Source: Squalus acanthias (lineage: Eukaryota). From it: a DNA stretch of 64,000 bases. The position numbers and the translations under genes are program-made. The DNA lies in contig CM059431.1 of NCBI GenBank assembly GCA_030390025.1, positions 95,110,001 to 95,174,000 of the forward strand, written 5' to 3'. Shown here piece after piece: positions 1-64,000 of the stretch. The notes under the pieces were generated by a model that was given only the letters and a program-made list of their open reading frames with translations, had not been told where the DNA came from and made no database searches. Numbering within the stretch: the first letter of the stretch is position 1; every line of letters starts with the position of its first letter.

Positions 1-3000
1 TGACCCCCCCAGCCCCGATTGCTGACCCCCCCAGCCGCGATTACTGACCCCCCCAGCCCCGATTACTGATTTCCCCCACCGCCCCGATTACTGACCCCCC
101 CATCCCCGATTACTGACCCCCCCCAGCCCCGATTACTGACCCCCCCCACAGCCCCGATTACTGACCCCCCAGCCCCGATTACTGACCCCCCCGCCTCGAT
201 TACTGACCCCCCCAGCCCCGATTACTGATCCCCCAGCCCCGATTACTGATCCCCCAGCCCCGATTGCTGACTCCCCCAGCCCCGATTACTGATTCCCCCA
301 GCCCCGATTACTGACCCCCCCACCCCCGATTACTGACCCCCAGCCCCAATTACTGACCCCCCACCCCCGATTACTGACCCCCCAGCCTCGATTACTGACA
401 CCCCCACCCCCGATTACTGACCCCCCCACCCCCGATTACTGAACCCCAGCCCCGATTACTGAATCCCCAGCCCCGATTACTGAACCCCAGCCCCGATTAC
501 TGATTCCCCAGCCCCGATTACTGACCCCCAGCCCCGATTACTGACATCTCCAGCCACGATTACTGACCCCCCCAGCCCCGATTACTGACCCCCCCACCCC
601 CGATTACTGACCCCCCAGCCTCGATTACTGACACCCCCACCCCCGATTACTGAACCCCAGCCCCGATTACTGAATCCCCAGCCCCGATTACTGAACCCCA
701 GCCCCGATTACTGATTCCCCAGCCCCGATTACTGACCCCCAGCCCCGATTACTGACATCTCCAGCCCCGATTACTGACCCCCCCAGCCCCGATTACTGAC
801 CCCCCCACCCCGATTACTGACCCCCAGTCCCGATTACTGACCACCAGCCCCGATTACTGACCCCCAGCCTCGATTACTGAATCCCCAGCCCCGATTACTG
901 ATCCCCCCCCAGTCCCGATTACTGACCCCCCCACCCCCGATTACTGACCCCCCCAGCCCCGATTACTGACCCCCCCAGCCTCGATTACTGAATCCCCAGC
1001 CCCGATTACTGACCCCCCAGCCTCGATTACTGACCCCCCCAGCCCCGATTACTGACCCCCCCACCCCCGATTACTGACCCCCCCACCCCCGATTACTGAC
1101 CCCCCAGCCTCGATTACTGAATCCCCAGCCCCGATTACTGACCCCCCAGCCTCGATTACTGACCCCCCCAGCCCCGATTACTGACCCCCCCAGCCCCGAT
1201 TACTGACCCCCCCACCCCCGATTACTGACCCCCCCAGCCCTGATTACTGACACCCCCAGCCCCGATTACTGACCCCTCAGCCCCGATTACTGACCCCCCC
1301 AGCCCCGATTACTGAACCTCCCCAGCCCCGATTACTGACCCCCCCAGCCCCGATTACTGACCCCCCCAGCCCCGATTACTGACCCCCCCACCCCCGATTA
1401 CTGACCCCCCCAGCCCCGATTACTGATCCTCCTCCCCTATTACTGACTCCGCCATCCCCGATTACTGAACCCCCCACCCCCGATTACTGACCCCCCCACA
1501 CCCGATTACTGAACCCCCCACCCCCGATTACTGACCCCCCCAGTCCCAATTACTGACCCCCCCAGTCCCGATTACTGACCCTCCCCACCCCCAATTACTG
1601 ACCCCCCCAGTCCCGATTACTGACCCCCCCAGCCCCGATTACTGACCCTCCCCACCCCCGATTACTGACCCCCCCCAGCCCCGATTACTGACCCTCCCCA
1701 CCCCTGATCACTGACCCCCCAGCTCCGATTACTGACCCTCCCCCAGCTCCGATTACTGATTCCCCCAGCCCCGATTACCGACCCACCCAACTCCGATTAC
1801 TGACCCTCCCCCCAGCCTCGATTACTGACCCCCACAGTCCCGATTAGTGACCACCCCCAGCCCGATTACTGACCCACCCAACTCCGATTACTGACTCCCC
1901 CACCCCCGTTGACAGACCCCCCCCACCCCCGATTACTGACCTTCCCCCAGCCCCGACTACTGACCCTCCCAACTCCGATTACTGACTCTCCCAGGCCCGA
2001 TTACTGACCCCCAGCCTCGATTACTGACCCCACCCCCCAGCCCCGATTACTGACCTTCCCCCAGCCCCGATTACTGACACCACCCAGCCCCGATTACTGA
2101 CCCCCCCGCCTCGATTACTGATTCCCCCAGCCCCGATTACTGAACCCCAGCCCCGATTACTGACCCTCCCCCCAGCCCCGATTACTGACCCCCCAGCCTC
2201 GATTACTGACCCCACCCCCAGCCCCGATTACTGACCCTCCCAGCCCCGATTACTGACCCCCCAGTCCCGATTACTGAACCCCCCCGGCCCCGATTACTGA
2301 CCCTCCCCACCCCCGATTACTGACCAGCCCAGCCCCGATTACTGACCCCGCAGCCTCGATTACTGACACCCCCACCCCTGATTACTGACCCCCCCACCCC
2401 CGATTACTGAACCCCAGCCCCGATTACTGAATCCCCAGCCCCGATTACTGAACCCCAGCCCCGATTACTGATTCCCCAGCCCCGATTACTGACCCCCAGC
2501 CCCGATTACTGACATCTCCAGCCCAGATTACTGACCCCCCCAGCCCCGATTACTGACCCTCCCACCCCGATTACTGACCCCCAGTCCCGATTACTGACCC
2601 CCAGCCCCGATTACTGACCCCCAGCCTCGATTACTGAATCCCCAGCCCCGATTACTGATCCCCCCCCAGTCCCGATTACTGACCCCCCCACCCCCGATTA
2701 CTGACCCCCCCAGCCCCGATTACTGACCCCCCCAGCCTCGATTACTGAATCCCCAGCCCCGATTACTGACCCCCCAGCCTCGATTACTGACCCCCCCAGC
2801 CCCGATTACTGACCCCCCCACCCCCGATTACTGACCCCCCCACCCCCGATTACTGACCCCCCAGCCTCGATTACTGAATCCCCAGCCCCGATTACTGACC
2901 CCCCAGCCTCGATTACTGACACCCCCAGCCCCGATTACTGACCCCCCCAGCCCCGATTACTGACCCCCCCAACCACGATTACTGACCCCCCCAGCCCTGA

Positions 3001-6000
3001 TTACTGACACCCCCTGCCCCGATTACTGACCCCTCAGCCCCGATTACTGACCCCCCCAGCCCCGATTACTGAACCTCCCCAGCCCCGATTACTGACCCCC
3101 CCAGCCCCGATTACTGACCCCCCAGCCCCGATTACTGACCCCCCCACCCCCGATTACTGACCCCCCCAGCCCCGATTACTGATCCTCCTCCCCTATTACT
3201 GACCCCGCCATCCCCGATTACTGAACCCCCCACCCCCGATTACTGACCCCCCCACACCCGATTACTGAACCCCCCACCCCCGATTACTGACCCCCCCAGT
3301 CCCAATTACTGACCCCCCCAGTCCCGATTACTGACCCTCCCCACCCCCAATTACTGACCCCCCCAGTCCCGATTACTGACCCCCCCAGCCCCGATTACTG
3401 ACCCTCCCCACCCCCGATTACTGACCCCCCCAGCCCCGATTACTGACCCTCCCCACCCCTGATCACTGACCCCCCAGCTCCGATTACTGACCCTCCCCCA
3501 GCTCCGATTACTGATTCCCCCAGCCCCGATTACCGACCCACCCAACTCCGATTACTGACCCTCCCCCCAGCCTCGATTACTGACCCCCACAGTCCCGATT
3601 AGTGACCACCCCCAGCCCGATTACTGACCCACCCAACTCCGATTACTGACTCCCCCACCCCCGTTGACAGACCCCCCCCACCCCCGATTACTGACCTTCC
3701 CCCAGCCCCGACTACTGACCCTCCCAACTCCGATTACTGACTCTCCCAGGCCCGATTACTGACCCCCAGCCTCAATTACTGACCCCACCCCCCAGCCCCG
3801 ATTACTGACCTTCCCCCAGCCCCGATTACTGACACCACCCAGCCCCGATTACTGACCCCCCCACCCCCGATTACTGACCCCCCCAGCCCTGATTACTGAC
3901 ACCCCCAGCCCCGATTACTGACCCCTCAGCCCCGATTACTGACCCCCCCAGCCCCGATTACTGAACCTCCCCAGCCCCGATTACTGACCCCCCCAGCCCC
4001 GATTACTGACCCCCCCAGCCCCGATTACTGACCCCCCCACCCCCGATTACTGACCCCCCCAGCCCCGATTACTGATCCTCCTCCCCTATTACTGACTCCG
4101 CCATCCCCGATTACTGAACCCCCCACCCCCGATTACTGACCCCCCCCACACCCGATTACTGAACCCCCCACCCCCGATTACTGACCCCCCCAGTCCCAAT
4201 TACTGACCCCCCCAGTCCCGATTACTGACCCTCCCCACCCCCAATTACTGACCCCCCCAGTCCCGATTACTGACCCCCCCAGCCCCGATTACTGACCCTC
4301 CCCACCCCCGATTACTGACCCCCCCAGCCCCGATTGCTGACCCTCCCCACCCCTGATCACTGACCCCCCAGCTCCGATTACTGACCCTCCCCCAGCTCCG
4401 ATTACTGATTCCCCCAGCCCCGATTACCGACCCACCCAACTCCGATTACTGACCCTCCCCCCAGCCTCGATTACTGACCCCCACAGTCCCGATTAGTGAC
4501 CACCCCAGCCCGATTACTGACCCACCCAACTCCGATTACTGACTCCCCCACCCCCGTTGACAGACCCCCCCCACCCCCGATTACTGACCTTCCCCCAGCC
4601 CCGACTACTGACCCTCCCAACTCCGATTACTGACTCTCCCAGGCCCGATTACTGACCCCCAGCCTCGATTACTGACCCCACCCCCCAGCCCCGATTACTG
4701 ACCTTCCCCCAGCCCCGATTACTGACACCACCCAGCCCCGATTACTGACCCCCCCCGCCTCGATTACTGATTCCCCCAGCCCCGATTACTGAACCCCAGC
4801 CCCGATTACTGACCCTCCCCCCAGCCCTGATTACTGACCCCCCAGCCTCGATTACTGACCCCCCCCCCCAGCCCCGATTACTGACCCCCCCAGCCCCGAT
4901 TACTGACCCCCCAGTCCCGATTACTGAACCCCCCCGGCCCCGATTACTGACCCTCCCCACCCCCGATTACTGACCAGCCCAGCCCCGATTACTGACCAGC
5001 CCAGCCCCGATTACTGACCCCCCCCAGCCCCGATTACTGACCCCCCCCAGCCCCGATTACTGACCCCCCACCCCCGATTACTGACCAGCCCAGCCCCGAT
5101 TACTGACCAGCCCAGCCCCGATTACTGACCCCCCCAGCCCCGATTACTGACCCCCCCAGCCCCGATTACTGAGCCCCCCAGCCCCGATTACTGACCCCAC
5201 CAGCCCCGATTACTGAGCCCCCCAGCCCCGATTACTGACCCCCCCCAGCCCCGATTACTGACTCCCCCAGCCCCGATTACTGACACCCCCACCCCCGATT
5301 ACTTAACCCCCAGTCCCAATTACTGAACACCAGCCCCGATTACTGACCCTCCCCACCCCCGATTACTGACCCTCCCCCAGCCTCGATTACTGATTCCCCC
5401 AGCCCCGATTACCGACCCACCCAACTCCGATTACTGACCCTCCCCCCAGCCTCGATTACTGACCCCCACAGTCCCGATTAGTGACCACCCCCAGCCCGAT
5501 TACTGACCCACCCAACTCCGATTACTGACTCCCCCACCCCCGTTGACAGACCCCCCCCACCCCCGATTACTGACCTTCCCCCAGCCCCGACTACTGACCC
5601 TCCCAACTCCGATTACTGACTCTCCCAGGCCCGATTACTGACCCCCAGCCTCGATTACTGACCCCACCCCCCAGCCCCGATTACTGACCTTCCCCCAGCC
5701 CCGATTACTGACACCACCCAGCCCCGATTACTGACCCCCCCGCCTCGATTACTGATTCCCCCAGCCCCGATTACTGAACCCCAGCCCCGATTACTGACCC
5801 TCCCCCCAGCCCTGATTACTGACCCCCCAGCCTCGATTACTGACCCCCCCCCCAGCCCCGATTACTGACCCCCCCAGCCCCGATTACTGACCCCCCAGTC
5901 CCGATTACTGAACCCCCCCGGCCCCGATTACTGACCCTCCCCACCCCCGATTACTGACCAGCCCAGCCCCGATTACTGACCAGCCCAGCCCCGATTACTG

Positions 6001-9000
6001 ACCCCCCCCAGCCCCGATTACTGACCCCCCCCAGCCCCGATTACTGACCCCCCACCCCCGATTACTGACCAGCCCAGCCCCGATTACTGACCAGCCCAGC
6101 CCCGATTACTGACCCCCCCAGCCCCGATTACTGACCGCCCCAGCCCCGATTACTGAGCCCCCCAGCCCCGATTACTGACCCCACCAGCCCCGATTACTGA
6201 GCCCCCCAGCCCCGATTACTGACCCCCCCCAGCCCCGATTACTGACTCCCCCAGCCCCGATTACTGACACCCCCACCCCCGATTACTTAACCCCCAGTCC
6301 CAATTACTGAACACCAGCCCCGATTACTGACCCTCCCCACCCCCGATTACTGACCCCCCCCAGCCTCGATTACTGATTCCCCCAGCCCCGATTACTGACC
6401 CCCCCAGTCCCGATTACTGACCCCCCCAGCCCCGATTACTGAACCCCAGCCCCGATTACTGACCCCCCCACCCCCGATTACTGACCCCCCCAGCCCCGAT
6501 TACTGACCCCCAGCCCCGATTACTGACCCCCCCAGCCCCGATTACTGAACCCCCAGCCCCGATTACTGACACCCCCACCCCCGATTACTGAACCCCCAGC
6601 CCCGATTACTGACCCCCAGCCCCGATTACTGAACCCCCAGTCCCGATTACTGATCCTCCTCCCCTATTACTGACCCCGCCAGCCCCGATTACTGAGCCCC
6701 CCAGCCCCGATTACTGACCATCCCCACCCCCGATTACTGACCCCCCCGTCACGATTACTGACTCCACCAGCCCCGATTACTGACCCCCCCACCCCCGATT
6801 ACTGACCCCCCCAGCCCCGATTACTGACCCCCCCAGCCCCGATTACTGAACCCCCCAGCCCCGATTACTGACCCCCCCAGCCCCGATTGCTGACCCTCCC
6901 CCCAGCTCTGATTACTGACCCCCCCGTCCCGATTACTGACCCCCCCAGCCCCGATTACCAACCCACCCAACTCCGATTAATGGCCCTCCCCCCAGCCTCG
7001 ATTACTGACACCCCCACCCCCGATTACAGAACCCCCCACCCCCGATTACTGACCCTCCCCCAGCCCCGACTACTGACCCTCCCAACTCCGATTACTGACT
7101 CTCCCAGGCCCGATTACTGACCCTCCCCCCAGCCCCGATTACTGACTCTCCCAGGCCCGATTACTGACCCTCCCCCCAGCCCCGATTACTGACCCCCCCA
7201 GCCCCGATTACTGACCCCCCCGCCTCGATTACTGATTCTCCCAGCCCCGATTACTGACCCCCCCCCAGCCCCGATTACTGAACCCCAGCCCCGATTACTG
7301 AACCCCAGCCCCGATTACTGATTCCCCCAGCCCCGATTACTGACCCTCCACCCAGCCTCGATTACTGAACCCCAGCCCCGATTACTGACCCTCCCCCAGT
7401 CCCGATTACTGACCCCAAAGCCCCGATTACTGACCCTCCCCCAGCCTCGATTACTGAACCCCCCAGCCCCGATTACTGACACCCCCAGTCCCGATTACTG
7501 AAACCCAGCCCCGATTACTGAACCCCCAGCCCCGATTACTGAACCCCAGCCCTGATTACTGACCCCCCCGCCTCGATTACTGACCCCCCAGCCCCGATTA
7601 CTAACCCCCCCAGTCCCGATTACTGAAACCCAGCCCCGATTACTGAACCCCCAGCCCCGATTACTGACCACCCCAGCCCTGATTACTGACCCCCCGCCTC
7701 GATTACTGATTCCCCCAGTCCCGATTACTGATCCCCCAGTCCCGATTACTGACCCTCCCCACCCCCGATTACTGACCCCCCCCAGCCCCGATTACTGACT
7801 CCCCCAGCCCCGATTACTGACACCCCCACCCCCGATTACTTAACCCCCAGTCCCAATTACTGAACACCAGCCCCGATTACTGACCCTCCCCACCCCCGAT
7901 TACTGACCCCCCCCAGCCTCGATTACTGATTCCCCCAGCCCCGATTACTGACCCCCCCAGTCCCGATTACTGACCCCCCCAGCCCCGATTACTGAACCCC
8001 AGCCCCGATTACTGACCCCCCCGCCTCGATTACTGATTCCCCCAGCCCCGATTACTGACCCTACCCAGCACCGATTACTGAACCCCAGCCCCGATTACTG
8101 ACCCCCCCGCCTCGATTACTGATTCCCCCAGCCCCGATTACTGACCCCCCCAGCCCCAATTACTGACCACCCCAGCCCCAATTACTGACCCCCCCCAGCC
8201 TCGATTACTGACCCCCCCAGCCCCGATTACTGATCCTCCTCCCCTATTACTGAGCCCACCAGCCCCGATTACTGACCCCCCACAGCCCCGATTACTGACC
8301 CCCCCAGCCCCGATTACTGACCCCCCCAGCCCCGATTACTGACCCCCCCAGCCCCAATTATTGACCACCCCAGCCCCAATTACTGACCACCCCAGCCCCA
8401 ATTACTGACCACCCCAGCCCCAATTACTGACCCCCCCACAGCCCCGATTACTGACCCCCCCAGCCCCAATTACTGACCACCCCAGCCCCAATTACTGACG
8501 CCCCCCAGCCCCGATTACTGAACCCCCCAGCCCCGATTACTGACCCCCCAGCCCCGATTAATGACCCCCCCAGCCCCGATTACTGAATCCCCCACCTCGA
8601 TTACTGATTCCCCAGCCCCGATTACTGACCCCCCCAGTCCCGATTACTGACCCCCCCAGCCCCGATTACTGACCCCCCCCAGCCCCGATTACTGACCCCC
8701 CCAGCCTCGATTACTGAACCCCCGTCCCGATTACTGACCCCCCCAGTCCCGATTACTGACCCCCCCAGCCCCGATTACTGACCACCCCAGCCCCAATTAC
8801 TGACCCCCCCAGCCCCAATTACTGACCACCCCAGCCCCAATTACTGACCCCCCCACAGCCCCGATTAATGACCCCCCCAGCCCCAATTACTGACCCCCCA
8901 GCCCCGATTACTGACCCCCCCAGCCCCGATTACTGACCCCCCCAGCCCCAATTACTGACCCCCCAGCCCCGATTACTGACCCCCCCAGTCCCGATTATTG

Positions 9001-12000
9001 AAACCCAGCCCCGATTACTGACCCCCCCGCCTCGATTACTGACCCCCCCAGCCCCGATTACTGAACCACAGCCCCGATTACAGACATCCCCCAGCCCCGA
9101 TTACTGACCCCCCCAGCCCCGATTACTGAACCCCAGCCCCGATTACTGATTCACCCAGCCCCGATTACTGATTCACCCAGCCCCGATTACTGAACCCCAG
9201 CCCCGATTACTGACCCCCCCACACCCGATTACTGAACCCCTCACCCCCGATTACTGACCCCCCCAGCCCCAATTACTGACCCCCCCCAGTCCCAATTACT
9301 GACCCCCCCAGTCCCGATTACTGACCCTCCCCACCCCCAATTACTGACCCCCCCAGTCCCGATTACTGACCCCCCCCAGCCCCGATTACTGACCCTCCCC
9401 ACCCCCGATTACTGACCCCCCCAGCCCCGATTACTGACCCTCCCCACCCCTGATTACTGACCCCCCAGCTCCGATTACTGACCCTCCCCCAGCTCCGATT
9501 ACTGATTCCCCCAGCCCCGATTACCGACCCACCCAACTCCGATTACTGACCATCCCCCCAGCCTCGATTACTGACCCCCACAGTCCCGATTAGTGACCAC
9601 CCCCAGCCCGATTACTGACCCACCCAACTCCGATTACTGACTCCCCCACCCCCGTTGACAGACACCCCCCACCCCCGATTACTGACCTTCCCCCAGCCCC
9701 GACTACTGACCCTCCCAACTCCGATTACTGACTCTCCCAGGCCCGATTACTGACTCCCAGCCTCGATTACTGACCCCACTCCCCAGCCCCGATTACTGAC
9801 CTTCCCCCAGCCCCGATTACTGACACCACCCAGCCCCGATTACTGACCCCCCCGCCTCGATTACTGATTCCCCCAGCCCCGATTACTGAACCCCAGCCCC
9901 GATTACTGACCCTCCCCCCAGCCCCGATTACTGACCCCCCAGCCTCGATTACTGACCCCTCCCCCAGCCCCGATTACTGACCCCCCCAGCCCCGATTACT
10001 GACCCCCCAGTCCCGATTACTGAACCCCCCCGGCCCCGATTACTGACCCTCCCCACCCCCGATTACTGACCAGCCCAGCCCCGATTACTGACCAGCCCAG
10101 CCCCGATTACTGACCCCCCCCAGCCCCGATTACTGACCCCCCCCAGCCCCGATTACTGACCCCCCACCCCCGATTACTGACCAGCCCAGCCCCGATTACT
10201 GACCAGCCCAGCCCCGATTACTGACCCCCCCAGCCCCGATTACTGACCCCCCCAGCCCCGATTACTGAGCCCCCCAGCCCCGATTACTGACCCCACCAGC
10301 CCTGATTACTGAGCCCCCCAGCCCCGATTACTGACCCCACCAGCCCCGATTACTGACCCCCCCCAGCCCCGATTACTGAGCCCCCCAGCCCCGATTACTG
10401 AGCCCCCCAGCCCCGATTACTGACCCCACCAGCCCCGATTACTGACCCCCCCAGCCCCGATTACTGACACCCCCACCCCCGATTACTGAACCCCCAGCCC
10501 CGATTACTGACCCCCAGCCCCGATTACTGAACCCCCAGTCCCGATTACTGATCCTCTTCCCCTATTACTGACCCCGCCAGCCCCGATTACTGAGCCCCCC
10601 AGCCCCGATTACTGACCATCCCCACCCCCGATTACTGACCCCCCCCGTCACGATTACTGACTCCACCAGCCCCGATTACTGACCCCCCCACCCCCGATTA
10701 CTGACCCCCCAGCCCCGATTACTGACCCCCCCAGCCCCGATTACTGAACCCCCCAGCCCCGATTACTGACCCCCCCAGCCCCGATTGCTGACCCTCCCCC
10801 AGCTCTGATTACTGACCCCCCCGTCCCGATTACTGACCCCCCCAGCCCCGATTACCAACCCACCCAACTCCGATTAATGGCCCTCCCCCCAGCCTCGATT
10901 ACTGACACCCCCGATTACAGAACCCCCCACCCCCGATTACTGACCCTCCCCCAGCCCCGACTACTGACCCACCCAACTCCGATTACTGACTCTCCCAGGC
11001 CCGATTACTGACCCTCCCCCCAGCCCCGATTACTGACTCTCCCAGGCCCGATTACTGACCCTCCCCCCAGCCCCGATTACTGACCCCCCCAGCCCCGATT
11101 ACTGACCCCCCCCGCCTCGATTACTGATTCTCCCAGCCCCGATTACTGACCCCCCCCAGCCCCGATTACTGAACCCCAGCCCCGATTACTGAACCCCAGC
11201 CCCGATTACTGATTCCCCCAGCCCCGATTACTGACCCTCCACCCAGCCTCGATTACTGAACCCCAGCCCCGATTACTGACCCTCCCCCAGTCCCGATTAC
11301 TGACCCCAAAGCCCCGATTACTGACCCTCCCCCAGCCTCGATTACTGAACCCCCCAGCCCCGATTACTGACCCCCCCAGTCCCGATTACTGAAACCCAGC
11401 CCCGATTACTGAACCCCCAGCCCCGATTACTGAACCCCAGCCCTGATTACTGACCCCCCCGCCTCGATTACTGACCCCCCAGCCCCGATTACTGACCCCC
11501 CCAGTCCCGATTACTGAAACCCAGCCCCGATTACTGAACCCCCAGCCCCGATTACTGACCACCCTAGCCCTGATTACTGACCCCCCGCCTCGATTACTGA
11601 TTCCCCCAGTCCCGATTACTGATCCCCCAGTCCCGATTACTGACCCTCCCCACCCCCGATTACTGATCCCCCCCAGCCCCGATTACTGACTCCCCAGCCC
11701 CGATTACTGACACCCCCACCCCCGATTACTTAACCCCCAGTCCCAATTACTGAACACCAGCCCCGATTACTGACCCTCCCCACCCCCGATTACTGACCCC
11801 CCCAGCCTCGATTACTGATTCCCCCAGCCCCGATTACTGACCCCCCCAGTCCCAATTACTGACCCCCCCAGCCCCGATTACTGAACCCCAGCCCCGATTA
11901 CTGACCCCCCCGCCTCGATTACTGATTCCCCCAGCCCCGATTACTGACCCTACCCAGCCCCGATTACTGAACCCCAGCCCCGATTACTGACCCCCCCGCC

Positions 12001-14860
12001 TCGATTACTGATTCCCCCAGCCCCGATTACTGACCCCCCCAGCCCCAATTACTGACCACCCCAGCCCCAATTACTGACCCCCCCCAGCCCCGATTACTGA
12101 CCCCAGCCCCGATTACTGAACCCCAGCCCCGATTACTGATTCCCCCAGCCCCGATTACTGACCCTCCACCCAGCCTCGATTACTGAACCCCAGCCCCGAT
12201 TACTGACCCTCCCCCAGTCCCGATTACTGACCCCAAAGCCCCGATTACTGACCCTCCCCCAGCCTCGATTACTGAACCCCCCAGCCCCGATTACTGACCC
12301 CCCCAGTCCCGATTACTGAAACCCAGCCCCAATTACTGAACCCCCAGCCCCGATTACTGAACCCCAGCCCTGATTACTGACCCCCCCGCCTCGATTACTG
12401 ACCCCCCAGCCCCGATTACTGACCCTCCCAGTCCCGATTACTGAAACCCAGCCCCGATTACTGAACCCCCAGCCCCGATTACTGACCACCCCAGCCCTGA
12501 TTACTGACCCCCCGCCTCGATTACTGATTCCCCCAGTCCCGATTACTGATCACCCAGTCCCGATTACTGACCCTCCCCACCCCCGATTACTGACCCCCCC
12601 AGCCCCGATTACTGACTCCCCCAGCCGCGATTACTGACACCCCCACCCCCGATTACTTAACCCCCAGTCCCAATTACTGAACACCAGCCCCGATTACTGA
12701 CCCTCCCCACCCCCGATTACTGACCCCCCAGCCTCGATTACTGATTCCCCCAGCCCCGATTACTGACCCCCCCAGTCCCGATTACTGACCCCCCCAGCCC
12801 CGATTACTGAACCCCAGCCCCGATTACTGACCCCCCCGCCTCGATTACTGATTCCCCAGCCCCGATTACTGACCCTACCCAGCCCCGATTACTGAACCCC
12901 AGCCCCGATTACTGACCCCCCCGCCTCGATTACTGATTCCCCCAGCCCCGATTACTGACCCCCCCAGCCCCAATTACTGACCACCCCAGCCCCAATTACT
13001 GACCCCCCCCAGCCTCGATTACTGACCCCCCAGCCCCGATTACTGATCCTCCTCCCCTATTACTGAGCCCACCAGCCCCGATTACTGACCCCCCACAGCC
13101 CCGATTACTGACCCCCCCAGCCCCGATTACTGACCCCCCCAGCCCCAATTACTGACCACCCCAGCCCCAATTACTGACCACCCCAGCCCCAATTACTGAC
13201 CACCCCAGCCCCAATTACTGACCCCCCCACAGCCCCGATTACTGACCCCCCCAGCCCCAATTACTGACCACCCCAGCCCCAATTACTGACGCCCCCCAGC
13301 CCCGATTACTGAACCCCCCCAGCCCCGATTACTGACCCCCCAGCCCCGATTAATGACCCCCCCCAGCCCCGATTACTGAATCCCCCACCTCGATTACTGA
13401 CTCGATTACTGACCCCCAGCCCCGATTACTGACCCCCAGTCCCGATTACTGACCCCCCCCAGCCCCGATTACTGACCCCCCCCAGCCCCGATTACTGACC
13501 CCCCAGCCTCGATTACTGAACCCCCGTCCCGATTACTGACCCCCCCCAGTCCCGATTACTGACCCCCCCAGCCCCGATTACTGACCACCCCAGCCCCAAT
13601 TACTGACCCCCCCAGCCCCAATTACTGACCACCCCAGCCCCAATTACTGACGCCCCACCCCGATTACTGACCCCCCGGCCCCGATTACTGACCCCCCCAC
13701 AGCCCCGATTAATGACCCCCCCAGCCCCAATTACTGACCCCCAGCCCCGATTACTGACCCCCCCAGCCCCGATTACTGACCCCCCCAGCCTCGATTACTG
13801 ACCCCCCCAGCCCCAATTACTGACCCCCCAGCCCCGATTACTGACCCCCCAGTCCCGATTACTGACGCCCCACCCCCGATTACTGACCCCCCGGCCCCGA
13901 TTACTGACCCCCCCACAGCCCCGATTAATGACCCCCCCAGCCCCAATTACTGACCCCCCAGCCCCGATTACTGACCCCCCCCAGCCCCGATTACTGACCC
14001 CCCCAGCCCCGATTACTGACCCCCCCAGCCCCGATTACTGACCCCCCCAGCCCCAATTACTGACCCCCCAGCCCCGATTACTGACCCCCCAGTCCCGATT
14101 ATTGAAACCCAGCCCCGATTACTGACCCCCCGCCTCGATTACTGACCCCCCCAGCCCCGATTACTGAACCACAGCACCGATTACAGACATCCCCCAGCCC
14201 CGATTACTGAACCCCCAGCCCCGATTACTGAACCCCAGCCCCGATTACTGATTCACCCAGCCCCGATTACTGATTCACCCAGCCCCGATTACTGAACCCC
14301 AGCCCCGATTACTGACCCCCCCAGCTCCGATTACTGGCCCTCCCCCCAGCTCCGATTACTGACCCCCCAGCCCCGATTACTGACCGCCCCAGCCCCCATT
14401 ACTGATGTCCCCAGCCCCGATTGCCGACCTCCCCCAGCCCCGATTACTGACCCCCCCAGCCCCCATTACTGACCCCCCCCAGTCCCGATTGCCGACCTCC
14501 CCCCAGTCCCGATTGCCGACCTCCCCCAGCCCTGATTGCTGACCTCCCCCCAGCCCCGATTACTGACCCCCCCAGCCCCCATTACTGACCCCCCCCCAGT
14601 CCCGATTGCCGACCTCCCCCCAGTCCCGATTGCCGACCTCCCCCAGCCCTGATTGCTGACCCTCCCCCCAGCCCCGATTACTGACCCCCAGCCCCTATTA
14701 CTGACGTCCCCAGTCCCGATTGCCGACCTCCCCCCAGCCCCGATTACTGACCCCCCCAGCCCCCATTACTGACCCCCCCCCCCAGTCCCGATTGCCGACC
14801 TCCCCCAGCCCTGATTGCCGACCTCCCCCAGCCCTGATTGCTGACCACTCCCCAGCCCTC
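1..14860. repeat. C-rich tandem satellite/minisatellite, unit ~20-23 bp, consensus GATTACTGACCCCCCCAGCCCC; roughly 650-700 units (length/unit estimate); runs off the left edge
   Basis: Near-invariant GATTACTGA core recurs every ~22 bp with variable C-tracts; units drift to GATTGCCGACCTCCCCCAG after ~14400. Confidence 0.99.
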
Positions 14861-15190
14861 ATGATCACAGGCCTCACCAATCTCCCAATCATGGGTCTCT
14901 CCCCCCTCCCGATTGGCAAGGATCATTTCAAGTGTCTCCCCATCAAAATCGGGGTCTATGCCTCTATTTATAAAGCCAAGGATCCTCTATGTTTTTTCTT
15001 AAAAGATTTATCAACTTGTCTTTCCCCTTTTAAAGATTTATGTATGTGAACACCCAGGCCTCTCTGTTCTTGCACACCTTTAAATTGTGCCCTTTAGTTT
15101 ATGTTGTCTCTCCTAAATTTTCCAATCGAAATGAATCATTTCACACTTCTCTACATTAAATTTCATCTGCCATGTGTCAGCCAATTTCAC

Positions 15191-15338
15191 CATAGAAACA
15201 TAGAAAAATAGGAGCAGGAGTAGGCCATTCAGCCCTTCGAGCCTGCTCCGTCATTCAATATGATCATGGCTGATCCTCTATCTCAATACCATATTCCCGC
15301 TCTCTCCCCATACCCCTTGATGCCTTTTGTGTCTAGAA
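15191..15338 (-). mobile_element. CR1 3' terminal fragment with (TTCTATGT)n tail
   Basis: catagaaacatagaa...ggagcaggagtaggccattc, same 3' end as copies at ~26100-26190 and ~58766. Confidence 0.9.
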
Positions 15339-16195
15339 TGTATCAGACTAAATCCAGTATGTATCAGACTTCTTCTGTTACTATCACTGTTACTGTCATT
15401 GTTTACTACATTTCCAAGTTTTGTGTCATCTTTGAAATTATGCCCCCTGTACCCAAGTCGAGGTCATTAATATATATCAAAAGAGCAGTGATCCTAATAC
15501 CGACCCCTGGGGGACACCACTGTATACTTCTCTCCAATCTGAAAAACACTGCTCACCACTGCTCTCTGCTTTCTGGCTCTTACCCAATTTTGTATTCATC
15601 ACTGCCCCTTTAATCTCATGGGCTTCATTTTGCTAACAAGTCAATTATGTGGCACCTTATCAAACACATTTTGAAAGTCCATATACACAACATCCTACCT
15701 TCATTATTTCATCGAAGAATTCAATCAAGTTTTTCCAGCCAAGATTTGCCTTTAACAAATCTGTGTTATCTGTCATTTATCAACCCATGTTTTTCAAATA
15801 ACAATTAATTTTGTTCCAGGTTATGGTCTCTAGAAGTTTTTTTTATCACTGACACTAGGCTGACTAGCTTATAGTTACCGAGTTTATCCCTCTCCCCTTT
15901 TTTGAACATGGATATAACATTTACAACCCTCCAGTCCTCTGGCACCACTCCCACATCAGGAGAACTGAAAGATTATGGCTAGAGCCTCCGCTATTTCCAC
16001 CCTTACTGCCCTCAGCAACCTAGGATGCATCCCATCCAGACAGAGTCACTTTTCTACTTTGAATGCTGCCAACATTTTAATACCTCCTCTTTATCTATTT
16101 TTATCCTATCCAATCTCTCTATCCCTTCCTCCTTTACTGTGACATTGGCAGCATTCTCCTCTTTTGTGAAGGCAGATACAAAGTATTCATTTATT

Positions 16196-16957
16196 GGCCC
16201 TGAAATTCGCCTCTCCGGCTTGCCGCGGGGGTAAGGATCGCGCGCGCACTTACCTACCGCGCCTGCCGTTGTGTTTTGGGCCCACGGGAACTTCAGCTCC
16301 TGGGCCTGCTCCAAGTGCCGGCGCGCAGTGCTTGCGTGTCCTAGGGGCGCAGTTAGTGCGATGCGTCCCCTGGGATCACGTGGGCCATGGAGAGCCAATG
16401 GCAGCAGACCATCTTTCATTCATAGATTTGACAGGAAGACCTGTCAAATCTGTGAATTGAAATCGGCTCCAAAAGAACAGCTAAACTTAAAATAAATTTA
16501 AAAAAACCATCACATTTATAAAATAACTATAGTTAAATAAATTAACCACTTTAAACAAAAATTTAAATTTTTGAAAAAATTTAAATACTTTTTAAAAGTG
16601 ATAAAAATAAACTTACCTTTCTTTAAAGTATCTAAAAAAGATAAACCTGTTGAAAATTTTTTAAATTATACTTAATTAACCACTTACCTTGTTGAAAACG
16701 GCTCCTGCGCCTCCTTTTTAAAAGCGTAGGTTCTTCAATACTTACCCTCCTGTAGAAACCTGAAAAAAAATCTAAGTTTGCTGCGTGCGCGCAGCCTCTA
16801 CCGCGCACGCGGTTCACCTAGGAACCGCCCCCTTCACCAGACCGGAAGTTCCGGTTTCCCGCGCATGTGCAGTGCATGCAGGAAACCGGCACTTCGGGAC
16901 GCATCACGGGTGAGTACGCACTGTGTACTCACCCGGGAAGGGCCGAATATTTGGCCC
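16196..16957. mobile_element. PIF/Harbinger-type MITE (family A, 762 bp)
   Basis: Imperfect TIR GGCCCTGAAATTCG / rc GGGCCAAATATTCG; 3-bp flanks ATT/AAT; splits a CR1 cleanly; colinear with 60656-61398. Confidence 0.85.
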
Positions 16958-17249
16958 AATATCTCAGACATGCCCTCAGCCTCCACAAGCTCCAAACTTG
17001 GATATTGGTTTGACAATGCTCCATGCTGACGCCATCCTGTCTACATGTAAACTTCATCCCACCACGAGACCTCTGACTTTAACTTTGAACTCTCTCATAT
17101 CAATTTCTCTCTATCCTCTGTTCACAATGAAGACAATTCTATCCGAATCTTTGTCACGCCTATGTAACCTAAACTTTCTCTTTGACCATTTTGTGCATTT
17201 TGGCTGCTGTTCTAGACCTGAGCCCATTACTTCTATCTTCCTTTTTTTC

Positions 17250-17860
17250 CTTCTTCTCTTGACCCCTCTTATGCCCCTCTCTCCTCTCCTTTCCTGTCAG
17301 CTAGTCATGCCACCTTTCATTTCTCCCCTCTCAGGTACTTTGCCTTGCCTAATGTCTACCCCAACCCATCACTACTGCTCTGCCTTCCTACTCTTGCTAC
17401 TTTCCCAGGCTCAAATCCTTCTTGGATAAGCCTACAGCTACCTTCTATGCCTCTGCTGACATTCTCCAAAGGGTTTCATCTTGATCTGTCCCTCTACTCT
17501 ACCAAAATCTTCTCAACCTTGTTCCACTCCTTCCTCCTCTCTTTTAAAATTGTCATACTCTACTGTACCCCAAGCACCACTCCAAATCTCTCACTAAGAT
17601 ATCCTTGCTCCATTCCTCCCTCAGTCTCTGCACTAAACGATTCCTCATCCTTGGTGATTTGAATCTCCATCTCAACTCACATTGCCCTCTCTCCTCTGAT
17701 TTCATGGCTCTCCTGACCTCTGTTAACCTCACCCTCCATATAAACTTTCCTAACCATATTCATGTCACCTCATCGACCCTTGCCTCTTTACTCCCATTGT
17801 CTCAATCACAGAAAAGGCCATCTCTGATCAATCCAATATACACCAAATCAATCATATCTT
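17250..17860 (+). mobile_element. Decayed L2-like LINE AP-endonuclease fragment
   Basis: Frameshifted peptides SFKIVILYCTP and FLILGDLNLHLN...LLTSVNLTLHINFPNHIH resemble the YRPP, GDFN and PTH endonuclease motifs; pyrimidine-rich sense strand. Confidence 0.65.
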
Positions 17861-17867
17861 ACAGTCG

Positions 17868-20668
17868 CAAAAACACCCATCAACCATTACCCTTTGCTTC
17901 CTGCCACTGAGCCAATTTTGGATTCAACTTGCCACTTTCCCTTGGATCCCATGGGCTTTTACTTTTCTGACCAGTCTGCCATGTGGAACCTTATCAAAAG
18001 CCTTGTTAAAATCTATGTAGACTACATCAAATGCGCTACCCTCATCGACCCTCCTTGTTAATTTCTCAAAAAAATCAATCAAGTTAGTCAGACACGACCT
18101 TCCCTTAACAAATCCACGCTGACTGTCCTCGATTAATCCGTGCCTTTCTAAAAGACAATTAATAGTGTCCCTCAGAATTTTTTCTAATAATTTGCCCACC
18201 ACCGACCGAGGTTAGGTTGACTGACCTGTAATTCCTCGGTCTAATCCTTACTCCCTTTTTAAACAACGGTACAATGTTAGCAGTCCTCCAGTCCTCCGTC
18301 ACCACACCTGTAGCCAGTGAGGATTGGAAAATGATGGTCAGAGCCTCCGCTATTTCCTCCCTTGTTTCACTTAATAGCCTGGGATACATATCATCTGGGC
18401 CTGGCGATTTATCTACTTTCAAAGATGCTAAACCTCTTAATACTTCCTCGCTCACTATGTTTATCTCATCTAATATTTCATACTCCTCCTGAACTACAAT
18501 GTCTGCATCGCCCCTCTCTTCTGTGAAGACAGATGCAAAGTATTCATTAAAAACCATAAACACTTCTGCCTCCACACATAGGTTACCTTTTTCTAATAGG
18601 CTCTACTCTTTCTTTAGTTATCCTCTTGCTCTTTATGTATTTACAAACATCTTTAGCTTTTCCTTGATTTTACTCATCAATATTTTTTCATGCCCTCTCT
18701 TTGCTTTCCTAATTTCCTTTTTAATTTCACCCCTGCACTTTCTATACTCCTCTAGGCTTTCTGCAGTATTTAACACTGACATAAGCTTCCCTTTTCTTTC
18801 TTATCCTACCCTGTAGGCCGCTTGACATCCTCCAGATTTGGGAGTCTCATATTTTTCTGTGGGAAGATATTTGCGCCCGCTGCTCTGACACTGATTTACC
18901 TTCAACTAGCTGTTTCCACTCCACTTTTGCTAAATCACATCTCAGCTTAATAAAATTGGCCTTTCCCCAATTGAGAACTTTTACTCCTGGTCTATCTTTG
19001 TCCTTTTCCATAACTCCGTTAAATCTAACTGAATTATAATCACTACCACAATACTTCTCTCCCACTGATACACCTTCCACCTGCCCAGCTTCATTCCCTA
19101 AAACTATGTCCAGAACCGTCCCCTCTCTTGTTGGGCTTGCTACGTATTGGCTAAAAAGGTTCTCCTGAATGCATTTTAAGAATTCTGCACCCTCTATACC
19201 TTTTACACTGATTCTCTCCCAGTTAAAATTAGGGTAGTTGAAATCCCCTACAACTACTGCCCTATTGTTTTTGCACTTTTCAGAAATTTGCCTACATATT
19301 TGCTCTTCTCTCTCCCTCTGATGATTTGGGGGTCTATAGTGCACTCCCAGCAGTGTGATTGCACCATTTTTGTTCTTCAGTTCAACCCATATGAACTCAT
19401 TTGATGATCCTTCTAACATATCCCTCCTCACAGCTGTAATTGTTTCTTTAACCAATAATTCAACCCCCCTCCTTTTTTATCCCCCTCTCTATCTCGTCTG
19501 AAAACCCTGTAACTAGGATTATTGAGCTGCCATTCCTGCCCTTCTTTCAGCCATGTTTCAGTAATAGCTATGATATCAGACATCCATGTGTCTATCTGTC
19601 CCCTCAGCTCATCTGCCTTATTTACTAGACTCCTTGCGTTGAAGTATATACCATTAAGCACTGGCAAACCCCTTTGTTGTCTATTTTCTAGCCTTTGTTT
19701 CCTCTGCCTTCCAAACTCACTTACTAATTTACTGCCTTCCATTTCCAGCTTTGCTTCTCTCCCTTCTGAATCTACGCTCAGGTTCCCATCTCCTTGCCAA
19801 GCTAGTTTAAACCCTCTCCAGCAGCACTCGCAAACCTCCCCGCGAGGATATTGGTCCCAGCTCTGTTGAGGTGCAACCTGTCTGGCTTGTACAGGTCCCA
19901 CCTCCCCCAGAACCGGTCCCAATGCCTCAGGAATCTAAAGACCTCCCTCCTACTCTATCTCTCCAGCCACGCATTCATCTGTTCTGTCCTCCTATTTCTG
20001 TACTCACTAGCATGTGGCACCGGGAGTAATCTGGAGATTACTACCTTTGAGATCCTGCTAATTAATCTTTTTCCTAGCTCCCTAAAGTCTGCCTGCAGGA
20101 TCTCATCTCTCTTTCTACCTATGTCATTGGTTTTGATATGGACCATGACCTCTGGCTGTTCACCCTCCCACTCAGAATGTCCTGCAGCCACTCAGTGACA
20201 TCCTTGACCCTGGCACCAGGGAGGCAACATACCATCCTGGAGTCACGTCTGCGGCCGCAGAAATGCCTGTCTGCTTCCCTAACTATTGAATCCCCTACCA
20301 CTATTGCTTTTCTGACATTCCTCCTAACCACTGCACAGCTGAGCCACCCGTGGTGCCGTGGCCTTGGCTGTAGCTGTACTCCCCTGAGGAACCATCACCC
20401 TCACCAGTACTCAGAACAGAATACTGGTTGGAGAGCACGATGCCCTCCGGCGACTCCTGCACTACCTGCCTGGTCCTCCTGGTCTGTTTGGCGGTCATTC
20501 ATTTCCTCTCTGCCTGCACACTCTTAATCTGCGGGGTGACCACCTCCTGAAACGTGCTATCCATATAGCTCTCAGCCTCACTGATGCACCACAGTGACGC
20601 CAGCTGCTGCTCAAGTTCCAAAACCCAGAGCTCGAGCTCCTCCAGCTGTTGACAATTCCTGCACATGT
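17868..20668 (-). mobile_element. CR1 LINE 5' half: ORF1 (Zn-finger/leucine zipper + SGNH esterase) and ORF2 endonuclease and RT N-terminus, disrupted
   Basis: HMCRNCQQLEELELWVLELEQQL, VVGDSIVR, VHIKTND; YFNARSL, ITETWL, HYRPP, VGDFNYP, KSPGPD, FNKAFDKVPH across frameshifted ORFs. Confidence 0.95.
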
Positions 20669-21019
20669 GATGATCAATAAATTCTGCCTTGCCTGTGTCA
20701 ATGCTTCGTACACTGCCTGCAGGACAGATGGAAAACAAGATGGTATACTTGATATATGGCAATGAAACAGCACCCAACATGATGGGCCAAGAGTGCAATG
20801 CACAAAATGTTGCTGGTTTAACATGTACTCCCTACCAATGTCATTTCCTCACACAACCTTACAGTTTGCTCTTTGTATCTCATGCCTTAGGAGCACGTAC
20901 CTTCAAGTTTCAAAATGCAATTGAAAACCTTCCTGTAGTCAAATCTTCCAAGGCCACAGCACCGCAAGTCATTACCAAACAACCTAGCTGCATGATGCAC
21001 AATCACTTGCTGACACTTA

Positions 21020-21155
21020 CGTTTGATAAAGTACCACATAATAGACTTGTTAGCAAAACTGAAGCCCATGGGATTAAAGGGGCAGTGGCAGTGTGGATCC
21101 GAAATTGGCTAAGGGACAGAAAGCAGAGAGTAGTGGTGAACGGTTGTTTTTCAGA
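21020..21155 (+). mobile_element. Short CR1 RT fragment
   Basis: FDKVPHNRLVSKTEAHGIKGAVAVWIRNWLRDRKQRVVVNGCFS. Confidence 0.85.
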
Positions 21156-21329
21156 AATTGTAATCAGCAAGCAGCACAAATATTCCATTCTGCCTGAGTC
21201 AATACTAACAGGCACTTTCCTGCTCTCTGCGCAGCCATTTCCAGGCGTATTAGAAATGTAGCAGTGGTGGCGTCATGAAATCGAGTATCCTGCACAAACC
21301 ATCACATTCTATTTAAAGCAGCTGGAGAA

Positions 21330-21640
21330 GTAGCAGAAACAATGGTTAAAATGTACAGAAGGACTCAGGAAGTTGGGCAGAGAGACAGAGGGGGTGATTT
21401 CATCTCCCAGCAGGAAACTAGCAGCTGCACTACATATGAATGCAATCAGTAATACATTACATGATTTCAGCAGGAGTCTGAAGGGAAATCTCCTCTTCAC
21501 TTATTTCATACTCACTGCAGAGCCCTGCAGGATCTTACCTTGGCCCCACTTGCGATAGCTCTCCATAATTCAGAAAGAAAGACTTCACTGCAACTCCTTT
21601 CTGATTAAACTCACACCCATAGAAGCTGCTACTATCCTCC
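21330..21640 (+). pseudogene. Possible very old Harbinger Myb/SANT-like gene remnant
   Basis: Weak: HDFSRSLK, IALHNSERK and LTPIEAATI resemble FHDLRRVVK (~34490) and MAHHRRE...LTPIEEAAI (31316-31410). Confidence 0.35.
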
Positions 21641-21865
21641 CAACTTTGCCACATTTGCCACATTTGCCATTTCTTCCTGTCATAGAATCATAGAATCATA
21701 GAAAGTTACAGCACGGAAGGAAGCCATTTTGGCCCATCGTGTCCGCGCCGGCCAACAAAGAGCTATCCAGCCTAATCCCACTTCCCAGCTCTTGGTCCAT
21801 AGCCCTGCAGGTTACAGCATCCCAAGTGCACATCCAAGTACTTTTTAAATGTGGTTAGGGTTCCT

Positions 21866-24800
21866 ATAGGTAAAAAACGGGAAGAGGTCCTAAAAGCTGA
21901 ATATAGGGAGTTAGAAGGTAAATTTAAAAATAGGAACTCAAAGGTAGTAATCTCAGGATTGCTACCAGTGCCACATACTAGTCAGCGTAGAAATAGAAGG
22001 ATATTTAAGATGAATACGTGGCTAGAAGAATGGTGCAAGGGGGAGGGATTCAAATTCCTGGGACATTGGAACCGGTTCTGGGGGAGGTGGGACCAGTACA
22101 AACTGGACGGTTTGCACCTGGGCAGGACCGGGACCGATGTCCGAGGGGAAGTGTTTGCTAGTGCTGCTGGAGAGGGTTTAAACTAAAATGGCAGGGGGTT
22201 GGGAACCTGTGCAGGGAGACACAGGAAAGGGTAGCAAGGATAGAAACACAAGACAGGAAGGAGAAAAGCAAAAGTGGAAGGCAGAGAAATCAAGGGTGTA
22301 AATCAAACATGGCCACAGTAAACAATAATTCTAAATGATCTAAGAGTGTTAAAAAAACAAGCCTGAAGGCTCTGTGTCTTAATGCGAGGAGCATTCGTAA
22401 TAAGGTGGATGAATTAGCTGCGCAAATAGATGTAAACAGATATGATATAATTGGGATTATGGAGACATGACTCCAGGGTGACCAAGGCTGGGAATTCAAC
22501 ATCCAGGGGTATTCAATATTCAGGAAGAACAGCTAAAAGGAAAAAGAGGTGGGGTAGCATTGCTGATTAAAGAGGAGATTAACACAATAGTAAGGAAGGA
22601 TATTAGCTCTGATGATGTGGAATCTGTATGGGTATAGCTGAGAAATACCAAGGGGCAGAAAACGTTAGTGGGAGTTGTATACAGACCCCCAAACAGTAAT
22701 GCTGAGGTTGGGGATGGCATTAAATGGGAAATTAGAGATGCGTGCAATAAGGGCACAGCAGTTATCATGGGTGACTTTAATCTACATATAGATTGGGCTA
22801 ACCAAATTAGTAACAATACTGTGGAGGAGGAAGTCCTAGAGTGTATACGGGATGGTTTCCTGGTCCAATATGTCAAGGAACCAACTGGAGATCAGGCCAT
22901 CTTAGACTGGGTATTATACATAGATACATAGATACATAGAAGATAGGAGCAGGAGTAGGCCATCCGGCCCTTCGAGCCTGCTCCGCCATTTAATGAGATC
23001 ATGGCTGATCCTCCAATTCAGTATCCCGTCCCCGCCTTCTCTCCGTAACCCTTAACCCCTTTTGCCTGTAGAAATATATCTAATTCCCTCTTAAATATAT
23101 TTAATGAGCTGGCGTACACTGCCCTCTGTGGCAATGAGTTCCACAGGTTCACCACCCTCTGAGTGAAGAAATTCCCCCTCATTTCTGTCCTAAATGGTTT
23201 AGCCCTTATCCTTAAATTATGTCCTCTAGTTCTGTTCTCACCCGCCAAGGGAAACATTCCTTCTGCATCTAGTCTGTCTAGACCTGTCAGAATTTTATAC
23301 ACTTCCATGAGGTCCCCTCTCAATCTTCTAAACTCCAGTGTGTACATCCCTAAACTACATAGTCTCTCCTCATAGGTCAATCCCGCCATTCCTGGTATCA
23401 GCCTGGTGAATCGCCGCTGCACCCCCTCCATGGCAAGAACATCTTTCCTCAGATGAGGCGACCAAAACTGTACACAGTACTCGAGGTGTGGTCTCACCAG
23501 TGCCCTGTACAGCTGCAGCAAGGTATCCCTGTTCCTGTATTCCAACCCTTTTGCTATGAAGGCCAGCATACCGTTTGCCTTCTTGACCGCCTGTTGCACC
23601 TGCATGCTCGCCTTCAGTGACTGGTGTACAAGAACACCCAGGTCTCTCTGTACTTCCCCCTCTCCCAATTTATTGCCATTTAAATAATAATTTGCCCTCC
23701 CGTTCCTGCACCCAAGGTGGATAACTTCGCACTTGTCCACATTATAGTGCATCTGCCATTTATCCGCCCAATCACCCAGTCTGTCCAAATCGCTCTGGAG
23801 CTTCCTGGTCTCCTCCTCTGAGCCCACCCCCCCTCCTAGCTTAGTGTCGTCTGCAAATGTAATGAGAAAGGATTAATTAGCAATCTTGTTGTGCGAGGCC
23901 CCTTGGGTCAGAGTGATCATAATATGATAGAATTCTTCATTAAGATGGAGAGTGAAGTAGTTGACTCAGAGACTAGGGTCCTGAATTTAAATAAAGGAAA
24001 CTACGATGGTATGAGGCGCGAGTTGACTAGGATGGATTGGGGAATGTTACTTAAAGGGTTGATGGTGGATAGGCAATGGCAAACATTTAAAGATCGTATG
24101 GATAAACTACAGAATTTGTTCATCCCTGTTTGGCATAAAAATAAAACAAAAATGGTGACTCAACCGTGGCTAACAAGGGAAATTAGGGATAGCATAAGAT
24201 CCAAGGAGAGGACATATAAATTGGCCAGAAAAAGCAGCAAACCTGAGGATTGGGTGCAGTTTAGGATTCAGCAAAGGAGGACAAAGGGATTAATTAAGAG
24301 GGGGAAAATAGAGTATGAGAGTAAGCTTTCAGGGAACATAAAAACTGACTGTAAAAGCTTCTATAGATATGTGAAGAGAAAAAGATTGGTGAAGTCAAGC
24401 GTAGGATTCTTGCAGTCAAAATCAGGGGAATTTAAATTGGGGAACAAAGAAATGGGAGACCAATTAAATACATACTTTGGTTCTGTCTTCACAAAGCAGG
24501 GCACAAATAACCTCCCAGAGATGTCGGGGAACATAGGGTCTAATGAGAGGGAGCAACTGAATGAAATCAGTATTTGTTTGGAAATGGTGTTGGAGAAATT
24601 GACGGGATTGAAGGCCGATAAATCCCCAGGGCCTGATAATCTACATCCTAGGGTACTTAAGGAAGTGGCCCTAGAAATAGTAGATGCATTGCTGGTCATC
24701 TTCCAAAATTCCATAGATTCTGGAACAGTTCCCATGGATTGGAGGGTAGCTAATGTAACCCCACTATTTAAAAAAGGTGGTAGAGAGAAAACAGGGAATT

Positions 24801-26192
24801 ATAGACCGGTAAGCCTGACATCGGTAGTGGGAAAAATGCTAGAGTCCATTATAAAAGATGTATAAGCAGAGCACTTGGAAAACAGTGACAGCATCGGACA
24901 AAGTCAACATGGATTAACAAAAGGTAAATCATGCTTGACTAATCTACTGGAATTTTTTGAGGATGCAACTGGTAGAATAGATAAGGGAGAAACAGTGGAT
25001 GTGGTGTATTTGGACTTTCAGAAGGCTTTCGATAAGGTCCCGCATAACAGATTGGCGAGCAAAGTTAAAGCATATGGGATTGGAGGTAAGGTACTGACTT
25101 GGATAGAAAACTGGTTGGCAGACAGGAAGCAAAGAGTTGGAATAAATGGGTCTTTTTCCGAGTGGCAGGCAGTGACTAGTGGGATACCGCTAGGACCCCA
25201 GTTATTCACAATATATATTAATGATCTAGACGAGGGAACTAGATGTAATATCTCCAAGTTTGCAGATGACACAAAGCTGGGTGGGTGTGTGTGCTGTGAG
25301 GAGGAAGCAGAGAAACTGTAGTATGATTTGGACAGGTTGGATGATTGGGCAGATGCATGGCAGATGCAGTATAATGTGGATAAATGCGAGGTTATCCACT
25401 TTGGTGGCAAAAACAGGAAGACAGATTATTATCTGAACGGCAATATATTGGGAAAAGGGGAAGTGCAATGAGACCTGGGTGTCCTTGTGCACCAGTTGCT
25501 GAAGGTAAGTATACAGGTGCAGTAGGCGGTTAAGAAGGCAAATGGTATGTTGGCCTTCATAGCGAGAGGATTTGAGTACAGGAGCAAGGATGTCTTGCTG
25601 CAGTTGTACAAGGCCTTGGTGAGACCACACCTTGAGTATTGTGTGCAGTTTTGGTCGCCTTATCTGAGGAAGGATGTTCTTGCCATGGAGGGAGTGCAAC
25701 GAAGATTCACCAGACTGATACCTGGGATGGCAGGAATGACGTATGAAGAGAGTTTGCGTCGATTGGGCTTGTATTCGCTAGAGTTTAGAAGAATGAGAGG
25801 GGATCTCATTGAAACTTATAAAATTCTAACAGGACCAGACAGACTAGATGCAGGAAGGATGTTCCCGATGGTGGGGGAATCCAGAACCAGGGGTCACAAT
25901 CTAAGGATAAGGAGTAAGCCATTTAGGACTGAGATGAGGAGGAATTTCTTCACCCAGAGAGTGGTGAACCTGTGGAATTCTCAACCACAAAAGGCAGTAG
26001 AGGCCAATTCATTAAATATATTCAAGAAGGAGTTAGATATATTTCTTAAGGCTAAGGGAATCAAGGGATATGGGGAGAAAGCAGGGACAGGGTACTGAAT
26101 TTGGAAGATCAGCCATGATCGCATTGAATGGTGGAGCAGGCTCGAGGGGCCGAATGGCCTACTCCTGCTCCTATCTTCTATGTTTCTATGTT
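21866..26192 (+). mobile_element. CR1 LINE copy B (ORF1 C-terminus, full but disrupted ORF2, 3' tail), nested in copy A
   Basis: DGLHL esterase motif, LNARSI, YRPP, GDFN, KSPGPD, FQKAFDKVPH, FADDTK; TTCTATGT tail; flanks GTTCCT/GTTTCT. Confidence 0.95.
22917..23857 (-). mobile_element. 5'-truncated CR1 copy C nested in copy B
   Basis: Starts at FADDTK, open frame 23018-23827, (CATAGATA)n tail; host frame LDWVL|CNEKGLI rejoins on removal. Confidence 0.95.
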
Positions 26193-27702
26193 TCTGCCTC
26201 TTCCACCCTTTCAGGCAGTGAGTTCCAGACACCCACAAGTGAAGAACTTTCCCCTCAAATCCCCTCTAAACCTTCCACCAATTACTTTAAATCTGTGCCC
26301 CCTGGTTTTTGACCCCTCTGCTACGGGAAACAGGCCCTTTCTATCCACTTTATCTATGCCCCTCATAATTTTATATACCTCAATAAGGCCTCCCCTCAGC
26401 CTCCTCTGTTCCAAGGAAAACAGACCCAGCCTATCCAGTCTTTCCTTATAGCTAAGATTCTCTACTCTCGGCAACATCCTTGTAAATCTCCTCTGTACCC
26501 TCTCTAGTGCAATCACATCTTTCCTGTAATGTGGTGACCAGAACTGCACGCAGTACTCTAGCTGAGGCCTAACTAGTGTTTTATACAGTTGAAGCATAAG
26601 CCCCCTGCACTTGTATTCTATGCCACGGCTAATAAAGCAAGCATTCCGTATGCCTTCTTAACCACCTTATCTACCTGGTCTGCTACCTTCAGGGATCTAT
26701 GGACATGCACTCCAAGGTCCCTTTGTTCCTCTACACTACTCAGTGTCCTACCATTTAATGTGTATTCCCTTTCCCTGTTAGCCCTCCCCAAATGCATTAC
26801 CTCACACTTCTCCGGATTGAATTCCATTTGCCACTGCTCTGCCCACCTGACCAATTTATTGATATCTTCCTGCAGTCTATGCTTCCTTCTTCAGTATCAA
26901 CCACCAGCTGATTTTAGTATCATCTGCAAACTTCTTAATCATACCCCCTATATTTAAGTCTAGATCATTGATATATACCACAAAAAGCAAGGGACCTAGT
27001 ACTGAGCCCTGCGGAACCCAACTGGAAACAGCCTTTCATCACAAAAGTACCCATCAACCATTACCCTCTGCTTCCTGTCTCCGAGCCAGTTTTGAATCCA
27101 ACTTGACACTTTGACCAGTCTGCCATGTGGAACCTTATCAAAAGCCTTGCTAAAGTCCATATAAACTACATCAAACACACTACCCTCATCTACCCTTCTT
27201 ACCTCCTCAAAAAATTCAATCAAGTTTGTCAAACATGACCTTCCCTTAACAAATCCGTGCTGACTATCCTTGATTAATCCGTGTCTTTCTGAATTAAGAT
27301 TTATCCTGTCCTGCAGAATTCTTTGCAATAATTTTCCCACCACTGAGGTTACGCTGACTGGCCTGTAATTACTTGGTCTATCCTTTTCTCCCTTTTTAAA
27401 CAAGGGTACCACATTAGCAGTCCTCCAGTCCTCCGTCACCACACCTGAAGCCAGTGAGGATTGAAAAATGATTGTCAGGGCCTCTGCTATTTCCTCTTTT
27501 GCTTCGCTTAACAGCCTGGGATACATTTCATCTGGGCCTGGGAATTTATCCACTTTTAAAGCTGCTAAACCCCTTAATACTTCCTCTCTATGTTTATTTC
27601 ATCTAATATTTCACACTCCTCCCCCCTGATAGCAATGTCTGCTTCACCCCTCTCCTTTGTGAAAACAGACGCAAAGTATTCATTAAGAACCCTACCAACG
27701 TC

Positions 27703-29817
27703 TTGAATAAAGGAGACTATGAGGGTATGAGAGCGGAATTGATTAAAGTGGACTGGGAAAATAGATTAAAGGGTAAGACGGTACATGAGCAGTGGTGTTC
27801 ATTTAAGGAGTTATTTTACAACTTTCAAAAAATATATATTCCACTGAGGAAAAAAGGGTATAAAAGAAATGACAGCCATCCGTGGCTACGTAAAGAAATT
27901 AAGGATAGTATCCGACTAAAAACAAGGACTTATAAGGTAGCCAAACTTAGTGGGAGGATAGAAGATTGGGAAGTCTTCAAAAGACAGCAAAAAGTAACTA
28001 AAGGATTGATTAAGAAAGGGAAGATAGATTATGAAAATAAATTAGCAAAAAATATAAAAACAGATAGCAAGAGTTTCTATAGTTATATAAAAAGAAAAAG
28101 GGTGGCTAAGGCAAACGTAGGTCCTTTAGAGGTTGAGACCGGGAAATTAATGGTGGGAAACATGGAGATGGCAAAAATGCTGAACAAATATTTTGTTTCA
28201 GTCTTTACGGTAGAGGACACTAAGAATATCCTAACACTGGACAAACAGGGGGCTCTAGTGGGGGAGGAGCTAAATACGATTAAAATCACTAAGGAATTGG
28301 TACTCAGTAAAATAATGGGACTCAAGGCGGATAAATCCCCTGGACCTGATGGCTTACATCCTAGGGTCTTGAGGGAAGTGGCAGTAGGGATTGTGGATGC
28401 TTTGGTAATAATTTTCCAAAATTCCCTGGACTCAGCAAAGGTCCCGGCAGATTGGAAAACTGCTAATGTAACACCCTTATTTAAAAAGGGTAGTAGGCAG
28501 AAGGCTGGAAATTATAGACCAGTTAGCCTAACATCTGTGGTGGGTAAAATTTTGGAGTCTATTATTAAGGAGACAGTAACGGAACATTTAGATAAACATA
28601 ATTTAATAGGACAAAGTCAGCATGGCTTTATGAAGGGGAAGTCATGTCTGACACATTTGCTTGAGTTCTTTGAGGACATAACGTACAGGGTGGATAAAGG
28701 GGAACCAGTGGACGTAGTGTATTTAGACTTCCAGAAGGCATTCGACAAGGTGCCACATAAAAGATTATTGCTCAAGATAAAAAATCACTGGATTAGGGGT
28801 AATATTCTGGCATGGGTGGAGGATTGGTTATCTAACAGGAAGCAGAGAGTTGGGATAAATGGTTCATTCTCGGACTGGCAACCAGTAGCCAATGGTTTTC
28901 CGCAGGGGTCGGTGCTGGGTCCCCAACTCTTTACAATCTATATTAACGATTTGGAGGAGGGGACCGAGTGTAACATATCAAAGTTTGCAGATGATACAAA
29001 GATGGGAGGGAAAGTAGAAAGTGAGGAGGACATAAAAAACTTGCAAGGGGATATAGACAGGCTGGGCGAGTGGGCAGAGATTTGGCAGATGCAATACAAT
29101 ATTGGAAAATGTGAGGTTATGCACTTTGGCAGGAAAAATCAGAGAGCAAGTTATTATCTTAATGGTGAGAAACTGGAAAGTACTGCAGTACAAAGGGATC
29201 TGGGGGTCCTAGTGCAAGAAAATAAAAAAGTTAGTATGCAGGTGCAGCAGGTGATCAAGAAGCCCAACAGAATGTTGGCTTTTATTGCTAGGAGGATAGA
29301 TTATAAAAACAGGGAGGTATTGCTGCAGTTATATAAGGTGAGACCGCACCTGGAATACTGCATACAGTTTTGGTGTCCATACTTAAGAAAAGACATACTT
29401 GCTCTCGAGGCAGTACAAAGAAGGTTCACTCGGTTAATCCCGGGGATGAGGGGGTGGACATATGAGGAGAGGTTGAGTAGATTGGGACTCTACTCATTGG
29501 AGTTCAGAAGAATGAGAGGCGATCTTATTGTAACATATAAGATTGTGATGGGGCTTGATCGGGTGGATGCGGTAAGGATGTTCCCAAGGATGGGTGAAAC
29601 TAGAACTAGGGGGAATAATCTTAGAATAAGGGGCTGCTCTTTCAAAACTGAGATGAGGAGAAACTTCTTCACTCAGAGGGTAGTAGGTCTGTGGAATTTG
29701 CTGCCCCAGGAAGCTGTGGAAGCTACATCATTAAATAAATTTAAAACAGAAATAGACAGTTTCCTAGAAGTAAAGGGAATTAGGGGTTACGGGGAGCGGG
29801 CAGGAAATTGGACATGA
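27703..29817 (+). CDS. CR1 ORF2 reverse transcriptase, open 704-codon frame lacking the endonuclease (no native start)
   Basis: KSPGPDG, NYRPVSLTS, FQKAFDKVPH, PQGSVLGP, FADDTK; small in-frame loss (LYKVRPH vs LYKALVRPH in other copies). Confidence 0.9.
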   Translation: MNKGDYEGMRAELIKVDWENRLKGKTVHEQWCSFKELFYNFQKIYIPLRKKGYKRNDSHPWLRKEIKDSIRLKTRTYKVAKLSGRIEDWEVFKRQQKVTKGLIKKGKIDYENKLAKNIKTDSKSFYSYIKRKRVAKANVGPLEVETGKLMVGNMEMAKMLNKYFVSVFTVEDTKNILTLDKQGALVGEELNTIKITKELVLSKIMGLKADKSPGPDGLHPRVLREVAVGIVDALVIIFQNSLDSAKVPADWKTANVTPLFKKGSRQKAGNYRPVSLTSVVGKILESIIKETVTEHLDKHNLIGQSQHGFMKGKSCLTHLLEFFEDITYRVDKGEPVDVVYLDFQKAFDKVPHKRLLLKIKNHWIRGNILAWVEDWLSNRKQRVGINGSFSDWQPVANGFPQGSVLGPQLFTIYINDLEEGTECNISKFADDTKMGGKVESEEDIKNLQGDIDRLGEWAEIWQMQYNIGKCEVMHFGRKNQRASYYLNGEKLESTAVQRDLGVLVQENKKVSMQVQQVIKKPNRMLAFIARRIDYKNREVLLQLYKVRPHLEYCIQFWCPYLRKDILALEAVQRRFTRLIPGMRGWTYEERLSRLGLYSLEFRRMRGDLIVTYKIVMGLDRVDAVRMFPRMGETRTRGNNLRIRGCSFKTEMRRNFFTQRVVGLWNLLPQEAVEATSLNKFKTEIDSFLEVKGIRGYGERAGNWT

Positions 29818-30019
29818 GGCTGAGTTCGGATCGGTCAAGGCCCTGTGGGTGGCGGAGCGGGCCCAGGGGCTGAGTGGCCTGGGTCCTGCTCCTACTTCTT
29901 GTGTTCTTTAGATTTGAGGTTAGGATCAGATCAGCCATGATCTTATTGAATGGCGGAGCAGGCTCGAGGGGCCGATTGGCCTACTCCTGCTCCTATTTCT
30001 TATGTTCTTATGTTCTTAT
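27704..30019 (+). mobile_element. Young 5'-truncated CR1 copy D nested in copy A
   Basis: Uninterrupted RT frame, (TTCTTATG)n tail, GTCT at both junctions. Confidence 0.95.
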
Positions 30020-31544
30020 GTCTCCTGCCTCCACACACAGATTACCCTTGTGATCTCTAATAGGCCCTACCCTTTCTTTAGTTATCCTCTTATTCTTAAT
30101 ATATTTATCAAACATCTTTGGGTTTTCCTTGATTTTACTTGCCAAGAATTTTTCATGCTCCCTCTTTGCTTTCTTATATCCTTTTTAATTGCACCCTGCA
30201 CTTTCTGTACTCCTCTAAAGATTCTGGAGTAGTTAGCCCTCGGTATCTGTCATACACCTCCCTTTTTTTCTTTATCCTACCCTGTATTCCCTAGACATCC
30301 AGGGGGATCTAGATTTGTCAGTCCCTCCTTTTTTCTTTAAGGGCACATATTTGGTCTGAACCCTCCTGATCTCCTCCTCGAATGCCTCCCACTGCTCTGA
30401 CACTGATTTACCTTCAAGTAGCTGTTTCCAGTCCACTATGGCTAAATCCCCTCTGAGCTTAGCAAAATTTGCTTTTCCCCAATTTAGAATTTTTATTCCT
30501 GGTCTATCCTTGTCCTTTTCCATAACTACCTTAAATCTAACAGAATTATGGTCACTAGCACCAAAATGCTCCCCCACTGATACGCCTTCTACCTGCCCAG
30601 CTTCATTCCCTAAAACTAAGTCCAGAACCACCCCCTCCCTTGTTGGGCTTGCTACATACTGGCTAAAAAAGTTCTCCTGGATGCATTTTAGGAATTCTGC
30701 ACCCTCTATACCCTTCACACTAATTTTATCCCAGTTAATATTGGGGTAGTTGAAATCCCCTACTATTACTGGCCTATAGGTTTTGCACTTCTCAGAAATT
30801 TGTCTCCATATTTGTTCTTCTGTCTCCCTCTCACTGTTGGGGGTCTGTAGTACACTCCCAGCAGTGTGATCGCCCCTTTTTTGTTTTTCAATTTGACCCA
30901 TATGGCCTCGTTTGATGATCCCCCCAACATATCATCCCTCCTCACAGCTGTAATAGTTTCTTTAATCAATACCGCAACCCCCCCTCCCTTTTTACCTCCC
31001 TCTCTATCCCATCTGAAAATCCTGTAACCAGGAATGTTGAGCTGCCATACCTGCCCCTCTTTCAGCCATGTCTCTGTAATAGCTATAATATCATAGTCCC
31101 AAGTATCTACCTGTGCCCTCAGCTCATCTGCCTTGTTTTGAAGTACTGTATATACCATTTAGTACAGGCAAGCCTCCTTGTTGACTACTATCTAGCCCTT
31201 GATTCCTCTGTCCTTCCAATTTACTTTCTACGTCATTATGTTTCCTATGGTAACCTGGCTAACACACATTGAAAGCCCTTGCCCAAGGCACATATTAATC
31301 TCCTTACAAGAAAAGATGGCACACCACAGGAGGGAGATAACCATCAAAGGAAAAGGTCCCACCTCTCTGCAAACACTGACCCCTATAGAAGAGGCTGCCA
31401 TTGACATCATCTGAAGACATACAACAGTCAGTGTCGGAGATGGCAAAGCTGGAGGCCTGCCACAGTAGGATGTGTTGGCACAATCCCTTTCTCTTCTCTT
31501 TCTACTCAACTCTTTCAGTCACACCCAGAGCATGACAATCTGGT

Positions 31545-31694
31545 AAAGAAAGATTTGCATTACACCTTTCACGACTTCAGGACGTCCCAAAGTGCTTTAC
31601 AGCCAATGAAGTGCTATATGAAGTGTAGTCACTGTTGTAATGTAGGAAACACGGCAGCCAATTTGCACACAGCAAGCTCCCACAAACAGCAATG
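31545..31694 (-). mobile_element. 3' part of a DeuSINE (SacSINE1-like)
   Basis: Reverse complement of the same tail seen at 44700-44855 (gtgggagcttgctgtgtgcaaattggctgcc...aagcactttgggacgtcctga); family name from recall. Confidence 0.75.
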
Positions 31695-33303
31695 TTGGTG
31701 CATTGCGGTGGCATTGATCTACTACTGCCCACCCTTTCAAATATACGTCCTAACCCTTGACCCTCTCCCGTTTTTGTCGGCCAATTTTGTAGGTCACTAG
31801 TGCCAGACAGACAGATGAGGAAAACCCTGATGACACTGCACCGTCACTTGCTCGTACTCTGCAAAGCATCAGCACAGAAATCGGCATCCCGTGTTACTTA
31901 TATAGTGAGTTCAAGGGGACTGCACCAGGGTATTTACCAAGCACAAGTCAGCAGCAGCAGGTGGAGGTGGCCAAGAGAACAGCTTATGTTCTAGCTCTGC
32001 TGAAGAAGACAGATATGCCAACTTCAGGGGCGCAGTATTTAAAAGAAAAATAATTCCTGTGCACCAGCAATTGCTGAAGGCATTGAACTACATGTCAGGG
32101 AGCTTCCAAACATGCTGGATAGTATGGTGGAGTCCATTGCCATATAGCATCAAGACTCTGCAGTCAACTATAGAGCATGTCATCACCTCAATGTCTATTA
32201 CAGTTGAAGCCCCCCCACAGGAATCTGTGATGTCTGTAATAACATCTCTCACTGAGGCCCAACAGACTCTGGGTTCAACCATCTGCTTTGCCTTGAACAG
32301 GTTGGCAAAGAGAATAGATTGGGGCTTCATTTCGATTATGGAACACCTAGACGTTGCTCTCCTGCAGATCCTCAACAACAATAGTCGTGCAATGGGAATG
32401 CTTATGATGGCAGCTCTCATGATACACTTCTGTATCCTTGCGACCTGTTGACCTAATACTCACCAAGGTACCAGAAAATAAGCTGAGCCAGACTATCCAG
32501 GCAGATACAGAGTTGTTACAGTCTGTAGCTGAGCCCTCTCAGGCCTGAGCTCCCAGAGGTCACAGACCATGGCCAGCTCATGATTTCTTGACAGAACCAC
32601 AGCAAGCTCCCCCCTACCATATTGCACCCAGTCAGGCAACACCTCGTAGAAGTACGAGAGTAGATAAAAGAGTACTTCAGAAAGGCACGAGGGGCTCAGA
32701 AGGTGACAGGAATTAGTTTGTAAGCCTTTTTGTAAACCAGTAAAACCACAATGGTGTTTGAAATCTATGGCCGTGAAATTCGGCCCCTTAGCGACAGCTG
32801 ATAAGGCTTGTTTCAGTGCAAAATGGCGCCTGCTTCACTTCCACATACTTCTGCGCAGAACACATCGGCCGCCATTTTGGGCAGTTCGGCAGTGCTGCAG
32901 TTGCCTGCGTTCGCTGCAAACATGGTAATCAGTCAGATTGTGACGTCAATCAGCGTACAATGCTGAATTGACATACGACATGCTATTTCAGATGTCGCCA
33001 CTCCTTTTAATGCTCTCGCCAAAGCACGCACAGCTGAACGTGTGTGCAGCTGTACAACGGACCCCTCACCAGCACCTTTTAAAGAGACAGATGCAACTTT
33101 CAGGTAAGTTTAGATTTTGTGCTTTTGTACTGGTTTCTTTACATTTTATTGAAGTAATGGCTTGGTGTACAACGTTTAAAATTTTGTTAAAGTGTGCAGG
33201 AAGTGCTGTTGGACATTTGCAAGGCTTTGACTCTCCCTTGGGTGCAACATGACATGGAGATGGAGCAGAGGCAGCAAAGCGGACAAGCTGCTCACAGAGG
33301 AAG

Positions 33304-33340
<37 letters not shown>

Positions 33341-33994
33341 CAGAAGAGGAGGAAGCGGAAGGAAGGAGGTAACCTAGGCTGACCCTTTCTGGCCTGGATA
33401 TCCGGGATGGAATCATCTGCCTGCGGTATCGGTGACCACAACCCCAATTCCCCTTTCAACATTTGTCCCACACCTTATCTTCCCTCTGTCACTGACCATC
33501 ACAGCGTCCTCTTGGCCACAATGCTGAAATAAAAGCCACAACAAACCAAGCTTTCCAATCCAACTTTATCTATATATGCATCTAATACAATATCAAAAAA
33601 TCAACTAATCACCCGTATGCATTCCCTTAGTGAGTGTCTTGCGTATGCCTTTGCCTTCCTAGTGATCTTTCGCAGTTCTACCCCAATGGCTGCAGCATGG
33701 CTGGTGGAAGGCTTCTGACTTTCAGTGGGGGAGACTGCAGATGGCCTTGCAGGATTACCTCGAGGAGCTGGTGGTTGGGATTGTGAATTCGAGTGACAGT
33801 GTTTCTTTTTCTTCTTCTTCACTCTCCTCACCCTCTGCTTGTTGACCCACTGGTTGGGCAGCCTGGACTTCTTAGGTGTCTGAAATGAGGAAGGCACAAG
33901 GATAGGGTTGTAGTGAGCAGAGTGGGGGAAAGTAAGAGGTGCATGCTTATACCACGGGCAGATTGTAAATCAGAAGGTATTGTGGGTTGAGGGG

Positions 33995-34196
33995 TGACAT
34001 GAATTTGTCATTCATGACTTATGAAATAATACTGAGTGGCCTGCGGGTGGCGGTGTCCAGGGAGAGTATAAATACTCGGGCACGGGCCCAGCTTAACAGG
34101 AACTAATGAGCGACACAACTAGACTTCATGTTGTAAAACAGTTGATTAAAGCTTTGTTAACGCTGAGACCAAGTGCCTAGTAGTTTTCTTATGTCA
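33995..34196 (+). mobile_element. Solo LTR, 202 bp
   Basis: TGACAT...ATGTCA inverted termini; AGGGG 5-bp TSD (33990-33994, 34197-34201); TATAAATA 34067; ATTAAA 34145. Confidence 0.85.
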
Positions 34197-34733
34197 AGGG
34201 GGAAGTGGGATGTGAGAAGGAGGATAACGTATGAGGATACCAGCATCTTGTATTGTTTTAGCCTCGCCACTGACCAAGGGCTCAGCCATGCCGCTGCCAA
34301 GAATAGCCAGCTCCATCTCCTCCAAGTGGGTGAGGTGAAGATTGGAATGTGAGGTGTGCTTTGTGTTTGGTAGAGATTGTTGGTAGGTGAGTGATGGGGG
34401 GTTGTGCATTGAGCAGTGTGTGATGCTGGTGTTGCAGCTGGTAGGAGACGGCTTTTGAAGATGCATTCACTGACCTTGACCACTCGTCTGAGGTCATGAA
34501 ACTCCTTTGGGCTGCTGGCAGTGACGACCTCGGCAATCTGGTCCCACATCTTTCTTTCTGGAGGGCCTCCTGGCCCCCTGTGGATAGCGGACCTCTCTTC
34601 CAGTGCTCATCCCCTGCATAAAGGCCTCGAGTACTGTGTCCGATACCCTGGGTGCCCTTTTCCTGGCCTGCTGAGCCAGTTTGGTTAGTGCTGAAGCACT
34701 TTTAAAATTTTTGATTTGCGGAAGGCAGCTCAT

Positions 34734-34900
34734 CCTTAAGAGGAGCAGCCTACCTTTAAGAGGCGCAGGCTAGCTTTAAGAGGAGCAGCCTACCTTTAAG
34801 AGGCGCAGGCTAGCTTTAAGAGGGGCAACCTACCTTTAAGAAGCGCAGGCTAGCTTTAAGAGGCGCAGGCTAGCTTTAAGAGGAGCAGGCTAGCTTTAAG
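34734..34900. repeat. 20-bp tandem repeat x8 with alternating A/B units
   Basis: AGGAGCAGCCTACCTTTAAG alternating with AGGCGCAGGCTAGCTTTAAG. Confidence 0.95.
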
Positions 34901-35487
34901 TAAAGCCTCGCTCGAATATCGAGAACATTGGGCCCCCTGCTGAGCACACAGCCTGTCAGCAACACGTTCAGCGCTGGGCTGTGTGCTGCAATCATTATAA
35001 TTAGCAGGCAGTATGAACTTGACGTGCTGCCTGTGCTCCTTTCAACGGGCACGGGCATATCGCACATCGCGGTGCCCGTGCTCGTTTTTATGCGTTATCG
35101 AATTTCACTCCCTTTGTATGCAGCAAGTGTTCCTGTAGTGGCTGGTGATCTTAGCTGACATGAATATCAGTTTTGGTATTTGGGCAGATGCTGTAGGGAC
35201 ATGTGTTGGATATAACTTAATATAGGGAAGAATGGGTTGTTCAAGCTGAAGTTCTCCTCAATGACCTGCTGACAAACAGGTTGCAGGGAACTTCTTCGTC
35301 ATCCCCTATGTCATTGGTGGCCTCACCACCATCTTGTTGGCTCTATGTGTTGCTGCCAGTGTAGAACAAATTCAGCATACAGCAAATCAAATCATACAGA
35401 CACTCATAGGAACAGGAGTAGGCTATTCTACTCTTTCTAGGCTGTAATACAGGAAGCCACCAAGCCTGTCCATGCATCTGAATCACT

Positions 35488-36547
35488 GGCTGGAATTTTA
35501 TCTTGGAGGCAGGTAGGGAGCGGGGACGGGGGGGCGTGCTGGAATGCAGTTGGGAAACCCGGGAGAACGGGTTTTCCTCAGGCCTTGCCAAATTTAATGG
35601 CAGGGCCTGATTAACATTTTGTTTCTCTATTTTCCACCCGCAGCCAGCCAGAATGAGAGGCTGGCTGGTTGTTGACGGGTAGCAGAGAAGAGGGAGGGAG
35701 GGAGGGATCAGAGGCCGGGGGTGGTGGGAGTAGAAAGGCCGAGGTCAGAGGGGGCTGCAGATTCGGGAGTAGGAAGGTAGGGATCGGTGGGGGCCGGAGA
35801 TCAGAGGGGTGGGGTTCCGGGGGCTGGAAGGCCGGAGGGGGTTCGGGGGCCGAGGGCTGTAAGCTGGACAGGGGGTCGGGGCCCGAGGGCCGAGGATCGG
35901 AGGCCAGACAGGAGGTCGGGAGCAGGGGGCTAAGGTTCAGAGGCCGGACAGGGGGGTACCGATGGATCGGAGGCCAGATAGGGTTCGGGGGCCAGGGCCC
36001 GGGGATCAGAAGGCTAGAGGTGGGATCGGGGGCAAGGGATTGGAGGCCGGAGGGGGGATCGGATGCTGGGGGAGGGGCAGTGTCGGAAGGCTGGAGGGGG
36101 GATCGGATCGGAGGCCGCATGGGGGGGTGGTCAGAGGCCTCGGGGCAGGAAGTCTTGGGGAGATTGGAAGTGTCGGGGTGGGTGTCTGATCACGGGGGAT
36201 TGGTGAGGCAGGAAAGCTGGATCCAGCAAGTAAGTAGAAAGGCACTTACCTGCTGGATCCAGTGTTCCGCGCCTTCCTTTAGCTGGCGGGTTCCCCAAGG
36301 CCTGGGAAACCCGGTCAGCTAGAGTTAAATTTAAAATGGAGCTTCAAAATGAGGCACGCAGCCTCATTACAATATTTAAAGTTCCAACCCGCTTCCTGGG
36401 GGTGGGTTGGCTGCCCGCCCCGTCCCGCCTCCATTAAAACCAAAAGTGGGTGGGTTGGAGGCAGATTAGGGTCGGGATTCCGATTTTAATACTTTAACCT
36501 CCTACCCGACCCCAACCTACCTGGTTTTGGGAGTCAAAAATCTCCAC
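35488..36547. mobile_element. Harbinger-type MITE with G-rich low-complexity core (~35690-36210)
   Basis: Degenerate TIR GGCTGGAATTTT / rc GTGGAGATTTTT; flanks ACT/ATT; GC-rich subterminal motifs. Confidence 0.65.
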
Positions 36548-37092
36548 ATTGTTTGAGGACTCCAACGTGAACTGTAATTAACCCATTGATCTTGAGACGG
36601 ATTTTGCGGTCAGTGGCGAACGAGTGACCTCATCTGTTTGTTACACGCACACTTGCCCATAGACTTTCGATGGGCTTTTGTACTGGAAGTTCCTGTCAGC
36701 CAAACATCGAAAAAGCACAGCGCCCTCTACAGGGGATCTGGGACCTGTGTGAACAGGGCCAGCAACTGTGTATCTCCTTAACCAATCAGATTGAAGAAAT
36801 GTTAATGAGCAGCACAAAGTCTGAACCAGGAAGCATCAGTTAAAATACTGAATTCAATGTTAAATCAGGTACAGAAAGCAAAATAAAGGGAGGGAAAGAA
36901 AGATTGGATTAAGAGAGAAAGATAAATGAGACCAAAAGAAAAAGTAAAAAAAAGTTTTTTTTTAAATCTCCAACAATAATTAAAATCTGAAGGAATGAGA
37001 CTCCACACTTGTAAAAGTTTATTTTCAGTGCCAGAGAGGTAGTTTGGCAGTAATTAAGACTTTTCTGGCAAAGGAATGGTGGGCCAAATTGT

Positions 37093-38785
37093 TTTTTATT
37101 TGTTTATGGGATGTGGGCATCGCTGGCAAGGCCAGTATTTATTGCCCATCCATAATTGCCCTTGAGAAGGTGGCGGTGAGCCGCTGCGGTTCGTGTGGTG
37201 AATGTACTCCCAGAGTGCTGTTAGATATTGAGTTCCAGGATTTTGACCTAGCAACGATATACTTCTATGTCAGGATGGTGTGTGACTTGGAGGTGGTGGT
37301 GTTCCCATGTGCCTGCTGCCCTTGTCCTTCTAGGTGGAAGAGGTCGTGGGTTTGGGAGGTGCTGCCGAAGAAGCCTTGGCGAGTTGCTGCAGTGCATCTT
37401 GTAGATGGTACACACTGCAGCCATGGTACACCAGTGGTGGAGGGAGTGAATGTTTAAGGTGGTGGATGAGGTGCCAATCAAGCGGGCTGCTTTGTCCTGG
37501 ATGGTGCTGAGCTTCTTGAGTGTTGTTGCAGCTGCACTCATCCGGGCAAGTGAAGAGTATTCCATCACACTCCTGACTTGTAGATGGTGGAAAGGCTTTG
37601 GGGAGTCAGGAGGTGAGACACTCGCCACAGACTACCCAGCCTCTGACCTGCTCTTGTTGCCACAGTATTTATGTGGCTGGTCAATGGTAACCTCCAGGAT
37701 GTTGATGGTGGGGGATTCGGCGATGGTAATGCTGTTGAATGTCAAGGGGTGGTGGTTAGATTCTCGCTTGTTGGGGATAGTCATTGCCTGGTGCTTGTGT
37801 GGCGCGAATGTTACGTGTCACTTATCAGCCCAAGCCTGACCATCGTCCAGGTCTTTTACATGACTGCTTCATTATCTGAGGAGTTGTGAATGGCACTGAA
37901 CACTGTGCAGTCATCAGTGAACATCCCCATTTCTGACCTTATGTTGGATGAAGCAGCTTGGGCCTAGGACACTGGTGGATGCCCAGTTTTGAGCTGCTAG
38001 ATCTGTTCTGAATCTATTCCATTCTGTACCCTTGCTACTCTCAGTGCTTTTTCCAACTGGTGTTCAACATGGAGGAGTACTGATTCATCAGCTGAGGGAG
38101 GTAATCAGTGTGGTAATACAGCAGGCGGTTTCCTTGCCTATTCTTGGCCTGAAGCTATGAGACTTCATGGGGTCCGGAGTCAATGTTGAGGACAGCCAGG
38201 GCCACTCCTTCCCGACTGTATACCTCTGTGCTGCCACCCCTGATGGGTCTGTCCTGCCGGTGGGACGGAACATACCCAGGGATAGTGATGGAGGAGTTGG
38301 ATTATGTCAGGCTGTTCCTTGACTAGTCTGTGGGACAGCTCTCCCAATTTTGGCACAAGTCCCCCAGATGTTGGTGAGGAGGACTTTGCAGGGTCGACTG
38401 GGCTGGGTGTACCATTGCCGTGTCCGTAGCCAGTGCCGAGGTCGATGCCGGGTGGTCCATCCGATTTTATTCTTATTATTATTGTTGTGTTTCGTAGCGG
38501 TTTGTTACAACTGAGTGGCTTGCTAGGCCATTTCAGAGGGCAGTTAAGAGTCAACCACATTGCTGGAGTTACATATAGGCCAGGCCAGGTAAGGATGGCA
38601 GATTTCCTTCCCTAAAGGACATTAGTGAACCAGATGGGTTTTTACATCAATCCGATAGTTTCATGGTTACCATTACTGATACTAGCTTTTTAACTGCCGT
38701 GGTGGGATTTGAACTCACGTCTCTGGATCATTAGTCCAGGCCTACTGGATTATTAGTCCAGTAACCTTACCACTATGCTACCATT
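37093..38785 (-). mobile_element. Internally deleted LINE distinct from the local CR1s (clade uncertain) with a tRNA-like 5' head
   Basis: Endonuclease start GLVPKLGELSHRLVKEQPDII; RT C-terminus QVRSVMEYSS...LSTIQDKAARLI; 3' end near 37095; A/B-box-like head 38697-38782. Confidence 0.8.
38697..38782 (-). promoter_or_regulatory. tRNA-derived Pol III-type head (A box and B box)
   Basis: Minus strand GGTAGCATAGTGG ... GAGTTCAAATCCC, with an internal duplication of CTGGACTAATRATCCAG. Confidence 0.7.
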
Positions 38786-39649
38786 CCCCTTGCCTCTTTC
38801 TGAGCTGTATCATTCTATGATTCTATGATCACTTTTGTTAAAAATTTACTTACACTGGAATGGACAATCCCTAACTTTTTCTGGCAAGTTTAGTCCGTAT
38901 CTAACTTCACGCTGTTCCATGTATTTGAACGGTGAGACTTTCGGCAAGATACCATTATCGCACAGCTTTTGGAGGTGCAGGGAAACTCTGACAGAAATTT
39001 CCTGATTTCTGCATTTAAGCATGCATGTGCAGTCACCGGAAGTTGCTGTCCAATTTCCACATAAATAACAGTGAGTGCTGTTAGCCTCAACCTTATTTCT
39101 AACGCAAAATCCGGCCCTTTATTGTAGCAGAGTTCTGCAGCCAAGCATGGACTCCTAAAAGAGCCAAGTGTGCAGGGGATAGCCCTTGTCTCCACAACAG
39201 GCAATGCTGTACTAGCTGCCACAGCTGGCTGCAGATCTTCTAATAGGATGTGACCCAACTTTGTGACAACGTCCCTGGAGAGTCGAAGCCTTCTTATGCA
39301 GCGCAACTCAGAGAACTACAGGCTTGTTCTGGGCCTATAAATTCTGTTGGGAAGCCAAGGATTCCTCCAAGTATGCCTCCTTTTATTTTTTCTTCCTCCA
39401 GCTGCAGCTCTGTTTGTTCCTTCCTCCTGCTCCTTCTCCTCTCCGTTCCCCAGAGTGATATTCCTCGAAGGAGCCCCACCAAGAAATAACTGAAAATGCC
39501 AGAAGCCTCTTAACAGTTTGGAACCTACTGTAGCTAGTACCAACACTTTCAAATCCTTTAAGGTCAGAAAACACACAAACATACAAGAGAAATGTTTCCA
39601 AAAGCTCTATACAGTTTTGAAGTGGGCTTTGGGGGATAGATAGCATCAT

Positions 39650-39985
39650 CTGCAGTGACGATCGAGAGTCCAGAAGGGCATGTTGCCAATTGGTGCCAGG
39701 GTAAGTGACAGCTCGATGTGGCTAGAAAGGAATTTCGAAAGGGAGGAATAAGATCCAGCTGTCGTATTCCATGTCGGGACCAATGACATAGGAAAGAACA
39801 GGGAGGAGGTTCTGCTGAGAGAGTATCAGGAGACAGGAGCTAAATTAAAAGGCAGGCCCTCGAGGGTAATAACCTTGGGATTATTACCCGAGCCACGTGC
39901 AAATTGGCATAAGGACAAAAAGATTGGAAAGTTAACATGTGACTGAAGGATGGGTGTAGGAAAGAATGGTTTCATTTCATGGGAC
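39650..39985 (+). mobile_element. CR1 ORF1 esterase fragment
   Basis: Reads DPAVVFHVGTNDIGK...LLPEPRA, homologous to 19955-20330. Confidence 0.8.
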
Positions 39986-40402
39986 TGTTAGGGAATGGAT
40001 GTTCATACTTATAAGTTTATAAGTTATTCCACACAATAATAAGGAATTTATTAGCTTTCATAGGAATTAAGCATACAATGATAACCATTACTAATAATAA
40101 TTGCACATATACCTGAGACACTTATGGTACCATGTATTGGAGAATTCACCATGTCACAGATTTTGAGCTCGAGAAAATCGACTGGACAAGCCTTTCCGAA
40201 TTCTGAAGGATCTGTTGTAACATTACTCTTTTTATAGCAATCTTTCACTTTGGCTACGTGAGGATTCGCATGTCTCAAAGTATTACCTCATCCTGTTATT
40301 CACTTAATGAATTTCAGTTTTAACAAGAAGGCCTCCCATACACCTTATCAAGGCTTTATCTTGACTGAGTTGTCAATCATATCGTTCAACTGAAGACAGT
40401 TA
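39986..40402 (-). mobile_element. Probable LTR, 5' part missing
   Basis: On minus: TATAAAAA (40229-40236), AATAAA (40047-40052), ends ...CCCTAACA exactly where the CR1 ORF1 fragment stops; no TSD visible. Confidence 0.55.
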
Positions 40403-40790
40403 CATAGGAACAGGAGTAGGTCATTCATCCCCTCAAGCCTGTACCGCCATTTGATTAGATCATGGATGATCTGTATCTTAACTCCATCTACCCACCTTGG
40501 TTCGATAACACTGAATATGCTTGCCTAACAAAAATCTATCAATCCCAGTTTTGAAATTTTCAATTAACCTAGTCTCAACAGCTTTTTGAGAGAGAGAGTT
40601 TCAGATTTCCAATACCCTTTGTGTGAAGAAGTGCTTCCTAACATCACCCCTGAACTGCCTAGCTCTAATTTTAAGGATATTCCCCTATGTGTTGGACTCC
40701 CCAAACAAAGAAATTGTTTCTATCTACCCTATAAAATCATTTAATCATCTTAAATACCTCAATTAGATCACCCCTTAATCTTCTATAAAT

Positions 40791-40915
40791 GTGAGAAGTT
40801 GCACAACAGGTTATAGTCCAACAGTTTTATTTGAAATCACAAGCTTTCGGAGCTGCTGCCCCTTCGTCAGGTGAAGTGAAGAGATACATATAGGCACAGC
40901 ATATATAGTCAGAGA
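40791..40915 (-). mobile_element. Penelope pLTR fragment
   Basis: Reverse complement closely matches 42172-42265. Confidence 0.85.
40837..40874 (-). ncRNA. Minimal type I hammerhead ribozyme motif
   Basis: TCAC-CTGACGA-A-GGGGC-AGCA-GCTCC-GAAA-GC-TT-GTGA on minus. Confidence 0.75.
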
Positions 40916-41684
40916 ACACAAGGGAATACTAGCCTAGTCTATGCAACATGTCCTAATTTAACCTTTATAGGCCCAGTATTATTCTGGTGAATCTGCGCTG
41001 CATCCGCTACAAAGCCAATATATCCTTCCTGAGGTGCAGTGCCTAGAACTGAATACAGTGACTCCAGATGGGGGTCTAACCAGAACATTATATAACTGTA
41101 ACATAACATCTACCCTATTGTATTCCAGCCCCCTTGAGATAAAGGCCAAAATTACGTTAGCATTTTTAATTTTCAATTGACCTCAGCCTCAACAGCTTTT
41201 TGGGGGAAAGAGTACCAGATTTCCACTACCCTTTGTGTGAAGAAGTGCTTTCTGACATCACAACTAAATGGCCTAGCTCTAATTTTAAGGTTATCATAGA
41301 ATCATAGGATGATACAGCACAGGAGGAGGTCATTCGGCCCATCGTGCCTGAGTCGGCTCTTTGGTGAGCTATACAATTAGTCCCATTCCCCGGCTTATTC
41401 CTCATGGCCCTGTAAATATTTTCCCTTCAAGTTCATCTAATTCTTTTTTGAAAGTTACTATTGAATTTGATTCCACCACCCTTTCAGGCAGTGTTTTCTA
41501 GATCACAACAACTTGCTGCTTAAAAAAATGTTTCCTCATGTCGCCTCTGGTTCATTTGCCAAGCACCTTCTTAAAGTGTGGTGCCCATAATTAAACACAA
41601 TACTCTAGCTGAGGCCTAACCAGTGTTTTATAAAGGTTTAGCATAACTTCCTTGTTTTTGTACTCTATTCCTCTATTAATAAAG

Positions 41685-42272
41685 GTGAGAAGTCGCACAA
41701 CACCAGGTTATAGTCCAACAGTTTTATTTGAAACCACAAGCTTTCGGAGCGCTGCTCCTTCGTCAGGCTGATAGCCAAGTTCCGCACTAATGAAGACGGT
41801 CTCAATCGGGATCTTGGGTTTATGTCACGATACATGACGTGATCCGGACTCGAGTCGTCGTTAGCTTGTTCACAGATGTGATTCCCAGTAAAAAAGTAAA
41901 AATTTTCCCAGTAAAAAAGTAAAAAAATTTTAAAGCTTTTCGTTTTACATACAGACGGCAGCTTTTGACACGTTAGAACCCCTGCGACTACACCTCATTG
42001 TCTCAGTTGTATCTTGCTATGTCTTTGATGTGGTACCTTCCTGGCTGACTTAATTAACTTTATCACACCTCGGCAGATAGTCAGGATGATTTAATTTATT
42101 GGTCTGCAATTGTAAAGTACACATGCTTTGTTTTCTATCTATATATGCTTTGGCGATTCTGTATCTAATTTACTTCACCTGAGGAAGGAGCAATCGATAG
42201 CTCCGAAAGCTTGTGATTTCAAATAAAACTGTTGGACTATAACCTGGTGTTGTGCGACCTCTCAATTTTGTC
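41685..42272 (+). mobile_element. 5'-truncated Penelope-like element with inverted pLTR piece (41685-41767)
   Basis: 41768-41842 encodes LIAKFRTNEDGLNRDLGFMSRYMT* (GLN motif of PLE GIY-YIG C-termini); 3' pLTR 42172-42272; inverted copy at the 5' end. Confidence 0.9.
42175..42216 (+). ncRNA. Minimal type I hammerhead ribozyme motif
   Basis: TCAC-CTGAGGA-A-GGAGC-AATCGATA-GCTCC-GAAA-GC-TT-GTGA. Confidence 0.8.
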
Positions 42273-43092
42273 TGCACATTTCACCAGTTTGTCTATGTCC
42301 TCCTGAAGTCTTATTATCTTTCTAATTATTTTCTATATTTCCAAGATATGTGTCATCTGAAAACTTTGAAAATGTGTCTTGTATACCCAAGCCCAGGTCA
42401 TTAATATATATCAAAAAGAGCAGTGGTCCTAATACCGACCCCCGGAAACATCACTGTATACTTCCCTCAGTCTGAAAAACAACTGTTCACCACTACTCTC
42501 TACTTAGCCAATTTCATATCCATGCTGCCACTGTCCCTTTAATCACATGGGCTTTAATTTTGCTAACAATCTATGATGTGGCACTTTGTCAAACGCTATT
42601 TGGAAGTCCATATACAGAACATCAACCGCACTAACCTCATGAAATCTCTCCGTTACTTCATCAGAGACTGCCAACCATTTAAGTACATCCTCTTTATCTA
42701 ATATTATCCTATCCAACATCGCTACTACCCCCTCCTTTACTGCTACATTGGCAGCATCCTCTTCTCTAGTGAAGCCAGATGCAAAGTACTCATTTAGTAC
42801 CTCAGCCATGCCCTCTGCCTCCACAAGATTTCCTTTATGGTCCCTAATCGGCCCCACCTTTCCTTTCATTACCCTTTACTATTTATATGTTTATAAAAGA
42901 CTTTTGTGTTCCTTTTTATGTTACCCGCTAATTTATGCTCATACTCTCTTGCTGTTAGCCTCACTGGTTATTCCTATCTTAAAATTCAGGCCATATCTTT
43001 AGTCATCCAAGTAGTTCTAGCTTCAGATGCCCTTTCCTTTCGCCCTCATGAGAATGTGTCCATTCTATACCCGAACCATCTCATCTTTGAAG

Positions 43093-44030
43093 AACATAAG
43101 AATTAGGAGCAGGAGTAGGCCATACGGCCCTTCAAGCCTGCTCCGCCATTCACTAAAATTATGGCTGATCTTCGACCTCAACTCCGCTTTCCCGCCCGAT
43201 CCCCATATCGCTTGATTCCCCTAGAGTCCAAAAATCTATCTATCTCAGCCTTGAATATACTCAACGATAGAGACTCCACAGCCCTTTAGGGTACAGAATT
43301 CCAAAGATTCACAACCCTCTGAGTAAATAAATTCCTCCTCATCTCAGTCTTAAATGGCCAACCCTTTATCCTGTGACTATGCCCCCTATTTCTAGCCTCT
43401 CCAGCCAGGGGAAACAACCTCTCAGCATCTACCCAGTCAATCCCCCTCAGAATCTTATATGTTTCAATGAGATCACCTCTCATTCTTCTAAACTCCAGAA
43501 AGTATAGGCCCAATCTACTCAAACTCTCCTCATAGGAATACCCTCTCAATACCCTCTCATCCAGGGATCAATCCAGTGAACCTTCGTTGCACCACCTCCA
43601 AGGCATGTATGTCCTTTTTCAGATAAGGAGACCAAAACTGTGCACAGTACTCCAGGTGTGGTCTCACCAAGGCCCTGTACAATTGTAGTAAGACTTCCTT
43701 ACTCTTGTACTCCAACCCCCTTGCAATAATGGGCAACATGCCATTTGCCTTCCTAATTGCTTGCTGTACCTGCATGCTAACTTTCTATGTTTCCTGTACA
43801 AGGACACCTAAATCTCTCTGTACACCAACATTTAATAGTTTCTCACCATTTAAAAATATTCTGTTTTTCTATTCTTCCTACCAAAGTGAAAAACCTCACA
43901 TTTACCCACATTATACTCCATCTGCCACCTTCTTGCCCACTCACTTAACCTGTCTATATCCTTTTGCAGGCTCTTTGTGTCCTCCTCACAGCTTACTTTC
44001 CCACCTAGCTTTGTATCATCAGCAAACTTA
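43093..44030 (-). mobile_element. 5'-truncated CR1
   Basis: Tail aacataagaa; RPHLEYCAQFWSP; begins near FADDTK. Confidence 0.92.
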
Positions 44031-44296
44031 GGTATTCTATGATTCTAATTACTTAACTAGGTGTCGTGTGTGATTCACGTGCCGCAGTGTCCAGAAACCA
44101 CTTCCTCCTGACATCACTTTTGACAGCAGGAAATACACTATATTATTAGCTGTCAAAGCACCCACAGTAAGGCACATAATAATTTCTACCCTGATTTGTC
44201 CTTCATGACTAAAACATCCTCTGCCGATGATTCTCCATTATGCATGGCTAATGGGTCAGGTCCTCTCTGTTACCATTATTAAGACAACCTTACCAT

Positions 44297-44855
44297 GTCA
44301 GCTTGGTTCAGTTGGCAACACTCTTGTCTCTGACATAGAAGGTTGTGAGTCCAGTCCCAGTGTAGACCTGGCTATCTAATTTCAATACAGGACTGGAGGT
44401 GCCATCTTTTGGATGAGACATTATGCTGACATCCTGGCTGCCTGTTCAAGTGGGCACAAAAGATTTGTGACACGAATCAAAGAAGTAGCAAGCAGTTCTC
44501 CTAGCATCCTGGCCAACATTCAACCCTCAACCAACACCACCAAAAGCATAGTGGGGTAATTTTACAAGTTCGTGATGTCAGCAGAGGGCAGCACGAATCG
44601 GATATGCGGGGGCACAATGGAAGCCCAATTTGCTGATTTGCACTGCGAGTGGACAAGGCTCCCTGGAAGCAGTATGGACTGAAAATTATCCCAATTAATT
44701 GATCATTCATTTGCTGGCTGTGGGACCTTGCTGAAGGCAAATTGGCTGCCACATTTGCCTACATATCAAAAGTTCAAAAGTACTTCATTAGTTGTGAAGT
44801 GCTTTAGCACATCCTGAAGATATGAACAAAACTATATAAATAAAAGTTCTTTCTT
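44297..44855 (+). mobile_element. Near full-length DeuSINE (SacSINE1-like), diverged
   Basis: tRNA-like head (tggttcagttgg), central ggaggtgccatcttttggatgagac...tcctggccaacattcaaccctcaacc, TTCT tail; family name from recall. Confidence 0.75.
44553..44692. mobile_element. 140-bp Harbinger-type MITE inside the SINE
   Basis: TIR GGGGTAATTTT / rc GGGATAATTTT; flanks AGT/AAT. Confidence 0.7.
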
Positions 44856-45029
44856 ACATAATGCTCCTTACATTGCCACTGCTGGTGGTAATGTAAAGAG
44901 CACTGTGTAAAATTGTTGGTTTCGATACAAAACTGCACTGTAACATACAATTTGCCACATTCCTGGGCCATGTATCCTTGGAGCTCTTTAGTTGATCATA
45001 TTTTGTAAATGAGTGGGCCAAAATGATTA

Positions 45030-45290
45030 CCCTACCCTCCATTTCTTCATTCCAAAGGGACTGTTCCCTCTGGGACATCTTGGTCCATTCTTCAATCACC
45101 CCCAACACCCGGTCCCCTTCTCACGGTACCTTCCCATGCAAGCGCAGAAGATGCAACACTTGCCCTTTCACCTCCTCCCTTCCCACCATCCAGGGTCCAA
45201 AACACTGCTTCCAGGTGAAACAGCGATTTACTTGCACTTCTTTTAATTTAGTATAATGTATTCACTGCTCATGATGTAGTCTCCTCTACA
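45030..45290 (+). mobile_element. Penelope-like element (second family), piece 1: linker + GIY-YIG N-half
   Basis: GTFPCKRRRCNTC...FTCTSFNLV*CIHCS*CSLLY. Confidence 0.88.
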
Positions 45291-45300
45291 TAGAGTCATA

Positions 45301-46190
45301 GGGGGAAAAATTTGGTTGCTTTGCGCCTCCCGTTAGCGCCCTAACAGGGCGCTAATGGGGCGCAAAGCAACTAGCACCCGGGCGCGGCAATGTTTGCGCC
45401 GCTCGCGAAATTAACCAGACATTTTGCGGCAGTGCTAAACACTACTGCCATGATCTCCTGCGCCCGCAGATCGTGACATCAGCCGAGCGTGCAACGCCCC
45501 GGTAATGCCCTGGACCAGCTATTGAGTGGCGCCCCCTGCCTTACTGCCTACCGCTAGCAACGACAAGTTGAGGGGAGCGTTTTGCAGTCAGGAAGGGACT
45601 GGGGGAGCGCTATTTAAAGGCGACCAGCTTCCTGCCTTTTTTTGTCGGCGACATTTTTGCACCACGCATTCTGAGAGAGAGAAAGAGACTTCTGGAGAGA
45701 TTCAACGCTGTGTGAAGGAGTTTTGGGTACTGAGCAGCACTTTGCAGGTTCATTTTGATTTGACCTTCTTTGCATTGATTTAGAAGAGGCTATGGGGGCT
45801 GTACTCTGAGCTCTTTCCCTGGGCCTCTCAATTGTTCTTTCCAGAAGAATTGATGTACAGGTCTCTCCAGGCCGAGATTCAAGGCTGCAATGAGAAGGGT
45901 GTGGATGGAGAGCAAGATCGACACTCCCCTTTAAGAACTGGCCGGCGCCAGTGTGTCTGTGTTCCATTGCCGACTGACATCACATAAGCTTCACCAGCGC
46001 TCTAAGGTAACGTCTCGCTCCTTGGCATTACCGCCTTAAGAGAGGTGTGTAGCGCCTGATTTAGCGCTCCAATCACCTCCAGGGGCGATAGAAGCCAAGT
46101 TTGCAGTCAGAGGCGATAATTAGCGGCAGGCGCTAAACTTTGTGCCCGGCCGATAATTGCGCCCCAAACGGGGCGATACTAAATTTCTCC
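45301..46190. mobile_element. Harbinger-type MITE (family B), right end clipped
   Basis: GGGGGAAAAATTTGG ... CTAAATTTCTCC; TAGCGCC/GGCGCTA subterminal repeats; ends resemble 61939-62719 in inverse orientation. Confidence 0.78.
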
Positions 46191-48087
46191 ATTCGGCCCA
46201 TCGAGTCTATGCCGACTCTCCGTAGAGCAATCCAGTCATTTCCATTCCCCTGGTCTATCCCCGTAGCCCTGCAAGTTTATTTCCCTCAAGTGCCTATCCA
46301 GTCTCCCCTTGAAAACATTGAGTGTCTACACTTCTAACACTTCCGTTGGCTGTGAGTTCCAGGTCCTCACCACTCGCTGCGTAAAAATATTTTTCCTCAC
46401 ATCCCCACTGTATCTTTTGCCCAAAACTTTAAATCTGTGTCCCCTAGTCCTTCTACCATCAACTAGTGGGAACAGCATTTCCCTGTCTAGCCTATCCAAA
46501 CCCTTTATAAACTTGTACACCTCTATCAAATCACCCCTCAATCTCATTTGCTCTAATGAAAACAAATCCAGCTTCTCCAACCTGTCCTTGTAGCTAAGAT
46601 CGCACATCCCCGGAACCATTCTGGTAAATCACTTTTGCACCCTCTCAAGGGCCTTCACATCCTTCCTAAAGTGTGATGACCAGAACTGAACGCAATACTC
46701 CAGTTGTGGCCTAACCAGTGCTTTATAAAGGTTCAGCATAACTTCTCTACTTTTGAACTCAATACCTCTATTTATGAAAACCAAGATCCCATATGCTTTG
46801 CTAACCACTCTCTCAATATGTCCTGCCACCTTCAGGGACCTCTGCACATTAACTCCCAGGTCCCTCCGTCCCTGCACACTCTTTAAAACTGTGCCATTAA
46901 ATGTATATTGCCTCTCCCTGTTCCTTCTGCCAAAATGCATCACCTCACACTTCTCTGTATTAAATTCCATCTGCCACTTGTCTGCCCATTCTGCTAGCCT
47001 TTCTATGTCCTGTTGCAGTTGATTGGTATCATTCTCACTGTTTGCCACACCCCCAAGTTTGGTGTCATCAGCAAATTCAGAAATTCTACTTTGTATTCCA
47101 ATATCCAGGTCATTTATATATATCAAAAAAAGCAGTAGCCCCAGCACTGACCCTTGGGGAATACCACTGTCTACCATCATCCAGTCTGAAAAACAGCCAT
47201 TTACCACAACTCGCTGTTTTCTGTCCTTAAGCCAATTCCTTATCCAAGCTGCCACTGATCCATCTATTCCATGAGCCTCAATTTTGTTAACCAGTCTTCT
47301 ATGTGATACTTTGTCAGATGCCTTCCTAAAATCCATGTCGACAACATCCATTGCATTCCCTTCATCGATCCTCCCTGTTACTTCATCAAAAAATTCAATT
47401 AGATTAGTCAAACACGATCTGCCTTTTACAAATCCGTGTTGGCTCTCCTTAATTAGCTTAAATATCTCTAAGTGCCCGTTAATTTTTTCCTTGATTATTG
47501 TTTCTAAAACTTTACCCACCACTGATGTTAAACTGACCGGCCTGTAGTTAGTAGGATTGTCCTTATACCCTTTCTTGAACAATGGTTTCACATTTGCCAC
47601 TTTCCAATCCTCAGGCACCTACCCCGCATCTAGGGAAGATTGGAAAATTATGGCAAGCTCTTCCGCTATCTCCTCCCCCAAATCCCTTAGCAATCTGGGA
47701 TGCAAGCCATCTGGTCCAGGTGACTTACCCACTCTAAGCATACCCAGCCTTTCTCGTACATCCTGTCTATCAATTTTCACCCCTTCCATTGCTTCTACCT
47801 TTTCCTTAGTGAACACCGATACAAATGACTCATTGAGTATTCTAGCCTTGCCCTGCCCCTCTAAGCATATAACACCTTCTATGTCGCTAATAGTCCCCAC
47901 CCTGCCTCTTACTACCCATTTACTGTTTACATGCTGATAGAAGATTTTTGGGTTCCCTTTTATGTTAACCGCCATTCTATTCTCACATTCTCTCTTTGCC
48001 AATCTTATTTTCATCTTCACTTCCCCTCTCAACTTATTGTATTTGGTCTGGTTCTCCCTTGAAGAATTCACCTGACATACATCATAC

Positions 48088-48535
48088 ATCCGGGGATGGG
48101 GGAATCTTAGCTACAAGGACACGTTGGAGAAGTTGGATTTGTTTTCATTAGAGCAAAGGAGGTTGAGGGGTGATTTGATGGAGGTGTACAAGATTATGAC
48201 GGGTTTGGATAGGCTAGATGGGGAAAGGCTGTTCCCACTAGTTGATGGTACAAGGACTAGGGGACACAGATTTATGGTTTTGGGCAAGAGATACAGGGGG
48301 GATGTGAGGAAAAACTTTTTTACGCAGCGAGTGATGACTCGCTGCCGACGGAAGTGGTGGAAGCGGACACACTCAATGTTTTCAAGGGGAGACTGGATAG
48401 GCACTTGAGGGAAATAAACTTGTTGGGCTCCGGGGATAGAGTGGGGGAATGGGACTGACTCAATTGCTCTGCAGAGAGCTGGCACGGACTTGATGGGCCG
48501 AATGGCCTCCTTCTGTGCCGTTATGACTCTGTGAC
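48088..48535 (+). mobile_element. Short CR1 3' fragment nested antisense in CR1
   Basis: LFSLEQRRLRGDL...TRTRGH...NFFTQRV; tail atgactctgtgac. Confidence 0.9.
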
Positions 48536-48858
48536 CCTCTTTTTTTGTTTCATCATCTTCCCTATCTCCCTCGTCATCCAAGGAGCCCTTACTTGGTTCC
48601 CTTACCCTTCCCTCTTGTTGGAATGTACCTAGCCTGTACTTGGAACATCTCCTCCTTAAAGATCACCCATTGTTCTGTTACAGTTTTTCCTGTCAGTCTT
48701 TGGTTCCATTTTAACATGGCTAGATCCTTTCACATCCCATTGAAGTTAGCCCTATTCCAGTTTAGAAGTTCCACTCTAGATTGTTCCTTGCTCCTCTCCA
48801 TTGCTAATCTAAATCTTATGATACGATGATCACTTGTACTCAAGTGTTCTCCCACAGA

Positions 48859-49263
48859 CATTGGGGAGACCAAACTCAGATTGGGTGATCATTTTGCTGT
48901 AGACGTTCGTTCAGTCTGCAAGCATGATCCCGATCTTCCGGTCGCTTGCAATTTTAATTCACTGCCCCACTCCCACTCTGACCTCTCTGTCCTCAGCCTT
49001 CTGCATTGTTCCAATGAAGCTCAACGGAAGCTCGAGGAACAGCATCTCATATTTCGATTAGGCACTTAAGCCTTCCGGACTCAACACTGAATTCAACAAT
49101 TTCAGATCATAACCACTGTTCCAATTTTTCAGATAGCACATGCTGGTAATGATTCTGCTGTTACCATTTACAGCTCCTCTGGACGCATCTTTTATTACTT
49201 TACTTGTTCCTTTACCACTCCCTTTCTGCCTTGCACCATCATCCCTTTTGTCATTTAATCACT
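48859..49263 (+). mobile_element. Penelope-like element piece 2: GIY-YIG C-half + 3' UTR
   Basis: IGETKLRLGDHFA...PVACNFN...RKLEEQHLIFRLGT, continuing piece 1. Confidence 0.88.
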
Positions 49264-51319
49264 CATAAGAACGTAAGAAATAGGAGCAGGAGGATTCCAT
49301 TCGGCCCCTCGAGCCTGCTCCACCATTCAATAAGATCATGGCTGATCTTCTACCTCATCTCCACTTTCCTGCACTATCCCCAGATCCTTTAATTCCCTTA
49401 ATATCCAAAAATCTATCAGTCTCTGTCTGGAATATACTCAATGACTGAGCCTCCACAGCCCTCTGGGGTAGAGAATTCCAAAGATTCACCACCCTTTGAG
49501 TGAAGAAATTTCTCCTCATCTCAGTCCTAAATGGCTGACCCCTTATTCTGAGACTGTGACCCCTAGTTCTAGACTCCCCAGCCAGGGGAAATATCCGCCC
49601 TGCATCTAAACTCCAGAGAATATAGGCCTAGTCTACTCAATCTCTACTCATAGGACAATCCCTCCATCCCAGGAATCAGTCTGGTGAACCTTTGTTGCAC
49701 TCCCTCTATGGCAAGTATATCCTTCCTTAGGTAAGGAGACCAAAACTGTACACAATATTCCAGGTGTTGTCTCACCAGGGCCCTATATAATTGCAGTAAG
49801 ATGTCTTTACTCAAATCCTTATGTAATAAAGACCAACATACCATTTGCTTTCTTAATTGCTTGCTGTACCTGCATGTTAACTTTCAGTGATTTGTGTACA
49901 AGAACACCCAGGTCCCTCTGAACACCAACATTTCCCAAACTTTCACCATTTAAAAAATACCCTGTTTTTCTATTTTTCCGACCAAAGTGGATAACTTCAC
50001 ATTTCTCCACATTATATTCCATTTGCCATGTTCTTGCCCACTCACTTAGCCTGTCTATATCCCCTTGAAGCCTCTTTGCATCCGCCTCTTAACTTACATT
50101 CCCATCTAGCTTTGTATCATCAGCAAACTTGGATATATTACATTTGGTCCCCTCACCCAAATCATTGATTAGATTGTGAAAAGCTGAGACCCAAGCACTG
50201 ATCTTTGCGGTACCCCACTAGTTATAGCCTGCCAACCCGAAAATGACCAGTTTATTCCTACCCTCTATTTTCTGTCTGTTAACCAATCCTCAATCCATGC
50301 TAATATATTACCCCCAATCCCATGGGCCCTAATTTTGTTTAATAACCTCTTGTGTGGCACCTTATCGAATGCCTTCTGAAATCCAAATACACCACATCCA
50401 CTGGTTCCCCCTTATCTATTCTGTTAGTTACAACCTCAAAAAACTCTAACAGATTCGTCAAACATGATTTCCCTTTCATAAATTCATGTTGACTCTGCCC
50501 AATCCTGTTATTATTTTCTAAGTGCCCTGTTATCGCGTCCTTAATAATAGATTCTAGCATTTTCACTACTATTGATGTCAGGCTAACTGGTCTGTAGTTC
50601 CCCGTTTTCTCTGCCCCTACTTTCTTAATTAGTGGGGTTACATTTGCTACCTTCCAATCCATGGGAACTGTTCTAGAATCAATGGAATTTTGGAAGATGA
50701 CAACCAATGCATCCACTATCTCTATAACCACCTCTTTCAAAACCCTAGGATGTAGGACATCAGGTCCAGGGGATTTATTGGCTTTCAGTCTCATTAAATT
50801 CTCCAGTACTATTTTTTTTACTAATTTCTTTCAGTTCCTCATCCTCGCTAGACCCTTGGTTCTCCTTTATTTCCAGGAGGTTTTTTGCGTCTTCTTCCGT
50901 GAAGACAGACACAAAATATTTGTTTAATTTCTCAGCCATTTCCTTATTCCCCATTTTAATTTCTCCTGTCTCAGCCTGTAAGGGACCCACATTTACTTTC
51001 ACTAATCTTTTCCTTTTTACATACCTATAGAAGCTTTTACCGTCTGTTTTTATGTCTCTCGCTCGTTTACTCTCATATTCTGTTTTCCCTTTCTTTATCA
51101 ATTTCTTGGTCCTCCTTTGCTGAATTCTAAAATCTTCCCAATCCTCAGGCTTACTGCTCTTTTTGGCAACATGATAAGCCTCTTCCTTTGATCTAATACT
51201 ACCTTTAACTTCTCTTGTTAGCCATGGTTGGACCACTTTTCCTGTGGGGTTTTTGTGACTTAAAGGAATGTATATTTGTTGTAAATTATGTATTAATTAT
51301 TTAACTGCTAGCCATTGCC
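49264..51319 (-). mobile_element. 5'-truncated disrupted CR1
   Basis: cataagaac tail; KSPGPD, NYRPVSLTS, LEYCVQFWSP. Confidence 0.93.
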
Positions 51320-52470
51320 AACTCGCACAACAGCAGGACCAACAGCAGGAGTGCCAACCTCTTCCTCAGCCACCCGATGATGCACAGGGCAGAGGGTGTC
51401 AGCGCAGGGCTGCACCTCGCCACAGGAGCAACCCCCAACACCGGGTTTACAGGCTGAGGATGAGCTTCCTCAACATGAGTGAGCAGCAGTGCCAAAGGAG
51501 GCTGAGACTTTCACGAGAGGTAGTCACTGACATCTGCACACTGCTGCACCAACATCTGGAGCCCAGAGAAGCGTGTGGACACTCCTTACCAGTGGCTGTC
51601 AAAGTCACCAGCGCACTCAACTTCTTTGCTTCGGACTCCTTCCAGGGATCAGCAGCAGACATCAGCGGCATCTCCCAGTCGGCCGCACACACCTGCATTA
51701 CACAAGGTACCGATGCCCTGTTTGCAAAGTCGCACAATTACATCCACTTCTCCACGGATGAAGCAAGTGTAACCTCACATGCAGTTGGCTTTGCAAAGAT
51801 GGCAGGCTTCCTAAGAATACAGGGCGTCGTAGACTGCACACCTGTGACCATTAGGGCACCCCATCACAACCCAGCTGTATTTGTCAATCGCAAGAGCTTT
51901 CACTCCCTTCACGTCCAGCGTGTAACCACAGGAAGATCATTATGCATGTTTGCACTAAGTACCCTGGCAGTTGCCATGACTCCTTCATCCTGCGGCAGTC
52001 TACTGTGCCTCAGTTCTTCAATCCGGCAACCCAACTTTCCGGATGGCTACTTGGCGACAAGGGCTATCCCCTGAAAAAGTGGCTCATGACACCGATGAGG
52101 AGGCCATCAAACGAGGCTGAGAGGCAGTACAATGTGAGCCACTTTTCCACCAGAAGCATCATCGAATCAAACCATCGGCTTGCTGAAAATGCGATTCTGA
52201 TGCCTCGACAGATCTGGTGGAGCCTTGCAGTATGCACCAGCCAGGGTCTCCAGAATCATCGTGGTCTGCTGTGCCCTGCACAACATCGCACAGCAGCGTG
52301 GCTTAGCGCTGCCTGAGGAACAAGTGGCTCAGCGCAGAGCATCCTCAGAAGACGAGGAAGCGGAAGATGAGTGACGCCTTGCGGGGCTGGATGTGCCAAT
52401 TCCACCAGCATGCGAGCACATTGCTGGCGGTCAGGCAAGGGATGCACTCATCCATGCCAGATTCGCGTAA
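51320..52470 (+). pseudogene. Harbinger DDE transposase (HARBI1-family), frameshifted
   Basis: [75 protein letters not shown]; frameshifts near 51920 and 52170. Confidence 0.95.
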
Positions 52471-52767
52471 GCTTACGCTTCAACCACAGGTGGCTGGCAG
52501 ATGGAGATGAATGTCTGGACGACCTTCTTAACGCGCCATACAGCATCTCTCCAATAAACAGTGCTTTCCTATCACTCTCACCACCATCATTACAAGTGCA
52601 AGTCGCCCTGAGCCCTCACTGTGCAACTTCCATTTCTCAGCACACATAGGCCAAATCTTCAATTCTTTGCCATCACTTTTGTTTAATAAAATGACAATCA
52701 GGATGACAATCACTACTTTGTGACACAAGAAAACACCCAAGTGACTACCCTTGTGATTATTTGTGTG

Positions 52768-54655
52768 TTAACTTTCTCTTAAGCGTGCTTCTACATAGTG
52801 GTTCCCCTGTGGCTTCAGCAGATGTAGAGGCACCTTGCTCACTTTTATGCTGCGCCTGCTTAGACGCCTTTGGCGGGCGTCCTCTGGGTTTGGGAGCCTG
52901 GGAGAGTTCCTCCACAATCTGCTCTTCCTACAGCTGTGCAGGGGCTGAGACGGCCATCTCAGAACCTGGGGCTCTGACCGAGAGCTCCGCAGTGGCATGG
53001 TCATGTGAGCACTTGGAGAGGTGCCCACACTTCCTTGTTGTCTGCCACCAACATCCCTCTCATGGGTCACCTGCACTTCAGTGCTAGCAAGTGGCTGGAG
53101 AGCACCTTGCTGCACATCAGTGGGGCCATGAAGACCCATCTCTGTATTGACAGTCTTCATAACGGGGACGTCCATGTACCTCTGGTGTCTCTCCTCAATA
53201 GATGCTCATCTATCCCCCATAGCAGACCATCTATTTAGAAGAGTCACCATGCTCTGTTGAGTCTGGCGACTTATGTACTCCATGGAGGTTGCTACCCTCT
53301 CCATGGTGGCATGTTCATGCGTCATTGCCTCCACCAAGGCAGTGTTCATGTTAGAGATGGACTCCTCCATTCTCTGCACACTCGCAGTTACCGTGGATAC
53401 AAACACTGTCAGAAGCTCCTGCATTTGTTCCTGAAGTTCCAGCACCGCTCTCTTTCTGGATGGCCCCAGAGGCACAGTGTCTACATGCAGCTGAGCAGAG
53501 CTAGGAGGGTCCTGCGACCTCTGATGAGGACTCTCCACTGCTGTCCCTGTCTCTACCATCTGCTGATGCTCACTTGTGAGCTGTGATACACCAGGTGACA
53601 ACACTACTATGTCCCGAAGCCCCGCCGAGGTGTGCGTATCTGCGCTGGTGCTCGGTGCGCTGAGTCCTGGTGACGCTGCTCCCTCAGAGGCTGCAGGTTC
53701 TTCTGAGGAGTTGTCCGGCACTCCCTCCTGGACAGTGGGGAGGGGGGCTCTCAATGGTCCTGTGGGGGAGTAAAGGCATGAGTTAGACATCTGATATTTA
53801 GGTAGCAGACACATCCTATTGTGCAGATGATCAAAAGTCAATCTCTATGAGCATCAGATGCCATTTCAGTCAATCATGAAATCTAAATGAGAGGGTTGAA
53901 AATCTATTCTGTCATCAGCTTCCTCTACTGCGCCCGTCCCTCCGTCCCCCATTTCCAGCTCCTTGCCACCTCCCACGATGTCGTGAGCAGCCTCCTCAGC
54001 GCTTGTTAAAGTTGTGACTGGTGTGGCCCTCCTCTGTCGTCGCTTTCCCCCATTTATTGTGGGCTATCTTTTTGTGCAAGGAGGGACACAAGTGGAGTTT
54101 CAGCGAGAGTGATGAAGTGACTGTGAAGAATCCATAACATAGAAGCTTAGAGGGAGACCAAGATGGAGTGAGGTGTCAAGAGGAAGGTGCCTCCCTGTGC
54201 GTTGTTAGTTGTTATCATTGCATAACAGTGAGAGCGAGTGTGAGGGGTTCTTGGTCGGATGGTGAAGTGATTCAGTACATAGAGAGAGATGGATAAGTAA
54301 GGGTGCAAGGGAAGTAAGGGTAAGGTGTGATGTGGAGGAGCAGGCTGACAATGCAGAGTGCTGGTGATGAGAAGAGAAGGGAAGCAGATTGAAGGAAAGT
54401 GTGATGTGATACTCACTTTGGATGAGCACAGAAGATCATTGAACTGTTTCCGGCACTGGACCCAGGTGCGTGAACAAATGGACCTAGCACTTAGTTCCTT
54501 AGCAATATGCAGCCAGGCTACCTTTGTTTGCTGAGGAGGCTTCCTCTGGCCATCGGAGGGAACATAATCTCCCTGCGCCCTCTTACTCCCTCCACAAGAG
54601 CTTGGAGGGAGTCCTCATTGAAGCGTGGAGCAGCCTTCGGTTTGGCAGCAGTCAT
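52768..54655 (-). pseudogene. Harbinger Myb/SANT-like DNA-binding partner gene, 3 exons (54655-54417, ~54073-53916, 53759-52768), disrupted
   Basis: MTAAKPKAAPRFNEDSLQALVEGV...AWLHIAKEL...RTWVQCRKQFNDLL followed by GTGAGT; exon 2 KIAHNK; acceptor CCCCCACAG at 53760; coiled-coil-like exon 3 with a stop at 53206. Confidence 0.88.
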
Positions 54656-54923
54656 GGTCACCTGGGTCGATTTCCAGAGCAGCACAAAGGAAATGAGAGC
54701 TGAGGCTACACGGGCCCCTTAAAAACAACTGAATGAATGACATCATCAGAGGCGATCAGCAGACCCGCTCCCACTCATTGGGCTGGGTAGCACGCACGGC
54801 GGGCTTAATGAGCCCACTTCATTTAAAATCGTGAATTGTGAGCGGCTGAAACCGGCAGCGCGACCGGAACCCACCCAGCAGGCAACTCGAGTCCAACCCA
54901 CCTCCTCAAAGAAAATCGTGGCT

Positions 54924-55032
54924 GTTAACTCTGTTTCTCTCTCCACAGTTGCTGCCTGACCTGCTGAGTAATTCCAGCATTTCCTTTGTTTATTTCAGAT
55001 TTCCAGCATCTGCAGTATTTTGCTTTTGTATT
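54924..55032 (+). mobile_element. Penelope-like element piece 3: 3' terminus
   Basis: gttaactctgtttctctctccacagttgctgcctgacctgctgag...ttcagatttccagcatctgcag; assignment from recall of chondrichthyan PLE ends and colinearity with pieces 1-2. Confidence 0.7.
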
Positions 55033-55450
55033 GGTTATCCATATCATTGGTAATACTGAACTATATCTTACTAAGCTTCACCAGGTGACTGTCCAGGCTA
55101 GAAGAAGTCAGTGGCAACCTAGGTTATTCAAAACGACTTTCTTCTATTGGCATGAAACAGCAAGAGAGGGTGAGAAGAATTGCTGTCCTCTGTGGGCAAT
55201 CTCTACCCTCTTGTGAGGATGCCAAGATCACCATTGCTGTTTTGAATGTAACGGTTGTATATGATATACCCAAACAGCTCTATGCCCATGCACAATGGGC
55301 GAAGTGGGCATCGGCAGGATACAACTGTGATGGCAAATTATTTAAATAACATTTAAATATTTACTGGATCTCTGTTGCACTTTACTGAAAAATGATGGAA
55401 TCATTCATCAGCTTTATTTATTTGCTGCAAGGAGTAATTTTATCAAAAAG

Positions 55451-56620
55451 TTTTACATTCACAGTCCCACGTATGGCTGAGCTGTTGCCTCTTACTATAT
55501 CAACAAACAGTATTTAAATGAAAATGCAGCTCTACAGATCAATCAAAAGATTGATCCAACAACTTTCGCAGAGAAACACAGAGGGATTTACAGGAAACTT
55601 TCGTTTATCCGGCATCGACGGGACCGGCGTGGTGCCGGTTTATCGAAAGTACCGGATAACAGAGAGTTATATCTACCGAGGCTATTTTTAACAAAGAGAC
55701 TCCAAGCAGCACAGGAGAATCTACTCCTGCTACTGCAATGTTTCGGACTTGCGACAGCGCCAGGAGGCCGAGTAGTGGCACTTTTGAAAAGTACCCCTAC
55801 TGACTAAATCGGCGTTCTCGGACTCTGACTCGGACTCGGGATCGGCAACATTGCCGGTTATTTGAGAGGATTTTTCGGAGCACTCGGCGTTCGCGAAGAC
55901 TCGACTGCGACTCGGCAACATTGCCGGTTATTTGAGAGGAGTTTTCGGAGGATGATTTTTGCCGGTTAAGCGAGAATTCCGGATATTTGGGTGCCGGATA
56001 AACGAAAGTTTCCTGTATTGAGGGATACCTTTTAGGGTGCATTCACACTACAACCATTGGATAGGTGTGAAGCAGTTTGTTTTCACATCTGTATAGCAGT
56101 TAGCATAAATGCAGCCTGAATCTAGAGTCAGGACCTGGCCTAACAGCAAAGTGAGATCCCCAGTCAGGTTGGGCCTAAACACCCAATTTACACTCTGAGT
56201 TTAGTGTTGTTGTGAAGCATCTTCGGTATTGCACCAACACTAAACTTACGGAGTGTAAATACATTTCCAGATTTATCCATCATTAGCATCAAACTAGAAT
56301 CTTGGGTTATCAAAAAAGGAATCCTTAATCTAGGCAGGTATTTCCAAACAAATGTTCAAAAGCTTTCAAGTAGTTTTACCTCACTTGTAGCTGTGTATTT
56401 TTCTCTATCTGCTTTATAATAATTTTTAAATTTGTTTGAAAATGTTCTCAGTTCTGATTTTTCATTGTAGTTTCAGGCTTTTTCCAGAAGTCCAAAGTCG
56501 CGTGATTGACAGTTGGATCAATACGTACAAAAGGCTGTAGAGCTGCATCTTCATTTAAATACTGCTTGTTGGTATAGTAAGAGGCAACAGCTCAGCCATA
56601 TGTGGGACTGTGAATGTAAA
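55451..56620. repeat. Long inverted repeat, ~87-bp core arms (55451-55537 / 56535-56621), extendable inward to ATTGATCCAAC
   Basis: ttttacattcacagtcccac.tatggctgagctgttgcctcttactata...atgcagctctacag present in both orientations with few mismatches. Confidence 0.9.
55591..56015. mobile_element. Tc1/mariner (Tigger/pogo-like) MITE, 425 bp
   Basis: Perfect 24-bp TIR CAGGAAACTTTCGTTTATCCGGCA; TA on both sides. Confidence 0.93.
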
Positions 56621-57254
56621 AGGATTTTGAACAAAGACATTATGTCATGATCAAGCAACGTGTTTCTATTTAATAGGTGTTGTCATGCGTGATATGAGAT
56701 TGAATCATTAAAGCAGACCACGACCTCTGCTAATCAGGGTACGAGCAGCAACAAGGTTATCTTACACTAATCTGCTTGCGTATGGCGCGCCACCCGTTTC
56801 CAGTCCTTGGTGTTTTTGCTGACCTCAATGATCAGAAAAAAGTTACAATGAAAGATGGAACAATATGCAATTGATTTGTTGAAGCATCAGTTGCAACACA
56901 TGCAACCACTCCATGCCTGAGTGGTTATTAATACAATCCGTTAGTGAACTCTTTTAGAAGGCTTGTTATACAGGGGCATTTTCTCTATTTCAATTTCAAA
57001 TCTGTTTTATTTCAAATTTGATTCCCAGGTTTTCCATGTTTCCATCTATTTCATTTTCTCATATTTTCCTCACGGCTCTCACTTCCTGAAATATTTACGT
57101 GCCCTTTGTTTCATTGATGTTTTTCATTTCTTCGTTGTTTCTGTCTATTACTGGAGTGTGATGATCTGTGTCTGTTTGATCTTTAGACTTTGTTTTCCCT
57201 CACTTCACCCCTTTTCAATCCTATTAATATGCTTGTTCATCTCTTATTTTTGAG

Positions 57255-57385
57255 TTCCAATGAAGGGTACGAGCCCAAAACATCGACTGTTCATTCTTTC
57301 TACAGATTCTGACAGACCTACTGTATGCTTCCAGTCTTTTCTGTTTTCGCTTTGGATCTCCAGCATTTTAGATATTTTACTTTTT
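57255..57385 (+). mobile_element. Highly diverged Penelope 3' terminus
   Basis: atgaagggtacgagcccaaaacatcgactgtt...acagattctgacagacctactg...tccagcat; resembles 54924-55032, with an eroded hammerhead-like core. Confidence 0.5.
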
Positions 57386-57714
57386 TTGCCTCCCCCAGGA
57401 CTTTGCATTCCTAGGAACTGGGGAGGGTAGTGCATGAGGCTGCATCATCTAATAGATAGCATGGACAGGTCTGATGGTCTTCTTTCACCTTTCTTGTATC
57501 TTCAAACCTCTAAGCCCCAAAATTGAGAGACTTGCTCAATGGGAGCACAGATTGTAAAATTGGGTGTCAAGTAGTGCAGCCTTGCTGCAATTTTAGTTGC
57601 AGCAACCAAATATATGAAGGTGATAAATCCTTTGAGAATTTCTCTTGCACTTACAGGAGGAAGGGAAGTTTCTATGAAGGGATCCAAAACAGGTGCAATT
57701 ACACAAGATGTAGA

Positions 57715-58024
57715 GACTCCCCAAGGCCTCTCCACCACCTACAAAGCACAAGTCAGGAGCATGATGAAATACTCTCCACTTGCCTTGATGCGTGGAGCTC
57801 CAACAGCACTCAAGAAGCTCAACACCACCCAGGATAAAGCAATCCGCTTGATTGGCAGCCAATCCACCACCTTAACCATTGACATCTTCAACCACCGGCG
57901 TACCGTGGCTGCAGTGTGCACTATCTACAGGATGCACTGTTGCAACTCACCAAGGCTTCTTCGATAGCACCTCCCAAAGATTTGACCTCCACTACCTAGA
58001 AAGACAAGAGCTGCAGGTGCACGG
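57715..58024 (+). mobile_element. LINE RT C-terminal fragment, same family as 37093-38785
   Basis: YKAQVRSMMKYSPLALM...QDKAIRLIG. Confidence 0.85.
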
Positions 58025-58039
58025 TCTAAGAATATTTCT

Positions 58040-58753
58040 GGCCCGTATTTTCCGATTGGAGGCTTCCTGCGTGCGGAGTCCTCCGATCTGGAAAAAATCT
58101 ACGCCCTTACCTGGGGGCTCCAGAGGTCCGGCCATTTCCGCGCCTGGGCATCTCCACAACGAAATGCGCAGGGCCCAGGTAATCCAGGGGCGCATGCGGT
58201 TCGCAAGTGTCCCTAGGATCACGTGGGCCATGGGAAACCAATGGGAGGATGAAATCTCCCTTCATACTTTTGACAGGTCTCAGCTTAGACCCAACAAAAG
58301 TATGAATGGAGATCACTCCAAAAACACATCAAAACATTAAATACATTTTTTTAAATCACGTTTTTAAAATTAGTTAAAATTACATTAAATTAAATATTTT
58401 AAACAAAAATTTAAGTTTTTTATGGGGCTAACAATAAACTTACCTTTTTTAAAAGTATTTTTAAGTTATAAATGAGTGAAAAAAACATTTTTAAAAAACT
58501 TTTTTAAACTTTTATGCTGGTAAAAGCAGGCCTTACGCTGCTTTTACCAGGCGTAAGATTTTTAAGGGATTTCAGCGGGCGGAGGTTCTGCAGAAAGCGG
58601 AACTCTCCATCTACAGAGGCCCATCTCCAGGGCAGGTGTGCGATCGGTCAAGAGGATTCTTGACCGATCGGAAGTGCCGGTTTTCAGCGCATGCGCTTTG
58701 CATGCCTGAAACCGGCATTTCCGAAGTCCCTACGGGATTTAAAAATACGGGCC
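58040..58753. mobile_element. Harbinger-type MITE (divergent family A member, 714 bp)
   Basis: Perfect 12-bp TIR GGCCCGTATTTT; shares GGATCACGTGGGCCATGG..CCAATGG, AT-rich core and subterminal palindrome; flanks TCT/GAT are not a clean TSD. Confidence 0.82.
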
Positions 58754-58765
58754 GATATGTTTTTA

Positions 58766-59494
58766 CATAGAAACATAGAAGATAGGAGCGGGAGTAGGCC
58801 ATTCGGCCCCTCGAGCCTGCTCCGCCATTCAATGCGATCATGGCTGATCATCCAAATTCAGTACCCTGTCCCTGCTTTCTCCCCATATCCCTTGATCCCC
58901 TTAGCCTTAAGAAATATATCTAACTCCTTCTTGAATATATTTAATGAATTGGACTCAACTGTCTTCTGTGGTAGAGAATTCCACAGGTTCACCACTCTCT
59001 GGATGAAGAAATTCCTCCTCATCTCAGTCCTAAATGGCTTACCCCTTATCCTTAGACCCCTGGTTCTGGAATCCCCCACCATCGGGAACATCCTTCCTGC
59101 ATCTAGTCTGCCTAGCCCTGTTAGAATTTTAAAAGTTTCAATGAGATCCCCTCTCATTCTTCTAAACTTTAGTGAATACAAGCTAAATCGACCCAATCTC
59201 TCTTCATACGTCATTCCTGCCATCCCAGGTATCAGTCTGGTGAATCTTCGCTGCACTCCCTCCATGGCAAGAACATCCTTCCTCAGATAAGGCGACCAAA
59301 ACTGCACACAATACTCAAGGTGTGGTCTCACCAAGGCCCTGTACAACTGCAGCAAGACATCCTTGCTCCTGTACTCAAATCCTCTCGCTATGAAGGCCAA
59401 CATACCATTTGCCTTCTTAACCGCCTGCTGCACCTGCATGCTTACCATCAACAACTGGTGCACAAGGACACCCAGGTCTCGTTGCACTTCCCCT
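58766..59494 (-). mobile_element. 5'-truncated CR1, closely similar to the 3' part of copy B
   Basis: Open 209-aa frame ending KGYGEKAGTGY; CATAGAAA tail. Confidence 0.95.
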
Positions 59495-59804
59495 AATACA
59501 AACAGAACAGTGATGTAGACAGTTTGGTTTAAATCATGTTCTCAAAAAGCCTGTCTTTTCCCCTTAATGCTGCTGATAAGATAAAGCTTTTAAAGCACAG
59601 GCTTTTCATCACAGCAGGTGGTAGTATACACGCAGACAATATAAAGGGTAATGTGCTCCTTTGAGAAGAACATCAAAAGATTGTTTACAATAGAGCCATG
59701 GCTTGGGAAATCAATGATAGGAAGTAACAGTAGGGTGTGAAAAGGCATGGGTTTCTCATCTCTGTTTGGCAAACTCATCAAGCAACAGGGTGATCATAAA
59801 ACAT

Positions 59805-60031
59805 AATTGAGAGGTCGCACAACACCAGGTTATAGTCCAACAGTTTTATTTGAAATCACAAGCTTTCGGAGCTATCGATTGCTCCTTCCTCAAGCTCCTT
59901 CTTCACCTGAGGAAGGAGCAATCGATAGCTCCGAAAGCTTGTGATTTCAAATAAAACTGTTGGACTATAACCTGGTGTTGTGCGACCTCTCAATTTTGTC
60001 CACCCCAGTCCAACACCGGCATCTCCGCATC
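59805..60031 (+). mobile_element. Non-coding Penelope mini-insertion (inverted pLTR pair)
   Basis: 88-bp perfect inverted arms 59805-59892 / 59908-59995; 12-bp direct repeat ATCATAAAACAT at 59793-59804 and 60032-60043. Confidence 0.92.
59903..59944 (+). ncRNA. Minimal type I hammerhead ribozyme motif
   Basis: TCAC-CTGAGGA-A-GGAGC-AATCGATA-GCTCC-GAAA-GC-TT-GTGA, identical to 42175-42216. Confidence 0.8.
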
Positions 60032-60097
60032 ATCATAAAACATGACATAGGATTGCATCCAGCAGGAAGAAAACTATTCAAAAAATGTATTAAAGAG

Positions 60098-61906
60098 ATC
60101 ATAGAATAGTATCATAGAATCATAGAATGGTTACAGCACAAAAGGAGGTCATTCCACCCGTCGAGCTGGTGCCGGCTCTCTGCAAGAGCACTTCAGCTAG
60201 TTCCATTCCCCCGTCCTTTCCCCATAGCCCTGAATTTTTTTTTATCTTCAGGTACTTATCCAATTCCCTTTTGAAAGCCACATTTAAGTCTGCCTCCACC
60301 ACCCTTTCAGGCAGTGCATTCCAGATCCTAACCACTCGCTGCGTAAAAAAGTTTTTTCTCATGTCGCCTTTGGTTCTTTTGCCAATCACCTTAAATCTGT
60401 GTCCTCTGGTTCTCGACCCTTCCGTCAATGGGATCAGTTTCTCTCTATCTACTGTCTAGACCCATCATGATTTTGAACACCTCTATCAAATCTCCTCTCA
60501 ACCTTCTCTGCTTTGATTTATGAAGCTCAGAATCCTGTATGCTTTTTAAATCGCTTTCTCAACCTGCCCTGCCACCTTCAACGATTTGTGCACATATACC
60601 CCTAGGTCTCTCTGTTCATGCACCCACTTTAGGATTGTACCCTTTAGTTTATATTGGCCCAAAAATTCGTGAGGAAGCCTTCGTGCGAGGGTAAGGCTTC
60701 CCCGCGATCTCTCACTGCGCGTTGGCTTTTTCAGTTCCAGCTCGCACGAACTTGATGTTCTGGACAGCTGCTGTGCTGGGCTTGCGTATCCCACAGGCGT
60801 AGTTAATTTGTGCGCGCTGTGGGATCACGTGACTCAGTTAGAGCCAATGGCAGCACACCATCTTCCATTCATAACTTTCACATAAGTGCTGTGAAAGCTA
60901 TGAATACTATAGCCCCCCAAAAGACCAGCTAAACCTCAATTAAATTTTTAAAAAAACCATCACATTAATAAAATAAGTATAGTTAAATAAATTAACCATT
61001 TTAAATAAAAAATTAAATTTTTGAAAAAATTTAAAATCTTTTAAAAAGTTATAAAAATAAACTTACCTGTCTTTAAAGTCTCTAAAAAAGATATACCTGT
61101 TAAAAAAAATTCAAAATAAAACTTAATTCACTACTTACCTTGTTAAAAGTGGGTCTTTCTCCTCCTTTTTTTATGTGTAAAATCTTCCATACTTACCTGC
61201 GCGTTGAAACCACTCAGTGCACTGCATGCGCGCAGCCTGTAGCGCGCACGCGGTTCACCTAGGAACCGCCCCCTTTTCCATTCACCAAGTGCCGGTTTTC
61301 AGCGCATGCGCAGTGCATGAAGAAAACCGGCAATTGGAGACAGAATACGCGAGAGTACACAGTGCGTACTCTCGCGTATCAACACAAATTTTTGGGCCAT
61401 TGTCTCTCCTCATTCTTCCAACCAAAATGTATCACTTTGGACTTTTCTGCATTAAATTTCATCTGTCTCGTGTCCGCCCATTTCACCAGCCTGTATGTCT
61501 TCTTGAAGTCTATCACTATCCTCCTCACTGTTCACTGTACTTCCAAGTTTTGTATCATCTGCAAATTTTGAAATTGTGGCCTGTACACCCAAGTCCAAGT
61601 CATTAATATATATCAAGAAAAGCAGTGGTTCTAGTACCGACCCCTGGGGAACACCACTGTGCACTTTCCTCCAGTCCGAAAAACAACCGGTCACCACTAC
61701 TCTCTGTTTCCTGTCACTTAGCCAATTTCGTATCTATGCTGCCACTGCCCCTTTTATTCCATGGGCTTCAACTTTGCTGGCAAGCCTATTATGTGGCACT
61801 TTATCAAACGCCTTTTGGAAGTCCGTGTACACCACATCAACCGTATTGCCCTCATCAACCCTCTCTGTTACCTCATCAAAAACTCGATCAACTTAGTTAA
61901 ACTTGA
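60098..61906 (-). mobile_element. CR1 RT + 3' end, internally deleted, interrupted by a MITE and cut by an LTR element
   Basis: CATAGAAT tail; GVPQGSVL, FADDTK. Confidence 0.92.
60656..61398. mobile_element. Harbinger-type MITE (family A, 743 bp)
   Basis: Perfect 12-bp TIR GGCCCAAAAATT; ATT TSD both sides; CR1 host rejoins. Confidence 0.93.
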
Positions 61907-61938
61907 TGTAATGTTTTTACTTAGTTGGAAGAAAGAAA

Positions 61939-62719
61939 GGGGGTGAAATTCCCCATGAGTGCCGTTTGGGGCGCTAAGTAAAACATGTTTGGAAAGTTAG
62001 CACCAGGCACTAACCTTTTCAAACATTAGTTAAATTCCCATTTTTTCTTCCAAGAGGGAAGTGGAGCACTAAATGAAGTGCTCCACTTGCCTCTTGGAGC
62101 GCAAGAGGTGGGAAATGTCCCGATCTGGGGCAAAGTGCTCAGCAGCGCCACAAGTGGCCAAGCATGGCACTGCCGCATTGCTGTGGCTCTTCCCTGCATT
62201 AAAGGGAAGGGCTCCACACTGCGAGCTCTGCAGGTTTATTTTTAGATATGTGGGCCACCGGGGAGCGGGAGTGCCACGCGATAAGTGAGGCACTCATGCA
62301 GAGTGCTGGGCTGACCGATCGCGGCATGAACGCCACAGCCGGTGGCCGAAAATAAATATTTTTTAAAAATCAGCAGATTTTTTTGGCTGACTGCCCACCA
62401 TGCCTTTAAGTTGTGCCCCGCGAGCGGCCAGCCTCTGTGTTTGCGACCCCTGCAGCAGTCGGTAACATCGCCTGCTGCTGCGGGGCGTGATTGCGAATTT
62501 TTCTTCTGAGGCGCTACCGGGACGCTGCGCCCGGTGATGACATCATAATCTCTGGGCGCAGAAGATCAGGGCGCTACCCGGGCGTGCCACCGCTAACCTC
62601 CCACGGAATTTCGCAGGAGGCGCGATTATCGCCTCGGGGGGGGGAGGGGGAGGCGCAAAGCCATTCATGCCCCATTAGCGCCTCCCACCGGAGGCGCAAA
62701 CAAGGGGAATTTCACCCCC
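61939..62719. mobile_element. Harbinger-type MITE (family B, 781 bp)
   Basis: Perfect 16-bp TIR GGGGGTGAAATTCCCC; AAA TSD. Confidence 0.92.
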
Positions 62720-63094
62720 AAAGAGACTTCTTGCTACCTTTGAAACCCTATGGCGTGAACAGCCTTGGAGAAGCCATCTTTATGATTCCTCATTAACATT
62801 CACGCTAACTTTTAGACATGGGGCTAATGTGCGAAACTCTGTACGTTTGATTAGGGTGTTTAAGATAAATATTCAACGATAATAAATGAAGCGAATTATC
62901 AGACATATTACTGTCTCTAGTTGCATGAATCTGTTTAAAAATGGTAAAGGACTTATCTAACAGTTTGGCAGCGTCAGGCAGGAGATAAGACTAGTAATTG
63001 TTTGAATGTCAAATCTGGGCTGGGACAGCTCTGATTTAGTAAGAACCATATGGTAGTAAAAGCGATAAAGTTGTTCTTCTCGGATATTTGAACA

Positions 63095-63740
63095 ATGAAT
63101 AAATTAGAGGAGTATGTAGCCCAATATCTCGCAAAGGATGGTGGTGGATCCCTAAAGATTGGAGGTCTTATGGGTAAAGCAAATCCCCTAGGCTGATTGG
63201 TGGAGATACTTAAGAAGATTTTTTTTAGCAAACCCAGGAAGGACCGAACTAAGTCTGCGAAAATACAAAGATTGTTTACTGTGGTCAGAGCTTTGTCAGA
63301 TACAAATAAAGGTTTAGAAAAAGAGTGTAAGATGTTGAAAGATATCTCCAAGAAGGAACAGGAGGAGAAGGAACAATTGTTCGGGCAAACAATGTTATCT
63401 GTGTGGAAGCTTTGATAGAGAGAAGTCAAAAATGTGTTGGAACGAAGTGTACTGGAATTGCAGAATAATCTGGGTGAGGTAGAATTAGAGAGAGATAACA
63501 TGAAGAGTAGCTTTAGATAAACGATACAAACCTACAGGAATTAGGGCCGAGGGACTCACAACATACGGTTTCAGTTTTAGATGCCGAGCCGGTATCATTA
63601 AAAGAGACCCCTCCTCCATCTTACCATCAACCCAATCTCTATCTCTTGTCTACCACGCTCAGTCGGCAAGTTGCTCAGGCAGATGATTGCAATGATACCA
63701 GGCAGACCACCACCGTAACCCGACACCTTAAGCCTGAGAA
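63095..63740 (+). pseudogene. Decayed gag-like ORF (helical/coiled-coil N-terminus, PPxY motif)
   Basis: MNKLEEYVAQYLAK...LEKECKMLKDISKKEQEEKE with stops; after a frameshift ETPPPSYHQPNLYLL (63604-63648). Confidence 0.55.
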
Positions 63741-63746
63741 AATATT

Positions 63747-64000
63747 GGGGGCGATTATCAGCAGCATGTTCAGGCACTGAAGAGTCTCCGAGGTGGCCAA
63801 GGTGGGGTCTTGAGCTGAAACGTCGGTTTAGCATGGTAAAGGAGTTGAAGCCTGTGCTAGGAACAGCCGCCCAGAGGCTCGTTAAGGGGGTGATTGCCAC
63901 TTAAAATGCCTGTTATCGCTCATTAAGTAGGCTGCATGGCATTTTGGTGGCTAGTGCTTCAACTAACGCCCTCTCCTAACAGCAACCAGCTGTTTGGGAG
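63747..64000. mobile_element. Possible start of another Harbinger-type MITE
   Basis: ATT followed by GGGGGCGATTAT, like other local termini; partner TIR would lie outside the window. Confidence 0.35.

Follow-up and report, generated by a model that had tools for sequence, protein, structure and literature searches.

How did a 227-bp hairpin with a hammerhead motif in one arm come to lie between two copies of a 12-bp repeat in the genome of Squalus acanthias, and could it move by itself? The initial annotation of this locus, which is contained in a 64,000-nucleotide stretch of DNA (hereafter the window), had proposed either an extreme 5' truncation of a Penelope-like element (PLE) or a self-propagating, retrozyme-like unit.

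Anatomy of the insertion

The element as a whole occupies 59805-60031 (227 bp). Its parts and the flanking target-site duplication (TSD) are as follows, with RT denoting reverse transcription:

59793-59804, no strand: left TSD copy, 12 bp, ATCATAAAACAT (repeat finder; single in 7/7 paralogous empty sites)
59805-59892, - strand: antisense arm, whose first bases are complementary to the inner RT start site (AATTGAGAGG...) (sequence and repeat finder)
59893-59900, no strand: junction filler of 8 nt, AGCTCCTT, a slipped repeat of the adjacent arm (59881-59892 versus 59894-59905)
59901-59995, + strand: sense arm, parent leader sequence that begins at +2 relative to the putative start (CTTCACC...) and extends as far as the inner RT start site (...CCTCTCAATT)
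59996-60031, + strand: AC-rich tail of 36 nt between the inner and outer RT start sites, on this side only
60032-60043, no strand: right TSD copy, ATCATAAAACAT (repeat finder; paralogous empty sites)

Sequence and repeat finder agreed on the perfect 88-bp fold-back, 15-nt centre, one-sided 36-nt tail and 12-bp TSD that had been described initially. The inverted arms (59801-59892 and 59908-59999) measure 92 nt at 99% complementarity and are separated by a 15-nt gap, with the inner 88 bp perfect. The spacing of the centre was therefore correct, but its description as a plain loop was not, since the 8-nt filler repeats part of the left arm. The antisense arm ends within the hammerhead core (TTGAGGA in antisense) and is missing stem I, as had been noted. 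RNA of either strand was predicted to fold into a long hairpin (-166.8 and -180.3 kcal/mol). A microRNA or hairpin RNA gene was considered and rejected, as hairpin-shaped miRNA models scored far below gathering (e.g. MIR821, 113.7 vs 249 bits) and matches of this type arise from the long stem only.

The left flank of the insertion is an older host repeat, and in all paralogues of this repeat that we fetched (7/7) the target word occurs once and the flanks are contiguous. These uninterrupted sites indicate that the fold-back is an insertion with a true target-site duplication, and the 227-bp hairpin is a real, recent insertion. Long palindromes are liable to misassembly and rearrangement, which counts in favor of an artefact, whether the assembly is wrong or a simple insertion was later duplicated and inverted as DNA. 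The clean target site in the paralogues speaks against such an artefact, as does the occurrence of the structure at hundreds of loci on many contigs with precise target duplications and a strictly one-sided tail, and we give it a negligible probability.

A young Penelope-like parent

The sense arm (59901-60000) is identical to 42173-42272 over 100 nt (100%), which upholds both the arm identity noted previously (as 42172-42272) and the youth of the family. It is also 100% identical to the 3' pseudo-LTR (pLTR) of parent copies, e.g. L061, 5902-. Two further PLE sites lie in the window:

41681-42277, + strand: second PLE insertion complex, an older inverted arm and then a young 5'-truncated copy
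40787-40920, - strand: older PLE 3' fragment of another subfamily, with CTGACGA core, stem II GGGGC/GCTCC, loop AGCA and a TATATAT box upstream

The young copy (41768-42277) contains, in order, the end of the nuclease domain (...FRTNEDGLNRDLGFMSRYMT*), a 3'UTR with TATATAT, and the hammerhead arm at 42173-42272; its end is at the inner site, and no tail follows. The older inverted arm (41681-41767) is 88% identical and belongs to another subfamily; it directly adjoins the young copy, which looks like an insertion beside or into an old one rather than a single event. Short ATCATAGAAT repeats followed by a common sequence (...acagcacagg/aaaaggaggtcattc...) occur at 60098-60131 and 41290-41330, and these stretches belong to another dispersed repeat, copies of which lie beside both PLE sites in the window. 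Open frames at 42543-43567 (- strand) and 46326-47618 (- strand) have LINE-type reverse transcriptase motifs, CR1/L2-like by eye, and are unrelated to the PLE.

The parent 3'UTR is repeated at 98-100% identity in the same assembly (3.7 Gb), and starts of the parent frame are repeated at 100% identity, with arrays having a tandem spacing of 3137-3138 nt. In L061, a tail-less inverted copy, 5'-truncated and 416 nt long, comes first, followed by a direct copy that consists, in order, of a remaining arm and tail, a 921-codon frame, the 3'UTR, the TATATAT box, and the hammerhead arm and tail. The last bases of the upstream tail likely contain the ATG, and the complex is bounded by a 9-bp repeat. 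The 921-codon frame matches RVT_1 (E 2.6e-9), and its C-terminus matches GIY-YIG at E 2.1e-4 and 21.9 bits, 0.7 bits below the Pfam cut-off of 22.6, with the motif ...YLIRC...YIGET...R...EH legible directly in the frame. That the window arm is shared with copies bearing this frame substantiates the Penelope-like origin proposed initially.

The characters by which PLEs are recognized were found in the parent and the window element taken together. The parent of the window arms combines reverse transcriptase and GIY-YIG nuclease in one frame, and partial-tandem pLTRs occur together with inverted 5'-truncated partners (11/20 sampled tails had an inverted partner). The window element itself has the one-sided tail and the target-site duplication. 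Among 20 sampled ORF starts, 16 were preceded by a 5' pLTR/hammerhead arm, and 13 of the 16 also by a TATA-bearing 3'UTR. The parent is a canonical PLE, very young and probably still active.

The pLTR segment present in the arms runs from +1/+2 (ACTTCACC) to one of two alternative 3' ends, an inner one (...CCTCTCAATT) and an outer one 36 nt further (...CATCATGA). Tail-less copies stop at leader positions 95-99 and tailed copies 36 nt later, and the 28-mer spanning the junction of arm and tail occurs 9022 times genome-wide. Tail sequence AGTCCAAC (60007-60014) is complementary to arm sequence GTTGGACT (59959-59966), such that the predicted fold encloses the inner site, a pairing that is only a hint because the region is invariant. 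The 227-bp hairpin is thus built solely from the first ~100-135 bases of a very active PLE, in two head-to-head copies.

Fold-backs recur with newly made junctions

A genome search with the 251-nt region as query gave 1924 first-look candidates, which are candidate numbers and not copy numbers, and both arms and the tail were present in 40/40 scored matches (the best 40 of the 1924). Recurrence counts in this analysis rest on exact patterns and best-scoring subsets. All 30 related loci that were aligned had the same part order, both arms and exactly one tail (second tail, 0/30), in line with the inverted pLTR pieces and one-sided tail seen in the window. The antisense arm starts as it does in the window, within about 6 nt, at 30/30 loci, with left ends spread over ~10 nt around AATTGAGAGG and right ends over ~9 nt around ...CGCATCATGA. 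Exact flanking repeats of 10-16 bp (median 12) were found at 29/30 loci and all differ except where the target itself is repetitive; with 12 bp here and the seven uninterrupted paralogues, the target duplication described at the outset is secure. Among centre matches on contig C1 below 35.5 Mb (n = 5), four had one exact tail 28-mer and none had two.

Several independent insertions have a common target word in other repeats (L089/L090/L094; L092/L103/L105/L029; L004/L009/L095; L005/L014), one such target being a CR1-like LINE segment (...INRGIEYKSKEVML), and these common words suggest strong target preference or hot spots.

The junctions between the arms were highly variable, with 22 forms among the 30 aligned loci (the commonest, ...GGTGA AGTC TTCACC..., at 9 loci) and at least 24 forms among 50 listed CTTCACC-centred loci. 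The window junction string had one exact match in the genome, its own locus, and one further locus with one mismatch, so that the search with the loop junction suggested as a way to detect a multi-locus family returned none. Sequence variants were mostly found in both arms of the same fold-back: GGGGC in place of GGAGC occurred in both arms at 7 loci and in a single arm at 1 locus, and an extra A/T in both arms at 4 loci, giving 11 arm-concordant loci and 1 discordant locus (L012) among the variant-bearing loci of the 30. The same arm variants were found in promoter-bearing parents. Within the first 20 tail junctions along contig C1, taken in contig order, both arms belonged to one subfamily in 7/7 fold-backs, with at least five subfamilies represented. 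This sample comprised 5 short fold-backs, 4 fold-backs centred in the 3'UTR, 2 with long inverted partners, 8 longer direct copies and 1 simple truncated insertion. These results indicate that the window element represents the usual form of PLE insertion at its shortest, and is one of hundreds of such by-products in the genome with the junction made anew each time.

Many near-identical copies with target duplications of their own would also be expected of a self-propagating non-autonomous hairpin, similar to retrozymes or MITEs, in which the 227-bp unit itself is transcribed and re-inserted by PLE enzymes, and the accessible part of a 2026 preprint derives animal retrozymes from PLE pLTRs (10.64898/2026.07.22.740005). 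However, the unique window junction and the diverse junctions elsewhere rule against propagation as a unit, no flank is carried over, no promoter is included, and some junctions hold parental bases that are absent from typical hairpins. Membership in the retrozyme class also requires two or more head-to-tail sense hammerheads, while the window has one complete hammerhead and its other arm is antisense without stem I, which leaves no excisable unit. We regard self-propagation as very improbable, and this half of the initial proposal is given up in favor of a by-product of an autonomous element.

Arms end close to a putative transcription start

Fold-back centres were searched with exact patterns in which an arm end and its mirror image were separated by 0-8 free bases. 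Centres at CTTCACC were found at 366 loci and centres within 8 nt of the predicted hammerhead cut at 137 loci, mostly on the AAGCTT palindrome, compared to 63 loci at a mid-arm control place that is nearer the RT start and lies in the stretch common to all subfamilies. Given this position of the control, simple truncation should favor it over CTTCACC. In the 50 listed CTTCACC-centred loci, 7 centres were blunt +1/+1 (GTAC), 6 were +1/+2 (single T/A), 2 were +2/+2 and 6 were +1/+1 plus one G/C; both arms extended into parental TTTA (TAAATTTA) in 4, and many others were unique.

The arms stop 0-4 nt from an A located 32 nt 3' of the first T of the parental TATATAT box. This A of TTTACTTCACC is the putative +1, with the context TTA(+1)CTTC and TATATAT at -32 to -26, and the corresponding motifs of the older subfamily in the window are TATATAT at -30 and TCA(+1)CTTC. 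The initiator consensus is YYANWYY, to which TTACTTC conforms. The position and sequence of these motifs suggest that the arms end at the transcription start of the parent, and in Drosophila Penelope the pLTR contains a transcription start and an internal promoter, according to the text available from PMC8557442. Because the window element begins at or just 3' of this putative start, the TATA box is not included, and a product without one cannot renew itself.

Extreme 5' truncation, the other half of the initial proposal, came close to this result without being precise, for the end point is not random and centres pile up 32 nt 3' of TATATAT. A variant of it would be plain 5' truncation at a pause site, where the polymerase stops or switches template after passing the hammerhead or on entering an AT-rich stretch. 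Such a stretch does lie upstream of CTTCACC, and 5' ends form a continuum: the 63 control centres, the centres in the 3'UTR and the long inverted partners show that the start-site class is a mode within it. A pause site leaves without explanation the ~6-fold excess over a control that is closer to where synthesis begins and so should show more truncation, and the same holds for ends that fall within 4 nt at the canonical TATA distance in two subfamilies. Nor does it account for the single G/C between blunt +1 ends (6/50 listed junctions), which in the one case that could be oriented (L022) is an extra C at the antisense arm's 3' terminus, as might result from copying of a cap. We find pausing quite improbable, and continue with an end at the putative start site as the preferred reading.

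The hammerhead motif and its role

All parts of the hammerhead described initially were found in their places on the sense arm:

59903-59944, + strand: minimal type I hammerhead motif (sequence)
59903-59906 and 59941-59944, + strand: stem I, TCAC/GTGA, 4 bp
59907-59913, + strand: CTGAGGA core, followed by an extra unpaired A at 59914
59915-59919 and 59928-59932, + strand: stem II, GGAGC/GCTCC, 5 bp
59933-36, + strand: GAAA, overlapped by palindromic AAGCTT at 59935-40 (sequence)
59940-59941 boundary, + strand: predicted cut, with the expected 5'-OH product end GUGAUUUC (motif)

The core CUGANGA ... GAAA with H17 before stem I is present (59907-59940), and judged by this motif the window hammerhead is of the standard minimal PLE type. 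The description as an intact hammerhead holds for the parts of a minimal type I motif and is not backed by curated models: Rfam gave nothing at gathering score in the window, and at E<=10 in 59700-60150 it gave hairpin-shaped miRNA and other models below threshold but no hammerhead family, a result that is expected for a motif without helix III.

Across 11 variant types, C3, G5, A6, G8, A9 and GAAA were invariant and U4 was C in 2/11, while stems I and II were paired in 99/99 cells. Stem I did not vary; stem II had 4 varying pairs, with 5 changes to wobble and one two-sided change (C-G to U-A). The stem-pairing score was equalled in 26/500 shuffles, and the conservation of pairing lends modest support to a hammerhead at the level of sequence. 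Stems I and II were present in the predicted minimum free energy (MFE) structure of the free leader. The predicted MFE of a leader dimer was -36.9 vs 2 x -13.0 kcal/mol, with pairing via stem II and the loop palindrome and not via helix III through AAGCUU.

Traces of cleavage were sought at the predicted cut. An A or G immediately 5' of GTGATTTC... was counted 318 times vs 181 at a control T 7 nt downstream (<2-fold), a count for which R was used before GTGATTTC because the V variant is swamped by the AAGCTC subfamily. At L061:2790-2810 the direct part starts exactly at the predicted cut (...GACTC|GTGATTTC), 1/21 ORF-bearing 5' regions examined. These observations weakly suggest that the hammerhead may cleave itself in vivo, and in RNA of the fold-back it would be locked in the 88-bp duplex. 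The CCGACGA subfamily (L092, L095, L103, L106), which has C at core position 4 and stem II GGAGT/ACTCC with both sides changed, still makes fold-backs with target duplications and accounted for 4/20 of the sampled contig C1 tails. The continued spread of this subfamily suggests that hammerhead catalysis is unnecessary for insertion.

Two further observations concern this region. There were ~3160 exact genome matches with C before GTGATTTC (AAGCTC, with C at cleavage-site position 17), many in -/+ pairs 65-950 nt apart, which looks like a further large fold-back subfamily. For contigs from four public runs, word depth summed over L087:659-752 (cut site to tail end) was 10-1000-fold above that of the ribozyme core and ORF, with contig depths that are not rankable.

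Proposed origin of the fold-back

We propose that the window element arose, dead on arrival, as a by-product of a very young autonomous PLE, by the joining, at the 5' end, of two copies of a short leader RNA, a reading that we hold to be probable. Transcription would start at the TATA/initiator promoter in the pLTR, a few nucleotides 5' of the hammerhead. With a start in the pLTR, every such RNA would bear internal RT start sites ~100 and ~135 nt from its 5' end. The PLE protein would nick both target strands 12 bp apart and so provide two primers, which would be used on one and the same RNA, one at the outer site and one at the inner. Both cDNAs would extend the short distance to the RNA 5' end, where one would be extended along the other by an end-to-end template jump. 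The resulting insertion would consist of the antisense arm, a junction that varies, the sense arm and a single tail, with the hammerhead carried along uncut. We infer the start site, the use of a single RNA and the order of these events, while the promoter is a motif match, and two polymerases on one RNA are a proposed step that has never been observed.

Priming of one RNA from two nicks would explain the part order, the strict single tail and the concordant arms, as well as variable junctions, spacer-free palindromic centres and slipped repeats like AGCTCCTT. The discordant arms of L012 count against it. At L088 the arms end at very different points, which would need either two RNAs or a single long RNA that is bound at two positions.

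The same part order and single tail, with arms concordant by construction, would be produced if a single cDNA from the outer site reached the RNA 5' end, folded and copied itself, with the second arm ending near the inner site. Fillers that repeat nearby arm sequence (window, L002, L003, L014) resemble slippage at such a turn. Fold-back centres, however, prefer short palindromes of the element (AAGCTT, CAGCTG and TTTTAAAA, and the TATATA box in L092), and many listed loci have perfect palindromic centres without an unpaired spacer (GTAC 7/50, AAGCTT ~31/50, CAGCTG 9/50), which are impossible for a self-folding strand and fit two cDNA ends that pair or abut. Self-copying also leaves unexplained that the second arm stops at the very 3' end used by simple tail-less copies, and very unequal arms (L088, L061) are a poor fit. 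We judge it unlikely, and retain two primers on one leader RNA as the preferred origin.

In a stronger form of the two-primer reading, which we consider doubtful, leader-only fold-backs would be a regular 'strong-stop' product in which two halves of the enzyme complex copy the same leader from the two nicked strands, one per start site. If true, perfect ~90-bp inverted repeats of the PLE 5' end, numbering in the hundreds to thousands, would be scattered genome-wide, and read-through transcripts would yield long dsRNA matching the parental leader, which could feed small-RNA silencing of the parent.

The window fold-back is ordinary in kind though extreme, being the product of a known retrotransposon class. 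As a natural record of hundreds of PLE insertion events, the fold-back family agrees with the picture of PLE integration obtained in vitro in 2024, in which there are two internal start sites, both strands are primed and the RNA template is uncut. New testable points from the family are the use of inner and outer sites one per arm, the derivation of both arms from one template, and the ending of many events at a putative promoter start.

Comparison with known systems

In twin priming of human LINE-1, which gives rise to 5' inversions, a further cDNA is primed from the second target strand, on the RNA that also templates the first, and an inverted 5' segment results, similar to the fold-back arms. 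Twin priming in L1 starts internally by microhomology at variable places, whereas here the second start is fixed and element-encoded, and both cDNAs reach the same 5' end.

PLE insertions in the available text of Craig et al. 2021 (PMC8557442) resemble those described here in that an inverted 5'-truncated copy abuts a direct copy with a tail at one end, 5' truncation is frequent and the pLTR contains a hammerhead; the tail is 30-40 bp in their elements. In contrast to those insertions, both copies here are reduced to the ~100-nt leader, with only the ribozyme region left, and the end point is recurrent and discrete instead of a variable truncation.

The closest biochemical parallel is PAc, a Poseidon element of the green anole, in the sections available from Frangieh et al. 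2024 (PMC11167929). The purified protein cleaves and extends both target strands, and RT begins inside an AC-rich stem-loop, where two adjacent internal start sites delimit the sequence that appears as the tail in the genome. Insertion of PAc is normal when the hammerhead is mutated, and reads from its RNA do not begin at the cut (PMC11167929). Two RT start sites bounding the tail, an AC-rich start region, the usability of both strands and an uncut RNA template are thus common to PAc and the element studied here. PAc differs in being another PLE studied in vitro, for which leader-only fold-backs are not reported in those sections, and the use of the inner site on one arm and the outer on the other, with arms from the same template, is seen in the genome examined here and not in those sections. 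In the literature searched, no earlier description of leader-only fold-backs was found.

The metazoan PLE hammerheads in the accessible text of Cervera & de la Pena 2014 (PMC4209133) have, as here, a helix I of 4-5 bp, an unpaired base before stem II and a short palindrome that replaces helix III, and motif pairs on opposite strands occur among them. Those pairs are 100-700 bp apart, compared to ~15-90 nt here, where one of the two in the window is incomplete. Animal non-LTR retrozymes, from the portions available of de la Pena et al. 2020 (PMC7761336) and the preprint of Li et al. 2026, are likewise short, non-coding and PLE-pLTR-related, with a type I hammerhead and no promoter of their own. 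Retrozymes, however, are arranged head-to-tail with two sense ribozymes that release a circle (PMC7761336), while the fold-back is head-to-head, with one sense ribozyme and no tandem.
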